Shown: positions 1 to 32,475 of the stretch, one piece after another
Position numbering within the stretch: the stretch's first letter is position 1
How the letters are laid out: the number at the start of each line of letters is the position of its first letter
Virus record (IMG/VR): IMGVR_UViG_2778261088_000010
Span: 1-32,475 of that record
Source: a virus
Taxonomy: Duplodnaviria; Heunggongvirae; Uroviricota; Caudoviricetes
Reading direction: 5' to 3' (one strand)
Length of the DNA stretch: 32,475 bases
Made by a program: the position numbers and the translations under genes
Notes under the pieces: generated by a model
What the model was told of the DNA's origin: nothing
The model's input: only the letters and a program-made list of their open reading frames with translations
Databases searched by the model: none

Positions 1-456
1 CAGTACAAAAGAGGCACTCACCGCGCTCAGTTCGCTGCACTGCTCGATGCGCCAGCGGCTGATCACCTCCTGCTCCGGATCGGCGTCACTGTTTCCGTTG
101 ACGAAGTTCACCGCATCCAGAAAACGGGCGTAAACCTTACGCCGGACCACCGTTCCGCCGACCAGACTCTGCAGATCTTCCGCCATCCCGGTGACCATGC
201 CGTGCAGGTTAGAAACCGTCAGTGTCGGACGGGCAGCACTGCCCTTGCCGTTCAGTTCAAATCCCGTCCCCTGAATGGGATACGCCTGATACTGTCGCCC
301 CTGCCAGGTGACCGGCTCACCTTTTTCGTTCTGCTCATTACAGAAAAAATAACGTTCTCCACCGACCTCTGTCAGATCGATTTCCCAGAGCACCACCTGG
401 GCTGACTGAGTGAGGCGTGTCGTCTCATGATGTGTTTCCTGTGGAATATCCTGCAT
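1..456 (-). CDS. L: Minor tail protein L, N-terminal part; the 3' end runs past the left window edge
   Basis: Hand translation of the minus strand from the ATG at 456..454 gives MQDIPQETHHETTRLTQSAQVVLWEIDLTEVGGERYFFCNEQNEKGEPVTWQGRQYQAYPIQG..., which closely matches lambda gpL as I recall it. It lies directly downstream of M, as in lambda. It is absent from the ORF track because no stop falls inside the window. Confidence 0.85.
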   Translation of the reverse strand, partial: MQDIPQETHHETTRLTQSAQVVLWEIDLTEVGGERYFFCNEQNEKGEPVTWQGRQYQAYPIQGTGFELNGKGSAARPTLTVSNLHGMVTGMAEDLQSLVGGTVVRRKVYARFLDAVNFVNGNSDADPEQEVISRWRIEQCSELSAVSASFVL

Positions 457-465
457 CAGAGACTC

Positions 466-795
466 CTATGCCACGACCTGTTCAAAATCTGCCGTTATGG
501 TTACCCACAACGCCCCCACGCTTGCCGACCATTTACGACAAACCACCCTGATCGGCTTCCAGTCATAAGGTGGCGTCCACTGAAATGCGCGGACGCCACC
601 GTGCCGTTCCAGAAAGGCTTTTAAAGATGGGTGTTCACATTTACGAACACGTATCGTCACGCTGTAAGTCGACAACTGGTTATTCAGTCCCGCCGCACGA
701 CGCTGTTCATAACCATCGCCCAGCTTCACTGTCACTACTTTCGGCTCTGATACCACATTCATATCCGGGCGCACTTTCCAGTGAAACTTCTCCAT
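466..795 (-). CDS. M: Minor tail protein M
   Basis: The 109-aa product (MEKFHWKVRPDMNVVSEPKVVTVKLGDGYEQRRAAGLN...FEQVVA) matches lambda gpM in length and sequence pattern, and sits between H and L as in lambda. Confidence 0.9.
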   Translation of the reverse strand: MEKFHWKVRPDMNVVSEPKVVTVKLGDGYEQRRAAGLNNQLSTYSVTIRVRKCEHPSLKAFLERHGGVRAFQWTPPYDWKPIRVVCRKWSASVGALWVTITADFEQVVA

Positions 796-3700
796 TACCG
801 ATATGCTCCACTTAACCGACCACCATCACGGGCCTGCTGTTGCATAAAGTCCGCTGCCGCTTTTTTCCCAAGGTCATAAACCACCTTCAGGGCAGCCGGA
901 CCTATCTGCCCGTTCGTGCCATCGTTATTGATCTCGATGTTGTACTGCGGGGCAAACATCGCCATACCTGAACCACCAATATCCGCCACAACCCCCAGCT
1001 TACCGTCAGCACCACGACGCAGTGGCAGAATGGCTTCAGGTCCAGCTTCCCCCATCACACCCGCGCCTTTTGCAAAAGCAAAAAACGTCGGACGGTTAAC
1101 CACCGTGCCACTGTAACGACTCAAATCAGCAGACTGATAAATCCCCCCATTGGCATTCAGGGAAAGGCTGCTGAGATCAAATCCCAGTACACTGCCAATC
1201 CCTTTTATCGATTTCATCATGGTTGCCTGCGCCAGGATTTTCGCCATATCTGACAGCACCGAAGAGGTGAAGGATTTGAAGTTGAGTTTGCCGGTAGTGA
1301 CAAAAGTTGCCAGGCCATTTCCCATGTTGCTGAAGGCTGACGAGAACACCTGTTCTGCTGTTCCTGCCGTATTATCTGCATCCACGGTAAAATCCTGAAA
1401 TGCACGCAGGACTCCGTTTTTCCAGTTACCCTGCACAACTTCAAGCTGTTGCCAGTAACGGCGATTCTCATTCAGTTGTCGGTTCAGGCTCTCCGTCAGC
1501 GCCTGCTCGGCCTTTCTGTAGTCATCCGTGTTATATGTCCCTTTCTGCTCACTATCCCGCCTCAACTGCTCCAGCTGTTGCTGGTATTTCTGGCGAAGAC
1601 TCAGTTGTACCTGATATCGCTGCCGCTGCTGATCACCCATACCCACCGTGGCGATATCCAGGTCATGTTGCTGACGCTGAGCGCGCTCTTCTTCAGCCAG
1701 TTGACTGGTCAGCTGAATTGTTTTTTTCTTCAGATCGTTGAGTGCCGTTTGTTTCTGAAGCTCCTGCTGTTTTACATCCAGCAGCGTCAGTGCCTGAATC
1801 AGTTCATCTTTACGGGCCAGCACACTCTTTTCATCTGCCGTCAGTTTTTTCCCGTCCAGATCGCTGATGCGCTGCTGCAGAGCCAGAAGCTGTTTATGCG
1901 CTTCTGTCATCCTGTCAGTGGCAATGCCTGCTGACTGTCTTGCAGCAGCAATCTGTCCTTCCACCTGTGCCTGTTGCTGACTGTACTGCAGCAATAACCG
2001 GGTGGCCTCATCATTACGGGTTTCGCGTGTTTTTTTCTTACCGGATGCCAGGGCTTTCTCGTAACGTTCATTTTCACGTTGTATCGCCGCATCCCTGACA
2101 GCCTGGTCGGCGTACTGCATGGCATTAATACGCGCAATTTCACGCTGATGTCGTGCTGCTTCCGTTTCATTCATCCGGTTCAGTGCAGCATTTTCAGCAT
2201 TACGTCGTTTCTGTTGCTCCTGATAATTCCGCTCTGCCTGCTCTTTTGCATCCTGCAAATCCTTCTGGCGTTTTTTCTCCTGAAGATCGTTAAGACGCTG
2301 CTGATCGTATTCAACCTGAGAAGATGATGCCGTCCAGGGGAGTCTTTTCGCCCGCGACACTTTCTCCTGTAAAGCGGTAATCTGTTCATCCAGCGAGTCT
2401 TCACGACCAATATTCATGGCCGCATCCCAGAAACGACTCCACAAATCAGACAGATACTTCAGCGTACTGCCAAGCGCATTGAGGTTATTATCAATATCCG
2501 CAGTACGCCGACCGGTTTCCTCTGCCAGTGCAGACATGGCTATCCGTGCAGCATCACTGGACCGTCCCTGATCCCCAAGGACACGTATCTGCTCAAGCTG
2601 AGTGGCAGTAAGAAAATGCAGCTCATTGTCCAGAGCCTTCGCGGCATTTACAGGATCATCCTTCAGCCGCTTAAACTGATTTATGGTATCGCTGACCGAC
2701 TGGCCAACCGATCGCTCCATCTGTGCGGCAGCTCTCGCCACCATACCGATATCGTTTCCACGAAATGCACCACTCCCCACCACCTGCGCCAGCGCACCGG
2801 CTGCAGCATGTTGCGTGATACCATTCCCGGAAATAGCACGACTGAGCGTCCACAGCTGCCCGGCAGTAACTCCGGCATAATGCCCCGTCAGCGACAACTG
2901 GCGGTTAAATTCTTCCCCCTCCTTCTGACCGTCATACCAGGCTTTACCCAGACCATAGACGGCCGCGGCAATACCGCCAATAACCCCGCCAAGCATCATG
3001 CCTTTCGGTGACATCAGTGTGTCTATCCATCCGGCACGGTTAGCCAGCGTTATCCAGGATCCCCTCAGCGCCCCTAAATTGCCGCGGGCCAGTTCACCTA
3101 TCAGAACGCCTATCTCCTGGCGGGCTGCTGCACTTTTCAGACCCAGCGAATGCGTGGCTTTTCCTGCCTGCTCCATTTTGCGGATATACACTTCTGCAGC
3201 ACTGCTTACCCCCAGCTGGGCTGCCCTGGCACGAAGCAACTCAGAAGATGAAAGATTCTGGCGGGTTGCCTGCTCTTTAAGCTGACGGATAAACGCCACT
3301 TTCTGTCGGGTAGCCTCTTCCTCAGCCTGTGTAAGAACACGGGTTTTCGCAGTAACCTCAGAAATCAGCGCCAGATAATCCTGCTGACCAATCCCGCCAC
3401 TGTTTCTGGCCTGTCGGATCTGCTGCTGAATACGCTGTAATTCCTGCAGCCCCGCACTGGCCTGTTTCACACTGTCAATCTGACGATAAAACGCAGCAGC
3501 CGCTTTATCCTGAGCCTCCGCCAGAGCCATGGCCTGCGCCTGTTCCTCGCGCATTTTCTGGCTCAGCGCCTCCATGCGCTGGCGGGTTTTCTCCACCTCG
3601 CGGGCCATGCGTTCATGAGCCTGTGCGTTCTTCTCCACCGTCTGCGCATGGACGCATGCGGCTGTTGCAGCCGAAGAAGCCGCCTGCGTTGTCTGCCGGG

Positions 3701-3857
3701 CGGCCTGAGTCTGACGCTCCATAAAACGCTGCATACGGGCAGAAGACCGTTCTGCATCGCTGGCTGCACCATTCAGAAGGTTTTTGATACGGGGAATTTC
3801 ATTTTTAAACTCTGCCGCATCAATCCCCAAATCAATGACCAGGTTGGCTATCTGGTC
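795..3857 (-). CDS. H: Tail tape measure protein (lambda H-like)
   Basis: About 1020 aa, with long coiled-coil Q/A/E/R-rich repeats. The N-terminus (MDQIANLVIDLGIDAAEFK) and C-terminus (NNDGTNGQIGPAALKVVYD...RDGG) resemble lambda gpH. The start is probably the internal Met at 3857 rather than the track start at 3890, which overlaps the GT extension. Confidence 0.9.
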   Translation of the reverse strand, partial: DQIANLVIDLGIDAAEFKNEIPRIKNLLNGAASDAERSSARMQRFMERQTQAARQTTQAASSAATAACVHAQTVEKNAQAHERMAREVEKTRQRMEALSQKMREEQAQAMALAEAQDKAAAAFYRQIDSVKQASAGLQELQRIQQQIRQARNSGGIGQQDYLALISEVTAKTRVLTQAEEEATRQKVAFIRQLKEQATRQNLSSSELLRARAAQLGVSSAAEVYIRKMEQAGKATHSLGLKSAAARQEIGVLIGELARGNLGALRGSWITLANRAGWIDTLMSPKGMMLGGVIGGIAAAVYGLGKAWYDGQKEGEEFNRQLSLTGHYAGVTAGQLWTLSRAISGNGITQHAAAGALAQVVGSGAFRGNDIGMVARAAAQMERSVGQSVSDTINQFKRLKDDPVNAAKALDNELHFLTATQLEQIRVLGDQGRSSDAARIAMSALAEETGRRTADIDNNLNALGSTLKYLSDLWSRFWDAAMNIGREDSLDEQITALQEKVSRAKRLPWTASSSQVEYDQQRLNDLQEKKRQKDLQDAKEQAERNYQEQQKRRNAENAALNRMNETEAARHQREIARINAMQYADQAVRDAAIQRENERYEKALASGKKKTRETRNDEATRLLLQYSQQQAQVEGQIAAARQSAGIATDRMTEAHKQLLALQQRISDLDGKKLTADEKSVLARKDELIQALTLLDVKQQELQKQTALNDLKKKTIQLTSQLAEEERAQRQQHDLDIATVGMGDQQRQRYQVQLSLRQKYQQQLEQLRRDSEQKGTYNTDDYRKAEQALTESLNRQLNENRRYWQQLEVVQGNWKNGVLRAFQDFTVDADNTAGTAEQVFSSAFSNMGNGLATFVTTGKLNFKSFTSSVLSDMAKILAQATMMKSIKGIGSVLGFDLSSLSLNANGGIYQSADLSRYSGTVVNRPTFFAFAKGAGVMGEAGPEAILPLRRGADGKLGVVADIGGSGMAMFAPQYNIEINNDGTNGQIGPAALKVVYDLGKKAAADFMQQQARDGGRLSGAYR

Positions 3858-4161
3858 CATAACGCACACCTCCGGAAATACCTTCCCCAAGATGCATCAG
3901 TTCTTCGTCCGTTCGCTCCGGTATCCCGTTCTCTTCCGGTAAAAGGCTGAAATCAGCCACCGCAGCATCACTGCTGCCGGACACCATTCTCACGATCAAT
4001 GCCTTCAGCGAGGCAAACTGCGCATCCATCCACACATCACTGAAGCTCTGCATCCGGAAATAATCGCCCCACTCACCAAGCTCAGTGGCCGACATTTCCG
4101 ACAGCATCCGCCGCCAGTCTGCCCGCCTGAACTCCCGGGCAAGCCGCATGACAAACTGCAT
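3832..4161 (-). CDS. T: T-frame extension of the tail assembly chaperone (G-T product made by -1 frameshift)
   Basis: This ORF sits in the -1 frame relative to G and overlaps the end of G. The T frame is open from 4194, upstream of the G stop at 4172..4170. The position between G and H matches the lambda G/GT arrangement. Confidence 0.6.
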   Translation of the reverse strand: MQFVMRLAREFRRADWRRMLSEMSATELGEWGDYFRMQSFSDVWMDAQFASLKALIVRMVSGSSDAAVADFSLLPEENGIPERTDEELMHLGEGISGGVRYGPDSQPGH

Positions 4162-4169
4162 TTCCCGCG

Positions 4170-4556
4170 TCAGGACTTTTCCGGCGTCAGCACCTCATGC
4201 TCCAAATCCCCGGCATTCTCAATGGCTCCCATACCGCTCAGCGACAGAACCATCTCCGCCCCCGCTCCCAGGGCATCATACGACCATGTTGTAATAACGG
4301 ATGCGCAAAGCGTCTCAACATCCTGAGACTGTTCCGCATTCCACAGTGAGCGGGAAACCAGCCAGGCATTGATATCCATCCCCATCCGTAGAAAAGCAAT
4401 CTGTCGTTCAGCCTCCGGCAGTTCTCCCTCTTCGGCATCAAACTTTGCCGTTCGCTGCTGAACAAACGCCAGATATTCAATTCTCTGCAGCCCGGACAGC
4501 TCACTGAGCACCACGGACTGCTTTTCATAATTAAACGTGCCCTGTTTCAGAAACAT
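4170..4556 (-). CDS. G: Tail assembly chaperone G
   Basis: The product (MFLKQGTFNYEKQSVVLSELSGLQRIEYLAF...) resembles lambda gpG, which carries LSELSALQRIEHLAL. It lies between V and H. The start is taken at the internal Met at 4556. Confidence 0.75.
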   Translation of the reverse strand: MFLKQGTFNYEKQSVVLSELSGLQRIEYLAFVQQRTAKFDAEEGELPEAERQIAFLRMGMDINAWLVSRSLWNAEQSQDVETLCASVITTWSYDALGAGAEMVLSLSGMGAIENAGDLEHEVLTPEKS

Positions 4557-4572
4557 CATGTTCTCCACCTGC

Positions 4573-4596
4573 AAAAAAGCCCCGGATAACCGGGGC
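4573..4596 (-). terminator. Hairpin plus U-tract between the major tail gene and G
   Basis: On the minus strand the sequence reads GCCCCGGTTATCCGGGGC followed by TTTTTTG. Confidence 0.5.
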
Positions 4597-4616
4597 AAAT
4601 GATGAGTATCGTCCTG

Positions 4617-5360
4617 TTAACCTGCGGCGCTGACAGCCACCGTAGCCACTGCCACAAAATCGCCGTCAGAAGTCATGCCCACAATGCTGACACTGCCCTG
4701 CTTCACGCCTTTCACCGTGGCCACAAGCCCGTTCAGGGTCACCGTGGCAGTCTGTGGATCTGTCGAATGCACACTGATCGCTTTGTCACTGGCTCCGTCA
4801 GGTTTTACTGTAAAGGTCAGCGTGGTGGTTGCTCCCACTTTTACACTGGCAGATGCCGGTGCCACCGTCAGCCCGGTAACGCCCACGATTTCAGTGCCTT
4901 CCTCTGCCAGATACGGACGCCCCACACCGCTGATTTTCACTGTGCGGGTCATCACGTCTTTTGAGGCAATGGTTTTACCCAGTGAACTCAGCCAGCCACG
5001 GAAAACATCAACAGTACCGTTGGGATATTTGATACGAAAAGCGCAGACTTCACCGGAGTCGAACAACTGAACCAGTTTTTTCTGCCCGCTGTCCCCCGGA
5101 CGCCAGGCCAGCGTCGCCGAAGTATCACCGACTGATTTCTGCCCCTGGGTTGTCGTTTTCCAGTCTGCATCTTCATCATCGAGATAAGTGTCATCTTCTG
5201 CATCAGCGGTCATTTCGCCAGGTTGCAGATCCTTCACCATCGCAAGACGCAGCCAGTCAGTGTCCGATAAAGGGTTCGCAAACGCATCGCCCTTGCCGGT
5301 ATACATCCAGAACGTCGTTCCCGCACCTTTCGTTTTTGCCAGTGGATTTGGTGTGGTCAT
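4617..5360 (-). CDS. V: Major tail protein V
   Basis: The product (MTTPNPLAKTKGAGTTFWMYTGKGDAFANPLSD...YLDDEDADW...NGTVDVFRGW) is strongly similar to lambda gpV. A strong RBS (AAGGAGGTG) precedes the ATG at 5360. Confidence 0.9.
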   Translation of the reverse strand: MTTPNPLAKTKGAGTTFWMYTGKGDAFANPLSDTDWLRLAMVKDLQPGEMTADAEDDTYLDDEDADWKTTTQGQKSVGDTSATLAWRPGDSGQKKLVQLFDSGEVCAFRIKYPNGTVDVFRGWLSSLGKTIASKDVMTRTVKISGVGRPYLAEEGTEIVGVTGLTVAPASASVKVGATTTLTFTVKPDGASDKAISVHSTDPQTATVTLNGLVATVKGVKQGSVSIVGMTSDGDFVAVATVAVSAAG

Positions 5361-5370
5361 TACCACCTCC

Positions 5371-5784
5371 TTAATTCGTGTACGTGATCTGGTACGTGAT
5401 TTCCGCCATCGCCCAGGTGGCCATCTCATTATCACGTTGATAGTTAAAACCGAGTGGGATCAGGGTGTCGATGAGTCCGGAAAGTGCTGGTACATCATTC
5501 AGGGCCGGGAAAATGGTGCTCTCCATCCACATATCCAGCTCTGAATCCGGTGCCTGTGCCCGGATGAAGACAGCAATATGCAGAACAGCCTGCCAGTCAT
5601 CTTCATCCGTCATTTTTCCGGTGTACTGAGCATCACTCAGCCACACCGCCACGGCAGGCAGTTCCTGCGCATCAACAAATGCCGGAAGCCCGTCAAAAAA
5701 CGTGGCGCTGTCTCCACACTGTTCCCGAAGGCGTGCCAGTACGACCTGGCGGATTTGTGTATGTCGGTTCATCGGGTCAGCCAT
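5371..5784 (-). CDS. U: Tail terminator protein U
   Basis: The 137-aa product carries ATFFDG, PAVAV and PDSELD-WMES motifs like lambda gpU, and lies upstream of V. Confidence 0.8.
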   Translation of the reverse strand: MADPMNRHTQIRQVVLARLREQCGDSATFFDGLPAFVDAQELPAVAVWLSDAQYTGKMTDEDDWQAVLHIAVFIRAQAPDSELDMWMESTIFPALNDVPALSGLIDTLIPLGFNYQRDNEMATWAMAEITYQITYTN

Positions 5785-6359
5785 AACCTCAGTTGTTGTT
5801 TCAGTGCATACCCCAGCTGTTTCGGCATTTCCGCAGCAATGATGCGGTCGCGGGCATCTTCAAATGCCTGTGTCAGCGGTCCGGACAGCGGGATTTTCAC
5901 TACCTCCACAGGAAGACGATTTTTTCTTGGCCTGCCCTGATGGTCATGCCCTGTTGCAAAACGCGCTTCAGGAAGACGCCTCAGAACATGCCAGCGGCCA
6001 TTCGCCAGTTGCTGAATAAATGCCCCCCGGAAAAAGTATTTTCCCACTCTCAATCCTTCACCAGCACGCCGCCGTGTTGTGTTCAGTTTGATGGCGGGCA
6101 GATTGCCCCGGTTAACGCGGATCCTGGCCGTCATTTTTCCTGACGGACTGGCTTTAAACACCCGGACACGCTGACGTACCAGTTTCAGGGGGATCCCTTT
6201 CACCTGGTTATCTCCCGCAACGGTATTCCCGGCAACCTGCCGGGTGGCAACCGAGACCGCTTTCTGTGCCACACGGTTTATCGCCCATGCGCTGGCCTGT
6301 GGCACCATACGGGTATCAAGGCTGTTCAGATTGCGGATAGCATTCTCAAGCCCCTTCAT
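5769..6359 (-). CDS. Z: Tail completion protein Z
   Basis: The 196-aa product contains GAFIQQLANGRWHV, VVKIP and KQLGYAL..QLR motifs matching lambda gpZ. Confidence 0.8.
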   Translation of the reverse strand: MKGLENAIRNLNSLDTRMVPQASAWAINRVAQKAVSVATRQVAGNTVAGDNQVKGIPLKLVRQRVRVFKASPSGKMTARIRVNRGNLPAIKLNTTRRRAGEGLRVGKYFFRGAFIQQLANGRWHVLRRLPEARFATGHDHQGRPRKNRLPVEVVKIPLSGPLTQAFEDARDRIIAAEMPKQLGYALKQQLRLWLTR

Positions 6360-6370
6360 CCCACACCTCT

Positions 6371-6646
6371 TTACTCAATAAAGATCATTGGCTTACCGTT
6401 AAAGCGTTCATGCCGTGTGACCGTCCATTGTTGTCCGTCATAAACAACGCGATCCCCGCGCCGTGGGCGGTATCCCGAAGAAAACACCACCAGAGAGACC
6501 GCAGGTCCGGACAGAGCATTCAGCTCTGCCAGTGTTTCTCCCGGGATCACAGTCATATCGACATCATTAATCGAGGCTGTCTTTCCCATCTTTCTGACCG
6601 TGATCGCATCCATACGCGCTGCCAGCCGGGAAAAGGGATCAGACAT
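6371..6646 (-). CDS. Head-tail joining protein (FII-like)
   Basis: A 91-aa ORF in the FII position, between the head module and Z. The assignment rests mainly on position and size. Confidence 0.6.
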   Translation of the reverse strand: MSDPFSRLAARMDAITVRKMGKTASINDVDMTVIPGETLAELNALSGPAVSLVVFSSGYRPRRGDRVVYDGQQWTVTRHERFNGKPMIFIE

Positions 6647-6962
6647 TGAGTTTTACCGGCACTTCTTCTGCACTGGTTCCGGCATCTGCCCAGACAACCC
6701 CGACCAGCGGATCAGAGCCGCTGTTAGTCAGCTGAACTTTTCCGGACTTCAGATAAACCTTCTTACCCGTTTTCATGTCATCCGTTTTCAGCTTAGGCAG
6801 GATAAACACACCTTCGGTCATGCCGTCGCCTGTTTCACCCTGTGGAATATCGGTCAGCGCTACCGCAAAAACATCACCCACCTGCACCAGATCTCCGCTG
6901 CTGATGGCTGCACTGGCAACAATCGCCACCGTTTTTCCTTCTTCTACAAAATTCTTTGCCAT
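6639..6962 (-). CDS. Small head-associated protein (possibly DUF2190-like head decoration or cement protein)
   Basis: About 107 aa from the internal Met at 6962, which has a GGAG RBS. It lies directly downstream of the capsid gene and is Gly/Val-rich. The function is inferred from position only. Confidence 0.45.
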   Translation of the reverse strand: MAKNFVEEGKTVAIVASAAISSGDLVQVGDVFAVALTDIPQGETGDGMTEGVFILPKLKTDDMKTGKKVYLKSGKVQLTNSGSDPLVGVVWADAGTSAEEVPVKLNV

Positions 6963-7005
6963 AACTGTCTCCGCACAGCCCCGTTCAGGGGCTGATTTCA
7001 GGTAC

Positions 7006-7024
7006 AAAAAAAGCCCTTACGGGC
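7006..7024 (-). terminator. Rho-independent terminator after the capsid gene
   Basis: On the minus strand the hairpin GCCCGTAAGGGC is followed by a run of seven T, immediately downstream of the capsid stop at 7049. Confidence 0.55.
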
Positions 7025-7048
7025 CATCAGAGTTGTTGTCTGCGACGT

Positions 7049-9007
7049 TTACGCCGTACATTTCACCAGACCGCGGTGATCAACTGGCGCGACACCGGCG
7101 TCAATACGCACTTTCGTTGTCACGCCATCCACACTGAAGCCCTCCATCTGATCAATATATGGCGTATCCACACCGTTGAGATAAGCCACTTCAATCGTAT
7201 CGGAGCCTTTTGACGCAGCCAGGTAGAAGGTGGTCTGGCTGTTATCATCAAGACGAGGCTCTGCAATAACGGTCGCAAAATCTTTCACCGGGTTAATAAT
7301 ACCGGCGTTAATGTCAGCCCCCTTGACACTTGAGGAGCGAATGACCTGGTTAGCAACAGACTCCATCGCCGTCGGTACCAGTACGAACGCAGGACGAATA
7401 TTCAGATGACGCTCCCCCTCTTTCTGAACGCGCATCAACTGGCGGGCTTTATCCAGCGATGCCACGTCCATTGCAGCGCTCTCCAGTACGTTTGCATGTT
7501 TCGCTTTATCGAACAGACTTACATTATCTGTGGAGATTTTCGGGTTAGACGTCAGAATGGCATAAACCAGATCGGCAATAGTGGATTTCGCCGCACGGCC
7601 CAGTTTCATCGGGACATCGGTCAGCATATTCAGATCATCATTGATAATGGCCTGACGGGTGATACTGAACAGCTCGCCATAGGTCGCCAGTGCAATAGTG
7701 GCCTGTTTATCTCCGGTGGTGACGTATTTATATTCCGCCCCTTCACGCACCTGACGCAGAGCACTGAAGCCCCCCATACCCACACGATGGGCAATTTTAA
7801 AATCAGACAACTGACCTTTCCGCGTCCACTGTTCATAGGTTTCAGGGGCATCTTCCCAGCCCTGCAGAATGGCTTTGTTCGCAACATCCAGCAGAATATT
7901 ACCGAAGTCAGACGTACTGTGTGTGAACGCCGCACCGACCATCTGCATCGGGTTATAACTGGAAACCCCAATACCCCGTTCAGTCAGTGACATACGGGCA
8001 TATTCACGCAGGGTCATCCCGTTGTAGACATTATCACGTTCGGTTTTTTCAAATCCGGCACGCGCCATCAGCGCCTGGCGGATCCCGTCCCCCACAAAAT
8101 TACCGTTACCGGCATAAATATGAGCCGGGGTATTTTTATTGGATGGCGTGGACTCGCGCCCCATCTCGTTCAACAGCTTTTCGCGGGCCTGCTCCAGCGA
8201 ACATTCAGGATCGGCAAGACACTGAGCCTGCAGCGTCTGATAACGCCCGCCAAACATGGCAAACAGATCATTAATACCGTTTACACGCGCTTTTTGCTCT
8301 GCCAGTACCTGCGCACGGATACTGTTTTCATCCACCACGGGTGCTGCTGCCTGCACTGGCGTCCGGGAAGCTGCAGGTTCATTATCCTGTACGCGTGGAG
8401 CACTGTTGCGTGGCGGAGTAATCATGTTTCGAATGGATTCCGGCATCTTTTTAAATTCCTCTGTACGTTTTGACTGAATACATGCCATTGCCTTAACGGC
8501 TGGCGTCACCTGATCAGCAAATCCATGTGCCAGACATTCGGCACCGGACATCCAGGTCTCATCCGCCAGCATGGCAGCAATTTCATCGGTGGTTTTCCCG
8601 GTTTTCTGTGCATAAGCGGGTAACAGAACCGCCTCAACTTTATCGAGCAGGTCGGCATAGGTGCGCATGTCCTCCGCATCACCGCCCGTAAAGCCAAATG
8701 GTTTATGAATCATCATGAAGGTGTTTTCCGGCATAATGACCGGGTTTCCCACCATCGCAATGACCGACGCCATTGATGCCGCCACACCGTCGACATAAAC
8801 GGTAATGGACGCACCATGTGTTTTCAGCGCATTAAAAATGGCGATGCCTTCGAAGACATCGCCACCCGGTGAATTGATATGGAGATTAATGTGGGTGATA
8901 TCGCCCAGTGCATTCAGATCACTGATAAACTGCTTCGCTGTAACACCCCAGAAACCAATCTCGTCATAAATATAAATATCCGCGTCACTCTGGTGACCAG
9001 CCTGCAT
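7049..9007 (-). CDS. Prohead protease (ClpP/S14-like) fused to scaffold and major capsid protein
   Basis: A ClpP-like segment (IYIYDEIGFWGV...HINSPGGDVFEGIAIFNALK...VYVDGVAASMASVIAM) is followed by a long C-terminal capsid-like region in one ORF. The track ORF starts at 9268 but overlaps the portal gene, so I take the start at the Met at 9007, which follows the portal stop. Confidence 0.75.
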   Translation of the reverse strand: MQAGHQSDADIYIYDEIGFWGVTAKQFISDLNALGDITHINLHINSPGGDVFEGIAIFNALKTHGASITVYVDGVAASMASVIAMVGNPVIMPENTFMMIHKPFGFTGGDAEDMRTYADLLDKVEAVLLPAYAQKTGKTTDEIAAMLADETWMSGAECLAHGFADQVTPAVKAMACIQSKRTEEFKKMPESIRNMITPPRNSAPRVQDNEPAASRTPVQAAAPVVDENSIRAQVLAEQKARVNGINDLFAMFGGRYQTLQAQCLADPECSLEQAREKLLNEMGRESTPSNKNTPAHIYAGNGNFVGDGIRQALMARAGFEKTERDNVYNGMTLREYARMSLTERGIGVSSYNPMQMVGAAFTHSTSDFGNILLDVANKAILQGWEDAPETYEQWTRKGQLSDFKIAHRVGMGGFSALRQVREGAEYKYVTTGDKQATIALATYGELFSITRQAIINDDLNMLTDVPMKLGRAAKSTIADLVYAILTSNPKISTDNVSLFDKAKHANVLESAAMDVASLDKARQLMRVQKEGERHLNIRPAFVLVPTAMESVANQVIRSSSVKGADINAGIINPVKDFATVIAEPRLDDNSQTTFYLAASKGSDTIEVAYLNGVDTPYIDQMEGFSVDGVTTKVRIDAGVAPVDHRGLVKCTA

Positions 9008-9053
9008 CCTGAACCAGGAATTATTCTTCGGACTGGTCGTCGGTGTACTGCGG

Positions 9054-10529
9054 CTACTGTCGTTTCGTTGCGGCACTGCTGCCTCCTTTATCACTGGCCG
9101 GATCGGTATCAAATACCAGGTCCAGCTTGCGGTTTTCATCAATTTCGGCCTTGCGCCGACGTTTGACATCATCCGGATTACGACCACCTGCACGTACCCA
9201 GTCTGATTCTGTCGCCGCTCCACCACGAATCTGGATTTTCCAGGCCTCAGCCTCCTTAACAGGATCAATCCACGGCATCACCGGTCCGGAATACACCGCG
9301 GTATACAGTGAAGAACGGTCAAGATCGCGGGGTAGCCTGATAACACCGGATGCCACAGCCTGTTTCAGCCAGGCACGATACATCGGGCGGGTGACGGCAC
9401 CAATAAACCAGTCCTGCAGGATCAGGTAGCCATCAGTGGATTCAACCAGCTCCTGACGCTGGGCGCTGTAAGTGCCGTTATAGTTGCGCGCTGTACTGGA
9501 AAAACTCAGACGACTGCCCGCCGCCACGGCACGCAACTGAGCATTACGAAAAGTTTCAAGGTTAGGATTTGGGCGATCCGACTTCACCATTCCGATTTCT
9601 TCGCCGGGTTTCAGATCGTCGTAAATAATGCCTGGCTGAATGGTAAGCTCGCGTTCATTCTCCTTGCTGTAATTACCATCCGTTTCATAGCTCTGTCCGT
9701 CGCCTTTGCGGATGTACATCCCCAGAGCAGCGGCGACCCTTGCTGCAGTCAGCTCAGAATCTTCATACTCTTTCAGGGCGCTGAGGCGGATCAGCACACC
9801 GGACAATAAAGACGTCCCGCGCATCTGGTGCAGACGGCGAACAAATTTAAGATGCAGCATTCGCTCTGCATCCACTTCTTTGGTTTCCATCTGCCGTCCG
9901 GATACAGGACGACTTTTATACACCAGATATTTTTCGGGACGCCCCCAGTCATCAACAAACACGCCCTGATTCAGCCTGTTGCTCTCATCACTGGTCATGG
10001 GAATAAAGTCCGGCTCGAGCGCCTCCAGCCAGAAATGAACACCGGCAGAAGGCGTCAGGCTGTTTATGCGCCCGGAAACCATCTGGGCAAACACCTCACC
10101 ATCGCGCAGCCAGGTACGCAGCATCAGACGTTCCAGCATCGGACGGGTAAACTGCCCGGTGACCTCCGGACTGACAGACCATTCACTCCATCGGGTACGT
10201 ATCTCCGCTGCCAGATCACGGGCAATGGCCCCATTGCGTAATACCGGATGTGGCTCGACAATAATCCCGTTTTTCCCCACCACCCGTTCTTCCAGCTTGT
10301 CAAATACACCAATAACCAGATCGTGGTTGTTATCAAGGTAACGGGCCTGCTCACGTAACGACACGGCCCCGTACTGGCTTAACTGGTCGGCAGTTCGGTT
10401 CTCCCGTCGGGCTTTGTGTGTCCGCGTCGTTTTTACGGCCTCATAAGCCTGGATCACCGCACGGGAACGCAGCCTTGCCGCTTTCCATCCTGGTGAAAAA
10501 ACGCCAATCACATCATCAAGAATTGCCAT
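9054..10529 (-). CDS. Portal protein
   Basis: About 491 aa, sitting between W and the protease-capsid gene. The start is taken at the ATG at 10529, which overlaps the W stop as TGATG, suggesting translational coupling. Confidence 0.8.
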   Translation of the reverse strand: MAILDDVIGVFSPGWKAARLRSRAVIQAYEAVKTTRTHKARRENRTADQLSQYGAVSLREQARYLDNNHDLVIGVFDKLEERVVGKNGIIVEPHPVLRNGAIARDLAAEIRTRWSEWSVSPEVTGQFTRPMLERLMLRTWLRDGEVFAQMVSGRINSLTPSAGVHFWLEALEPDFIPMTSDESNRLNQGVFVDDWGRPEKYLVYKSRPVSGRQMETKEVDAERMLHLKFVRRLHQMRGTSLLSGVLIRLSALKEYEDSELTAARVAAALGMYIRKGDGQSYETDGNYSKENERELTIQPGIIYDDLKPGEEIGMVKSDRPNPNLETFRNAQLRAVAAGSRLSFSSTARNYNGTYSAQRQELVESTDGYLILQDWFIGAVTRPMYRAWLKQAVASGVIRLPRDLDRSSLYTAVYSGPVMPWIDPVKEAEAWKIQIRGGAATESDWVRAGGRNPDDVKRRRKAEIDENRKLDLVFDTDPASDKGGSSAATKRQ

Positions 10530-10741
10530 CAGAACCTCGCCAGCCGGTACCCGGGATGCCCACGTCGTCGTGTAATCAGAGCCGCAAGGCGGCGCTCCCA
10601 CTCCTGCCGCCCCTGCCGGATCTCAGATAAGTTTTCCATGGTCATCTGCTGACCATTAAAAGTGACGGATTTTCCGTCCAGCACCGCCATTTCAGCTTCC
10701 GTATAACGCTGAATCATGGCTTCAATATCATTCTGATTCAT
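10529..10741 (-). CDS. W: Head-tail joining protein W-like
   Basis: About 70 aa, lying between the large terminase and portal, with an RRRG motif near the C-terminus as in gpW. Its start overlaps the terminase stop as ATGA. Confidence 0.65.
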   Translation of the reverse strand: MNQNDIEAMIQRYTEAEMAVLDGKSVTFNGQQMTMENLSEIRQGRQEWERRLAALITRRRGHPGYRLARF

Positions 10742-12837
10742 AACCATCCTCCGGAAGTCAGCCAGGGGTTAACATCGTCAGTTACTGTTTTCTTCCGTTT
10801 TTGTTTTTTAACAGGCGTGGATACCGGTTCCGGTGAGGGTGACGGTTCGGTACTGTCCGGGACACACTCCAGCCAGGCTTCCCGGCTCGCCCACTCCGGT
10901 GCATCCGGCCAGCGGATCTTTTCGTATCCATGCAGAATGACCAGAGCCTCGGCATACACCATCAGGTCAAAAGCTTCGTTGGCACCGCGACCCGGCTTAC
11001 TCCATTTCCCGTCACTGCTCCGCTCTTCATACGTCAGTTCGTCGTAAAACCAGCTCCCCAGCCAGTCAGGGAAATGCACATAGCCGGGACCTGGCGAGTC
11101 ACGCCATAACGCGTTATTCACCCGGTCTTTCAGGGCATCCGTCTGAAGAAGCCAGAGCGGCACATCACCTGCGGCCTGCGCCCGTCGGCCCGTTCGTCCG
11201 GTGTTATCAGGGAATGTACGGGTGATCAGTTTTGCGCGCCGGATGCTGTCGCCCTTAAACAGGTAAATACGTTTACCAAGGCCATCACGACGGCAACGAC
11301 GCCAGAATTTATAGGCATTATCAGTGACCCCGTCTTCACCGCCGGAGTCCACCGCCATTGCCATCAGTCGCATTTGTTGAGAAGGGTCGGAGGCCAGCGG
11401 CCAGCTTTTATGAAAAACATCCGTCAGCAGGACATCCCAGTCTTCCGGATAGCTGGCTGGATCAATTCGCTGGCTCTCCCCGTCGCTGTCACCGCGCAAT
11501 GACTGCGTGATGTTGTAACGATCAATAATCCAGCGTTCGCCACGGCTGCCATAGCCCGTTACCTGAACCACAAAACGGCGATGACGTCCCGCCTGCACAT
11601 CCACTGTCGCCACAAGGAAATTAACGCCATCCGGCACACTGCGGGAAGGAACTGGCTCTGCCCGCTGCTCAAGCAATTCACTTTTTCGTTGCTCCATGCT
11701 GGCACGAGGAAGATAAGGCAATCCCCAGTCGGTGTTGATAACCGCCCTGAGTGTTTCTTCGCTTCCTGTCGCTTCATACTCCTGTTCTGCAGTCAGTAAT
11801 TTGTAAACCAGTTGCGCCCAGGTCTGATACGCAGCAGCTGGCCCTTCCATCCAGAAACTGGCGATACGGGAGCGGCGCGGTTCACCGGAAACGTTGCCGT
11901 TACGATCAATGACCTGCCCTTCACGCAACCAGACTCCTGCACTATTGAGCTCACGCTTTTTCTCCGCAGTGATAATGCCGCTGCAGTGCGGGCAAAGTAG
12001 ATACGCCGCCTCACTGGCTTTAAAGGGATCCGGTTCATTACGGTAGCCGGTCATGGCATCCATGGCTGGCTGAAAATATTCACCGCAGTGCGGACATGGC
12101 CAGTACCAGCGGCGGCGGTCACCACGATTGTAAAGGGAAAGAATACCAGTCGTCGGTGGCGCTTCATGAGGCGACTTACGTCGCCATTTGCTGTCGCAGA
12201 TGTCACGTCCCGGCGAGCTCTCCACCAGAGTCATCCCGGCGGACATAAATGTGGTGGTACGTTTTGAGGCCAGGGAGAAACCATCACCCTCGCTGTCGAT
12301 ATTCTCCGGAAAACGGTCGTAATCGGTTAAGGCGACAAACCGGTAATCCGACGACGACATAATGTTGACCGAGGGCCAACCAATTTTAAGGAACGAGCCA
12401 TCCCTGAACGTCTTATCATGGACATTATTGTCGTTACGACGTGGACTCATTCTTTTCTTTACCGCCGCACTGCTTCTGAACGTTCTGTCGAGGCGCTTTT
12501 TAGAATGCTCGCGGGCCTTATCTTCGGTCATCTGCACAACGAGCATGTCCGAAGGATCGCAAACGATGGTATAGACAATCCATCCATCGATCAGACCAAT
12601 GGTCTTCCCTGTTCGCGCAGGACCAACAAAAATCACCGCATCGTATTCACGCGATGCCAGGCAGTTCATGGGCTCAATGATGTAGGGTGTCAGTTCAGGA
12701 TCCCATGGCACCGAGTTACCAGCCCCCTTGGGAACACGCATGAATTTTTTAACAGCCTCCGAAATCGGCATGCGACGTGGTGGGGAAAATCCTGCCGATA
12801 TGTCCCTTCCCAAATTTCGGGCTGATGAAAAACCCAT
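10738..12837 (-). CDS. A: Terminase large subunit (lambda A-like)
   Basis: A 699-aa ORF directly downstream of the small terminase subunit, with a P-loop-like VGPARTGKT motif. Size and position match lambda gpA. Confidence 0.85.
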   Translation of the reverse strand: MGFSSARNLGRDISAGFSPPRRMPISEAVKKFMRVPKGAGNSVPWDPELTPYIIEPMNCLASREYDAVIFVGPARTGKTIGLIDGWIVYTIVCDPSDMLVVQMTEDKAREHSKKRLDRTFRSSAAVKKRMSPRRNDNNVHDKTFRDGSFLKIGWPSVNIMSSSDYRFVALTDYDRFPENIDSEGDGFSLASKRTTTFMSAGMTLVESSPGRDICDSKWRRKSPHEAPPTTGILSLYNRGDRRRWYWPCPHCGEYFQPAMDAMTGYRNEPDPFKASEAAYLLCPHCSGIITAEKKRELNSAGVWLREGQVIDRNGNVSGEPRRSRIASFWMEGPAAAYQTWAQLVYKLLTAEQEYEATGSEETLRAVINTDWGLPYLPRASMEQRKSELLEQRAEPVPSRSVPDGVNFLVATVDVQAGRHRRFVVQVTGYGSRGERWIIDRYNITQSLRGDSDGESQRIDPASYPEDWDVLLTDVFHKSWPLASDPSQQMRLMAMAVDSGGEDGVTDNAYKFWRRCRRDGLGKRIYLFKGDSIRRAKLITRTFPDNTGRTGRRAQAAGDVPLWLLQTDALKDRVNNALWRDSPGPGYVHFPDWLGSWFYDELTYEERSSDGKWSKPGRGANEAFDLMVYAEALVILHGYEKIRWPDAPEWASREAWLECVPDSTEPSPSPEPVSTPVKKQKRKKTVTDDVNPWLTSGGWL

Positions 12838-12845
12838 TATTCCTC

Positions 12846-13373
12846 CTAGAGACTCTCTCCTTCCTCATCAGGAATTAATTCAGCAGCACAAGCCTCGTAG
12901 GATTTTTCCTGAAGAGTGTATCGCAGGTCATCAATGGCCTGCTGTACAACGCCGACGGCCTGAGGAGTCAGGGCGCAATCGCGTTCAAGAACATCCGGAA
13001 TTGTCTCCAGAACCTGGACGACAGCCTTTCTCATGGACGAATAGACGATGACTACTTCATCAACGGGGATGAGTTTTCGCTGCTCCTTTTCCAGCTTGAT
13101 CCTTTCATTTTCAGATTGGTACCAGTCCTTTCTCTCTTTCGGCTCCATACGGGATGGATCATGAACAGAGTCTGCTGCCTCATGCTTCACACTAAACAGG
13201 GCTGGCCCGACATGCTGCAGGGCGTAAACGGGGTTCCCCCTGATAGTCGCAGCCACAGGAGTGTTGGCCGCGAGGAGCCGTTTTTTTACTGTGTCCCGGT
13301 GAAGCCCAAAGGCCTCAGCGATTTTAAAAACACTCCAGTAATAAGCATCACCGATCCCGCTCACATTTGACAT
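12846..13373 (-). CDS. nu1: Terminase small subunit (Nu1-like)
   Basis: It begins about 190 bp from the cos-like sequence, as lambda Nu1 does. The N-terminus has a helix-turn-helix-like segment. The start is taken at the Met at 13373, which has a GGAG RBS. Confidence 0.75.
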   Translation of the reverse strand: MSNVSGIGDAYYWSVFKIAEAFGLHRDTVKKRLLAANTPVAATIRGNPVYALQHVGPALFSVKHEAADSVHDPSRMEPKERKDWYQSENERIKLEKEQRKLIPVDEVVIVYSSMRKAVVQVLETIPDVLERDCALTPQAVGVVQQAIDDLRYTLQEKSYEACAAELIPDEEGESL

Positions 13374-13544
13374 AAGCAACTCCATCTGGCAGGTGAAAAT
13401 CATGTTTATTTATATATTTCAATTAATTGCAAACTGGTCTAATGACAGGGAGAAAAAAATATTGTACAGGTGAAAAGAGAAATAACTTTTAATTATCAAT
13501 AAATTACCAAACATGCTGCCGCCGCCATGGAAATGCAAAAACTA

Positions 13545-13580
13545 GCCTTTTTCCGCGACGCTCCCGCCCCGTGGCAGGCC
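13545..13580. other. cos-like site (cosN region) in inverted orientation
   Basis: The sequence CCGCGACGCTCCCGCCCCGTGG resembles the reverse complement of the lambda cos junction (CCGCGAGGTCGCCGCCCCGTAA, from memory). It lies where cos is expected, between the lysis module and Nu1. Confidence 0.4.
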
Positions 13581-14057
13581 ACCCCACCGGGAGGACCCGT
13601 CAGCCTGACAGCTCTGACGAACGTCTGATACAACGCCTTGCATGAATGGCATCGGGATAATCCAGAAAGGCATAGCATCGTGCCCACAAGAATCTGTGTA
13701 AGTGTCCTGTTTCTTCCACCCCCGCACAGGACTGGCGAGCATGAGGGACAAACCCGCGAACCATAAACGCGGTAAAAACCCGGTGTGCATCGTTTTTGAT
13801 TATTCCCGCATACTCGCGCAGAAGGAGTTCCCCGTCGGGCTACGGTCTCTGTTAATACGGGAATACGGCGACGATACAGCGCATGATGTGTCAGGCTTGA
13901 ATACCTTTATCCGTTAAAAGGGATATCAGTTAAGCTATCCCGTGTAGGGTATAAGCCATTATCAAAGCCACTCTGTAGGGAATGGCTTTTGTGATGGCAA
14001 TAAAAAGCCACACATATGCGTGGCCATATCATGTATAAAATCTTATACAACGAATGT

Positions 14058-14798
14058 TTATTTCGTAGGGAAAGATGTGATCACATCAACGATGGGCTGG
14101 ATTGAAAATCCAATACCAATTCCGGAGTTAGCATTCTGCGACATCATGTCCGAAACAATCTGTAGCGATCTACCAAACATGTCCGCCATTTGCCCGAAAT
14201 TAACACCCATGATCTCAACACTTCCATGCTGACTTGCTGAAGAAAGATATTGTCGCAGTTGGGCTATTTCTTGGCTGAAAGCATCAGCCTGATCGCCCAT
14301 TATATATCTACGCTGGGTGACGATACCTACTAACTCTCCCGAATCTCGATCAATAATAGGTCCTCCTGAGTTCCCCCCATTAACCATTCCATCAAGCGTA
14401 AATCGGCCATGCTCCATCGGTGCTGAAATAATTGCCTCACTTGTTAGTAACAGAGGTATCCCATGCGGGTATCCTGCAAAAATTACTTTTCTGCCCCTGG
14501 ATGGAGCAAACCCAGCAGATGGTTGAAGGACTGTTCTCCCGGCAGGAAGCTGTGATTGCAACCGCATAATCGCAAAGTCGTTGTCACCATCAATGTGCAA
14601 TATTTGAGCTTCGATATGCTCATTAACTTCAGTTTGAAGGATGACATGATTAATTTGACGCAGGTTCTGCAAGTCACAGCAGGTGGCGACAACATGCAAA
14701 TTGGTTACGACCAGATCTTCTCGCATGAAGCTGAACCCACTACCACGAGAATCACCTGCAATGACCTGAAACGTTGCGTTGGCTAAAGTTTGATGCAT
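14058..14798 (-). CDS. Trypsin-like (S1/chymotrypsin-fold) serine protease; probable moron
   Basis: The triad context is visible: TNLHVV (His), DNDFAIMRL (Asp) and GNSGGPIID (Ser). No N-terminal signal peptide is evident. A GGAG RBS precedes the ATG at 14798. The gene looks AT-richer than the flanking phage genes. Confidence 0.7.
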   Translation of the reverse strand: MHQTLANATFQVIAGDSRGSGFSFMREDLVVTNLHVVATCCDLQNLRQINHVILQTEVNEHIEAQILHIDGDNDFAIMRLQSQLPAGRTVLQPSAGFAPSRGRKVIFAGYPHGIPLLLTSEAIISAPMEHGRFTLDGMVNGGNSGGPIIDRDSGELVGIVTQRRYIMGDQADAFSQEIAQLRQYLSSASQHGSVEIMGVNFGQMADMFGRSLQIVSDMMSQNANSGIGIGFSIQPIVDVITSFPTK

Positions 14799-14919
14799 CG
14801 ATTTTCTCCGATACCGGTGAGTGAAAATTCATAATGGATTCATCCACCAGTTTAATTAATGAGATACATCAATTCACACGCAAAATATTCAACGCATCAA
14901 TCAGCTCGTTTTATTTTTG

Positions 14920-15348
<429 letters not shown>

Positions 15349-15428
15349 TAAGGCAGGAGGTTCATCTTTCAGTGGCTGCCAGTGTTATTTCCCCACTTTC
15401 TGGCCTGGGTTGTTTCGTGGTACTGCCG

Positions 15429-15971
15429 TTAATTGGTGAGTCCGGGGATTACGGTTTGCCCGTGCTGTTCAAGGCGTTCAATTCTCGCCAGTAGCTGAGG
15501 CTTCTTAATTTTTCCCCAGCGATTAAGCAGGCGGCCTGACATGCTGGCAACATCCTTCTCTTTCATGTACTCCAGCATTACGGCATTTCTCTCTTCTTCA
15601 AATTGACGATGACTAACCTGAAGCAGGGCGTACATCCAGTTGAATGCGTTGATATAAGCAATTTTGATACGCATTGCTTCTTTTTTGGTGTAGGACATAA
15701 CCAAAAGCATCAACCCATCCTTACGTAGCCGATAGAATTTTTGTGGCTTACCATTCTATAACTCATTGTTTTTATAGCAAACCTCAAAATTGAGTTTTGT
15801 ATCAAACTCTTCAGGACAAGCAGCGATAGTTCTTTCTACATCACGCACAACGTTGTCATGTCGCTTACGAAATGCTTTCGCCACCATAAATGAATCGGTG
15901 ACAGGGTCATTGTTGGTAATAAAAACCAGTTCTTTGAAATCAATGCCGTCAACGATAGTTGGATAATTCAT
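15429..15971 (-). pseudogene. rha: Rha-family phage regulatory protein interrupted by an in-frame TAG
   Basis: The 71-aa and 94-aa track ORFs are in the same frame, separated by a single TAG at 15758..15756. The joined translation (ELVFITNNDPVTDSFMVAKAFRKRHDNVVRDVE...LNFE...*NGKPQKFYRLRKDGLMLLVMSYTKKEAMRIKIAYINAFNWM) follows the Rha N-terminal domain pattern across the stop. Confidence 0.7.
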
Positions 15972-16118
15972 CGGTAATTACCTTTTAGTGATGAACCTTG
16001 TCACACAGGATTCCGGCCCACAGAAAGGCACCGATAACCAAACCAGCATCCTCAAGGGTCATCCTGAAAGGCTCTGTGTTCATAAGTCGCGCGTGTGAAG
16101 CGCATTTACTGAGGACAT

Positions 16119-16142
16119 AAAAAAGCCCCGCTTCTGCGAGGC
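16119..16142 (-). terminator. Hairpin plus U-tract downstream of Rz
   Basis: On the minus strand the imperfect hairpin GCCTCGCAGAAGCGGGGC is followed by TTTTTTAT. Confidence 0.45.
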
Positions 16143-16184
16143 ATTTTCCTGAAAGTCACTTGTTAAATTTCAGTGAAGTTAAAA

Positions 16185-16646
16185 TTATTTTAAGCACTGA
16201 GTCCTGATGTACTCCTGCAGGTAGTTAACCTGCGCGGTTATCTTGTCGATTCCACTTCGGAGACGGTAATAATTGAATTCAGCATCTGCTGTAAGTCCTG
16301 GGCTTTCTCCATCGCCCATGCTGCTGGCTCCGGTCGTTGATTTTGCACAGGTGGCGGCGACTTGCAGGCGCTTACGCCCAGAAGAAACATCAGCACGGAG
16401 ACTTTCGATAGTCGCGTTAGCATCAGCAAGCTCCTTTGTGTATCTGGCGTCAAGTTCTGCTACGTCACGTTGACGCTTCTGCATATCAGAGATAGTCGCC
16501 ATAGCCGAATCTAATGCCATAGCATTCTCATCACGCTGCTTTTTGTATTCGATGGCTTTGCTGTAGTAATAATTTGCTGAACAGATAAAAGAACCAATGA
16601 CAGTAACGAAGAATGCAGCGATAACCAGCTTATAGCTCAACTTCAT
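16185..16646 (-). CDS. Rz: Rz i-spanin
   Basis: The 153-aa product has an N-terminal transmembrane segment and a conserved core (QRDENA...MQKRQRDVAELDARYTKELADA) very similar to lambda Rz. Confidence 0.85.
   Translation of the reverse strand: MKLSYKLVIAAFFVTVIGSFICSANYYYSKAIEYKKQRDENAMALDSAMATISDMQKRQRDVAELDARYTKELADANATIESLRADVSSGRKRLQVAATCAKSTTGASSMGDGESPGLTADAEFNYYRLRSGIDKITAQVNYLQEYIRTQCLK
16238..16423 (-). CDS. Rz1: Rz1 o-spanin, embedded in the +1 frame of Rz
   Basis: An ORF nested inside Rz in another frame, with a lipoprotein signal and lipobox (MLTRLSKVSVLMFLLGVSAC) followed by a Pro-rich stretch, as for lambda Rz1. Confidence 0.6.
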   Translation of the reverse strand: MLTRLSKVSVLMFLLGVSACKSPPPVQNQRPEPAAWAMEKAQDLQQMLNSIITVSEVESTR

Positions 16647-17106
16647 TTATCACCCCGCCAGCCTCTTTGAATCGGGCAATCAGGTCACCGATTTTATGTT
16701 CATACTGACCGTAACCAGCGCCCGGCAGTGAAGCCCAGATATTGCTGCAACGATCGATAGCCTGACGAATATCGCCGCGATCAATCATCGGTAAAGCGCC
16801 ACGCTCTTTAATCTGCTGCAATGCCACAGCATCCTGGCTTTTTGGAGAGAAGTCTTTCAGCCTAAGCTGCTTGCGGTAAGCATCCCACCAGCGTGAAAGA
16901 AGTTGATAACGGCCTGCAGCTGTTGATTTGAGTTTGGGGTTTAGCGTGACAAGTTTGCGAGGGTGATCGGAGTAATCAGCGAAGAGTTCACCACCAACAA
17001 TAACGTCATAACCGTGGTTACGTGTCGGTTGTCGTCCGTTATCCGTTCCTTCTGACCAAGCCACCATATCGAGGAAAGCTTTACGCTGGGAATTTAGTAC
17101 CTGCAT
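16630..17106 (-). CDS. R: Endolysin (lambda R-type lytic transglycosylase)
   Basis: The 158-aa product (NSQRKAFLDMVAWSEGTDNGRQPTRNHGYDVIVGGELF...) is near-identical in pattern to lambda R. Confidence 0.9.
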   Translation of the reverse strand: MQVLNSQRKAFLDMVAWSEGTDNGRQPTRNHGYDVIVGGELFADYSDHPRKLVTLNPKLKSTAAGRYQLLSRWWDAYRKQLRLKDFSPKSQDAVALQQIKERGALPMIDRGDIRQAIDRCSNIWASLPGAGYGQYEHKIGDLIARFKEAGGVINEVEL

Positions 17107-17109
17107 AAA

Positions 17110-17436
17110 TTACTCCTTAGAGCCACCAAATTTGTTACCGATTACTCGCATTGCAGCCCCACGAATAGCATCGACACCGATCAGCCCCACCCCACCACCA
17201 ATGGCAACAGATAGTGATTTAGGCCATCCGACATACTCAAGAGCGGATGCAAAAGTCAGCGTCAGAGCGCCACAGAGTAGAATTTCGAGTGTTTTTCGCT
17301 TCCAGCCGCCACCACCGCCAAAATAGGCAATACGTAAACCAGCCATAACAATCGACATAATCACTGCGCCCAGCGGTGTGTCTCCACGCCACCAGCTCTG
17401 GACCAACTCCAGCCAGGTATTTGGGTTATGAGGCAT
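17110..17436 (-). CDS. S: Holin (lambda S-like)
   Basis: A 108-aa product with hydrophobic transmembrane segments, lying immediately upstream of R. Confidence 0.75.
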   Translation of the reverse strand: MPHNPNTWLELVQSWWRGDTPLGAVIMSIVMAGLRIAYFGGGGGWKRKTLEILLCGALTLTFASALEYVGWPKSLSVAIGGGVGLIGVDAIRGAAMRVIGNKFGGSKE

Positions 17437-17587
17437 TTGTAGTTATCTCTCACCTCGCCAATACAGGAGGTGCAAATTGAGGGAACATCATGTACCGCAA
17501 ATCAGAAGCGGAAACGTAAAAGAGGCCGAGCCAATGGATAACTGCGGTATAGACCAGGCTCAACAAATAGCCGGGGCCAGAAACGAC

Positions 17588-17609
17588 AAACCCGCTCGAC
17601 GGCGGGTTT
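17588..17609 (-). terminator. Hairpin about 150 bp upstream of S; candidate tR'-like terminator
   Basis: A perfect 8-bp inverted repeat (AAACCCGC, 6-nt loop, GCGGGTTT) with a modest U-rich tail on the minus strand. The tR' assignment is a positional inference. Confidence 0.3.
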
Positions 17610-17836
17610 AAGCTGTGTGGCGAAGTGACCACTCTTAACACGATACAATAGTTTTTGCGTACGCGTTAGCATTTTTGATGGAAGTTAATGGTTGTTAATC
17701 TTATACTCAGTAAACAAAATTTATGCCGCCTTGAGCATGATGCGACATTAGGCACATGTTTGGATCTTCCTCGAAGATTCGTGCGGTAGCTATGCTCAAA
17801 ATCCAATCAGCTCATAAAACATACTATGGGTTTTAA

Positions 17837-18586
17837 ATGCTCATTCCAACATCTCTATCAAAACAACCAGTAATCGAAGCTGCTTTCGAAATGCGTTTTT
17901 CTAAAGAAACACAAATATCGGAAATAGTTCCAGGGTTTCTTTTTCACGCTCTAGGTTGTACAAAACCAGTAATTAGTTTACCACCCAGTCAAATACCTAA
18001 AAATGTTCGTGAGGGAGATGAACAATTACATTACGCAGTTGTCAGTCGCCTCGAAATCGAAGGGTACTATATTGGACTAAGTGACCATGGTGTTGTTGTA
18101 TCCACCAGCACCAAATATCAAGGGTGGAGTCATTTTAGAGAAAAAATCATTCATGTATTAAATGAGCTTAACAAATTAAATTTAAATGACAACATCATCC
18201 GCTACTCATTAAAGTATGTAGATTTTTTCCCAAAAGAAGACGATTCTAATTTATTTGATAAGCTAAACGTCAGCTTAAATATGGCTGGCGAGTCTATGTC
18301 TAATTATCCGATCAATATCAGAATCGATAAAAATGAAGGCGCATTTCTAAATATAATTCAAATATTATCTCATGCTTTAGTCATGTCAGATAATGGAGAA
18401 TTTAATAAAAAAGGACTAATCCTAGACATAGACAGCATTAGGCAAATCACTAATACTGATGAAATAGATAAGTTTAAAAACGAACCAAAAAAAATTCTTG
18501 ATGATCTTCACTCCTGTAATAAATTAGCTTTCTTTAGTTGCCTTAAAGAGTCAACAATTCAAGAACTAGAACCATCCTACAAATAG
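17837..18586 (+). CDS. Hypothetical protein, first gene of the AT-rich three-gene cassette
   Basis: A 249-aa ORF on the strand opposite to all flanking phage genes, with strongly AT-biased codon usage. No catalytic motif was recognised by eye. Confidence 0.6.
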   Translation: MLIPTSLSKQPVIEAAFEMRFSKETQISEIVPGFLFHALGCTKPVISLPPSQIPKNVREGDEQLHYAVVSRLEIEGYYIGLSDHGVVVSTSTKYQGWSHFREKIIHVLNELNKLNLNDNIIRYSLKYVDFFPKEDDSNLFDKLNVSLNMAGESMSNYPINIRIDKNEGAFLNIIQILSHALVMSDNGEFNKKGLILDIDSIRQITNTDEIDKFKNEPKKILDDLHSCNKLAFFSCLKESTIQELEPSYK

Positions 18587-18601
18587 AAATGGTGGTATGA
18601 T

Positions 18602-18946
18602 ATGTATCCGTCTCATCATGTTTATCGAGCTCAACTTCAAGTATTAACTTTGGTTTTATATGGTCTGCATATAACTGCATTAACAGACATTGCCCAAAAT
18701 CAACAGCATGGTCCTCAACAAAGTTTAATCGTCAAAAATCACGCTTTGGAGTATAAGTCTTCAACTACCGATTCAGTTCATTCCATCACACAAACATATA
18801 AAGCAGGGAGCACAATCTCAGTTGATCAAAGACTTGCAGTCTCGATGACAAACTTTTATGAAAAATTATCGACAAACCAGGTGTCTTTAGGCAGTGAAAT
18901 AAATAAAGTCGTTCATGCTTCACTGTGGGATTTATACTTGGATTAA
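18602..18946 (+). CDS. Hypothetical protein, second gene of the cassette
   Basis: A 114-aa ORF starting 16 nt after the first gene's stop, with a GGTGG RBS-like motif. It has a hydrophobic N-terminal stretch (LQVLTLVLYGLHITAL). Confidence 0.5.
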   Translation: MYPSHHVYRAQLQVLTLVLYGLHITALTDIAQNQQHGPQQSLIVKNHALEYKSSTTDSVHSITQTYKAGSTISVDQRLAVSMTNFYEKLSTNQVSLGSEINKVVHASLWDLYLD

Positions 18947-19564
18947 GTGATGAGTAATAACATTTTTGATATCGAGAAATTCAAAGATCAAATTCCATAT
19001 TATTTAACAGCTCATCAAAAAGAAGGGCTAATAAATGCACTTAGAGATTTCCCTGAAAACACTAACTACTACCTTAGCAATTATCATGATGATCTGAAAA
19101 ATGCTGCACTTCAGGGAGATATATTTAAGGAGCTTACAGTATATTCAATTAAAGGGACTAAAAAAACACGAGGCATTATATTAAGCAACAGTTGCGATAT
19201 AGATACAAGTAATAATCGTGATGTGCCAATGCGTGCAGTCTTTGCTCCGTTAGTAAGTTTATCTAAGTTCGAAGCTATTCTTCTCTCCAACGGAGTTTCT
19301 AAGACTTCAATAGATAGCAAAATTGATGCTATAAGGAAGCAGTTAATTACTAATATTTTTTATCTTCCTGAATCAGACAACTTAGAAGAATGCATCGTTT
19401 TTCTTGATGATGTATACCAATTACCAACGGAAGAATTACAAAAACTCTTGAATGATAAATGCAAAGCCATAACTTTAAGTCAAGTTGGTTTCTACATTTT
19501 ACTATTCAAAATATCTATTCACTTTTGTAGATTCCATGAAAACATACAACGATTCGATCATTAA
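18947..19564 (+). CDS. Hypothetical protein, third gene of the cassette
   Basis: A 205-aa ORF whose start (GTG at 18947 or ATG at 18950) directly abuts the stop of the second gene. It has a hydrophobic C-terminal segment (VGFYILLFKISIHF). Confidence 0.55.
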   Translation: MMSNNIFDIEKFKDQIPYYLTAHQKEGLINALRDFPENTNYYLSNYHDDLKNAALQGDIFKELTVYSIKGTKKTRGIILSNSCDIDTSNNRDVPMRAVFAPLVSLSKFEAILLSNGVSKTSIDSKIDAIRKQLITNIFYLPESDNLEECIVFLDDVYQLPTEELQKLLNDKCKAITLSQVGFYILLFKISIHFCRFHENIQRFDH

Positions 19565-19565
19565 G

Positions 19566-19588
19566 GCGGTACTACCGCCTTTTATTAT
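19566..19588 (+). terminator. Rho-independent terminator ending the cassette
   Basis: The perfect hairpin GGCGGTACTACCGCC is followed by TTTTATTATTTT on the plus strand, 2 nt after the third gene's stop. Confidence 0.65.
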
Positions 19589-19589
19589 T

Positions 19590-19934
19590 TTACACAAGTA
19601 TACTTACAACCCCCTCTATAAAACCGATTGCGGTTTGCAACTCCTTCCTAATAGTGCCATCAGAGCACCTTCTCCTTTTGGCAATAGTGCGTAATGAGAT
19701 ACCAATAACAAAGTGGGCTATGATGAGCTCATATTCCTCTGGTTTATACTTTCTCAACCGAGCCACACAACTGTCTATCATAATGCCTTCGTCATCATCA
19801 CACTGAATCCGTGACTTTTTGCCATGAGGTAAAAGCCCCTTGAAGCCTGCTGCTACCGGCTGCCAGTCCACACCACTGTTGTCTGCTGCAGCCCATGCTC
19901 CCCAGCGGTCCAATACTTCATACATATCACGCAT
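19590..19934 (-). CDS. Q: Late-gene antiterminator Q (82/DLP12 QuuD-like)
   Basis: The product (MRDMYEVLDRWGAWAAADNSGVDWQPVAAGFKGLL...QCDDD...CSDG) resembles the DLP12/82-type Q as recalled, including a Cys cluster. It sits upstream of the lysis cassette on the late strand. Confidence 0.65.
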   Translation of the reverse strand: MRDMYEVLDRWGAWAAADNSGVDWQPVAAGFKGLLPHGKKSRIQCDDDEGIMIDSCVARLRKYKPEEYELIIAHFVIGISLRTIAKRRRCSDGTIRKELQTAIGFIEGVVSILV

Positions 19935-19952
19935 CAACTTACCCCACAAAAA

Positions 19953-20948
19953 TCAGGCCAGCACGCCAATTGCCAGCGCACGATCGATAAAACGAAATAT
20001 CAGCTCCAGCTGGGAGCCATACTTCTCTTCAAATGCCACGGTATCCGCATGCAGCTCGTCGTGATGCTTTCTGCACAAAGGCAACACAAAGAGATCATGC
20101 GCTTTTGTAGCCATTCCACCCTGACCGTGGCCTATCAGGTGGTGGGGATCATCAGCAGGCTTTCCACAACATGCACACGGCTGCGTCTTAACCCAGCGCG
20201 TGTACTTTTCATTAACCCAGCGGCGACGTTTTGGGCGTAACATAAAAGACTCCGGCGACTCCGGATCCACTTCCAGCGCCAGCACTTTTTTCGCTTTATC
20301 CTGGATGATGCTGGTGGCAGGAACCGAAGGCACAAGGTCACTTTCCCGGGTAACAGACGGCACAACAGGCTTCGGTAATCTCAGTGCCTTACGGGCTGCA
20401 CTTTCCGGTAAGGCATCAGCCAGGTCATTACGAACCAGCCACCAGCACAGTTCCGGCATTGTCACAACGTGACTGTCATCAAAACCGAGATCCCGACGCA
20501 CGACAGACAACACCCAGCGGGCACAGTTATCCGTTGCCATTGACTCCAGCCGTTCCGTGAACTGATCACGCAGCTGGTTATCGCAGTGCCAGCACAGACG
20601 GATTGCGCCCGGCGCGTGTCGCATAGTGGTCATGTTCTCGCTGTGCCAGTCGGAATGAGGCCACTGACAGCCCTTTTCACGAAGTAACCAGCTTTCAAGG
20701 CATTCCACGCCACCAGCACGACGGATCACTGCCTCATTGCGAAACACGGCCCGAACGACAGGATCATCCGCCAGCGGTTGTGATGCCGCCGGAACGGCAC
20801 CACTGGCGAAAGATGAATAACGTTCCGGCTCAGGCTCCAGCAGGACACGCCCCTGCATAAACAGGGGCATCAGCTCTGAACCGGGCCTGAACAATACGAT
20901 CCCCATACGCGGGGCAATTTCAGGGGTCAGTAGTGCTCTCACGGTCAC
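19953..20948 (-). CDS. DUF968-family protein (YdfU-like, nin region)
   Basis: A 331-aa product with a C-terminal Cys/His cluster (CACCGKPADDPHHLIGHG...CRKHHDELH), as seen in YdfU-like prophage proteins (from memory). Confidence 0.55.
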   Translation of the reverse strand: MTVRALLTPEIAPRMGIVLFRPGSELMPLFMQGRVLLEPEPERYSSFASGAVPAASQPLADDPVVRAVFRNEAVIRRAGGVECLESWLLREKGCQWPHSDWHSENMTTMRHAPGAIRLCWHCDNQLRDQFTERLESMATDNCARWVLSVVRRDLGFDDSHVVTMPELCWWLVRNDLADALPESAARKALRLPKPVVPSVTRESDLVPSVPATSIIQDKAKKVLALEVDPESPESFMLRPKRRRWVNEKYTRWVKTQPCACCGKPADDPHHLIGHGQGGMATKAHDLFVLPLCRKHHDELHADTVAFEEKYGSQLELIFRFIDRALAIGVLA

Positions 20949-20949
20949 C

Positions 20950-21759
20950 TCAATGAACGGTATCGAGCAGCTTTAACAGTTCAGGGAATCGGGATTCGAA
21001 GAAATGCGGTTGCGTCTCGCGCGGATTTGCAGGACTGGTGATGTTCTTGCCGAACATGCAGCCTTTCGCCGTCAGCGACCAGAATTTTTTGATGTTGTTA
21101 ATCGCGGTACGGCTGTATCGTTCGCGTTGTTCAACGATCCCCAGCTTCGCCATCTGGTGATATGCCTGATTAGCCGTCAGGCAGATACCATACTGTTTCA
21201 GCAGTGCACTCAGCGACAGCGTAGGGCGACTTGAGCCATCAGGCGCGTCAGCAGGAGCATCAATGGCATAGCGCGGTGCCAGATTCGGTAAGCCAACAGC
21301 CTCCTGGAGTTTCTGACAGGCACCAAGCACTGAAGAGTTAGACAGGTTTAACTCCCTGCGCATAAAGTCCAGCAGAATCACACCAGCCTGCATCTTGTCA
21401 GCAGCCTGCCCGGATAATTTTTCCGGTGCGCTGGTTACCATATCGAAAGTACGGATCACCTTCAGATGGAATGACGGGCTGATCCACATTGCATAGGCAT
21501 ACACCAGTTCCTTGCAGACATACGTTCCCCGTTCATTTCCCCCATGAATCACACTCACCGGGTCAACACCCAAATTCTGGGTGTTGGTCAATTCATGAAC
21601 AAGCTCAACAGTTTGTTGGCTGGAAAGAAACTTTCCTGGCTCCTTGGTTCTGGCATTTGCACCAGATGCTACTGCTGCGCGATGCAGATCGTTCAGGCTG
21701 TAACGCCCATAAGCATCACGACGAACTTCAATACCATCAATGACCATCAGATTATTCAT
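20950..21759 (-). CDS. KilA-N domain protein
   Basis: The N-terminus (MNNLMVIDGIEVRRDAYGRYSLNDLHRA...PGKFLSS) fits the KilA-N pattern. The start is taken at the internal Met at 21759 to avoid overlap with rusA. Confidence 0.55.
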   Translation of the reverse strand: MNNLMVIDGIEVRRDAYGRYSLNDLHRAAVASGANARTKEPGKFLSSQQTVELVHELTNTQNLGVDPVSVIHGGNERGTYVCKELVYAYAMWISPSFHLKVIRTFDMVTSAPEKLSGQAADKMQAGVILLDFMRRELNLSNSSVLGACQKLQEAVGLPNLAPRYAIDAPADAPDGSSRPTLSLSALLKQYGICLTANQAYHQMAKLGIVEQRERYSRTAINNIKKFWSLTAKGCMFGKNITSPANPRETQPHFFESRFPELLKLLDTVH

Positions 21760-21778
21760 ACTTCGTTTCTCCTCTTGA

Positions 21779-22168
21779 TCAGGCGGCTGCACCCGCCGTT
21801 TTCTCGTACTTACTGATAGTGATCTCGACCTTCCCTTCCGGGATAACCGGTCCCCACTCCACCAGCATTCTTTTCACCTGACTGTCGTCTTCCCACACCC
21901 CCGCGTGGGTCAGGGCGTCAAACAGCGCCTTGTTATAGTTGTCCAGATCGCGGATCCGGTTATCCGGTGGAAACAACACGATCTCCACTGCAGCAGGTGC
22001 CGACGTTGGTTTCGGCAGACGACGTAACTGCTCAACTATTGCTGCGCACGCCGCGCTCTGGAATTTTCGCCCCGCCGCGCTTATCAGGCTCTTACCTGCA
22101 AACGCCCCTTTGTTGGGGTGTCGCCAGTACGTGTTCACGCTGGGCGGAAAAGGCAGGATCAGCTTCAT
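21779..22168 (-). CDS. rusA: Holliday junction resolvase RusA
   Basis: A 129-aa product with LPFPPSVN, RDLDNYNKALFDALT and WEDDSQV motifs matching RusA. Confidence 0.8.
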   Translation of the reverse strand: MKLILPFPPSVNTYWRHPNKGAFAGKSLISAAGRKFQSAACAAIVEQLRRLPKPTSAPAAVEIVLFPPDNRIRDLDNYNKALFDALTHAGVWEDDSQVKRMLVEWGPVIPEGKVEITISKYEKTAGAAA

Positions 22169-22818
22169 GCCACTATCTCCCTGACCAGCCGTTCTGCCTG
22201 CTGGCGAACCTGCGCCAGAAACGCCTCACCACATGCCTCAAGTTCATCGCGCCCGATGTAGCTGATTGCCGGTCCCTTCCAGGTCTTATCGAAAACAGCA
22301 ATAGCACCAGCGAAGAAAGCACCTGTCGGCACCTGCTTCTCGTCTTTCGGGATAAACCAGGCAGGCAGTTCAAAACCAATACGCCCGCGAATAAAAGCAA
22401 TATGGTCTGCATCTTCCGGCCACCACACTTCGCTGGTGGCAGCTTTGATCAGGAAAACATAGCGCCCGCCTTTATCACGCATAGCACTGGCATGTTTCAT
22501 GATGTAACGCATGCCGGTGATGTATTGCCCCTCATGCTGACTGGCGCGGCTGTATGGGGGATTACCAAAGGCAGCACCTTTAAGCTCCGCAAGACGTTCT
22601 GACCAGTCATGCGCCAGCGCGTTGTCTTCCGCCGTGTAATACGCAGCACATTTGGTGTTATCACCGTCAGTGAACAGATCCAGAACAAACGGGCCAAACA
22701 GGGTGTTAATTCCCCAGAAAATGTTGTCCGGCGTGCGCCACTGATCGCCCACTTCCTTCAGTTCATGGGCTGGTTTGTTCCGCAGTTCCACCAGCGCCTG
22801 GCAATATTTATTACTCAT
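22165..22818 (-). CDS. Phage DNA N6-adenine methyltransferase (Dam-like)
   Basis: The catalytic NPPY motif is present (GNPPYS). Size and nin-region position fit phage N6A methyltransferases. The start at 22818 overlaps the upstream stop as TAATG. Confidence 0.75.
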   Translation of the reverse strand: MSNKYCQALVELRNKPAHELKEVGDQWRTPDNIFWGINTLFGPFVLDLFTDGDNTKCAAYYTAEDNALAHDWSERLAELKGAAFGNPPYSRASQHEGQYITGMRYIMKHASAMRDKGGRYVFLIKAATSEVWWPEDADHIAFIRGRIGFELPAWFIPKDEKQVPTGAFFAGAIAVFDKTWKGPAISYIGRDELEACGEAFLAQVRQQAERLVREIVA

Positions 22819-23312
22819 TAAGCCCCCACGTAATTCCCTGACAGATACCACTCATCACCCGGTACAGCGCGCTTGCTGCTTTTCCGTAAACACCGCTCAC
22901 GACGCGCAAGAAAATTGTTTCGCTCTGGCTGGGAGTGGCTTTCACGGAATGCCGCCATCCACACCGTTGCAGCACGACGGTATAAGCCCCTCGACTCCAG
23001 TTCTTCCGCCTGGCGGGTCAGGCACAAAATCACCCGGGGATCGTTAGTGCCGACATAGAAATTGCGCACAGGTCTGGTTTCACGAACTGGTTGCGGTTCC
23101 GCCTCCTGCGCTCTCTCAGTCAGGCGCGGGAAATGTCTGCGTGTATCCCCTTCACAACGGTGAGCCACACGACCACTCTGACGTAACTTGCTTGCTGACT
23201 GCAGAACGCGCTGCCGTGAGTAACCTGCAAAAGCATCCGCAATGTCTCCGGAAGTACACCCCGGATGGGCTTCAATGTATTTCTGAACTTCATTCAAAAG
23301 ACTCATGATCAC
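22818..23312 (-). CDS. Hypothetical nin-region protein (C-terminus possibly PerC/ANR-like)
   Basis: A 164-aa ORF that is translationally coupled to its neighbours. The C-terminal RGLYRRAATVWMAAF...ERNNFLARRERC pattern is reminiscent of PerC/ANR-type regulators; this is a weak call from memory. Confidence 0.4.
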   Translation of the reverse strand: MIMSLLNEVQKYIEAHPGCTSGDIADAFAGYSRQRVLQSASKLRQSGRVAHRCEGDTRRHFPRLTERAQEAEPQPVRETRPVRNFYVGTNDPRVILCLTRQAEELESRGLYRRAATVWMAAFRESHSQPERNNFLARRERCLRKSSKRAVPGDEWYLSGNYVGA

Positions 23313-24127
23313 CCCCTGAATCCTGCCGGGATCTGGCTGTAGTCCACGTTGTCGTAACTGGCTTTGAAGTACGGGTCCTCGCGTCTGGCTGCAGATACCG
23401 CAGGAACTTCCCAGGATTCTTCGAAATGACGATCCGGACCAAAGAACGTGACAGCCTGTTTCACAAATTGTGTGCCGCTGTTACCCATCGCAGATACCCA
23501 GCCCGCGTAGCGTTTCACACCTTCCAGCATGGTTTCGGGGTTTACCCCCTCATTCAAACGGGCTTTCCAGGCTTTGAAGGCTGCAGATTTTGAATTGCCA
23601 CCAGCACGTTTGGGATATACCAGCCATGCCTGCTCAAACTCCGGAGAGTATTCCGGTCGGTTTGAACGAACTCGCACGGACTCATCAACTGATGCACCAA
23701 CAGCTATTGGTTCATTGACTGGTTCTTTGACTGGTTCAAAAGAGTGACTGGTTCTGGGTGAATCTCCTGCACTACCCCCTGGTGCAACTCCTGCACTACC
23801 TGGTGAATTTGCTGCACCAGATAGTGAATTATTTGCACTACCCCCTAGTGAATCTCCTGCACCATCAAGATGAAGGAGATAGATATTACTTGAGTTACCT
23901 TTTTCACCTTTCCGGGTGACTTTTTTTACCAGCCCGGACTCACAAAGGGCCGCAATATGATTCATCACAGAACGTTTGCTAATCTCGCACTGGTCAGCAA
24001 TATGCTGGTAGCTGGGCCAGCACTCACCCTGATCGCTGGCATTATCAGCCAGCTTGATCAGAACCAGTTTTCGCAATGGATTACCCACTCGAATTTTCAT
24101 CGCTTTAACCATCAGCTCCATACTCAT
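23309..24127 (-). CDS. Replication initiator (lambda O-analogue) with an N-terminal HTH and internal repeats
   Basis: The N-terminus has a winged-HTH-like segment (LVLIKLADNASDQGECWPSYQHIADQCEISKRSVMNHI). The central region is encoded by tandem DNA repeats, and the gene sits in the O position. Confidence 0.6.
   Translation of the reverse strand: MSMELMVKAMKIRVGNPLRKLVLIKLADNASDQGECWPSYQHIADQCEISKRSVMNHIAALCESGLVKKVTRKGEKGNSSNIYLLHLDGAGDSLGGSANNSLSGAANSPGSAGVAPGGSAGDSPRTSHSFEPVKEPVNEPIAVGASVDESVRVRSNRPEYSPEFEQAWLVYPKRAGGNSKSAAFKAWKARLNEGVNPETMLEGVKRYAGWVSAMGNSGTQFVKQAVTFFGPDRHFEESWEVPAVSAARREDPYFKASYDNVDYSQIPAGFRG
23711..23869. repeat. Iteron-like direct repeats inside the replication gene (candidate ori)
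   Basis: Three copies of a roughly 13-bp unit (GACTGGTTC...) are followed by five copies of a 21-24-bp unit (GGTGAATCTCCTGCACTACCCCCT and variants). Confidence 0.5.
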
Positions 24128-24360
24128 GCTGCACCTCCGAGATGCTTCATGTTTTTTCCGGAGCGAAAGGCTATAAGCGGCATACTGACGCGGTAATTAC
24201 GGCCAAGCGGTTCACAAATCACCTTCTGGCATTCACGGTCAACCAGGCTAACACGTAGAACATGCCCTGCAGGTGTGGTGTACCACTGCCCAACTGTAGG
24301 AATTGATATTTTTTTACGCTGAAGTAAACGGTGAATATTGAGGATCAACGGATTAAGCAT
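24124..24360 (-). CDS. Hypothetical small protein
   Basis: A 78-aa ORF overlapping both neighbours by a few nucleotides, suggesting an operon. Confidence 0.4.
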   Translation of the reverse strand: MLNPLILNIHRLLQRKKISIPTVGQWYTTPAGHVLRVSLVDRECQKVICEPLGRNYRVSMPLIAFRSGKNMKHLGGAA

Positions 24361-25189
24361 GACGATGCCCTCCGCTGATATTCAGGAGACGGTGAATATG
24401 AAGATTAGCCTTATCCGCCAAACGAATACGTTCAGCCTGCAAGTTAAGAAGGGTTTCTACCAGAAGTTGATGCGCCTGCGGATCTGAAAGAGTTACCTTG
24501 CGCAGAGCACGTAGTGCTGTTGTTACATAACTGAGTTTATGTAAGTCTTCATCATTCAGACGAGTGAGGGCTGGGACAGTAGCCATGATGGCAGCCTCCT
24601 TGATCGGTGAAATACTTCCACCACCGGAAACGCCAATTTCGCTGGTGGTGAACTGAACGGGGTTGGCGTAACCGGTGATCAAGGAAACCGGCGCATCTTT
24701 CGATGCCCCCGCCCAGCCCACCATAACTTTGATGTGAGCAAATGCGGACGATAAAAAAGACGCTGGCGCGTCATATATCGCCTTGATCAATTCCAGGACG
24801 CCAATCCCGGCACCCGCTTTATAAGGTGCCTGAACAGTGTAACGTCCCGGAATGGCAGAATCAATGTGCTGGTGGTCCTTCACACTCAATAAAATCACGC
24901 CTGAATTTCCACAAAGGACTAAAGCACTCATGCGGGTAGTCTTTGCGAAGATAGATAACGCGCTGCGTTTCTGGCTCCCAACGAATAACATGGACATAAA
25001 GCCCTCTTCCGTCACGAAACCAGCGGTTAAGTTCCTGCACAACGCGCCCCCCACAGTCAGGTAAAGTTCTCTGTGGTTACTTACAGCCAGGTGATTTGGT
25101 AATCTGCATTCATGCCGTAACAACAGGTGTTCAGCGACGCTGACCACCTGCTGTTGCGACAAACGGTTATTTGCCGTTAAACTGTTCAT
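24353..25189 (-). CDS. Hypothetical early-region protein
   Basis: A 278-aa ORF translationally coupled to its neighbours. No motif was recognised. Confidence 0.5.
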   Translation of the reverse strand: MNSLTANNRLSQQQVVSVAEHLLLRHECRLPNHLAVSNHRELYLTVGGALCRNLTAGFVTEEGFMSMLFVGSQKRSALSIFAKTTRMSALVLCGNSGVILLSVKDHQHIDSAIPGRYTVQAPYKAGAGIGVLELIKAIYDAPASFLSSAFAHIKVMVGWAGASKDAPVSLITGYANPVQFTTSEIGVSGGGSISPIKEAAIMATVPALTRLNDEDLHKLSYVTTALRALRKVTLSDPQAHQLLVETLLNLQAERIRLADKANLHIHRLLNISGGHRHA

Positions 25190-25749
25190 GCGTTAGTTTC
25201 TCCACAGACACAAAACGCCACGACGCCCGGAGCTGCACACTCGCGGGCGTCACTCTTTTCTGGAGCGCAAAAGATTTTGTAGACCAGTGCTGCATGCTCC
25301 TGGAGCTTCGAAATTGACAGATACAACTCATCATTAATTGCTGTCTGCTCGTGTGGCTCCACTACCCCGTCTTCGATTGCCGAACGAATCTGCTTTGAGT
25401 AACTCCCGATCTGTTCGATGACTTCCAGCAGGCGCTGGTTTATATCGGCGTTCTCTACTTCCTCAATTTCAGGAAGCGATACAAACACCCCACCAGCAGA
25501 CTGTGCAACAGCATCCGCAATGTAGTGAGTGCCAGCCGCGCGCTGTAAAATCATTGCCCATCCCAGCGGGAAAATCTGATCGCCATCTGCACGAAGGCGG
25601 TTGAATAAAGCGTTCTCTGTTACATCCAGCCACTCAGCAGCTTCAGCGTACCCCCCCGGCAACGCCGCGATAGTTTTTCTGACAGCTTTCACGTACCACT
25701 CAGGCTGTTTTTCTACTTTCCAGTGATGCTTACCCACGGTTAGCCTCAT
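25186..25749 (-). CDS. Hypothetical early protein in the cII position
   Basis: A 187-aa ORF immediately downstream of cro. The function is not assignable from sequence. Confidence 0.45.
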   Translation of the reverse strand: MRLTVGKHHWKVEKQPEWYVKAVRKTIAALPGGYAEAAEWLDVTENALFNRLRADGDQIFPLGWAMILQRAAGTHYIADAVAQSAGGVFVSLPEIEEVENADINQRLLEVIEQIGSYSKQIRSAIEDGVVEPHEQTAINDELYLSISKLQEHAALVYKIFCAPEKSDARECAAPGVVAFCVCGETNA

Positions 25750-25780
25750 CGTTCTGTGGTTAAAAATTGAAGGTGTTCTG

Positions 25781-25981
25781 TTAATCTTTCGGATAGATAT
25801 CCGGTCTTAAGTCAGATTTCGTAATTGCACCTGACGTGCATTGCTCAAGTTTTTTAGCCAGCACAAAACTGGCTTTTTTATAACCATTGAAAACCAGCCG
25901 TAAGTAGCCTGGTGTTGAGCCAACTTTTCCGGCCAACTCGCCCTGCTGTTCTTTGGTTAAAGAGTCCCAATACGCTTTCAT
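25781..25981 (-). CDS. cro: Cro-like HTH repressor
   Basis: The 66-aa product from the internal Met (MKAYWDSLTKEQQGELAGKVGSTPGYLRLVFNGYKK...) has a strong RBS (GGAGGT) 8 nt upstream. It is divergent from the cI-like gene. Confidence 0.7.
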   Translation of the reverse strand: MKAYWDSLTKEQQGELAGKVGSTPGYLRLVFNGYKKASFVLAKKLEQCTSGAITKSDLRPDIYPKD

Positions 25982-26071
25982 ACAATATGTACCTCCGATA
26001 TACATATTACATGATTGAGATGAACCTTCAAGATACTTGTACCCTATCGGTACAAAGGTTTTAATTTCGTT
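25982..26071. promoter_or_regulatory. Divergent promoter/operator region between cro and cI (OR-like)
   Basis: Contains the perfect inverted repeat TTGTACC-ctatc-GGTACAA and a further TGTACC half-site. Confidence 0.45.
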
Positions 26072-26746
26072 ATGAAAACAGTCCATGACATCCGGCGGTC
26101 TAACGCCAGAAAACTGAGAGATGGTGTTGGCGGGAATTCTTCCTTTGCCACCATGATTGATCGCGAGCCAACCCAGACCAGCAGGTTTATGGGAGATGGT
26201 GCTACTAAAAATATCGGTGACAGCATGGCACGGCACATCGAAAAATGTTTCGACCTGCCTGTCGGATGGCTTGATCAAGAACACCAGACAACAAACATCA
26301 CAAAAAAACCTGATGTTTCAATTACTAACAAACAAATAACGTTAGTCCCTGTCATATCATGGGTACAGGCCGGAGCATGGAAAGAAGTTGGCTATTCTGA
26401 GGTTGATTTGAGCACAGCAGAAACTTATCCCTGCCCTGTACCCTGTGGCGAAATGACTTATATCTTGCGGGTGATTGGTGATTCAATGATTGATGAGTAC
26501 CGCCCGGGAGACATGATTTTTGTAGATCCTGAAGTCCCTGCCTGCCACGGTGACGACGTTATTGCATTGATGCACAATTCAGGCGAAACCACCTTCAAGC
26601 GGTTGATAGAAGATGGAACACAGCGTTATCTCAAAGCATTAAACCCAAACTGGCCTGAGCCTTACATTAAGATTAACGGTAATTGCTCTATAATTGGTAC
26701 AGTGATTTTCTCGGGAAAACCAAGAAGATACACAATAAAGGCCTAA
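26072..26746 (+). CDS. cI: cI-like repressor (N-terminal HTH plus C-terminal LexA/S24 autopeptidase)
   Basis: The C-terminal domain carries the S24 motifs (GDSM with Ser, and a Lys in TFKRL). The N-terminus is HTH-like. It is divergent from cro. Confidence 0.85.
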   Translation: MKTVHDIRRSNARKLRDGVGGNSSFATMIDREPTQTSRFMGDGATKNIGDSMARHIEKCFDLPVGWLDQEHQTTNITKKPDVSITNKQITLVPVISWVQAGAWKEVGYSEVDLSTAETYPCPVPCGEMTYILRVIGDSMIDEYRPGDMIFVDPEVPACHGDDVIALMHNSGETTFKRLIEDGTQRYLKALNPNWPEPYIKINGNCSIIGTVIFSGKPRRYTIKA

Positions 26747-26758
26747 TCAATATTTATG

Positions 26759-26781
26759 AACCTGCTTCGGCAGGTTTTTTT
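26759..26781 (+). terminator. Rho-independent terminator after cI
   Basis: The hairpin CCTGCTTCGGCAGG is followed by TTTTTTT. Confidence 0.6.
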
Positions 26782-27224
26782 ATACTTGACAATGTACCTA
26801 TGAGATACATAATGTATCTAAAAGAAACATGGCACAGGCAAGATTAAAACAAAATTTGGTTGTAACACGGCGTATGGCACATGCGTCGTTAGCGGTCTGG
26901 TGACGTTAAAGGGGACAATCCACTCCTTGCTCGGGCAAACAAACCAGGTAGCCGGAATGTGCAAGTCAATGATGATGCTGATAAGACGCCTAACCAGCGT
27001 GGCGATTCGGTTTGACACCTGGGAAGAGACCAGGGTGCAACGATGAGAGCATTTATGGAGCCGCGACAAAGTGTGGTGCCGTAACAGGCTAAGTGCTCTC
27101 AGCGTTGTGGTAATCCGCGAAATGGCGCGGCGGTAAGTATGGCGGGGTTACTCTTTCCCCGTTGAGGACACCGGATTGTCAGGTTGACCATACGCCTGAG
27201 TGACAACCCCACCACAACAGCCAC

Positions 27225-27275
27225 TGCTTTGGCGGTACCAGTTTGTACACTTGCTTCCGGCTGGTACCGCTCTTT
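27225..27275. promoter_or_regulatory. Candidate OL/pL-like operator region
   Basis: A 10-bp inverted repeat (GCGGTACCAG...CTGGTACCGC) flanks TTTGTACAC, re-using the GTAC-containing half-site seen at OR. It is followed by TCTTTTTACAAAAC and lies upstream of the first leftward early gene. Confidence 0.35.
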
Positions 27276-27414
27276 TTACAAAACAGAGAAGAACATCATC
27301 GGACGACGGGCTCATAACCCAATCCATCCGGGCGGCTGCCACCGCAGGTGTTCTTCTCTGTTTTGTGGAGAAACTAACCGACCTTGCAGGGTCGATATGA
27401 TGAGGAGCAGCAAA

Positions 27415-27777
27415 ATGGCTAGTGAACGCAGTACTGATGTGCAGGCATTTATCGGGGAGCTGGACGGCGGCGTATTTGAAACCAAAATCGGCGCAGTTCT
27501 AAGTGAAGTCGCTTCCGGTGTGATGAACACGAAAACCAAAGGGAAGGTCTCACTCAATCTGGAAATCGAACCGTTTGATGAGAACCGTGTGAAAATCAAA
27601 CACAAACTCTCATATGTTCGCCCGACTAACCGCGGGAAAATTTCCGAAGAAGACACCACCGAAACGCCGATGTATGTCAATCGCGGTGGTCGCCTGACTA
27701 TTCTGCAGGAAGACCAGGGACAATTACTGACTCTTGCCGGTGAACCTGACGGAAAACTCCGCGCAGCTGGTCGTTAA
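27415..27777 (+). CDS. Hypothetical early protein (YfdP-like, 120 aa)
   Basis: A strong RBS (GAGGAG) lies 6 nt before the ATG at 27415. The track's longer N-terminal extension has no RBS and is rejected. Size and neighbourhood match the yfdP-yfdQ-yfdR arrangement of cryptic prophage CPS-53 as I recall it. Confidence 0.55.
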   Translation: MASERSTDVQAFIGELDGGVFETKIGAVLSEVASGVMNTKTKGKVSLNLEIEPFDENRVKIKHKLSYVRPTNRGKISEEDTTETPMYVNRGGRLTILQEDQGQLLTLAGEPDGKLRAAGR

Positions 27778-27842
27778 TATCGTTTTTAATAAACTGATTA
27801 TTTATCTCATCACTGAATATCTTTATATAGTGAGGACTTATT

Positions 27843-28667
27843 ATGTCTCAGAACTTAGACGCAACCGCAATTAATCAAATCCATGCCCTTATTTCTGCTC
27901 AGGGTGTTAATGAAATTATCAGTAAGATTGGTGCCGATGCTGTGGCATTGCCTGAGAACTTCCGCATTCATGATCTGGAAAAATTTAATTTAAATCGCTT
28001 CCGTTTCCGTGGTGCGCTTTCCACTGCCAGCATCGATGACTTTACCCGTTATTCTAAAGATCTTGCAAATGAAGGCACCCGCTGCTTTATCGATGCCGAT
28101 AATATGCGTGCCGTCAGTGTGCTTAACCTGGGTACTATTGATGAACCAGGTCACGCAGATAACACCGCCACTCTCAAACTGAAAAAGACAGCACCGTTCT
28201 CTGCTCTGTTGTCTGTTAACGGCGAGCGTAACTCCCAGAAGTCACTGGCAGAATGGATTGAAGACTGGGCCGACTACCTTGTAGGCTTTGATGCTAATGG
28301 TGACGCTATTCAGGCAACAAAAGCGGCTGCGGCTGTCCGTAAAATCACGATTGAAGCAAACCAGACCGCTGATTTTGAAGATAATGACTTCAGCGGAAAA
28401 CGCTCCCTGATGGAGTCTGTCGAAGCGAAGACCAAAGATATTATGCCAGTGGCATTTGAATTTAAATGCGTTCCGTTTGAAGGTCTGAAAGAACGTCCGT
28501 TTAAATTACGCCTCAGCATTATCACTGGCGATCGTCCTGTACTGGTTCTGCGCATTATTCAGTTGGAAGCAGTCCAGGAAGAAATGGCTAACGAATTTCG
28601 TGATCTGCTTGTTGAGAAATTCAAAGACAGCAAAGTAGAAACCTTTATTGGTACTTTCACCGCCTGA
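27843..28667 (+). CDS. Hypothetical protein (YfdQ-like, 274 aa)
   Basis: A 274-aa ORF; length and neighbourhood fit YfdQ of CPS-53 (from memory). Confidence 0.6.
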
Positions 28668-28794
28668 TTTCATTGCTGCAAATGCCCCTGCGGGGGCATT
28701 TATGGAAACGTAATTGACTCAACAATCGCCTGATGGCGAGGGCTTCCTTTTACCCGAATTCAGCGCGGTGCAGCGCATATACGTGGAGAACAAA

Positions 28795-29331
28795 ATGTCA
28801 TTTATTAAAACTTTTTCCGGGAAGCATTTTTATTATGACAAGATAAATAAAGACGACATCGTGATTAACGATATCGCGGTTTCCCTTTCAAATATCTGCC
28901 GCTTTGCCGGTCATCTTTCTCACTTCTACAGCGTCGCCCAACATGCGGTGCTTTGCAGCCAGCTGGTGCCGCAGGAATTTGCTTTTGAAGCGTTAATGCA
29001 TGATGCAACAGAAGCGTATTGCCAGGACATCCCCGCACCACTGAAACGCCTTCTTCCTGACTATAAACGGATGGAAGAAAAAATAGACGCAGTAATCCGT
29101 GAGAAATACGAGTTGCCCCCGGTTATGAGTACGCCTGTGAAATATGCCGATCTAATCATGCTGGCAACCGAACGCCGTGATCTCGGGCTTGATGATGGCT
29201 CTTTCTGGCCTGTACTGGAAGGTATCCCGGCAACAGAGATGTTCAAAGTTATTCCACTGGCACCGGGCCATGCCTACGGGATGTTTATGGAACGCTTTAA
29301 CGAGTTATCAGAGTTACGCACATACGCATGA
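28795..29331 (+). CDS. HD-domain phosphohydrolase (YfdR-like, 178 aa)
   Basis: His and His-Asp motifs are present (VAQHAV...LMHDATEA), typical of HD-domain nucleotidases. A GGAG RBS precedes the ATG at 28795. Confidence 0.7.
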   Translation: MSFIKTFSGKHFYYDKINKDDIVINDIAVSLSNICRFAGHLSHFYSVAQHAVLCSQLVPQEFAFEALMHDATEAYCQDIPAPLKRLLPDYKRMEEKIDAVIREKYELPPVMSTPVKYADLIMLATERRDLGLDDGSFWPVLEGIPATEMFKVIPLAPGHAYGMFMERFNELSELRTYA

Positions 29332-29365
29332 GTCTTTCAACTGTACAACCGCTGGAGGGGAAGCA

Positions 29366-29560
29366 ATGAACAACTTAATGACAACAAAACAAGTCGCCGA
29401 ATTCTGTGGCGTTTCAATATCGACGGTTCTTCGCTGGAACAGCGTAAACAGGAGAACTGGCCAGAAATACAGGCCTGACTTTCCAGATCCTGATATTAAA
29501 TCCTGCCCAAATAAATGGGCATCACGCAAGATATACAGGTTTGCTGGTGTTATTGAATAA
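29366..29560 (+). CDS. xis: Excisionase / AlpA-family small DNA-binding protein
   Basis: A 64-aa product (MNNLMTTKQVAEFCGVSISTVLRW...) with an HTH core and a strong RBS (GGAGGGG). It lies upstream of the integrase. Confidence 0.6.
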   Translation: MNNLMTTKQVAEFCGVSISTVLRWNSVNRRTGQKYRPDFPDPDIKSCPNKWASRKIYRFAGVIE

Positions 29561-29806
29561 TGTGTCTTAGCTCAGATGTGAACAGACACATTTAGAACAC
29601 AGAGTTAAATCTAATCTGACGGTCTAATCTCTATCAAAAACAGACGATTATTGTGTGACTTTTATTGATAAATTTAGCTGGCGTTTAATTCTGCAATACT
29701 GAAGATAAAACGTTCATTTTGCTTAAAAATCCACCTCATAAGCATGACATAACAGAAAAGAAATGTTACATTTGAGGATTGTTTATCAATAAAAATTGGG
29801 GACTGT

Positions 29807-31102
29807 ATGAAGCAAAATAGTACAATTTCGTCTGTTTTTAAGATATCACGAGATCTTCCCGAAAACTATGTCATTAGAAAAGATATAGATGATAAATTCA
29901 TTGAGGCACTGACTCAAGAAACACATGTCGTAATTTATGGCAGCTCAAAACAAGGTAAAACATCCTTAAGAAAAAAGAATCTTCTTCCAGAAGATTATAT
30001 CGATATTACATGTTCAAACACTTGGAAACTGGAAGATATTCACGTTGCAATTTTAAAAAAAATTGGCTATCAAGTTTCAACTTCACAATCCAAAACCTTA
30101 AAAGGCTCAGCTAAGGTAAAAATAGGAATAAATATTCCTTTCATTCATAAAACATCACTTGATTTAACTGGGGATGCTGCAAAAACGATTAATAAAAAAA
30201 ATATTGAATTAGATCCTGGGGATGTCAATGACATAATTACTTCTTTAGAAGAGGTCAATTTCAATAAAATTATTGTTATCGAAGACTTTCACTATCTTCC
30301 AGAACAAACGCAAATTGATTTCTCTGTGGCATTAAAAGCCTTTCATGAATCATCTAAACTTTGTTTTATTATTGTTGGAGTATGGCTGGAAGAGGATAAA
30401 CTAACAACATTTAATGGTGACTTAGCAGGAAGAGTTGTTTCCATTAATGCTGACCGCTGGGAGAAAGAAGACGTATATAAACTATTTGAGAATAGCGAGA
30501 AGTTACTTAACATTAAATTTGATGAAAAATTTAAATCAGATATTATTGAAAAATGTAATGGAAGTATTTTTTTAGTTCAACAGTTATGTTTTAAAGCATG
30601 TGAATTAGAACAGATAAATAATAGCCAAGGTGAACTTAAGATTGTAGGTAAAAATTTTTTAGTTGAAGATGAAATAAAAAAACTAATCAATGAACAATAC
30701 TCAAGATATTTCAAATTTTTAACCGATTTTAGCTGTGGATTTGATCAGACCTCACTTGAATTATACAAATGGATTTTGTATGTTCTGATTACTGTTGAAC
30801 AACGTTATCTTGAAATAGGTGTGCCTGAGGCTGCTATTAGGCGGTTAATTCAAGAAAAACACCCTAAAAAAACAGAAGTTTCACAAAAAAAATTAAGACA
30901 GGCGCTACGAAAGTCTGTTGATCTCCAAGTAAAAATATCTATTAAACCTATTGTTTTTGAGTTTGACTCCAGTTCATCCAGAATTAAGATAGTTGATAGA
31001 CCATTTATATTATGGCGATCGTATCAAAATCAAGATGATCTATACGGATACGCAGATCTATCAGATGATTTAAAAACCAATATTATTACTACTGGATATT
31101 AA
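29807..31102 (+). CDS. P-loop NTPase (AAA-like ATPase) of unknown function in an AT-rich island
   Basis: Walker A (VVIYGSSKQGKTSL) and Walker B (KIIVIEDFHYL) motifs are present. The gene is very AT-rich, with AT-rich flanks, and is inserted between xis and int. Confidence 0.7.
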   Translation: MKQNSTISSVFKISRDLPENYVIRKDIDDKFIEALTQETHVVIYGSSKQGKTSLRKKNLLPEDYIDITCSNTWKLEDIHVAILKKIGYQVSTSQSKTLKGSAKVKIGINIPFIHKTSLDLTGDAAKTINKKNIELDPGDVNDIITSLEEVNFNKIIVIEDFHYLPEQTQIDFSVALKAFHESSKLCFIIVGVWLEEDKLTTFNGDLAGRVVSINADRWEKEDVYKLFENSEKLLNIKFDEKFKSDIIEKCNGSIFLVQQLCFKACELEQINNSQGELKIVGKNFLVEDEIKKLINEQYSRYFKFLTDFSCGFDQTSLELYKWILYVLITVEQRYLEIGVPEAAIRRLIQEKHPKKTEVSQKKLRQALRKSVDLQVKISIKPIVFEFDSSSSRIKIVDRPFILWRSYQNQDDLYGYADLSDDLKTNIITTGY

Positions 31103-31213
31103 TGCATAATTAGCGTAGGCCTGTAAATATAATACTATCCCATACCAAAATAGATATAATTAGTTATGTAGATGACCTCCCTTTGGTGAAAACAAGCTAA
31201 TTATCCTCACTAC

Positions 31214-31249
31214 TTTGAATAAAGTGCCCGCTTCTCGTTTAAGGCGGGC
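31214..31249 (-). terminator. Hairpin plus U-rich tract downstream of int
   Basis: On the minus strand the hairpin GCCCGC-(12 nt)-GCGGGC starts 3 nt after the int stop and is followed by ACTTTATTC. Confidence 0.4.
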
Positions 31250-31251
31250 TG

Positions 31252-32475
31252 TCAGTTAGAGTCTGAATTAGTACAAGTAACAATCGATTCAACTCTCTCC
31301 CACCATGCCTGGTAGGCTTTACGCTGTTCTTCTAGATAATCGCTCTTGTCATAAACTTGCCATACCCCTGGCAGTTTATGACCTAGCATTATTTCTGCAA
31401 TATGAGGCGCAGTAAGATCAGAAAAGTTTGTTCGTGCTGTTCGCCTCAAATCATGAAGAGACCAATGAGGGAATTGATACCCCAAACGCCGCCATGCGTA
31501 CTGCATTAAATTGTAAGGCAGCGACTGCAATGATGTCCGACCAACGGGTTCCCTGCTTCCTTCCTTAGTAAAAAGCATATCGGAACCATTGTTCATAGAA
31601 ATAGCGTACTTTATAAGCTCTTCAACCGGTTCAATAATGGGCCGCTTTAGCGGTTCGCCCGTTATCTCCCCAGTCTTATGTCGTTCTGGTGGTACAGTCC
31701 ATACTTTATTAATGAAATCAAAATCGTCCACCCTGGCGGTAATTAGCTCTGAACTACGGCAGCCAAAATGCAGCAATAGTTTAATGAAGGCCCGGTATTT
31801 AGGAACCATTCGAGAACCATCGATCGCAGCATAAAGGATTTTAATTTCATCATGTGTCAGAAACCGTTTCTTCTGACCTTTACGGATATCCATATCTTTA
31901 CCCGTGATATCCGACAGCGGGCGAGTTTCAATGAGCTTTCTCTTATACGCCCAGACATGGGCCTGCTTTGCGTTAATTAGCAATCGGTCTGCTATTGCTG
32001 GAGTCTTAGTGCTAAGAGGCTCCAGGACTTCTAACCAATCATGCAATGTAGCTGCATCGTGAGGGATATTCCCGATTTTAGAGAACAGGTGCAGCTCAAA
32101 CGAGCGGAGTATCTGTTCAGAGCCTTTTTTATTTTTTACACAATATGCTTCATACCAGGCACGGATCACAGACTCTACCGTCATGGCTTCAGTAGCTTTT
32201 CGTTTTTCAGCCTGCTTGACCAATCGTGGATTACGGTTTGACTCGAGTTCACCACGGAGACGGATAACTTCTTCTCTGGCCTCTTTTAATCCAGTTGCCG
32301 GGTAAGTTCCGATATCAAGACGCTCACCTTTCCCTGCCCATTGATAACGATATTGGAACACTACGCGACCTTTCGGTGATACTCTGACAGACAGACCATC
32401 ACGATCGGATTTAACCAAAACCTTATCACGTTCCTTTCCAACGACTGAACGCAACCACGCATCAGACAGCGCCAT
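31252..32475 (-). CDS. int: Tyrosine integrase, P4-type
   Basis: A 407-aa product. The N-terminus fits the P4-integrase arm-binding domain pattern (GLSVRVSPKGRVVFQYRYQWAGKGERLDIGTYP). The C-terminus has the catalytic LHDLRRTARTN (HxxR) box and a candidate catalytic Tyr. The start codon is the last triplet of the window. Confidence 0.9.
   Translation of the reverse strand: MALSDAWLRSVVGKERDKVLVKSDRDGLSVRVSPKGRVVFQYRYQWAGKGERLDIGTYPATGLKEAREEVIRLRGELESNRNPRLVKQAEKRKATEAMTVESVIRAWYEAYCVKNKKGSEQILRSFELHLFSKIGNIPHDAATLHDWLEVLEPLSTKTPAIADRLLINAKQAHVWAYKRKLIETRPLSDITGKDMDIRKGQKKRFLTHDEIKILYAAIDGSRMVPKYRAFIKLLLHFGCRSSELITARVDDFDFINKVWTVPPERHKTGEITGEPLKRPIIEPVEELIKYAISMNNGSDMLFTKEGSREPVGRTSLQSLPYNLMQYAWRRLGYQFPHWSLHDLRRTARTNFSDLTAPHIAEIMLGHKLPGVWQVYDKSDYLEEQRKAYQAWWERVESIVTCTNSDSN

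Follow-up and report, generated by a model that had tools for sequence, protein, structure and literature searches.

A three-gene cassette with a predicted MazF/CcdB-fold protein in a cargo slot of lambdoid prophages: a candidate toxin-based defense module

The described systems closest to the locus analyzed here are toxin-antitoxin (TA) modules and the accessory cargo of temperate phages. The fold of the MazF/CcdB toxins also occurs in non-nuclease proteins such as CcdB, which poisons gyrase. In type II TA systems, a labile protein antitoxin binds directly to the toxin, which is toxic when alone, and neutralizes it; typical type II antitoxins carry a DNA-binding domain through which the operon is autoregulated, and in the type III systems, with the toxins ToxN, CptN and AbiQ, the antitoxin is a repeated RNA. 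In the three-component TA systems, namely omega-epsilon-zeta, PaaR-PaaA-ParE and toxin-antitoxin-chaperone, one transcript covers three genes: the extra component comes first, the small neutralizer and the toxin follow, and the cassette described below appears to have the same arrangement; PaaR2-PaaA2-ParE2 is likewise prophage-borne. Among phage cargo genes, rexAB is located downstream of lambda cI.

The window, that is, the whole stretch of DNA analyzed, comprises 32,475 nucleotides of a tailed phage genome (IMG/VR record IMGVR_UViG_2778261088_000010). Amid phage genes that are all on the minus strand, it contains three coupled plus-strand open reading frames, which were recognized in the initial annotation and are confirmed by our ORF calls and by RefSeq: P1 (249 aa, 17837-18586), P2 (114 aa, 18602-18946) and P3 (18947-19564; 205 aa from a GTG codon or 204 aa from the ATG at 18950 that RefSeq chooses as the start). 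P1 and P2 are separated by 15 nt, not by 16 nt as originally given, and the spacing of 0 nt between P2 and P3 stands (3 nt with the ATG start). In 37 of 42 loci from other genomes, the end of P1 and the beginning of P2 have 8 nt in common, and the three genes are translationally coupled. The cassette (17837-19564) has a GC content of 0.333 vs 0.508 in the remainder of the window, in agreement with the AT-richness noted by eye, and ends with the hairpin-plus-T-tract terminator that had been spotted at its 3' end. This intrinsic terminator (19563-19591, plus strand) adjoins the Q stop codon and consists of a hairpin at 19563-19581, with an 8 bp stem that includes 5 G-C pairs (dG -11.7 kcal/mol; z = -4.2 vs shuffles), followed by the U-rich tract UUAUUAUUUU. 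With its own terminator and 33% GC, the cassette conforms to the earlier description of a horizontally acquired, self-contained operon.

The control region upstream of P1 (17611-17836, plus strand) includes a candidate promoter and a conserved 5' leader block (~17765-17810). In the alignment of the upstream regions from E. coli, Klebsiella and Citrobacter, CTTATACT, TGCGTACGCGT and CGTGCGGTAGC are invariant, while the cassette proteins of these bacteria are only about 65% identical. The pattern (A/T)TGGAA, 17 nt, TATACT is kept in the aligned regions, with the -35 element at 17679-17684 (ATGGAA; TTGGAA in Klebsiella) and the -10 element at 17702-17707. Because a consensus scan detected no strong plus-strand promoter upstream of the cassette, we infer this one from the alignment; part of the upstream conservation may belong to the minus-strand late promoter.

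On the left, the slot is bordered by the minus-strand late leader (17437-17677), which lies upstream of the holin (17110-17436, minus strand) and the endolysin (16630-17106, minus strand), so that the cassette proper starts only past ~17677. Comparison of phages and genomes shows that this leader is conserved: it is 91% identical to the leader of Shigella phage SfII, 434 and further lambda-like phages match positions 17588-17663 with 88% identity, and the leader is found in 2,225 of the 5,426 complete E. coli genomes. It contains a terminator-like hairpin on the minus strand (17610-17587; dG -14 kcal/mol). The right border is the Q-family antiterminator (19590-19949, minus strand), annotated as such by RefSeq in identical DNA; its counterparts in Klebsiella and Citrobacter match PF06530 (Phage_antitermQ). 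The DUF968 gene (19953-20948, minus strand) follows. A consensus search did not locate the late promoter pR', for which the space between Q and the cassette is too small. The layout departs from that of Stx phages (Q-pR'-tR'-cargo-S), to which the locus had been likened: the cassette is flanked by Q on one side and by the conserved late leader on the other.

That the interval between Q and the holin is a site of variable cargo, as the initial annotation had proposed, is borne out by related E. coli prophages, in which the same slot holds Kiwa, PDC-M53A/B, PDC-S20, a nucleoid-associated-protein pair or a porin, five alternative cargos that share with the cassette both the site and the antisense orientation. 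The Kiwa system in the slot is complete (KwaA, 1.9e-83; KwaB, 2.3e-150). The cassette itself is present in 92 of the 5,426 complete E. coli genomes (92 of the 2,225 with the flanking late leader), every copy being at least 99% identical, and most related phages lack it, contrary to the near-universal presence that would have refuted the initial proposal. A 194-aa protein encoded next to Q in phage SfII (SfII_49) was considered as a possible relative of P3 and rejected on comparison. At the same slot between Q and the holin, the triad is also found, with 65% identity, in Klebsiella, Citrobacter and Salmonella prophages, and the triad and the Q-DUF968 module stay linked at ~66% nucleotide identity across genera. 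In other phages, the location differs: in phage VW-6S, the triad is immediately downstream of cI, on the same strand, and in Pseudomonas phage Dobby, it is beside the portal gene, that is, in the old/tin hotspot of phage P2, which was validated by Rousset et al. (PMC9122126). The cassette has the hallmarks of a moron or hotspot cargo: it has a terminator of its own and a divergent composition, it is present in some prophages only, and others carry different cargo at its site.

The triad extends far beyond lambdoid prophages, into Proteobacteria, Desulfobacterota, Bacteroidota, Chloroflexi and Bacilli, with sources that include Allochromatium, Ca. Symbiobacter, Magnetomoraceae, Aggregatibacter, Pseudomonas, Rhodobacterales, Syntrophales, Rikenellaceae and Ignavibacteriaceae; in the assembly collection, the Klebsiella pneumoniae homolog is listed in more than 1,200 blocks. 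At essentially all loci with enough sequence, the genes come in the order P1-P2-P3 and the proteins keep their sizes. Upstream of even the most distant P3 relatives, which come from MAGs of Bacilli and Chloroflexi, there are ORFs of 241-245 aa and 98-112 aa, and distant homologs of P1 likewise reside in triads. The module moves horizontally, and its distribution is patchy. Chromosomal triads adjoin MazEF, ParE, BrnT, PIN, RES-Xre, reverse transcriptases, Wadjet and integrases. A census of 150 flanking ORFs in non-phage genomes yielded a heterogeneous neighborhood, with integrases, reverse transcriptases and many housekeeping genes; this census did not statistically establish enrichment in defense islands, and its PADLOC summary was dominated by redundant reverse transcriptase models.

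Searches with HMMs and a defense annotator, suggested at the outset, were run with all three proteins. Pfam yielded no match for P1, P2 or P3, and no model in PADLOC-DB 2.0.0 matched any of them at E<=1. The cargo of sister prophages from the same slot is matched by PADLOC, so the method works at this site. Searches of PDB sequences with single proteins and profiles retrieved nothing relevant. In PHROGs, each of the three proteins matches a family of unknown function. The original remark that none of them could be matched to a known family holds for Pfam and PADLOC, but not for PHROGs, nor for P1, which matches the NCBIfam HMM TIGR04255 over residues 7-244 of 249 (96.2 bits against a cut-off of 30; E 2.6e-27) and is named a member of this family by RefSeq in the identical protein. 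None of the three is a known structural or lysis protein.

From an alignment of 27 sequences, P1 is predicted, with a pLDDT of 92, to be a duplicated TBP-like alpha/beta saddle. A fold search of BFVD with P1 returned only weak TBP-like matches, and a further homolog search with the P1 alignment gained just five distant proteins. In the literature searched, no paper was found for TIGR04255, the PHROG numbers or the protein accessions, WP_000907077, WP_125282403 and WP_000069422; in the supplements of the DefensePredictor paper, TIGR04255 appears in a SHAP table only. As a guess, we propose that P1 is a sensor or adaptor.

The model of P3 bears on the initial impression that none of the three proteins has a toxin motif, which is overturned at the level of the fold. 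The core of P3 is predicted to adopt the MazF/Kid/CcdB fold (an SH3-like barrel); around it, P3 has a helical extension at the N-terminus, an inserted helical hairpin (~residues 104-135) and a helix at the C-terminus. Across sequences that are 31-50% identical, the residues Q, D, N, C, D, N, Q, K, H, R and R are kept at >=95%, and the conserved polar residues map to one face of the C-terminal helix and to the loop that follows strand 2. This invariant polar set looks enzyme-like. At the sequence level, P3 had no match at E<=1 in Pfam, including PF02452, the P3 profile retrieved no MazF from PDB sequences, and the hhalign comparison of P3 with a small MazF alignment was not significant (E 0.06, probability 0.9%); hence, we claim the fold but not membership in the MazF family. 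The register of this non-significant alignment places K/R74-G75 of P3 opposite R29-P30 of E. coli MazF, whose catalytic residues we take to be R29 and T52. The K/R of P3 is not invariant, and the position two past P100, opposite T52, is I or V, so that the catalytic Thr is not kept.

P2, which matches phrog_5728, evolves fastest among the three proteins, and P3 is the most conserved (identical residues per length, 0.17 for P2, 0.32 for P1 and 0.42 for P3). An alignment of 48 homologs shows a short, weakly hydrophobic N-terminal segment, a variable middle and a conserved, acidic C-terminal portion of ~35 aa with the consensus F..FY..L...QE.LG.EFE.VL.ENLWDLY; the median of the Kyte-Doolittle 19-aa maximum is 1.53 and the median net charge of the last 40 aa is -6.5. 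No Pfam or NCBIfam domain was found in P2, and by this measure it lacks the DNA-binding domain by which a type II antitoxin would be recognized. We propose that P2 is an antitoxin-like neutralizer. The hydrophobic segment at its N-terminus might alternatively serve as a signal or a membrane anchor, which would clash with a cytoplasmic antitoxin role.

Taken together, the hotspot slot, the conservation across phyla and the toxin fold of P3 make the triad a candidate for a new toxin-based defense module. The reading that we favor, to which we assign about an even chance, is that of a TA-type abortive-infection or defense module that is expressed in the lysogen and has P3 as the effector; the defense or abortive-infection function is suggested by location and architecture only. 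Indirect signs of a type II TA system are the gene order, the relative rates of evolution of the three proteins and the asymmetric decay of P3 and P1 taken up below. The cassette would be a mobile three-gene cargo in a defense hotspot of lambdoid prophages, expressed in the lysogen antisense to the late operon. P3 would arrest growth, most likely as a metal-independent endoribonuclease whose active site differs from that of MazF, with D57, N80, C82, D83, K187, H191, R194 and R201 as candidate residues. In the lysogen, the acidic C-terminal helix of P2 would keep P3 inactive, on the model of MazE, the acidic tail of which sits in the RNA groove of MazF, and P1, as a third subunit, would detect infection or control the complex. 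When another phage infects, P3 could be freed through loss of a labile P2 or through binding of a phage product by P1, and growth would then stop before the invader's cycle ends, resulting in abortive infection or competitor exclusion. More tentatively, and with somewhat less confidence than in the module itself, we consider that the triad may represent a new, phylogenetically broad tripartite anti-phage family, in which the small acidic protein and the TBP-like sensor would restrain a MazF-fold enzyme whose Cys/His/Arg/Lys active site has not been described before, and that the slot between Q and the late leader in SfII- and lambda-like prophages would be a defense hotspot.

Several of the same features would also fit a tripartite TA addiction module, in which post-segregational killing keeps the prophage or island and which has no direct anti-phage role. 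A MazF-fold protein with a small, fast-evolving acidic partner and tight coupling speaks for it, as does the frequent proximity of the triad to other TA loci, and at 5 loci, mostly from MAGs, P3 is broken next to an intact P1, with no instance of the converse. We nevertheless regard this explanation as unlikely: plasmids are the classical home of addiction modules, but the triad is nearly absent from them (2 of 72,556 records), and it occupies phage slots in which the other cargo consists of defense systems. It overlaps with the favored reading because many TA systems also act in defense.

Less likely still is a lysogenic-conversion module without a toxin, in which the P3 barrel would be a binding scaffold and the three-protein complex would alter host physiology, be it the envelope, the stress response or regulation via the TBP-like P1. 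The MazF catalytic residues are indeed not retained in P3, the P1 fold is common to transcription factors and ligand binders, the N-terminus of P2 is weakly hydrophobic, and the porin and the nucleoid-associated-protein pair occupy the slot as well. The set of P3 residues conserved at >=95% in such divergent sequences is, however, more typical of an enzyme, and the spread of the module over very different lifestyles and phyla argues against host-specific physiology. The antisense orientation to the late operon, the adjacency to Q and the persistent linkage with Q-DUF968 could also point to a counter-defense or phage-competition module that aids lytic growth, or to a regulator of late transcription acting via antisense transcription. 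This we consider highly improbable: the triad is common on chromosomes without nearby phage genes, other phages, such as Dobby and VW-6S, carry it at quite different places, and sister phages function with unrelated cargo in the slot.

If the favored reading of a toxin-based defense module is correct, there is a defense family that is invisible to PADLOC-DB 2.0.0 and Pfam; the module is frequent in hosts of clinical relevance, as the K. pneumoniae and E. coli counts indicate. A first function would then be available for TIGR04255 and for three PHROGs of unknown function, and an elaborated MazF-fold protein with different conserved residues would bear on toxin evolution and possibly represent a new RNA-cleaving activity. 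Regardless of the triad, the slot between Q and the late leader is worth mining, for example, for the nucleoid-associated-protein pair in one sister prophage.

Compared with described systems, the cassette combines features that are familiar separately. In position, antisense orientation, AT-richness and patchiness, it resembles the prophage hotspot cargo (Kiwa, PDC-M53 and PDC-S20; old/tin; rexAB) (PMC9122126), the proteins of which are unrelated to P1, P2 and P3. Like the cassette, Rst_3HP from the phage P2 hotspot (Rousset et al. 2022, Table S2A, pFR109) encompasses three genes without recognized domains in a temperate-phage hotspot and encodes three hypothetical proteins; the identity of the two was rejected, given that BLASTP of the nine protein pairs gave a best E of 0.03 over 28 aa and the sizes are 333/359/227 vs 249/114/204 aa. 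A type III arrangement with an RNA antitoxin was rejected as well, since neither a tandem-repeat RNA nor an Rfam match turned up in the cassette or next to it, and P3 is less similar to ToxN, CptN and AbiQ than to MazF. With the three-component TA systems, P1 shows no kinship in sequence or fold: its predicted 249-aa TBP-like saddle is neither an RHH or HTH regulator nor a SecB-like chaperone. With MazEF, Kid-Kis and CcdAB, P3 appears to share the fold, without a sequence-level match; unlike these systems, the cassette includes an obligatory third gene, P1, and its P2 lacks a DNA-binding domain, be it of the AbrB, RHH or another type. P3 itself is twice as large as MazF and carries a C-terminal helix with the invariant residues K187, H191, R194 and R201.

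The cassette consists of three plus-strand genes encoding the proteins P1 (17837-18586, 249 aa), P2 (18602-18946, 114 aa) and P3 (18947-19564, 205 aa from a GTG start, or 204 aa from the RefSeq start, ATG at 18950). It is flanked by minus-strand genes, namely, those for the holin (17110-17436) and the endolysin beside it on one side, and those for the Q-family antiterminator (19590-19949) and a DUF968 protein on the other. The GC content of the cassette is 33.3% versus 50.8% in the remaining window. Its terminator, an 8-bp G+C-rich hairpin (19563-19581) with a U-tract after it (dG -11.7 kcal/mol, z -4.2), is immediately adjacent to the Q stop codon. The initial annotation described this layout, composition and terminator correctly apart from trivial details (the P1-P2 spacing is 15 nt, not 16); the interval it assigned to the cassette, 17437-19592, is too long, its first 241 bases (17437-17677) being a conserved leader rather than cargo. 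The P2 and P3 genes of the E. coli version share a reading frame with a single TAA between them (18944-18952); in other species they occupy different frames, with 6-12 nt separating them, so the E. coli arrangement is probably incidental.

The late leader (17437-17677, minus strand) contains a terminator-like hairpin (17610-17587) and may include pR'/qut/tR' or no more than a terminator. It is present upstream of the holin gene in 2,225 of 5,426 complete E. coli genomes; Shigella phages SfII and SfIV have it too, and 434 and other lambda-like phages share part of it. Just upstream (17653-17707), two elements are invariant in E. coli, Klebsiella and Citrobacter: the palindrome GCGTACGC and a block reading CTTATACT. 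The cargo is inserted between this leader and Q, giving the order Q, cargo, late leader, holin. A consensus search did not locate pR'; because only a few bases separate the cassette terminator from Q, both in the window and in SfII, the late promoter must be on the holin side.

The triad itself, always at least 99% identical, is found in 92 of the 5,426 E. coli genomes. In related prophages, other cargo occupies exactly this position and is likewise antisense: Kiwa, complete with KwaA (1.9e-83) and KwaB (2.3e-150); PDC-M53A/B, in phage SfII; the KAP/PifA-like NTPase PDC-S20; a nucleoid-associated-protein gene with a 404-aa gene, neither matched by PADLOC; and the porin NmpC/OmpC. The first three make 3 of the 5 alternative cargos known or candidate defence systems. 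The two-gene antisense cassette in the Q-holin slot of E. coli CDE6306 (NZ_CP191552.1; 4792-7184 of the compared record L090) encodes an NA37 nucleoid-associated-protein homologue of 391 aa and the 404-aa protein, which has no Pfam match either; its place in this hotspot makes the cassette a further defence candidate that has escaped recognition.

The lysis-cassette-Q-DUF968-KilA-N block (16528-23384) is 97-98% identical to an SfII-like prophage that carries Mu-like tail genes and matches no other part of the window (record L001), and the terminase and portal region (9190-12780) resembles lambda-like Klebsiella prophages (73%). On these sequence comparisons, the window is a mosaic in which the cargo moves together with the Q/lysis module.

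Two other elements of the window deserve mention. Between an excisionase-like ORF and the integrase gene (31252-32475, minus strand) is a second AT-rich cargo gene (29807-31102, plus strand; 30% GC) for a 431-aa protein with the Walker A motif GSSKQGKTS. The protein hits PDC-S59, a PADLOC candidate, at 2.7e-73 and Pfam AAA_22 only weakly, so that the prophage has a second probable defence gene at its integrase end. In the early region, adjacent minus-strand Rfam matches above the gathering score to C4 antisense RNA (24641-24728, 82 bits) and the Hfq-binding RNA isrK (24753-24829, 64 bits) suggest an antisense immunity element of the P1/P7 type in this lambdoid prophage.

The triad is conserved as a unit. 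A clustered protein collection contains about 500 homologues of P3, and 1.84 billion proteins yield 998 representative clusters, the best 150 of which are 140-261 aa long, mostly near 200, and carry no extra domain. Scanning one genome per species yielded 71 loci spanning Alpha-, Beta- and Gammaproteobacteria, Desulfobacterota, Bacteroidota, Chloroflexi, Riflebacteria and Bacilli/Tenericutes MAGs. Wherever there is enough upstream DNA, P1 and P2 homologues precede P3, replaced at the most distant loci by ORFs of the corresponding sizes; P1 stop and P2 start overlap by 8 nt in 37 of 42 loci, and the P2-P3 spacing is mostly 6-12 nt. Identical residues per position relative to the window proteins amount to 0.42 for P3, 0.32 for P1 and 0.17 for P2 (0.65, 0.64 and 0.32, respectively, in Klebsiella). 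A broken P3 accompanies an intact P1 at 5 loci, the reverse being unseen in this small sample, mostly of MAGs.

The same Q-holin slot holds the triad (~65% identical) in lambdoid prophages of Klebsiella pneumoniae, Citrobacter and Salmonella. Its neighbour in the P2-like Pseudomonas phage Dobby is the portal gene, which places it in the cos-proximal hotspot where Rousset et al. (PMC9122126) demonstrated anti-phage systems. In Pseudomonas phage VW-6S, it is directly downstream of cI on the same strand, a rexAB-like position. Chromosomal triads adjoin MazEF, ParE, BrnT, PIN and RES-Xre modules, reverse transcriptases, Wadjet genes and integrases, as well as ordinary housekeeping genes; plasmids are nearly devoid of the triad (2 of 72,556 records). 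The analysis shows its architecture, mobility and hotspot context. The module is autonomous and horizontally mobile, and it has no conserved fourth gene.

P1 belongs to the TIGR04255 family (96 bits against a cut-off of 30), which is not mentioned in any paper of the literature searched. Each of the three proteins matches a PHROG without an assigned function, and neither Pfam nor PADLOC gives a match; the folds are those of predicted models. P2 combines a short, weakly hydrophobic N-terminal segment, a hypervariable middle and a conserved, strongly acidic C-terminal part of ~35 residues. In one Salmonella locus (GCA_038081095.1; 8898-9116 of record L084) with intact P1 and P3, P2 is called as 72 aa versus 119 aa, lacking the N-terminal part; if this call is real, the acidic part would suffice for the role of P2. 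In a diverse set of 141 P3 relatives that share 31-50% identity with the window protein, Q55, G56, D57, S79, N80, C82, D83, N88, Q131, K187, H191, R194 and R201 are at least 95% conserved, a pattern that looks enzyme-like; the last four residues line one face of the C-terminal helix.

The best-supported reading of the triad is a prophage-expressed abortive-infection or exclusion system of the toxin-antitoxin type. P3 would be the effector that arrests growth, probably an RNase whose active site is not that of MazF; P2 would be its acidic neutraliser and P1 a sensor or adaptor. Toxicity, neutralisation and triggering are inferred, as is activity against phages. Three rival readings are a pure addiction module, a conversion function without a toxin basis, and a role in the phage life cycle or in counter-defence; the last fits poorly with the many copies of the triad outside phages.

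Identification of the triad as Rst_3HP was rejected on protein comparison, and no publication on the triad was found in the literature searched, the coverage of which did not extend to Brenes & Laub 2025. The triad is a real candidate, with clear limits, for a tripartite family of defence or TA systems that would be new. Neither sequence nor catalytic residues place P3 in the MazF family: sequence methods give no support for homology, and the MazF catalytic Thr is not retained. In its way of working, the triad would be closest to MazEF or Kid-Kis, from which it differs in that P2 has no DNA-binding domain and in the possession of an additional third component, added in the manner of omega-epsilon-zeta or PaaR-PaaA-ParE.

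What the first reader, a model, noticed from the sequence alone, without database searches (positions are those of the whole stretch)
23711..23869. Two families of tandem direct repeats inside the replication gene, a candidate iteron-type origin
Three units of about 13 bp (GACTGGTTC-core) are followed by five units of 21-24 bp (GGTGAATCTCCTGCACTACCCCCT-like), all within the coding sequence of the putative initiator. At protein level they encode a Gly/Ser/Ala/Pro-rich linker. This mirrors lambda, where ori iterons lie inside gene O.
Basis: partly seen in the sequence, partly recalled or inferred. Interest (0 to 1): 0.4.

Follow-up and report, generated by a model that had tools for sequence, protein, structure and literature searches.

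The report
Phage replication origin inside initiator gene
The repeats are real and are very probably the replication origin of an SfV-like E. coli prophage, written inside the gene of its own initiator protein as in phage lambda; an adjoining 38-base stretch is kept letter-for-letter identical in relatives from many bacterial genera.

Summary
They lie in the minus-strand gene 23309-24127, a 272-aa HTH_36 phage replication initiator.

The five 21/24-bp units are each an imperfect 19-bp palindrome (TAGTGCA-N5-TKCACTA). Among 70 non-redundant relatives from Gammaproteobacteria:
- 69 carry 3-7 such palindromes at 21/24-bp spacing.
- In 33 of them one unit is read in a different reading frame while its DNA is preserved.
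- The half-site changes together with the recognition helix of the initiator.

This is selection on the DNA, not on the protein linker, and it behaves as initiator-binding iterons should.

The 12-bp GAACCAGTCA repeats are a different thing. They sit in a 38-bp element (23721-23758) whose codons are 93-100% invariant across all 70 relatives, whereas conserved residues of the HTH domain use their commonest codon only 52% of the time. The element lies at the junction where N- and C-terminal modules are exchanged between phages. I infer an unwinding or loading site.

The initiator is not a sequence homologue of lambda O. No binding or replication assay exists. I found no description of this origin in the searchable literature. 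Verdict: a new member of a known kind.

The parts
23309..24127 (-). Replication initiator gene, 272 aa (same family as SfV orf39 and ST64B sb42)
   Evidence: ORF. Pfam HTH_36 at aa 17-67, E=1.8e-11. PHROG 270 'replication initiation protein', E=6.9e-88. 99% identical to the replication-protein genes of SfV, mEp460 and Stx2c phages.
23867..24127 (-). Coding region of the N-terminal winged-helix DNA-binding domain (aa 1-87); predicted recognition helix at aa 51-64 (KRSVMNHIAALCES)
   Evidence: AlphaFold2 model: helices 3-11, 17-28, 40-47 and 51-64, wing strands 67-73 and 79-85, pLDDT 72-85. Foldseek matches to winged-helix proteins, including DnaD-N 2v79 and RepA_N 4pql/4pt7, all weak (E about 1e-2).
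23846..23864 (-). Iteron 1 (coding strand TGGTGCA-GGAGA-TTCACTA)
23822..23840 (-). Iteron 2 (TAGTGCA-AATAA-TTCACTA)
23801..23819 (-). Iteron 3 (TGGTGCA-GCAAA-TTCACCA)
23780..23798 (-). Iteron 4 (TAGTGCA-GGAGT-TGCACCA); its GTGCA/TGCAC arms are perfectly symmetric
   Evidence: (matches on both strands)
23756..23774 (-). Iteron 5 (TAGTGCA-GGAGA-TTCACCC); directly abuts the 38-bp element and overlaps it by 3 nt
23721..23758 (-). Family-wide invariant 38-bp element, CCCAGAACCAGTCACTCTTTTGAACCAGTCAAAGAACC (encodes PRTSHSFEPVKEP). Contains two GAACCAGTCA copies at 23745-23754 and 23728-23737.
   Evidence: Codon invariance 0.93-1.00 in 70 non-redundant relatives, against 0.52 in the HTH domain. Per-base conservation of at least 95% at most positions. 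Found in 139 phage records and at least 120 IMG/VR contigs; always inside this gene family, and in the same reading frame wherever frame was examined.
23708..23720 (-). Lineage-specific extra 12-bp unit: the tail (AGTCA) of the third GAACCAGTCA copy (full copy 23716-23725), then AT and a partial fourth copy GAACCA (23708-23713)
   Evidence: The number of these units varies from 2 to 4 among near-identical proteins (P0017, P0018, P0020).
23309..23692 (-). Coding region of the exchangeable C-terminal domain (aa 146-272), the presumed recruiter of helicase or primosome
   Evidence: PHROG 1701 'DnaD-like helicase loader' at aa 145-249, E=7e-33. This domain is swapped independently of the N-terminal domain among phages. 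ST64B is 100% identical in nucleotides through the 38-bp element and 78% after it.

Best explanation
This is the replication origin of an SfV-like temperate phage, embedded in the gene of its own initiator.

Shown by sequence comparison:
- The five 19-bp imperfect palindromes, spaced 21 or 24 bp (about two helical turns), are under selection as DNA.
- They change their half-site together with the recognition helix of the initiator's N-terminal winged-helix domain.
- The adjoining 38-bp element with GAACCAGTCA repeats is under strict nucleotide-level selection. It is the same in every relative, whatever its iteron type or C-terminal domain.

Inferred, by analogy with lambda O and ori-lambda:
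- Dimers of the N-terminal domain bind the palindromes and assemble a wrapped nucleoprotein complex.
- This complex destabilises or exposes the adjacent 38-bp element. The element then serves as the site of strand opening and helicase or primosome loading, recognised in a sequence-specific way by a constant part of the initiator or by a host factor conserved in Gammaproteobacteria.
- The exchangeable C-terminal domain recruits the helicase: a host helicase here, because no phage helicase or loader gene follows the initiator in this window.

The peptide encoded by the repeats (aa 88-145) is a disordered tether, which can tolerate whatever the DNA requires.

Confidence by step: about 0.8 that the 21/24-bp units are initiator-binding origin iterons; about 0.5 that the 38-bp element is the unwinding or loading site.
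For: Identity of the gene. It carries HTH_36 and matches PHROG 270 'replication initiation protein'. It sits in the early-right operon after cI-like, CII-like and Ash genes. It is 99% identical to the replication genes of SfV, mEp460, cdtI and Stx2c phages.

Iterons.
- 69 of 70 non-redundant relatives from Enterobacterales, Pseudomonas, Vibrio, Shewanella, Aeromonas, Pasteurellaceae and others have 3-7 units. Spacings are 21 (100 cases), 24 (80), 22 (32) and 23 (28).
- In 33 of 69, one unit lies in another reading frame. In L018, for example, TAGTGCAGGAGATTCAC is read both as SAGDS and as VVQEIH.
- Half-site tracks recognition helix: KRSVMNH with GTGCA (16 of 17), K-R-x-x-MRH with GTGAC (3 of 3), RSTVKLH with GGGCA, RSTVKVH with GGGCG, RSTVRKH with TAGGC, KSAVRNH with TGCCA. 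Adjusted mutual information is 0.435, reached by 0 of 2000 permutations.
- Iteron DNA is more conserved than HTH-domain DNA.
- Natural alleles carry 9, 8, 7, 5, 2 or 1 units.

38-bp element.
- Ten degenerate codons are 93-100% invariant, including the rare AGA, against a mean of 0.52 for 37 conserved HTH-domain codons.
- The relatives were retrieved with N-terminal peptide patterns only, so the sample is not biased towards the element.
- The AT-rich wing-coding patch on the other side of the iterons varies freely at synonymous sites.
- As single-stranded RNA the element region folds no better than shuffled sequence (z = +1.47).

Architecture. An N-terminal winged helix, a disordered stretch at aa 91-157 and a helical C-terminal domain. 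This is the same layout as lambda, where the annotated iterons begin at O codon 117 with spacings of 20, 24 and 23 bp and are followed by the A/T-rich tract. Published work on lambda, P27 and 933W shows that O dimers bind such iterons, that synonymous iteron mutations abolish plasmid replication, and that O binds the single-stranded AT-rich region (PMC7466680).
Against: - No experiment on any member of this family was found, so binding and ori activity are inferred only.
- The permutation test for covariation ignores phylogeny. RRSV-type helices go with both GTGAA and GTGCA.
- A few relatives have only one unit (SI8, L090, P0042). These are either defective or use another origin.
- The 38-bp element is not markedly AT-rich: its GC is 0.36-0.57 across relatives, and the window 23700-23739 is 0.40. 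It is the least stable 30-mer of the gene only in high-GC hosts (rank 0-0.05). In low-GC hosts it ranks 0.45-0.7. A simple unwinding-element role is therefore unproven.
- The element always lies in one reading frame and encodes a conserved peptide, so some protein-level constraint coexists with the DNA-level one.
- I recognised no DnaA box or IHF site in it by eye; no scan was run.
Confidence: 0.72

Rival explanations
1. The repeats are only a low-complexity Gly/Ser/Ala/Pro linker. They arose by replication slippage and are kept for protein flexibility, with no function as DNA.
For: The segment is predicted to be disordered, with pLDDT about 30 at aa 91-157. Copy number varies by whole units, as slippage would produce.
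Against: The same 17-19-nt palindrome is kept in two reading frames that encode unrelated peptides. Linker DNA is more conserved than the DNA of the folded domain. Dyad symmetry and 21/24-bp phasing hold in all specificity classes even though the peptides differ completely: GDSLGGSA, SDKMSPP, GGAGAA, TPPVPP, VGPEST. The codons of the 38-mer are invariant.
Confidence: 0.03
2. The palindromes are binding sites for the initiator or another HTH protein, but they serve regulation rather than origin firing. Possible roles are autorepression, a transcriptional roadblock inside the operon, or copy-number handcuffing.
For: Dyad-symmetric 19-mers resemble operators. Covariation shows only that the protein and the sites match, not what the complex does.
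Against: There are 4-5 phased sites inside the coding region and none at the promoter or elsewhere in the window. The position and geometry match the experimentally defined lambda origin. The protein family is annotated throughout as a replication initiator, and its C-terminal domains pair with helicase or primase genes in relatives.
Confidence: 0.08
3. The 38-bp element, which holds the 12-bp repeat family, is not part of the origin machinery. It may be kept as a homologous-recombination joint that lets phages exchange the origin-specificity module and the helicase-recruitment module, or it may act as an mRNA or translation signal.
For: The element sits exactly at the mosaic junction. tblastn matches cover either aa 1-140 or aa 142-272. 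ST64B is 100% identical through the element and 78% after it. The element always lies in the same frame.
Against: Selection for evolvability alone is unlikely to hold about 38 bases invariant from Haemophilus to Pseudomonas while neighbouring synonymous sites are randomised. No RNA family matches and no stable RNA fold is predicted. In lambda, the segment in the corresponding position next to the iterons is the unwinding region.
Confidence: 0.17

Closest known systems
Phage lambda O protein and ori-lambda, with the Stx-phage variants P27 and 933W
   Same: The origin lies inside the initiator gene, between an N-terminal winged-helix DNA-binding domain and a C-terminal recruitment domain. It has four to six 18-19-bp sites with dyad symmetry, spaced 20-24 bp, followed in the direction of transcription by a distinct segment. 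Iteron number varies between relatives. The coding sequence tolerates the sites.
   Different: There is no detectable sequence similarity to O: best BLASTP E is 0.02 over 22 residues, with no PF04492 or TIGR01610 match. The segment after the iterons is not a plain A/T-rich tract. It is a 38-bp sequence held nearly invariant across many genera and contains GAACCAGTCA direct repeats. No P-like loader gene follows in this window.
Gene 18 origins of phages P22 and L
   Same: Lambdoid phages whose initiator genes carry their own sets of repeats, proposed to be iterons (PMC8022706).
   Different: The repeat sequences and lengths differ: about 20 bp in P22 and an 11-bp TGTCCAACGGA in L. Relatedness of gp18 to this protein was not tested here.
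Iteron plasmids (RK2 TrfA, pPS10 RepA and similar) with 13-mer repeats in the DNA unwinding element
   Same: Repeated initiator sites lie next to a region of short direct repeats, which the initiator binds in single-stranded form (abstract of PMC4081077). This is the model behind my reading of the GAACCAGTCA repeats.
   Different: Plasmid iterons are asymmetric direct repeats that lie outside the rep gene and are bound by Rep monomers. Here the units are palindromic and lie inside the gene. No Rep_3-type domain was found.
DnaD and RepA_N winged-helix initiator or loader proteins of Firmicutes
   Same: A winged-helix N-terminal domain: weak Pfam DnaD_N match of 24.3 bits against a 27-bit cutoff, and Foldseek matches to 2v79, 4pql and 4pt7. 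The C-terminal domain matches a PHROG named 'DnaD-like helicase loader'.
   Different: All matches fall below the curated or significance thresholds. Membership is not established.

Membership tests
Lambda-type origin embedded in the initiator gene (works-like test) | An array of at least 2-4 sites of about 18-20 bp with dyad symmetry, phased about two helical turns apart | tested here: met
   Five 19-bp imperfect palindromes at spacings of 24, 21, 21, 24. The same holds in 69 of 70 relatives.
Lambda-type origin embedded in the initiator gene (works-like test) | The sites lie within the initiator ORF, between the DNA-binding domain and the C-terminal domain | tested here: met
   The sites span aa 88-124, between the winged helix (aa 1-87) and the C-terminal domain (aa 146-272). 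In lambda the iterons begin at O codon 117.
Lambda-type origin embedded in the initiator gene (works-like test) | The site sequence co-varies with the initiator's DNA-binding domain among relatives | tested here: met
   Table of recognition helix against half-site; adjusted mutual information 0.435, reached by 0 of 2000 permutations, not corrected for phylogeny.
Lambda-type origin embedded in the initiator gene (works-like test) | An adjacent A/T-rich, easily unwound region | tested here: inconclusive
   The adjacent 38-bp element has GC of 0.36-0.57. It is the least stable 30-mer of the gene in high-GC hosts but only average in low-GC hosts. Its conservation is sequence-specific rather than compositional.
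Lambda-type origin embedded in the initiator gene (works-like test) | The initiator binds the sites and the segment supports replication | not testable with these tools
   This needs EMSA or footprinting and a plasmid ori assay. No published data for this family were found.
Lambda O protein family (Pfam Phage_rep_O PF04492 / TIGR01610) | Sequence homology of the N-terminal domain to lambda O | tested here: not met
   No PF04492 match. No TIGR01610 match, although lambda O scores 132.6 bits on it. BLASTP against lambda O gives only a chance-level match.
HTH_36 (PF13730) phage replication initiators / PHROG 270 | Match to the family profiles above threshold | tested here: met
   PF13730 at 44.1 bits against a 25-bit cutoff. 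PHROG 270 E=6.9e-88 over aa 3-271. Of 5424 homologues with E<=1e-10, the 120 listed all carry PF13730.
Iteron-plasmid Rep proteins (Rep_3 / RepA WH1-WH2) | A Rep_3-type domain, with asymmetric direct-repeat iterons outside the rep gene | tested here: not met
   No such Pfam match. The units are palindromic and intragenic.
DnaD-like proteins | DnaD_N and/or DnaB_2 domains above threshold | tested here: inconclusive
   DnaD_N scores 24.3 bits, below the 27-bit cutoff. Structural matches are weak, with E about 2e-2. The C-terminal domain model has low confidence.

The most novel reading that the evidence does not exclude
The 38-bp sequence CCCAGAACCAGTCACTCTTTTGAACCAGTCAA[A/T]GAACC is a portable, sequence-specific origin core. 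It is shared by hundreds of otherwise diverged prophages across Gammaproteobacteria and is read by one constant partner, either an invariant surface of the initiator or a conserved host replication factor, most likely as single-stranded DNA. It also acts as the recombination joint through which phages reassort origin specificity (N-terminal domain plus iterons) and helicase recruitment (C-terminal domain). If so, a short DNA word would mark the exact initiation site in a large class of prophages, including Stx2a phages of the phi24B, Min27 and F403 type.
Probability: 0.35. Interest if true: 0.6.

Novelty: new member of a known kind. Interest (0 to 1): 0.45.

Why it matters
1. It places the replication origin, to within about 160 bp, for a very common family of temperate phages. 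The initiator gene matches in 2718 of 5426 complete E. coli genomes, and fully in 897 of them. The family includes SfV, ST64B, cdtI, Stx2c phages and, with other iteron types, Stx2a phages such as phi24B, Min27 and F403. Phage replication drives Shiga-toxin output in such strains (stated in PMC7466680).

2. It provides a natural table matching recognition helices to half-sites for a winged-helix initiator. This table is directly usable for specificity-swap experiments.

3. Iterons that keep their DNA while being translated in two reading frames are an unusually clean demonstration that a coding stretch is shaped by a DNA function.

4. The 38-bp invariant element is a concrete, testable candidate for a sequence-specific unwinding or loading signal. 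It would also be a convenient marker for annotating prophage origins.

Tried and rejected
- Known RNA element. The Rfam scan of 23000-24500 at E<=1 gave only a chance miRNA match at 22 bits against an 84-bit gathering score. The element region folds no better than shuffled sequence, both as RNA and as DNA. Rejected.
- Homology to lambda O. BLASTP, Pfam and NCBIfam were all negative.
- Solved-structure homologues by sequence. None were found; the best hits were chance matches to amylases through the low-complexity linker.
- AlphaFold2 with a 13-sequence alignment. It gave a usable N-terminal domain only (mean pLDDT 54). The C-terminal domain stays unassigned, and the fold search returned only generic winged-helix matches.
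- AT-rich patch upstream of the iterons (wing-coding region, GC 0.375) as the unwinding element. Its codons vary freely among relatives, so there is no nucleotide-level constraint. It is not excluded as a passive low-stability region.
- The 38-mer outside this gene family. In phages, PLSDB plasmids and IMG/VR it occurs only inside these initiator genes (and always in the same reading frame in the IMG/VR set, the only one where frame was checked), so no independent context gives a clue to its partner.
- Promoter, DnaA-box, IHF-site and frameshift-site readings of the 38-mer. I considered these by eye only and none fitted convincingly. No scan was run.
- Literature. The SfV and ST64B genome papers are not held. 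The 'Eru' Stx-phage replication paper mentions no iterons or repeats. The pIGMS31 preprint proved unrelated. Searching for the motif strings found nothing relevant.
Full report
OBSERVATION

The two repeat families are present as described. Tandem Repeats Finder reports 23708-23738 (period 12, 2.6 copies) and 23758-23862 (period 24/21, 4.6 copies). The repeat finder gives three copies of TGACTGGTTC and the long-unit family. On the + strand the long units start at 23758, 23782, 23803, 23824 and 23848.

The core pattern GTGNATNNNNTGCAC (up to 1 mismatch) matches 9 times in the window, against 2.5 expected. No shuffle out of 100 reached 9. Six of those 9 matches, covering all five units, lie within 105 bp.

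Everything lies in the minus-strand ORF 23309-24127 (272 aa). Unit 4 (GTGCAGGAGTTGCAC) has perfect 5-bp arms.

THE GENE AND ITS SETTING

The protein has a Pfam HTH_36 domain (aa 17-67, E=1.8e-11) and a sub-threshold DnaD_N match. It matches PHROG 270 'replication initiation protein' over its whole length (E=6.9e-88). Its C-terminal half also matches PHROGs named 'DnaD-like helicase loader' and 'primosomal protein'.

On the same strand it follows CII-like (CP76) and Ash-family genes, with a divergently transcribed cI-like S24-peptidase repressor gene upstream of them. PerC/yfdN, Dam methylase, RusA and KilA-N genes follow it. No helicase or loader gene is present.

The gene is 99% identical to the replication genes of phages SfV (orf39), mEp460, cdtI and many Stx2c phages, and 88% identical to ST64B sb42. 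It matches in 2718 of 5426 complete E. coli genomes, and over at least 80% of its length in 897.

An AlphaFold2 model gives a winged helix-turn-helix for aa 1-88 (pLDDT 72-85). The recognition helix is at aa 51-64. The segment aa 91-157 is disordered (pLDDT about 30), and the helical C-terminal domain has low confidence. Fold matches are generic winged-helix proteins, among them DnaD-N and RepA_N initiators. The repeats therefore encode a disordered tether.

RELATIVES: A MOSAIC FAMILY

tblastn against phages shows that the N-terminal part (aa 1-140) and the C-terminal part (aa 142-272) occur in different combinations. I fetched ten phage relatives and 80 diverse prophage copies. The prophage copies came from one genome per species and were retrieved with peptide patterns from the extreme N-terminus only. 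They come from Enterobacterales, Pseudomonas, Vibrio, Shewanella, Aeromonas, Marinomonas, Xenorhabdus, Photorhabdus, Haemophilus and other genera.

After removing near-duplicates, 70 sequences remained.

THE 21/24-BP UNITS BEHAVE AS ITERONS

- Universality. 69 of the 70 have 3-7 units, mostly 4 or 5. Spacings are 21 (100 cases), 24 (80), 22 (32) and 23 (28).
- Dyad symmetry in every class, although the encoded peptides differ completely. Examples: TAGTGAC-AAAAT-GTCACC in Vibrio phage D67 (SDKMSP); GGGGCA-GGAGC-TGCCCC in Stx2a phage F403 (GGAGAA); TATGCCA-N5-TGGCATA in phiV039C and klb_E; TGTGCCG-CCAGA-AAGCACA in S107 (TPPVPP); TGTAGGC-N5-GCCTACA in Pseudomonas prophages (VGPEST).
- Frame independence. 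In 33 of 69 relatives one unit lies in a different reading frame from its neighbours, offset by spacings of 23+22 instead of 21/24. In Pseudomonas L018 the 19-mer TAGTGCAGGAGATTCACCA is read as VVQEIHQ, while its sister units read SAGDS. In Erwinia L037, GGTGACACAGAGTCACC is read both as GDTESP and as VVTQSH. Selection on a peptide cannot do this.
- Conservation. Against relatives of the same iteron type (Aeromonas phage AsXd-1, Rahnella, Phytobacter), the iteron region is 0.83-0.86 identical in DNA. The well-conserved HTH domain is 0.69-0.75 identical, and its synonymous sites are 39-46% identical.
- Covariation. The half-site core tracks residues 51-57 of the recognition helix. KRSVMNH goes with GTGCA (16 of 17). 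KRSVMRH and KRTAMRH go with GTGAC (3 of 3, from Erwinia, Izhakiella and a Vibrio phage). RSTVKLH goes with GGGCA, RSTVKVH with GGGCG, RSTVRKH with TAGGC and KSAVRNH with TGCCA. Adjusted mutual information is 0.435, reached by 0 of 2000 permutations. The test does not correct for shared ancestry, and RRSV-type helices occur with both GTGAA and GTGCA.
- Copy number. Near-identical E. coli and Shigella alleles of 302, 294, 286, 272, 250 and 242 aa carry 9, 8, 7, 5, 2 and 1 units. Phage cdtI has a 66-bp duplication, which is three units. The 5-unit allele is by far the commonest, with 2852 member sequences in its cluster.

THE 12-BP REPEATS BELONG TO A DIFFERENT, CONSTANT ELEMENT

The GAACCAGTCA copies lie in the sequence CCCAGAACCAGTCACTCTTTTGAACCAGTCAA[A/T]GAACC. 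In the window this is 23721-23758 on the minus strand, encoding PRTSHSFEPVKEP. It begins where the last iteron ends.

Across the 70 relatives its codons are essentially fixed. CCC, AGA, ACC, AGT, CAC, TCT, TTT and GAA are 100% invariant among sequences with that residue; CCA is 93% and GTC 97%. By contrast, 37 equally conserved residues of the HTH domain use their commonest codon only 52% of the time on average. Per-base conservation is at least 95% at most of the 38 positions.

The element is the same whatever the iteron class and whatever the C-terminal domain. It marks the point of module exchange. ST64B is 100% identical to the window through the element and 78% after it.

It is found in 139 phage records, in 15 phage-like circular 'plasmids' and in at least 120 IMG/VR contigs. 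It is always inside this gene family, and in the IMG/VR set, where I examined frame, always in the same reading frame.

It is the least stable 30-mer of the gene in high-GC hosts but only average in low-GC hosts. The conservation is therefore of a specific sequence, not merely of low GC. The region has no better-than-random fold as RNA (z = +1.47), and no Rfam match. The AT-rich patch on the other side of the iterons varies freely at synonymous sites.

In this window's lineage the element is extended by one further 12-bp unit, down to 23708. Close relatives have one more or one fewer.

MECHANISM

What is shown:
- There are two DNA elements under nucleotide-level selection inside the linker-coding part of an initiator gene.
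- One element is specificity-determining and co-varies with the DNA-binding helix. The other is universal.

What is inferred by analogy with lambda:
- In lambda the annotated iterons start at O codon 117, are spaced 20, 24 and 23 bp, and are followed by the A/T-rich unwinding tract.
- O dimers bind the iterons, synonymous iteron mutations abolish replication, and O also binds the single-stranded A/T-rich DNA (PMC7466680).
- By that analogy, dimers of the winged-helix domain occupy the palindromes and build a wrapped complex. The adjacent 38-bp element is opened and used for helicase or primosome loading. The C-terminal domain recruits the helicase.

The last point fits the relatives. Their different C-terminal domains are followed by different partners: a DnaB-type helicase in phiV039C, a primase-helicase in S107 and SI8, and a 2.9-kb replication protein in F403. 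In the window no such gene follows, so a host helicase is implied.

The GAACCAGTCA direct repeats recall the 13-mers of plasmid and chromosomal unwinding elements, which initiators bind as single strands (abstract of PMC4081077). That parallel is a lead, not a test.

COMPARISON WITH KNOWN SYSTEMS

The architecture is that of lambda's origin. The protein, however, is not a member of the lambda O family: BLASTP gives only chance-level matches, and PF04492 and TIGR01610 are absent. It belongs to the HTH_36 / PHROG 270 initiators.

Origins made of repeats inside initiator genes are also proposed for P22 and phage L gene 18 (PMC8022706).

In the searchable literature I found no description of the origin of this family, of the frame-shifted iterons or of the invariant 38-mer. 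The original SfV and ST64B genome papers are not held, so an earlier mention cannot be excluded.

VERDICT

- It is a new member of a known kind, an origin embedded in the initiator gene. Its unusually informative comparative signature includes a universal 38-bp element whose partner is unknown.
- Binding and ori activity still need experiments.

Noticed in passing
L005 (AP012529.1, Stx2a_F403) 1501-2277; also HM208303.1 (phi24B) about 12902-12939 and NC_010237.1 (Min27) 14043-14080: The gene annotated 'O' in Stx2a phages of the phi24B, Min27 and F403 type belongs to this HTH_36 family, not to the lambda O family. It carries three GGGGCA-GGAGC-TGCCCC palindromes plus the 38-bp element, and a 2.9-kb 'replication protein' gene follows it. 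Origin models taken from lambda, 933W and P27 would not apply to these phages.
   Followed up: partly
L001 (ST64B) 1501-2319, compared with window 23309-24127: ST64B is 100% identical in nucleotides to the window through the N-terminal domain and the 38-bp element, 95% in the iterons and only 78% in the C-terminal domain. This indicates a recombination breakpoint immediately after the element.
   Followed up: partly
L054 (Pseudomonas bharatica CSV86) 1501-1928: The initiator ORF ends after 133 aa, reading '...GVVQELHPEPVTLLNQ'. This is a frameshift inside the iteron array that runs through the 38-bp element in the +1 frame. It is either a pseudogene or an assembly error.
   Followed up: no
PLSDB records NZ_CP098024.1 (Microbulbifer, 43.5 kb), CP077666.1 (Salmonella, 38.9 kb), NZ_CP148393.1 (E. 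coli, 44.6 kb), NZ_CP118695.1 (Klebsiella, 41.5 kb): Circular 'plasmids' of about 40 kb carry this initiator and the 38-mer. They may be excised or replicating phage genomes, or phage-plasmids. If they are maintained as plasmids, they would be natural evidence of autonomous replication from this module.
   Followed up: no
window 26791-26830: Two tandem copies (80% matches) of a 20-bp unit, AATGTACCTAAAAGAAACAT, lie just downstream of the cI-like repressor gene 26072-26746. Their function is unknown.
   Followed up: no
window 20950-21792, compared with L172 (E. coli 720632) 16006-18128: The KilA-N gene is intact in the window (280 aa). In the otherwise 100%-matching prophage copy of strain 720632 it is split by an IS3-family insertion.
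   Followed up: no
window 23309-23312 and 24124-24127: The initiator ORF overlaps the downstream PerC/yfdN ORF (22818-23312) by 4 nt, and the upstream 78-aa ORF (24124-24360, PHROG 1153, function unknown) by 4 nt. This suggests translational coupling along the early operon.
   Followed up: no
L010 (Salmonella phage SI8) 1501-2133; L090 (Ca. Phlomobacter) 1501-1818; protein P0042: Some family members keep the 38-bp element but have only one palindrome. They may be defective, or may rely on their primase-helicase partner or on another origin.
   Followed up: no

Follow-up and report, generated by a model that had tools for sequence, protein, structure and literature searches.

A chain of conserved structured RNA elements between the repressor gene and the early-left genes of a lambdoid phage

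Genes, promoter and coding potential of the interval

The window analysed here is the whole 32,475-nt stretch of IMG/VR record IMGVR_UViG_2778261088_000010 (Caudoviricetes), and the interval under study, 26782-27414, lies between the terminator of a cI-like repressor gene and the first early-left gene. The features assigned to this part of the window are as follows.

26072-26746: cI-like S24 repressor ORF, whose end at 26746 is the left limit of the interval
26758-26777, + strand: intrinsic terminator of the cI-like repressor gene (terminator scan; 8-bp stem, then TTTTTAT), left boundary
26786-26813, + strand: early-left promoter pL (TTGACA-16-CATAAT, 11/12 matches)
26792-26830: two operator palindromes OL (ATGTAC-N7-ATACAT), overlapping pL
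26866-27037, + strand: module A, structured RNA of ~170 nt (covariance model, covariation)
27041-27104, + strand: stem A3, long-range helix of 27041-27055 with 27090-27104 around a small hairpin (fold, covariation)
27104-27218, + strand: module B, cloverleaf-shaped domain with closing helix GUUGUGGU/ACCACAAC and three arms
27219-27277, + strand: DicF-like small RNA and intrinsic terminator (hairpin 27231-27270, U-tract 27271-27277)
27278-27366, + strand: long hairpin with a perfect 20-bp basal stem, directly 3' of the terminator
27402-27407, + strand: Shine-Dalgarno GAGGAG of the first early-left gene (YfdP-like; ATG at 27415, stop at 27777), right boundary

Both ends of the interval are as an earlier note on this DNA had described them, save that the first early-left ATG lies at 27415 and not at 27417. 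The YfdP-like gene that it opens matches phrog_204 (E 1e-49), a family of unknown function, and has no Pfam match; a DUF2303/YfdQ-like gene and an HD-phosphatase gene lie 3' of it, and the early-left genes include an excisionase-like gene. The earlier note had also expected pL and OL elements here, and both are present. In a scan of 25700-28000, pL is the best promoter site, no other + strand promoter-like site lies between it and the first gene, and we infer that transcription starts near 26820. The operators comprise a perfect 19-mer (26792-26810) and a copy with 1 mismatch (26812-26830), and they match a palindrome at 25987-26005, in the operator region separating cro from cI, which is the sole further perfect copy in the window. 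With a promoter and two operators, the 5' end of the interval is non-coding, as had been stated, but not featureless.

Program-called ORFs on both strands of the interval reach 83 aa; none has a Pfam match, and two match PHROG families of unknown function (phrog_3651, E 6e-36; phrog_33599, E 1e-13). These two matches, together with hypothetical proteins annotated here in related phage records, are what a reading of the interval as encoding one or more small proteins, for example from its 48-aa, 66-aa, 83-aa or 64-aa ORFs, can draw upon. However, PHROG families derive from predicted ORFs and the matches therefore track conserved DNA, and the annotated ORFs change strand and frame from record to record. 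Additionally, the alignment of homologues contains indels of 3, 4, 7 and 19 nt, those of 3, 4 and 7 nt disrupting all reading frames; variable inserts have lengths without 3-nt periodicity (mod-3 counts of 7/13/10 and 9/7/14); the frame that is free of stops varies between homologues; and base-pair covariation accounts for the substitutions instead. On the grounds of Pfam, PHROG and insert lengths the small ORFs were rejected as genes, and a protein-coding function is hardly credible. The description of ~630 bp without a credible ORF is borne out, as is the remark that the interval is not AT-rich, its GC content being 0.507 against 0.488 in the whole window. We also agree that no N-like gene is present: the ORF list, PHROG and Pfam gave no N-like ORF between pL and the downstream terminator, and the first downstream genes are likewise not N-like. 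The related, functional phage mEp460 has a Q-like regulator and no annotated N.

At least 120 viral contigs and about one third of complete E. coli genomes share the interval DNA, and compensatory changes keep its helices; for these reasons its structure goes beyond chance. The conserved structure in related prophages that the earlier note had proposed to look for does exist. Taken together, these results show that 26782-27414 holds no supported coding sequence and is made of conserved + strand RNA elements.

Structure and distribution of module A

Module A is built of hairpin P1, of P2/P3, which carry a variable insert, of the conserved junction CCGGAAUGUGCAAG, and of P7, P4 (which is variable) and P5, together with hairpin P6 (loop GAAGAGA) and a pseudoknot in which AACC in the P5 loop near 26992 pairs with GGUU near 27010. 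Covariance model R1 recovers a single copy in the window (137.9 bits, E 8e-38). Across 30 diverse homologues 95% of cells are paired, compared with 30-43% when the partners are slid, two-sided changes occur at 14 pairs, and two distant members show a full swap of the pseudoknot from CACC/GGUG to GGUC/GACC; the six helices and the pseudoknot are supported by this covariation. The unpaired segments are strongly conserved as well, and a pairing of loop with junction, GCACAU/AUGUGC, is proposed. In the first data set the junction is invariant partly because the search itself used this 19-mer; the junction sequence stays conserved also in members found by other means.

Rfam was searched with the whole window at gathering score, with 26700-27500 at E up to 10, and with 17 related loci. 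The only matches in the window at gathering score, C4 and isrK, lie outside the interval, so the search proposed in the earlier note returned no family for it. Rfam 15 gave no + strand match over 26866-27037 at E up to 10, and no Rfam family was found in the equivalent arrays of 13 related loci; weak matches within the interval to STnc50, mir-3617 and rsmX reflect the cI terminator and the long hairpin. The core sequence of module A was not found in the literature searched, and module A belongs to no described RNA family.

Of 5426 complete E. coli genomes, 1822 carry module A, as do at least 120 viral contigs, and its range spans Enterobacterales. Its carriers include P1-like plasmids and Stx2c- and cdt-converting phages, and it is unannotated in every genome record sampled, hypothetical-protein calls covering it in some phage records. 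The orientation is always sense, and in many contexts a strong early promoter, equipped with operator repeats, lies 7-55 nt before its start; here it lies ~48 nt downstream of pL, starting 54 nt after the -10. In two contigs (L037 and L045) the pL region is homologous to that of HK022 (87.5% and 85% over 40-47 nt) and module A starts at the position of HK022 putL, while in ST101-KPC2phi6.3 and 733R5 it stands directly 3' of cI with the first gene directly after it. A search of the window and 39 related loci yielded no second copy in a pR operon and only one tandem pair, two copies in a single locus (L025). The inducible phage SfV, which has the same immunity region, carries neither module A nor stem A3 and retains a cloverleaf variant, a DicF-like terminator and the long hairpin; module A is therefore dispensable there. 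The difference looks like a moron insertion plus a deletion, and SfV orf33, considered as an N-like gene replacing module A, was rejected as neither arginine-rich nor N-like.

In the lambdoid and epsilon15-like (podovirus) contexts examined, module A is at the 5' end of early transcripts. The exception is the copies in P1 and P7, which lie 2.4 kb into the ban operon, with a tRNA-Ile just upstream, ban 95 nt downstream and no terminator separating module A from ban. A same-strand tRNA is directly adjacent in 11 of 125 loci, module A adjoining such tRNAs in P1/P7 and phiV10-like phages, and in some loci tRNA-like T-arm fragments are interleaved with these modules. Module A never has a terminator of its own, the nearest lying at least 133 nt downstream, past another module.

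These contexts bear upon a reading of module A as a stable trans-acting RNA that might serve in counter-defence or sequester a host protein or RNA as a decoy or sponge, and that would be released by RNase III or, in P1 and phiV10, by tRNA-processing enzymes; the leader would then be an operon of RNA genes, like a tRNA operon, with passive read-through into the early genes. Processing signals do flank module A (a promoter or tRNA upstream, stem A3 downstream), and the adjacent tRNAs, the interleaved T-arm fragments, the tandem pair and the ability of SfV to manage without the element would all suit such a role, as would the strongly conserved unpaired segments if they bind a conserved host factor. 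However, a trans-acting gene would not need a position constrained, P1/P7 excepted, to the 5' end of early transcripts; the missing terminator also argues against it, and no complementarity or partner was found. We consider a trans-acting role rather unlikely.

Stem A3 and the DicF-like part of the leader

Stem A3 folds at -29.7 kcal/mol (z -4.5, 0/200 shuffles as good), and in 44 of 46 distinct contexts its terminal helix is uninterrupted over at least 7 bp, with sequence variants that include GAGAGCAUU/AGUGCUCUC and GAGCGCACUUC/GGAGUGCGCUC. RNase III likely cuts here, between the modules; arithmetic on the Qin positions puts the equivalent stem at the 5' end that RNase III gives to the 190-nt DicF species. 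The 3' strand of the stem (GUGCUCUC..., with UGCUCUUU in relatives) could alternatively be taken as a boxA and P6 as boxB-like, in a leader that works through Nus-factor antitermination of the rrn or lambda nut type. In several relatives this strand is UGCUCUUUCC or UGCUCUUUUUG, near the rrn boxA (UGCUCUUUAACAA), and is followed by GUUGUGG, which recalls boxC; moreover, long untranslated transcripts generally need protection from Rho. Against this, a boxA search of the interval allowing up to 3 mismatches found nothing, an N-like protein that could act on a boxB is not encoded, and the candidate boxA is a paired helix strand that covaries with its partner and is therefore not free for NusB/NusE. 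An antiterminator of this type is highly unlikely.

Module B folds, as a single sequence, into a four-way junction, and pairing in its closing helix and in its GGCGGGG/CCCCGUU arm is kept through changes. A 14-mer proved too short for collecting its homologues, as it drew in unrelated sequences, and a BLAST-filtered set served instead. Neither ARAGORN nor Rfam calls module B a tRNA, ARAGORN reporting 0 genes in 26000-28000 and Rfam no tRNA or tmRNA in the window. It is ~90% identical to positions 2501-2623 of a Qin-like phage (L006), directly upstream of the DicF of that phage (Rfam match at 2633-2684, 76.7 bits), and sequence comparison identifies it as a homologue of the 5' portion of the 190-nt DicF precursor in the Qin prophage.

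The small RNA that follows occupies the position, after module B, that DicF has in Qin, and UUUGGCGGUACCAGUUUG within it is identical to UUUGGCGGUAUCAGUUUU of DicF at 16 of 18 positions. Its terminator stem pairs GGCGGTACCAG (27231-27241) with CTGGTACCGC (27261-27270) over 13 bp and is followed by TCTTTTT; the hairpin folds at -21.5 kcal/mol (z -3.1, 0/200 shuffles as good), and the U-tract, UCUUUUU, is of moderate quality. In 76 of 98 distinct contexts the stretch that separates module A from the first ORF contains a hairpin of this family, GGCGGU...ACCGCC-CUUUUUAC. Both inverted repeats that the earlier note had singled out exist, but not as parts of an antiterminator: the first is this 13-bp stem within 27231-27270, and the second, CCGCG-aaatgg-CGCGG at 27115-27130, is an arm of the cloverleaf. 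The Rfam DicF model (RF00039) has no match in the window at gathering score, nor in 26700-27500 at E up to 10. DicF inhibits cell division by pairing with the ribosome-binding region of ftsZ. In a crude duplex test against ftsZ -60..+30, pairing of the small RNA reached -24.8 kcal/mol, with 98% of shuffles equal or better, whereas DicF reached -38.5, with 8% of shuffles as good; targeting of ftsZ by the small RNA is unsupported, its duplex energy being worse than that of shuffled sequences. The known EHEC prophage sRNAs AgvB, AsxR and Pas were also considered and set aside, being located in the late (PR') region.

Directly 3' of the terminator, the long hairpin folds at -44.2 kcal/mol (z -6.25). 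It is conserved in SfIV, ST64B and others, and in a diverged copy (L090) the stem survives A-U to G-C and U.G to U-A replacements. This hairpin is likely an RNase III substrate that separates the small RNA from the mRNA. From the long stem A3 to the long hairpin, the leader has the layout of the dicF locus of Qin.

Such an arrangement might do no more than shape RNA processing and stability, module A being a 5'-terminal protective fold, the stems and the cloverleaf maturing the DicF-type sRNA and setting the half-life or translation of the first mRNA, and the terminator being leaky enough to need no active antitermination. The moderate U-tract would be in keeping with this, and processed RNA would carry module A at its 5' end in lambdoid, epsilon15-like and P1 contexts alike. 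However, 170 nt with a pseudoknot and near-invariant junctions across genera exceed what a protective hairpin needs, and stem A3 would cut module A off from the very RNA to be protected. We judge this explanation to be quite improbable.

The leader as an RNA array, and comparison with known systems

The reading that we prefer is that the interval is the untranslated leader of the repressor-controlled pL operon and encodes a chain of structured RNAs, to which, taken as a whole, we assign a probability of roughly 0.55. On loss of the repressor, RNA polymerase would start near 26820. RNase III would then cut the two long stems, near 27100 and within 27278-27366, freeing module A and a ~175-nt precursor of cloverleaf plus sRNA, which RNase E may trim to a short DicF-type sRNA with a seed unlike that of DicF. 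In this scheme the sRNA terminator would stand between pL and all early-left genes, including the excisionase-like one. Because a terminator precedes all of these genes and no other promoter-like site was found, they would need read-through, and because it gates the excisionase-like gene, the leader probably sets how tightly prophage excision is controlled.

How polymerase would pass the terminator is the weakest link of the explanation and a matter of reasoning. Tentatively, and at odds below even, the likeliest role of module A is that of a leader RNA which would act in cis to render polymerase resistant to termination, in the manner of HK022 put RNA, possibly docking on polymerase through a put-like stem-I motif. 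A need for read-through is indicated by the position of the terminator (27231-27277), with no + strand promoter-like site downstream of it, by similar arrangements in 76 of 98 contexts, and by the lack of an N-like ORF, here as among the annotations of mEp460. Several observations run counter to this proposal: the P1/P7 copy lies deep in the ban operon with no terminator before ban, a gene directly follows module A in some members, a processing stem right after module A would equally fit a released trans-acting RNA, and SfV has no module A at all.

The put RNAs of HK022 (putL and putR, with a putL-like element in HK639) are cis-acting antiterminators that bind the beta' zinc-binding domain of RNA polymerase, and rpoC mutations in that domain, Y75N for example, block put. 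Their CAUG contacts polymerase in a cryo-EM structure (PMC9378689), and a pseudoknot can be read from the pairings in that structure (PMC9378689). Module A resembles them in lying just 3' of a pL under repressor control in an N-less lambdoid phage and upstream of terminators that precede early genes, in replacing putL in contigs with HK022-like pL and operators, and in containing a pseudoknot. Common to both are the CGGCG/CGUCG base of stem I, its G.U pair included, the A ahead of this base, and the CAUG. This motif takes the form ACGGCG-N7-CAUGCGUCG in module A, being ACGGCGUAUGGCACAUGCGUCG at 26867-26888 here, and the pattern ACGGCG-N5-15-CATGCGTCG occurs once in the window compared with 0.00 expected. 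In contrast, module A measures ~170 nt with six helices, whereas put has ~70 nt and two stems; it has no equivalent of stem II, its CAUG can pair with UAUG instead of bulging, and at the place of put G35 it has C, A or U. There is one module A per genome and none after pR, whereas HK022 has two put sites, and no putR-like element was found in related loci; module A, unlike put, is found within the P1 ban operon and among epsilon15-like podoviruses as well.

A put covariance model (R2) built from six put sequences recovers HK022 putL and putR and HK639 putL at E 4e-20 to 6e-10, yet even at E up to 10 and with its filters disabled it finds no match in 26782-27414. Membership in the put family is ruled out by this model and by BLAST against the HK022 immunity region, and since module A escapes the model, what it has in common with put is a single local motif. 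The suggestion that the interval might hold a put-like antiterminator or a prophage sRNA thus survives in part: there is a DicF-type sRNA, and there is a structured RNA at the position of HK022 putL, but the latter is a pseudoknotted element of its own and not put.

It is conceivable, if somewhat doubtful, that module A represents a second, structurally distinct class of phage RNA that suppresses termination in cis, in which the put stem I is reused in a larger pseudoknotted fold. This would explain how early operons are expressed past sRNA terminators in N-less lambdoid prophages of the SfV/cdtI/Stx2c type, and possibly in P1 and epsilon15-like phages as well. Were module A to modify RNA polymerase, it would join put among the very few RNAs that do so without protein factors, and antitermination in N-less lambdoid phages would become a directly testable question. 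Whichever role it has, module A is an element of about one third of complete E. coli genomes that is absent from RNA family databases.

The slot itself is that of lambda, running from cI through pL/OL and a leader to the early-left genes, with the same need to get past a terminator, and the lambda N leader also has an RNase III site. The difference is that no N-like ORF is present here and that the leader is ~600 nt of structured RNA. Phage tRNA and sRNA operons, such as that of the P1 ban operon tRNAs, offer another parallel, given that module A stands next to same-strand tRNAs in P1/P7 and phiV10-like phages and that the four-way junction of module B occupies the slot of a real tRNA-Arg in phiV10; however, none of the modules here is called as a tRNA or tmRNA, and the T- and D-loop consensus sequences are absent.

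A further counterpart is the Qin dicF locus (dicBF operon), the products of which are a 190-nt RNase III product and the 53-nt DicF sRNA. [quoted passage not shown] The two loci differ in that the sRNA here lacks the single-stranded 5' seed of DicF (UUUCUGGUGACG), has another loop and 3' arm, fails the Rfam DicF model and has a predicted ftsZ pairing worse than shuffles, whereas that of DicF is better than most. In addition, the Qin-like locus has no module A and has three protein genes before dicF, and the next gene here is yfdP-like and not dicB. Nevertheless, the order of parts in 27041-27366 and into the following ORF is the same (stem, cloverleaf, sRNA hairpin-terminator, long stem, ORF), the sRNA hairpin-terminator begins UUUGGCGGUA-CAGUUU in both, Qin has an analogous long-range stem of ~24 bp after DicF, at which RNase III makes that 72-nt 3' end, and both loci belong to operons under immunity repressor control. 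The Qin dicF locus appears to be one case of a widespread modular design, consisting of an RNase III stem, a tRNA-like domain, an sRNA with variable seed and a second RNase III stem, which would offer a route to many prophage sRNAs with new targets.

The early-left promoter and the interval behind it

The window is an SfV/cdtI/Stx2c-type lambdoid prophage, and BLAST against phage genomes showed 98% identity of the interval between the cI-like gene terminator and the first early-left gene (26782-27414) to Stx2c-converting phages, phage cdtI, 2H10 and Ayreon. Its borders and control sites are as follows (genes, terminator and promoter on the plus strand).

Stop at 26746: cI-like S24 repressor gene
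26758-26777: terminator of the cI-like repressor gene
26786-26813: sigma-70 promoter TTGACA-16-CATAAT, matching at 11 of 12 positions, the region's best match, 9 bases past the cI terminator
26792-26810: operator palindrome ATGTAC-N7-ATACAT, perfect, 19 bp, overlapping the promoter
26812-26830: second operator palindrome, 1 mismatch
Start at 27415: first gene with a Shine-Dalgarno sequence, YfdP-like (phrog_204)

The sole other perfect copy of the palindrome in the window lies at 25987-26005, between cro and cI, and the promoter at 26786-26813 is therefore pL with its operators. Mechanical ORFs within the interval reached 83 aa and received no support from Pfam, and an N-like gene was absent from the ORF, PHROG and Pfam results for the interval and the first early-left genes. 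The earlier note's view that these approximately 600 nt from the promoter region to the first gene (51% GC) hold neither a credible coding sequence nor an N-like gene was thus upheld. The YfdP-like gene itself had no Pfam match. BLAST against phage genomes also split the interval into blocks that occur independently.

26854-27110: block A, found in P1/P7 (between tRNA-Ile and ban), epsilon15-like podoviruses (tRNA adjoining) and many lambdoid phages
27104-27226: block B, found in Qin-like prophages directly upstream of DicF
27229-27420: block C, found in SfIV, ST64B and others

Module A and its distribution

Module A (26866-27037) is a new structured RNA, and its family appears to be undescribed. 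An exact 19-mer of its core, GGTAGCCGGAATGTGCAAG, served as the search key and matched at least 120 viral contigs; the 113 distinct sequences among the matches listed formed 40 clusters at 93% identity, and 30 representatives were used for the fold. This comprises hairpin P1, helices P2/P3 with an insert that varies, a junction that is conserved, P7 enclosing P5 and a variable P4, hairpin P6 with the loop GAAGAGA, and a pseudoknot of the P5 loop (CACC) with GGUG. Support for the fold is strong: across the representatives, standard pairs filled 95% of cells, compared with 30-43% when the 3' partners were slid by 1-3 columns, two-sided changes occurred at 14 pairs, and the observed covariation score was reached by no shuffle. 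The pseudoknot is AACC/GGUU in the window and CACC/GGUG in most members; two distant members, both found without the 19-mer, have GGUC/GACC instead, a complete swap. That the junction is invariant in the first data set is due in part to the search key, yet it stays almost invariant among the members that BLAST or the model recovered. The variable inserts showed neither 3-nt periodicity nor a conserved reading frame.

A covariance model of module A (R1) found a single copy in the window (137.9 bits) and one copy in each related locus, excepting one tandem pair in a viral contig (L025; 3997-4154 and 4804-4959, approximately 650 nt apart). Rfam 15 contained no family for module A in the window or related loci, and its core sequence was absent from the literature searched. 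Of 5426 complete E. coli genomes, 1822 carried module A; 546 of the places where it occurred were on plasmids, and it was unannotated in every E. coli record listed. Among species-representative genomes it occurred only in Enterobacterales, save two metagenome bins labelled Bacillota, which we take to be mis-binned.

Other sequences were observed in or near module A. The 12-mer TCTGGTGACGTT in helix P3 (26896-26907) is identical to the DicF 5' seed (UUCUGGUGACGUU), and in P7 ATTTTCTGGTGATGAC lies between module A and ban, just before ban (2703-2715); these may reflect mosaic exchange between the RNAs, or chance. In epsilon15 (1277-1504), a module A fragment that consists of the P1 hairpin only adjoins sites annotated as repressor, IHF and 'RNaseIII mRNA processing' sites, and phiV10-like phages carry a full module A, then tRNA-Arg, then two terminators.

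A variant DicF locus, related arrays and other spots

Four further structures follow module A.

27041-27055 with 27090-27104: stem A3, -29.7 kcal/mol, z -4.5
27104-27218: module B, a cloverleaf-shaped domain folding as a four-way junction, closing helix GUUGUGGU/ACCACAAC
27231-27270: hairpin followed by UCUUUUU, a good intrinsic terminator, z -3.1
27278-27366: long hairpin with a perfect 20-bp stem, -44.2 kcal/mol, z -6.25

Of 46 distinct contexts, 44 have an A3-like long-range helix after module A, and the sequence of this helix varies on both strands. In a Qin-like phage, the sequence immediately preceding DicF shares approximately 90% identity with module B, and its closing helix is GUUGUGGC/GCUGCAAC with pairing retained; in another relative, a G-C pair of a second arm is swapped to C-G. 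At least part of a query covering both modules A and B matched in 4574 of the 5426 E. coli genomes, most of them matching module B only, K-12 strains included (the K-12 position fits Qin).

The 5' arm and flank of the terminator hairpin (UUUGGCGGUAcCAGUUUg) match DicF at 16 of 18 positions, whereas DicF's 5' seed and 3' half differ from the window's DicF-like RNA, and the Rfam DicF model did not match the hairpin (27231-27277). Targeting of ftsZ was not supported, the predicted pairing with its start region being worse than in shuffled controls. The 5' end of the 190-nt DicF species is made by RNase III and the 53-nt form by RNase E (PMC10448788); in the Qin-like locus, a distance of 190 nt measured upstream of where DicF ends leads to the 3' strand of an A3-type stem, a position given by arithmetic rather than a mapped site. 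Qin also has a long-range stem after DicF similar to the long hairpin, at which the 3' end of the 72-nt DicF was reported to be made by RNase III (PMC5069750). Blocks B and C together form a new variant of the DicF locus: the architecture is shared and the upstream domain is homologous, but the sRNA body differs. In 76 of 98 distinct contexts, the stretch from module A to the first ORF holds a terminator hairpin of the same family as the window's (GGCGGU...ACCGCC-CUUUUUAC), and the loop or seed differs from one hairpin to the next.

Longer arrays (400-900 nt) with further unannotated modules downstream of module A were seen in other phages (L037, L045, L036, L014, L100, L108 and others). They include A3-type stems containing UGUCGUUAAAU, cloverleaf variants beginning GUUGUGGUGAAUGCG, pieces resembling tRNA T-arms (e.g., GCGGUUCGAUUCCGC) and sRNAs such as GCUGUGUGUAGUCUUGGCGGUCGGCAG...CCGACCGCCCCUUUU; none of these modules is in Rfam. 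In SfV (2560-3250), cI, pL and operators are as in the window, a block with orf33 and an opposite-strand terminator replaces module A and A3, and a cloverleaf variant follows, then a GCUGUGUGUAGUC-type sRNA fused to the window's terminator stem.

Elsewhere in the window, on the minus strand of the pR operon (24641-24829), Rfam identified C4 antisense RNA (82 bits) and isrK RNA (64 bits) inside a 278-aa ORF (24353-25189; 'immunity region' in relatives' annotation). Because the Pfam Phage_ASH match in this ORF (aa 117-210, nt 24559-24841) lies exactly over these RNAs, this ORF call, and perhaps the Ash protein family as a whole, may be no more than conserved RNA genes read as protein. Also on that strand, between the cII-like gene and isrK, a covariance model from six put sequences gave a weak, non-significant match (25115-25184; 7.9 bits, E about 2) to an AACGGC...UGUCG stem with a long hairpin behind it, which is probably chance, though placed where putR would be. 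A 431-aa ORF just past the excisionase-like gene (29807-31102) is probably cargo at the prophage end.

Proposed working of the leader and known systems

A repressor-controlled promoter is followed by a chain of conserved RNA structures, and a terminator stands in front of all early-left genes, with no N-like gene and, by promoter scan, no plus-strand promoter-like site besides pL before them. On induction, RNase III would cut the pL transcript at the two long stems, yielding module A and a precursor of cloverleaf plus sRNA, and the YfdP-like, DUF2303 and HD-phosphatase genes, as well as the more distal excisionase-like gene, would be reached only by transcription past the terminator.

For module A we favor, at a probability of roughly 35%, a cis-acting role on elongation or termination, because it lies at the start of early transcripts across lambdoid and epsilon15-like phages (7-55 nt past the -10 in many contexts), because it takes putL's place in two contigs whose pL and operators resemble those of HK022, starting where HK022 has putL, because it shares with put the stem-I base and the polymerase-touching CAUG, and because mEp460, a related, functional phage with a Q-like regulator, has no annotated N. 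The figure is no higher in view of genuine counter-evidence: module A goes unrecognized by the put model, no copy follows pR in the window or related loci, SfV has the terminator but not module A, and the P1/P7 copies are located 2.4 kb inside the ban operon and have no terminator between them and ban. A processing stem next to module A would fit equally well with an RNA that is released and acts in trans.

The earlier note's non-coding call and its suggestion of an RNA element plus an sRNA were right in spirit; the specific assignment to put was wrong. The N/nut system is rejected, as there is no N-like gene, as is tRNA identity for module A, and no boxA dependence is apparent in the window sequence. 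Module A is like put in place and in one motif, yet it stands outside the put family. We class the interval as a whole with phage early-operon leaders that combine RNA-based control with a processed sRNA.

Follow-up and report, generated by a model that had tools for sequence, protein, structure and literature searches.

The yfdP-yfdQ-yfdR genes of a lambdoid prophage and the structured leader RNA upstream of them

In the window analyzed here, the whole stretch of 32,475 nucleotides of IMG/VR record IMGVR_UViG_2778261088_000010, an apparently complete prophage carries downstream of its cI-like repressor gene three consecutive genes for proteins of 120, 274 and 178 residues. The question raised by this locus is what these proteins do for the phage and how expression of the operon is controlled. 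The initial annotation described the genes as a nucleotidase cluster of the leftward early operon, and pointed to a likeness to yfdPQR of the K-12 prophage CPS-53.

Identity of the yfdPQR block and layout of the operon

All three open reading frames were present on the + strand (Table 1). This likeness was then checked by BLASTP against the proteins translated from b2359, b2360 and b2361 of K-12 MG1655, and turned out to be near-identity: 118 of 120 residues (98%) are the same for YfdP (b2359), 271 of 274 (99%) for YfdQ (b2360), and 173 of 178 (97%, E=2e-134, full length) for YfdR (b2361), the window YfdR thus differing from the K-12 protein by five substitutions. The ATG start of yfdP has GAGGAG 8 nt upstream, and the same start is found in homologues of other genera, while the start of yfdR is an ATG within a 205-aa TTG-started reading frame. 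By megablast, the 1917-bp block was detected in 3012 of 5426 complete E. coli genomes, where the matching blocks are annotated as yfdP, yfdQ and yfdR (5'-deoxynucleotidase), and also in 49 phage records, including SfV, SfIV and Stx2c phages. These matches identify the block as the yfdP-yfdQ-yfdR module already known from SfV/CPS-53-type lambdoid prophages. With such near-identity to catalogued genes, which bear RefSeq names and occur in over half of the complete E. coli genomes, the three-gene observation is ordinary, and nothing in the genes themselves is new.

Table 1. Positions of the features in the window, with the evidence for each
Feature	Position	Strand	Description and evidence
Replication initiator of the phage	23309-24127	-	O-like/DnaD-like
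cI-like repressor gene	26072..26746	+	Peptidase_S24 autocleavage domain, Pfam PF00717 E=2.6e-26; same layout in SfV
Intrinsic-terminator-like hairpin and T-run	26758..26777	+	closes the cI transcript; terminator scan
pL-like sigma-70 promoter	26786..26813	+	TTGACA, 16 nt, CATAAT; 11/12; promoter scan
Operator-like site TGTACCTATGAGATACA	26793-26809	+	between the promoter hexamers; putative function
Terminator-like hairpin GGCGGTACCAG ... CTGGTACCGC, then TCTTTTT	27231..27277	+	RNA fold
Structured leader element, 126 nt	27271..27396	+	23-bp outer helix enclosing two inner helices
yfdP	27415-27777	+	120 aa; K-12 YfdP 98% identity, PHROG 204
yfdQ	27843-28667	+	274 aa; DUF2303 family, Pfam PF10065 E=1.6e-92
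8-bp GC-rich hairpin AAATGCCC ctgc GGGGCATTT	28681..28700	+	in the 127-nt yfdQ-yfdR spacer; RNA fold
yfdR	28795-29331	+	178 aa; HD-domain protein, PHROG 318 E=3.8e-108
xis	29366..29560	+	excisionase, 64 aa; PHROG 1553 E=2.3e-35; last gene of the leftward block

The order of elements is cI, terminator, promoter with operator-like site, leader, yfdPQR and xis. The SfV site homologous to the hairpin behind cI is annotated as a putative rho-independent terminator. The sequence TGTACC-N5-GGTACA occurs only three times in the window, twice in the cro/cI spacer (25988 and 26038) and once at 26793 inside the promoter. Because yfdPQR lie downstream of cI and behind a strong promoter with an operator-like site, placement in the leftward early operon, as given in the initial annotation, is supported; the locus is best read as a repressor-controlled lambda-type leftward early (pL) operon, in which yfdPQR would be the first genes in their normal position. 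Within the 668 nt between cI and yfdP, no ATG-started reading frame of at least 60 aa was found on the + strand; the longer frames there start with GTG or TTG, and one of them is an in-frame extension of yfdP. Neither an N gene nor nutL was recognized as a first operon element by inspection of reading frames and Rfam matches, a weak negative. The hairpin behind yfdQ is followed by no proper T-run, and the whole yfdQ-yfdR spacer showed no extra stability over shuffled sequences (z = -1.15); the K-12 literature names the operon 'yfdPQ'. Since tblastn with K-12 YfdS and YfdT gave no match anywhere in the window, xis adjoins yfdR directly.

The HD protein YfdR and the YfdP-YfdQ pair

The metal ligands H50, H69, D70 and D119 of YfdR, and its pocket residues R36, F37 and D78, are each conserved in 108-109 of 109 aligned homologues. 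These positions correspond to H33, H68, D69 and D137, and to R18, W19 and D77, respectively, of E. coli YfbR, for which the metal and substrate residues and the HD motif definitions were taken from PMC8177086. The 178-aa sequence has no histidine between D70 and D119, and YfdR lacks the HD-GYP-type extended motif H..HD..H..HH..D with extra His ligands as defined in the same paper. YfdR is thus predicted to be an HD-domain phosphohydrolase with a mononuclear metal site. The HD assignment of the initial annotation is borne out by this conservation, together with the near-identity to YfdPQR; its proposal of action on signalling nucleotides gained no support from a mononuclear phosphatase motif without histidine between D70 and D119. 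YfdR scored 24.7 bits against Pfam PF12917 (YfbR family; cutoff 25.9) and 20 bits against NCBIfam NF003009 (YfbR equivalog; cutoff 122), below the cutoff in both cases, and is classified by these scores as a relative within the HD superfamily and not as a YfbR orthologue. The nearest solved structure, found by the family profile, is Atu1052 (PDB 2gz4, E=3e-23).

What is known of YfdR function comes from K-12. In the sole functional paper, which ties the block to inhibited DnaA-dependent initiation (Noguchi and Katayama; PMC4776307), YfdR is reported to have weak, low-affinity 5'-deoxynucleotidase activity, and to bind DnaA domain I directly at Phe46, on the surface used by DiaA and DnaB. Initiation at oriC was blocked by multicopy yfdQ and yfdR plus either yfdS or yfdT. 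The effect was observed only on multicopy or overexpression, deletion of yfdQRST gave no replication phenotype, and purified YfdR alone did not inhibit open-complex formation in vitro. Both the 5'-deoxynucleotidase activity and the binding to DnaA domain I may be shared by the window protein. DnaA binding with oriC inhibition is the best-documented activity of K-12 YfdR beyond the weak dNMPase, and did not appear in the initial annotation.

The term 'nucleotidase cluster' was too wide, as YfdR is the sole HD protein of the three; YfdP and YfdQ belong to unrelated non-HD families. YfdP matches PHROG 204 over its full length (E=1.2e-49), and its near-identical homologues carry the precomputed annotation PF27127. 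YfdQ matches PF10065 with 310 bits (cutoff 26.6) over residues 7-272 of 274. No NCBIfam model was found for either. The AF2 model of YfdP (mean pLDDT 70.7) consists of a helix and a three-stranded sheet, with a C-terminal part that is conserved but modelled at low confidence; that of YfdQ had a mean pLDDT of 76.5. In Foldseek searches against the PDB, neither model gave a match at E<0.001, the top TM-scores being at most 0.42 for YfdP and 0.17 for YfdQ, and against BFVD the YfdQ model matched confidently only other DUF2303 or unnamed phage proteins. An exhaustive profile search with YfdQ yielded 1760 DUF2303 sequence clusters; no longer multi-domain relative was present among the best 150, leaving no fusion clue to function.

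An IMG/VR scan with the YfdQ alignment confirmed 579 loci, and the 80 that were kept are E. coli prophage copies of 99-100% identity. Since these copies are nearly the same, a collection with one genome per species was used instead for diversity. Among 71 genome loci, yfdP is immediately upstream of yfdQ in 69, and yfdR follows the pair in 58. The two genes are obligate neighbours. They stay together across a range that takes in E. coli, Vibrio, Halomonas and Hahella, and the pair is still kept in phages of Vibrio and Halomonas, where identity is about 40%. This conservation, the lack of any solved-fold match and the large number of DUF2303 clusters place yfdP-yfdQ among the more common early-gene pairs of temperate phages that still lack an explanation.

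A conserved leader RNA upstream of yfdP

The only unexpected part of the locus is a conserved, folded leader RNA just upstream of yfdPQR. A terminator-like hairpin is followed by a 126-nt element (Table 1), which also has a 3' hairpin (27379-27395) adjoining the ribosome-binding site of yfdP. In its 23-bp outer helix, 27274-27298 pairs with 27346-27371. For the 231 nt from 27190 to 27420, including the upstream hairpin, the minimum free energy was -91.2 kcal/mol, compared with -64.0 +/- 4.9 for shuffled sequences (z = -5.6). The element covaries across genera of Enterobacterales: compensatory changes were detected in 14 of 42 pairs against 4.0 +/- 1.4 in shuffled alignments (0 of 500 reached this number), and 96.6% of the cells are paired. 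The hairpin and its T-run are also present in the leaders of other genera, where the stem sequences differ and yet stay complementary. A covariance model built for the element matched the window once, at 123.6 bits, and in 48 of the 71 loci it had a match immediately before yfdP. The Rfam scan of 25500-31500 at E<=1 gave no match in the operon or the leader. In phage SfII the leader is retained directly before yfdR, with yfdPQ missing. A boxA-like string, CGCTCTTTTTACAA, spotted by eye after the leader hairpin, was discarded, not being conserved as such in other genera. The leader (27231-27396) lies outside the segment 27415-29331 covered by the initial annotation.

The conserved leader probably sets the level of transcription or translation entering the operon. 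We tentatively suggest, as a possibility rated somewhat below even, that these approximately 165 nt represent an undescribed class of cis-regulatory RNA, in which the U-tract of a terminator-like hairpin doubles as the 5' half of a 23-bp helix that covaries, followed by two enclosed helices and a hairpin on the side of the ribosome-binding site. Across Enterobacterales, lambdoid phages of the SfV type that lack N might use this RNA as a gate through which pL transcription or translation reaches the early-left operon; the gated genes would include YfdP-YfdQ as a two-protein unit, with no assignable fold, acting with YfdR on host DNA replication. The conserved, covarying leader may show how N-less lambdoid phages control their leftward early operon.

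Possible roles of the module and comparison with known systems

As to the role of the genes, we lean toward an early-operon module in which YfdR and YfdQ, probably with YfdP, damp DnaA-dependent initiation of the host, a phage role that we infer and consider rather probable. Upon cleavage of the repressor, transcription of the operon would start at the pL-like promoter, and the transcript would pass through the terminator-like hairpin and the three-helix element of the leader. YfdR would then damp host initiation, with help from YfdQ and probably also from YfdP, its obligate partner, so that DnaB and the replication machinery are left to the O-like/DnaD-like initiator of the phage; the dNMPase activity would be a secondary or ancestral function. 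As no solved fold matches either the YfdP or the YfdQ model, what these two contribute to the mechanism is a guess. Points against a DnaA-directed role are the restriction of the K-12 effect to multicopy or overexpression, the lack of a phenotype on deletion and of inhibition in vitro, and the need of the K-12 initiation block for yfdS or yfdT, both of which the window lacks; an intact prophage naturally without yfdS and yfdT makes a good test case for the DnaA link.

YfdR might instead act purely as an enzyme, either dephosphorylating dNMPs and thereby reshaping nucleotide pools or destroying signalling nucleotides of defence systems, with DnaA binding as an artefact of overexpression. Reshaping of pools by dNMP dephosphorylation is the activity of Dmp, the pre-early 5'-deoxyribonucleotidase of phage T5. 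Such a role agrees with the intact and nearly invariant catalytic and substrate residues, with the family names given by RefSeq and PHROGs (5'-deoxynucleotidase or dNMP phosphatase), and with homologues in 333 phage records, including large virulent and jumbo phages of unrelated hosts for which E. coli DnaA is irrelevant, a distribution that argues for general nucleotide metabolism over a DnaA-specific function. In addition, yfdR is absent from 13 of the 71 yfdPQ loci; being dispensable for yfdPQ and separable from them in SfII, it behaves as an independent enzyme gene. Against this stand the nucleotide affinities of YfdR, which are far below those of YfbR in the citation of Zimmerman 2008 given by PMC4776307, and the finding that deletion of yfdR did not raise the CMP yield of an engineered strain. 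Destruction of signalling nucleotides is also disfavored by the mononuclear H..HD..D motif. No PADLOC model matched YfdP, YfdQ or YfdR, which is weak evidence, as PADLOC holds defence and not anti-defence proteins. On balance we regard a purely enzymatic role as unlikely, though it is the most serious of the alternatives.

Two further explanations seem far less probable than this one. YfdP and YfdQ, with or without YfdR, might be a DNA recombination or repair module in place of lambda exo-bet-gam, as suggested by a map position that matches that of the lambda red genes, by a window with RusA as the only candidate and no recognizable recombinase, by the SSB and DnaQ-like exonuclease genes that flank the pair in other phages and prophages, and by the reported weak sensitivity of a yfdQ deletion to MMS and H2O2 (PMC4776307). 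However, Stx2a phage P13374 carries the pair alongside a complete gam-recT-exo-ssb set, and DUF2303 coexists with RecT and YqaJ in Burkholderia phage JC1. Replacement of a recombinase was ruled out as the main reading on account of this coexistence, and we hold such a module to be very improbable. The Foldseek result points the same way, since neither model resembles any solved structure. Single-strand annealing proteins, SSBs and nucleases are all represented in the PDB. Slightly less credible still are passenger genes without a phage role, domesticated by the host for stress tolerance as has been proposed for cryptic CPS-53. The genes do persist in the defective CPS-53 remnant of K-12, where SrsR, a regulator of the host, binds between yfdO and yfdP and switches yfdPQ on in stationary phase, and deletion of CPS-53 or of yfdQ leads to H2O2 sensitivity (PMC4776307). 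The block analyzed here, in contrast, belongs to a prophage whose structural, lysis, replication and immunity modules are all complete, and is carried by isolated plaque-forming phages. Its gene order and RNA leader are conserved over many genera, down to about 40% protein identity, which points to selection within phage genomes.

Compared with known systems, YfdR shares with E. coli YfbR (PDB 2PAQ) the mononuclear H..HD..D metal site and the Arg, aromatic and Asp positions of the substrate pocket, with Phe37 in place of Trp19, but the two are only distantly related (24% identity over 59 residues; hhalign probability 69%). By position, the leader is analogous to lambda N/nut and HK022 put, as a candidate transcribed cis-acting element between a pL-type promoter and the first leftward gene, and the window phage resembles HK022 in having no recognizable N gene. 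The put analogy was put to a direct check and set aside, as the covariance model gave no match in HK022. Unlike the lambda and HK022 signals, the leader is present in a single copy, with none for a further early operon, and the element follows a terminator-like hairpin instead of preceding terminators; no boxB-type hairpin was recognized.

In K-12 CPS-53 (KpLE1), the three genes differ from those of the window neither in order nor in spacing, and their proteins are 98%, 99% and 97% identical. There, yfdR is followed by yfdS, yfdT, ypdJ and torI, whereas in the window it is followed by a different excisionase of 64 aa. In K-12, moreover, yfdO, a truncated replication gene, has been joined by a deletion to a point about 30 nt before yfdP, and K-12 consequently lacks both the promoter and the structured leader found in the window. 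Another close counterpart is the early-left region of Shigella phage SfV, with the order cI, orf33, orf32, orf31, orf30, orf29, orf28, xis and int. Unlike the window, SfV has orf33 between promoter and leader and the yfdS and yfdT homologues orf29 and orf28, and its int is co-oriented, whereas int of the window lies on the opposite strand and a low-GC gene is inserted between xis and int. Common to both are the end of cI, the terminator, the promoter sequence and the leader element, and orf32, orf31 and orf30 are yfdP, yfdQ and yfdR at 97% DNA identity.

Identity of the yfdPQR genes and their proposed early operon

Three consecutive ORFs on the + strand, each preceded by a Shine-Dalgarno-like sequence at normal spacing, encode the proteins of 120, 274 and 178 aa reported in the initial annotation (see table). 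Using the translated genes of the CPS-53 region of E. coli K-12 MG1655 as reference, identity was observed at 118 of 120 residues for YfdP, 271 of 274 for YfdQ and 173 of 178 for YfdR, so that the likeness to CPS-53 yfdPQR given in the initial annotation proved accurate. A search of complete E. coli genomes with the 1917-bp block gave 3019 matching records, identity being at least 90% in all but 3; together they represent 3012 of the 5426 genomes. Copy number per genome had a median of one and reached seven. The block is also present in 49 phage records, with SfV, SfIV, phage 2H10, cdtI and many Stx2c-converting phages among them. RefSeq names the genes yfdP, yfdQ and yfdR (5'-deoxynucleotidase). 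As judged from sequence, the window genes are a rediscovery of catalogued, already known genes. Two modest leads merit a record, namely the YfdP-YfdQ pair, which is still unexplained, and the leader RNA upstream of yfdP, which carries no annotation.

The window is a lambdoid prophage. It carries head and tail genes like those of lambda, together with a lysis cassette, Q, RusA, an O-like/DnaD-like initiator, cII-like, cro and cI. The operator-like inverted repeat TGTACC-N5-GGTACA gave only three matches across the window, two in the cro/cI spacer (25988-26054) and the third (26793-26809) inside the pL-like promoter, flanked by its −35 and −10 hexamers. The S24-type repressor may bind at these sites, which are placed as would be expected of OR and OL operators. 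The proposed reading of this block as a leftward early operon is thus supported, at the level of sequence, by promoter, operator-like sites and gene order.

Two low-GC islands were noted elsewhere in the window. Between xis and the oppositely oriented integrase, an island of 30-33% GC (flanks, about 46%) surrounds a 431-aa ORF (29807-31102, +), probably a defence moron carried by the prophage. This ORF gave E=2.7e-73 with PDC-S59, a candidate defence model of PADLOC, and a weak match to AAA_22. The second island (17500-19600, 33-38% GC) carries three ORFs without a PADLOC match, the two scanned belonging to PHROGs 5464 and 4575, where function is unassigned.

Features of the leftward block and of the second low-GC island
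Feature	Position	Strand	Remark
ORF of second island	17837-18586	+	opposed to neighbouring late and Q genes
ORF of second island	18602-18946	+	opposed to neighbouring late and Q genes
ORF of second island	18947-19564	+	opposed to neighbouring late and Q genes
cI	26072-26746	+	start of leftward block order
Terminator	26758-26777	+	putative; directly after cI in order
Promoter TTGACA, 16 nt, CATAAT	26786-26813	+	best promoter match in region
Leader, ~600 nt	between promoter and yfdP	+	followed by yfdPQR
Terminator-like hairpin, GC-rich, then U-run	27231-27277	+	RNA fold
Three-helix element, 126 nt	27271-27396	+	covariance model, 123.6 bits
yfdP	27415-27777	+	120 aa
yfdQ	27843-28667	+	274 aa
yfdR	28795-29331	+	178 aa from ATG within mechanical 205-aa TTG ORF
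Excisionase, 64 aa	after yfdPQR	+	end of listed order

YfdR and the YfdP-YfdQ pair

YfdR belongs by sequence to the HD superfamily and to the YfdR family. Matches to Pfam were below threshold (YfbR-like, 24.7 bits; HD_3, 17.1 bits), and PHROG 318 ('deoxyribonucleoside 5' monophosphate phosphatase') was matched at E=3.8e-108. The sole solved relative by sequence was Atu1052 (PDB 2gz4; E=2e-12 with the single sequence, 3e-23 with the family profile). YfdR was rejected as a YfbR orthologue, since it scored 20 bits against the NCBIfam YfbR equivalog (cutoff, 122) and was alignable with YfbR around the HD core only (24% over 59 residues; hhalign probability 69%). Despite this remote relationship, the catalytic constellation is complete. 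H50, H69, D70 and D119 correspond to the YfbR Co2+ ligands H33, H68, D69 and D137, and R36, F37 and D78 to the deoxyribose-specificity residues R18, W19 and D77 (PMC8177086). These catalytic and specificity positions are kept in 108-109 of 109 aligned family members, in line with the original HD-domain assignment. The suggested action on signalling nucleotides fared less well: no His lies between D70 and D119 of the 178-aa sequence, so it lacks the extended motif that marks phosphodiesterase-type HD proteins, which argues against cyclic-nucleotide hydrolysis.

YfdQ matches DUF2303 over its full length (E=1.6e-92), and YfdP belongs to PHROG 204 and PF27127. At 50% identity, DUF2303 formed about 1760 clusters in an exhaustive profile search; nearly all of the top 150 were single-domain proteins of about 270 aa, with a few shorter fragments, and thus offered no informative fusions. 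The literature found mentioning DUF2303 gives no biochemistry for it. AlphaFold2 models were of moderate confidence (pLDDT 76.5 for YfdQ, 70.7 for YfdP). Neither matched a PDB fold at E<0.001, and the YfdQ model matched only other DUF2303 or unnamed phage proteins in BFVD. The YfdP model consists of an N-terminal helix and a three-stranded sheet; the C-terminal half (EEDTTETPMYVNRGG..LT.LQEDQGQL) is strongly conserved and modelled at low confidence, which would fit folding on a partner.

Adjacency of the two genes is obligate in sequence comparison. Among 71 loci from a one-genome-per-species collection, yfdP lies immediately 5' of yfdQ in 69, the two exceptions being truncated matches, and yfdR comes next in 58. 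Where yfdR is missing, the next gene encodes SSB (Proteus columbae, Hahella), a DnaQ-like exonuclease (Sodalis, Mangrovibacter) or a TraR/DksA-type zinc finger, or else xis-int comes next. The pair is kept at about 40% identity in a Halomonas phage and in Vibrio phage 34E29.1, there between a DnaQ-like exonuclease gene and ssb, and follows gam-recT-exo-ssb in Stx2a phage P13374. Burkholderia phage JC1 encodes RecT, YqaJ and a DUF2303 protein, the last detected in virions. This neighbourhood associates yfdP-yfdQ with DNA-metabolism genes. The window encodes no recombinase except RusA; the pair as a Red/RecT recombinase substitute was rejected, given that such genes co-occur with the pair in P13374 and with a DUF2303 gene in JC1. 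The P13374 yfdP homologue (locus L157, 4594-4934) is spread over two frames, one holding residues 3-48 and the other residues 40-116, with two small ORFs annotated; the cause would be a frameshift mutation or else a fault of sequencing or annotation.

Structured leader RNA

The final ~215 nt 5' of yfdP are near-identical in the window, SfV and an E. coli prophage of different immunity region. The RNA from 27190 to 27420 (231 nt) folds at −91.2 kcal/mol, against −64.0 ± 4.9 in shuffles (z = −5.6). A long helix, whose 18-nt arms (ACAAAACAGAGAAGAACA and TGTTCTTCTCTGTTTTGT) pair perfectly, encloses two smaller helices, and another hairpin abuts the yfdP ribosome-binding site. Leaders of yfdP homologues in other genera keep this architecture with stem sequences that are different yet complementary. 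RNAalifold predicted 41 pairs with compensatory changes in 14. In the 12-sequence core alignment 96.6% of cells were paired, and double changes were observed in 14 of 42 pairs, against 4.0 ± 1.4 in shuffles (0/500) and at most 7 with slid partners. We regard the structure, which covaries across genera of the Enterobacterales, as real.

The covariance model built from this alignment detected a single copy in the window. On the + strand it exceeded 100 bits in 30 of the 71 loci, ending about 20 nt before yfdP; a further 18, those of Serratia, Yersinia and Proteus among them, scored 21-51 bits. Strong matches were also found in SfV, phage Kati and E. coli MS21324, and none in HK022. Scores of minus-strand matches at the same places were much weaker, in keeping with the many hairpins of the element. 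No Rfam match was found. In SfII (locus L161, 2501-3298), which lacks yfdP and yfdQ, the structured leader lies directly 5' of yfdR, indicating that it belongs to the operon and not to yfdP alone; SfII, a natural yfdPQ deletion, is a possible comparison strain. The leader could serve attenuation, antitermination, RNase III processing or translational control. About 300 nt 5' of yfdP lies the motif TCAGCGTTGTGGTAATCCGCG (27099-27120, +), which reads TTAGCGTTGTGGTGAATGCGG in SfV; a close variant occurs in the E. coli prophage with different immunity, and similar forms in leaders of other genera (loci L088 and L126).

Possible role and comparison with K-12 and Shigella phages

The sequence establishes gene identity, the obligate yfdP-yfdQ adjacency, an intact HD site, the arrangement of promoter and operator-like sites, and covariation in the leader. 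After induction, the operon would be expressed early; YfdR and YfdQ, probably with YfdP, may then interfere with DnaA-DnaB/DiaA contacts, which would favour the phage's own initiator. The K-12 orthologues bind DnaA and inhibit initiation on overexpression: yfdQ-yfdR-yfdS-yfdT is a multicopy suppressor of hda-185 over-initiation, and YfdR alone binds DnaA, with Phe46 of DnaA being important, and competes moderately with DiaA and DnaB (Noguchi and Katayama, PMC4776307). In vitro, opening of oriC was inhibited by YfdQRST-enriched extracts but not by purified YfdR alone, and deletion of these genes gave no replication phenotype (PMC4776307).

The chief alternative is that YfdR acts only as an enzyme of nucleotide metabolism, a reading kept in play by the spread of its homologues among unrelated and virulent phages (333 records). 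[quoted passage not shown] DnaA interference and enzymatic activity are not mutually exclusive. Published work further describes weak MMS and H2O2 sensitivity of yfdQ mutants (PMC4776307), activation of the K-12 'yfdPQ' operon by the host regulator SrsR and, in a preprint, a link of yfdQ to control of an active phage in BW25113.

For DnaA interference, the gene content after yfdR matters, because the initiation block in K-12 required one of yfdS and yfdT (PMC4776307). Neither is in the window, where yfdR runs straight (29331-29366) to an excisionase different from that of K-12. In contrast, yfdR is followed by yfdS (DUF551) and yfdT in K-12 (CPS-53 locus L001, 11512-12179), SfV and SfII. SfV shares the promoter, leader and gene order of the window and additionally carries orf33 and the yfdS and yfdT homologues.

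Follow-up and report, generated by a model that had tools for sequence, protein, structure and literature searches.

The window, i.e., the whole stretch of 32,475 nucleotides that was analysed, belongs to a lambdoid prophage of E. coli whose integration site is next to yjjG, the gene that the integrase adjoins in every locus read. At its right end, the ATPase gene is the sole gene in a variable slot between the excisionase and the integrase, with the following arrangement:

29366..29560, plus strand: excisionase, 64 aa (phrog_1553), the last gene left of the slot common to related prophages
29616..29806, plus strand: cargo-specific AT-rich upstream region, not common to seven related prophages
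29744-29772, plus strand: promoter-like site ATGACA-17-TACATT with TG (consensus scan and sequence reading)
29798-29802, plus strand: GGGGA ribosome-binding site of the ATPase gene (sequence reading)
29807..31102, plus strand: ATPase gene of family PDC-S59, 431 aa (ORF call and PADLOC profile match)
31103..31251, no strand: cargo-specific AT-rich spacer where the ATPase and integrase genes converge, not common to related prophages
31226-31231 (GCCCGC) and 31244-31249 (GCGGGC), no strand: GC hairpin in this spacer (sequence reading)
31252..32475, minus strand: tyrosine integrase, 407 aa, right border of the slot (Pfam Arm-DNA-bind_3, Phage_int_M and Phage_integrase)

The ATPase ORF is a real gene, because the chance of 431 stop-free codons at the local base composition is 6e-17 and its best homologues reach E 1e-280. 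The initial annotation had placed it between an excisionase and an integrase, and both neighbours are as described: the left one matches the 'excisionase' family phrog_1553 at E 2.3e-35 over residues 1-64, its full length (HTH_17/MerR Pfam matches are weak), and the right one carries the Pfam domains of a tyrosine integrase. The strong AT-richness that had been noted for the gene and both flanking intergenic regions, unlike the neighbouring genes, is equally evident (0.31 GC against 0.45-0.46 in the flanks). Specifically, the GC content is 0.304 in the ATPase ORF and 0.311 over 29616-31248, versus 0.452 in the integrase and 0.459 over 27843-29560; GC3 is 0.21 in the ATPase ORF versus 0.40 in the integrase, and the ATPase region is where GC over 1.6 kb is lowest in the window, falling to 0.305 at 29590 (against a mean of 0.487 and an sd of 0.062 for the window as a whole). 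In each host examined, too, the gene is AT-rich. The site at 29744-29772 is offered as a suggestion of the ATPase promoter, since promoter-like sites in 29300-31400 are not above chance in number (10 found, 8.7 expected). A terminator scan of the same interval gave nothing above chance, and for want of a T run the GC hairpin of the spacer was not called in it; neither an Rfam family nor a notable repeat was found in the ATPase region.

The breakpoints of the slot relative to related prophages are sharp, at 29615-29673 on the left and 31249-31252 on the right, and the interval initially singled out (29561-31251) corresponds almost exactly to the segment that these prophages do not share. Among 5426 complete E. 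coli genomes, the integrase (counted as present at >= 95% identity) occurs in 700, about 13%, and the ATPase in a single one, which leaves 699 of the 700 integrase-bearing genomes without it. The junction between excisionase and integrase, which had been proposed for comparison across relatives, proved variable: the slot holds 10 different cargos across 14 sampled prophages with the same integrase, and the ATPase is not what fills it in related prophages. The other finding that the initial annotation had named as overturning a defensive interpretation, namely presence at this position in all related prophages with no contrast in composition, is thus contradicted. Moreover, the idea that integrase-proximal positions host defence cargo agrees with the other occupants, which include the validated defence gene Dsr1 (three times), the Abi-like AIPR (5e-43), DUF4365, and an Mrr-type nuclease (Mrr_cat) accompanied by a HEPN/RES-NTD-like protein; five cargos of relatives had no match in PADLOC and Pfam scans. 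These occupants sit at the identical genomic position in sister prophages, whose integrases are 96-99% identical, and, like the window ATPase gene, they are mostly AT-rich (0.34-0.36 GC) and mostly single- or two-gene cargos. The ATPase gene is a horizontally acquired, swappable cargo of the excisionase-integrase slot.

The AlphaFold models of the protein comprise an AAA+ core with a basic beta-hairpin insert, followed by a lid and then by a winged-helix domain. Its landmarks, with motif conservation judged over 40 diverse homologues, are the following:

29939..29962, plus strand: Walker A/P-loop, residues 45-52, GSSKQGKT (conservation)
30065..30217, plus strand: basic insert in the ATPase core, residues ~87-137, a beta-hairpin and then a loop (AlphaFold model)
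30269..30286, plus strand: Walker B, residues 155-160, IIVIED, followed by F161-H162-Y163 (conservation)
30431..30433, plus strand: R209, candidate arginine finger just before strand 5, in an invariant N-x-D-L-x-G-R
30452..30610, plus strand: AAA+ lid domain, residues ~216-268, with the motif G-S-x-F-L-V-Q-x-x-C-x-x-x-C (model and conservation)
30662..31021, plus strand: basic winged-helix domain, residues ~286-405, with invariant H352-P353 and wing residues D387, D397 and W403

Both motifs recognised from the outset, the Walker A GSSKQGKTS at residues 45-53 and the Walker B IIVIED, are conserved in the 40 homologues, in which G45, S47, K48, Q49, G50, K51 and T52 of the former, E159 of the latter and, just after it, F161, H162 and Y163 are invariant and position 160 is D or E. 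Conversely, the 'uncharacterised C-terminal half' of the initial annotation gives way to the AAA+ lid, with helices at 220-234, 240-249 and 254-267 and invariant Q258, C261 and C265, and to the winged-helix domain. The protein is an AAA+/STAND-like nucleotide switch in which a P-loop core is joined to a lid and a winged helix. Its insert consists of strands 88-96 and 102-108 and of a loop (110-130) at pLDDT below 50, with a pI of 9.7 and 8 K+R in 51 residues. R209 is invariant and sits in the right position for an arginine finger (box VII), a candidate role that is assigned from its position only. At the end of strand 4, the sensor-1 position, as assigned from alignment and secondary structure, is taken by an invariant W193 (G191-V-W193) rather than by a polar residue, which makes efficient ATP hydrolysis uncertain. 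No enzymatic effector fold was found in the AlphaFold models. The AAA+ core of the models is most similar to the archaeal ATPases PABY2304/SSO1545 and next to Orc1/Cdc6, TnsC and STAND proteins. Foldseek searches of the PDB returned only generic AAA+ matches (TM 0.3-0.45). For the winged helix, the best single structural match is ESCRT-II SNF8, a protein-binding winged helix; the modelled protein probably binds DNA, and the winged-helix likeness is in itself no proof of this.

The profile searches that had been advised, alongside structure prediction, assign the full-length protein to a defence-candidate model. Specifically, residues 6-409 match positions 4-405 of the 428 in PADLOC PDC-S59 (model PDLC05049) at E 2.7e-73 and 245 bits, the sole PADLOC match at E<=1. 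The AAA_14/DUF4143-like and KAP-like affinities initially considered receive no Pfam match, either with the query at E<=1 or with the 40 homologues at E<=0.1; Pfam at E<=1 gives only a sub-threshold AAA_22 match to the query and NCBIfam none, a profile search of PDB sequences yields nothing meaningful (best E 0.8), and the sole PHROG match is an unknown-function family that covers the N-terminal 272 residues (3e-18). The window ATPase has more than 1900 homologues, and the homologue set forms 2209 clusters at 50% identity from several phyla, with 45% identity between the E. coli ATPase and homologues from Nostoc, Salinibacter and Acidobacteria. The family is under purifying selection and horizontally spread. 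Across 11 contexts from other taxa the neighbours differ and no conserved neighbour gene was found. The Vibrio homologue is a single integron cassette between ~120-nt repeats that adjoins Abi_C and NERD cassettes; those of Edwardsiella, Providencia and Serratia occupy moron or edge positions of prophages; that of Nostoc lies beside a SacI-type RM system and that of P. aeruginosa beside HigBA and an Mrr-like nuclease, and some others are placed among housekeeping genes, without defence neighbours. Together with the slot cargos, these neighbourhoods associate the family qualitatively with defence genes and mobile-element hotspots, and the gene stands alone both in the slot and in the Vibrio cassette, in keeping with a single-gene system. 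Two independent contexts in Pseudomonas composti have a 170-aa gene 13 nt upstream of the homologue; this gene is clade-specific, absent elsewhere and without a PADLOC match.

The PDC sets comprise 145 candidate systems obtained by computational prediction, as the preprint presents them (Payne et al., bioRxiv 10.1101/2024.01.29.577857), and the DefensePredictor paper left PDCs out as unvalidated. Neither PDC-S59 nor WP_196112478, the accession of the window ATPase, is named in any searchable paper; a comparable ATPase is not mentioned in the integron-cassette screen paper, and a literature search on ORC/Cdc6 and anti-phage activity yielded nothing on this family. As the family is already catalogued, the window ATPase is a good but unsurprising candidate immunity gene.

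More than 2000 proteins of about 500 aa form a sister family that combines the same module with a C-terminal TIR_2 domain, as exemplified by WP_168200140.1 from an Acetobacter vaccinii plasmid (AAA_22, winged helix and TIR_2). It aligns with the window module at an hhalign probability of 99% (E 3.6e-18, 321 columns) and matches the PDC-S59 model at 1.1e-17, and its TIR domain is recognised at E 1.5e-9. The two families have in common the Walker A motif, the hhhh[DE]DFHxL, DLGxR and GSxxxxQxxCxKxC motifs, the HP pair and the acidic wing residues. In the alignment, GSSKQGKT of the window ATPase faces GPSGIGKT, the IIVIED region faces VIVDDFHRL, and R209 faces the invariant R146 of D-L-G-x-R, while the lid motif appears as GSFQIxQLLCxKxC. 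In contrast, the sister family has an invariant Asn at sensor-1 (G128-I-N130) in place of the Trp of the window ATPase and DD in place of its E-D/E at Walker B, lacks the ~50-residue basic beta-hairpin insert of the window ATPase, being gapped there in the hhalign alignment, and bears the C-terminal TIR that the latter lacks. Rare fusions of the module to an nSTAND3 module were also found.

The reading that we favour, with modest confidence, is that this swappable slot cargo, a stand-alone member of PDC-S59, acts as a single-gene immunity protein against phages or other invaders. A role in defence as such is reasonably probable, while the assembly on DNA put forward as its output is a doubtful proposal. 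In the resting lysogen, the protein would be a closed monomer; an infection cue, be it the DNA or a protein of the phage or an intermediate of replication or packaging, would then drive its ATP-dependent oligomerisation. In the TIR-fused sister family the assembly of such an oligomer would switch on the TIR effector, and in the effector-less window form the assembly itself may be the output. Like Orc1/Cdc6, TnsC and MuB, the protein would clamp or coat DNA, here through its two basic elements, the beta-hairpin insert and the winged helix. The result would be a block to replication, transcription or packaging of the phage, or else an arrest of the host. The killing or blocking step is one that we purely infer, because no effector domain was found. 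An unlikely generalisation would see PDC-S59 as a family of effector-less immune proteins whose effector is their own ATP-driven polymerisation on invading DNA, which would coat that DNA or jam origins in an ORC/TnsC/MuB-like manner; the insert would have taken over the function of the TIR effector of the sister family, and the winged helix may recognise some feature of DNA that is foreign or modified.

Among the competing explanations, the ATPase may be a sensor or adaptor only, i.e., half of a split system whose effector (e.g., a nuclease or protease recruited to the assembled oligomer) comes in trans from the host or from a different mobile element. Neither model of the protein contains an effector fold, and the fusion of close relatives to TIR or to a second STAND module shows that a partner domain is the usual companion of the module; the 170-aa gene of P. 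composti, found twice in independent contexts, would suit such a partner. The explanation has a low probability; against it stand the lack of a conserved neighbour in the 11 contexts, the travel of the gene as a lone integron cassette and a lone slot gene, and the confinement of that 170-aa gene, unmatched in PADLOC, to Pseudomonas. Moreover, the family spans phyla, and therefore any partner acting in trans would need to be universal. A cargo without a defensive function is comparably improbable: the mobile element would benefit from a DNA-binding protein of the ORC/Cdc6 kind, a regulator or maintenance factor engaged, for example, in silencing, replication control or modulation of a stress response, in the way that archaeal Orc1-2 is a regulator and not an initiator. 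Orc1/Cdc6 and ATP-dependent regulators (e.g., MalT) are indeed built as an AAA+ module followed by a winged helix, some homologues reside among housekeeping genes, and the defence role of PDC-S59 is a prediction only. Against it, the same slot of sister prophages accommodates Dsr1, AIPR and nucleases, the gene is dispensable for this prophage type, as its absence from nearly all integrase-bearing E. coli genomes indicates, and the cassette, RM and TA neighbourhoods, along with the TIR-fused sister family, point to conflict systems.

The gene could also be a selfish element of the toxic or addiction type, or a factor for the exclusion of rival plasmids or prophages, not of lytic phages. Its AT-richness, mobility and rarity, its occurrence on integrons and prophages beside TA modules, and the action of the related AAA_22 proteins TnsC and MuB on mobile DNA are compatible with this, but no cognate antitoxin or partner gene accompanies it, and its strong cross-phylum conservation suits a simple toxin less well than a functional protein; the explanation, which is very improbable, overlaps in practice with the defence hypothesis. 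The initial annotation had named a conserved core phage function, such as replication or packaging, as a finding that would overturn a defensive interpretation. The corresponding explanation here, a core phage or transposon ATPase that packages DNA, initiates replication or acts as its loader, or selects targets in the manner of TniB/TnsC/MuB, is effectively refuted: a tblastn search of 50,697 phage genomes with the ATPase gave no match, one of the 700 integrase-bearing genomes encodes it, no transposase or replication module adjoins it in any context, and the terminase and replication genes of the prophage lie elsewhere in the prophage.

If the single-gene immunity protein does protect against phages, PDC-S59, with its 2209 clusters, would pass from a catalogue entry to a validated system, for which the E. 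coli copy, retaining its native context, is a convenient model. The absence of an enzymatic effector, set against the TIR-bearing sister family, provides a natural experiment on nucleotide-switch defence without a separate effector. Furthermore, in a prophage type carried by ~13% of complete E. coli genomes, the locus delimits a cargo slot with sharp borders, and at least five of its other occupants, which have no known domain, are further defence candidates.

Compared with known ATPases, the window protein shares its fold class with the archaeal Walker-type/AAA+ ATPases PABY2304 (2qen) and SSO1545 (2fna), at 14-15% identity; since these are archaeal proteins without an established function, the likeness gives a fold class and not an explanation, and no PDC-S59 member among the 40 reaches E<=0.1 with Pfam ATPase_2 (PF01637). 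With the initiator-type AAA+ proteins it has in common the Walker A G45-x4-G-K51-T52, the Walker B hhhh-E159-[DE]160 and the C-terminal winged helix, but not the polar sensor-1, the helical initiator-specific motif or the ORC/Cdc6 sequence profile; where Orc1/Cdc6 has that helical motif, its insertion is a beta-hairpin and a loop. Unlike Orc1/Cdc6 and TnsC/MuB/TniB, it has no origin, helicase or transposase partner; across the 40 members, the ORC/Cdc6 family is absent from the Pfam matches and TniB appears below threshold in six, and no transposase lies beside the gene in 12 contexts. The STAND-like affinity initially suggested stands in part: the NBD-lid-winged-helix core resembles STAND, ORC and archaeal ATPases, while the sensor repeats and effector that characterise STAND NTPases (Avs, bacterial NLR-like, NB-ARC/CED-4 and MalT) are missing, with no C-terminal repeats and no N-terminal effector. 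The invariant Arg at the arginine-finger position is, in turn, missing from classical STANDs, and the Pfam nSTAND matches are sub-threshold, in 1-2 of the 40 members. A further likeness is that of the extended winged helix to the SBD with which type IV restriction enzymes read phosphorothioate DNA. Dsr1, a validated SIR2-type defence protein, has an enzymatic effector that the window ATPase lacks, and the proteins of Dsr1, AIPR and the other slot occupants are unrelated to it. Within PDC-S59, the window ATPase is a typical member with no structural difference.

The ATPase lies in a lambdoid E. coli prophage integrated beside yjjG, whose genes cover tail, head, terminase, lysis, Q, replication, regulation, a cI-like repressor, yfdPQR, xis, and int. 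Its position between excisionase and integrase, as given in the initial annotation, holds:

29366-29560, strand +, excisionase on the left (phrog_1553, E 2.3e-35)
29807..31102, strand +, ATPase ORF, 431 aa
31252-32475, strand -, complete tyrosine integrase on the right

The gene is real, since the chance of 431 codons without a stop is 6e-17 given the local base composition and the best homologues reach E values down to 1e-280. The Walker A (GSSKQGKTS, residues 45-53) and Walker B (IIVIED, residues 155-160) motifs read earlier from the ORF were both located and are invariant or nearly invariant in 40 homologues from several phyla. The AT-richness reported relative to the neighbours was likewise borne out: the GC content of the ORF is 0.304 (GC3 0.21) versus 0.452 for the integrase and 0.459 for the yfdQ-yfdR-xis block, and positions 29616-31248 (GC 0.311) contain less GC than any other 1.6-kb stretch of the 32.5-kb window (mean 0.487, sd 0.062).

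In blastn comparisons with seven related prophages, homology ends at 29615-29673 on the left and restarts at 31249-31252 on the right, exactly at the integrase stop codon; because of these sharp breaks, 29561-31251 is a discrete replaceable cassette. The integrase (at least 95% identity) is carried by 700 of 5426 complete E. coli genomes and the ATPase segment by one, and in E. coli assemblies the identical ATPase protein always occupies this excisionase-integrase slot. When the junction was compared among 14 prophages with this integrase, the suspected variability of the slot was confirmed, with ten distinct cargos, including the ATPase and the following:

Dsr1, found three times
AIPR protein (Pfam, 5e-43)
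Mrr_cat nuclease with a HEPN/RES-NTD-like protein
DUF4365 protein
five cargos without a known domain (342, 413, 345, and 239 aa, and a 160+150 aa pair), in other E. coli at L003:6471-7499, L004:6357-7333, L006:6522-7763, L007:6521-7558, and L037:3496-4215

Every cargo but Dsr1 is AT-rich, with a GC content of 0.34-0.36. This variety and AT-richness typify a defence or cargo hotspot, and they show the ATPase to be neither a core phage function nor a fixed occupant without GC contrast, the two outcomes that the initial annotation had named as counting against its reading. The five domain-less cargos, two of which recur in independent strains, have no Pfam or PADLOC matches and are, judged from their position, further defence candidates. 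A perfect 8-bp inverted repeat (ATGTGTCT ... AGACACAT, 16-nt loop, window 29560-29591) overlaps the final base of the excisionase stop codon, extends downstream, and falls within the part common to related prophages, directly before the cargo breakpoint. It could act in termination, or mark the slot boundary as a site for recombination or regulation.

The prophage carries a second AT-rich island (17837-19564, strand +, GC 0.32-0.34) with three ORFs in the same orientation (249, 114, and 205 aa), on the strand opposite to its flanks, a Q-antiterminator-like gene (19590-19949, strand -) and lysis genes. Pfam and PADLOC give no matches for these ORFs, but each matches over its full length a PHROG of unknown function (phrog_5464, 5728, 4575; E 1e-59 to 1e-132). 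Since strain VTB96775v, with an otherwise near-identical prophage, has a DNA methyltransferase and small ORFs there, the island is another variable slot for cargo, here filled by a three-gene cassette. Two adjacent Rfam matches above the gathering score lie in the early/regulatory region:

24641-24728, strand -, C4 antisense RNA (82 bits)
24753-24829, strand -, isrK Hfq-binding sRNA (64 bits)

By sequence match, the pair suggests that this lambdoid prophage has an antisense immunity element of the P1/P7 type.

Pfam yields only a sub-threshold AAA_22 match to the ATPase (E 4.8e-4) and NCBIfam none, and the single PADLOC match is full-length, to PDC-S59 (E 2.7e-73). The PDC sets comprise 145 candidates that 'guilt-by-embedding' inside BREX, DISARM, and type I RM loci predicts; they are explicitly presented as predictions only (10.1101/2024.01.29.577857). 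The searchable literature mentions neither PDC-S59 nor the ATPase accession. A word-indexed search returned more than 1900 homologues, and an exhaustive one 2209 clusters (50% identity, E<=1e-3), 366 of them with E<=1e-30. Almost all members measure 410-450 aa; their hosts are Enterobacterales, Vibrionales, Pseudomonas, Acinetobacter, cyanobacteria, Bacteroidota, and Acidobacteria, with about 45% identity between the E. coli ATPase and the most distant members listed.

The homologue is a single chromosomal-integron cassette in a Vibrio strain, flanked by ~120-nt repeats (L014 7839-7959 and 9295-9415) and adjoining Abi_C and NERD cassettes; a prophage moron between the recombination module and the repressor in Edwardsiella; at a P2-like prophage edge in Providencia and Serratia, and in Serratia also at the same chromosomal site without a prophage; beside a SacI-type RM pair in Nostoc; beside HigBA and an Mrr-like nuclease in P. 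aeruginosa; and amid housekeeping genes in an acidobacterial MAG. None of the neighbouring genes is common to these contexts, in every host examined the gene is AT-rich for its surroundings (0.32 where the locus has 0.54, 0.39 where it has 0.59), none of 50,697 sequenced phage genomes contains a match, and plasmids give only distant matches, on 12; the gene is therefore autonomous and horizontally mobile rather than a core phage function. In Pseudomonas composti and a metagenome contig, a 170-aa gene (L019:7476-7988, L020:4522-5034) without PADLOC matches precedes the homologue by 13 nt, each time in different surroundings, which suggests a clade-specific two-gene version.

The structural model describes a conserved P-loop AAA+/STAND-like core followed by a lid and a winged helix, without an effector domain:

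aa 40-58, strand 1 and P-loop
aa 64-85, strand 2 and helix 2
about 50 residues, basic insert (beta-hairpin 88-108, then a low-confidence loop)
aa 155-160, Walker B, then strand 4
invariant N-x-D-L-x-G-R209, directly before strand 5
aa 216-268, three-helix lid, then the C-terminal domain

The invariant residues include three cysteines (C69, C261, C265) and two histidines (H162, H352), located at the strand 2 and strand 3 tips, in the C-x3-C of the final lid helix, and in the winged helix. Binding of a metal or redox activity is one potential role for them, an MHD-like contact with the nucleotide another.

The nearest relatives bear a TIR effector. A 496-aa Acetobacter vaccinii protein, with an AAA_22 P-loop and a C-terminal TIR_2 (E 1.5e-9), aligns to ATPase residues 142-409 (25% identity, BLASTP E 6e-13); its gene (L030:5773-7263, plasmid NZ_CP043507.1) adjoins integrases and MazEF. 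It represents a sister family of over 2000 proteins, ~500 aa long and with few exceptions annotated AAA_22+TIR_2. Their architecture is AAA_22, lid, winged helix, and TIR_2, and the family profile aligns to that of PDC-S59 across 321 columns that reach from the N-terminus as far as the wing of the winged helix (hhalign, probability 99%, E 3.6e-18). Because PADLOC matches this sister protein only partially (PDC-S59 in the core, 1.1e-17; PDC-S66 in the TIR part, 2e-9), the family may be an uncatalogued TIR-ATPase defence family. Rare PDC-S59 members carry an N-terminal nSTAND3 module (P0257, 860 aa; P0259, 791 aa), hence two ATPase modules per protein, or a 390-residue C-terminal extension without an assigned identity (P0283, 797 aa). 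In being fused to TIR and STAND domains, the module follows the pattern seen in immune and conflict systems.

The ATPase is mobile, autonomous cargo of defence-type locations, and a defence role is the reading we moderately favour. An infection cue would cause it, as a nucleotide-dependent switch, to oligomerise. TIR effectors generally require oligomerisation, as in TIR-STAND and TNL systems, so the module common to both families is probably the assembling part, and in the effector-less form assembly itself would be the likeliest output. By analogy, the placement of the insert and the basic winged helix suggest ATP-dependent DNA clamping or coating, which would block phage replication, transcription, or packaging; we regard this particular output as possible but doubtful. 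A sensor dependent on an effector in trans would fit the effector-less layout, but the unconserved neighbourhoods speak against it; it is unlikely, and equally so is a non-defence ORC-like regulator or maintenance factor, a reading that the ORC-like core invites and that the defence-type locations oppose. A selfish or anti-plasmid element, compatible with the mobility of the gene, is improbable, and a core phage or transposon ATPase is effectively refuted.

The ATPase is, as a specialist would expect, a typical member of a catalogued, predicted-only family in a typical prophage hotspot. An archaeal-ATPase/ORC-like core with a winged helix and no effector (by structural classification), the TIR-bearing sister family, and the sharply bounded slot with several unknown cargos are all absent from the searchable literature, and these three points make the ATPase deserve a bench test. 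Compared with known systems, its basic insert occupies the position, between strands 2 and 3, at which DNA-contacting insertions occur in initiator and transposition AAA+ proteins. PDC-S59 and the TIR family share Walker A, hhhh[DE]DFHxL, DLGxR (R209), the lid GSxxxxQxxCxKxC, the winged-helix HP, and two acidic wing residues with a Trp, whereas the TIR family lacks the basic insert, has Asn in place of the invariant W193 as candidate sensor-1, and carries DD rather than E-[DE] in Walker B.
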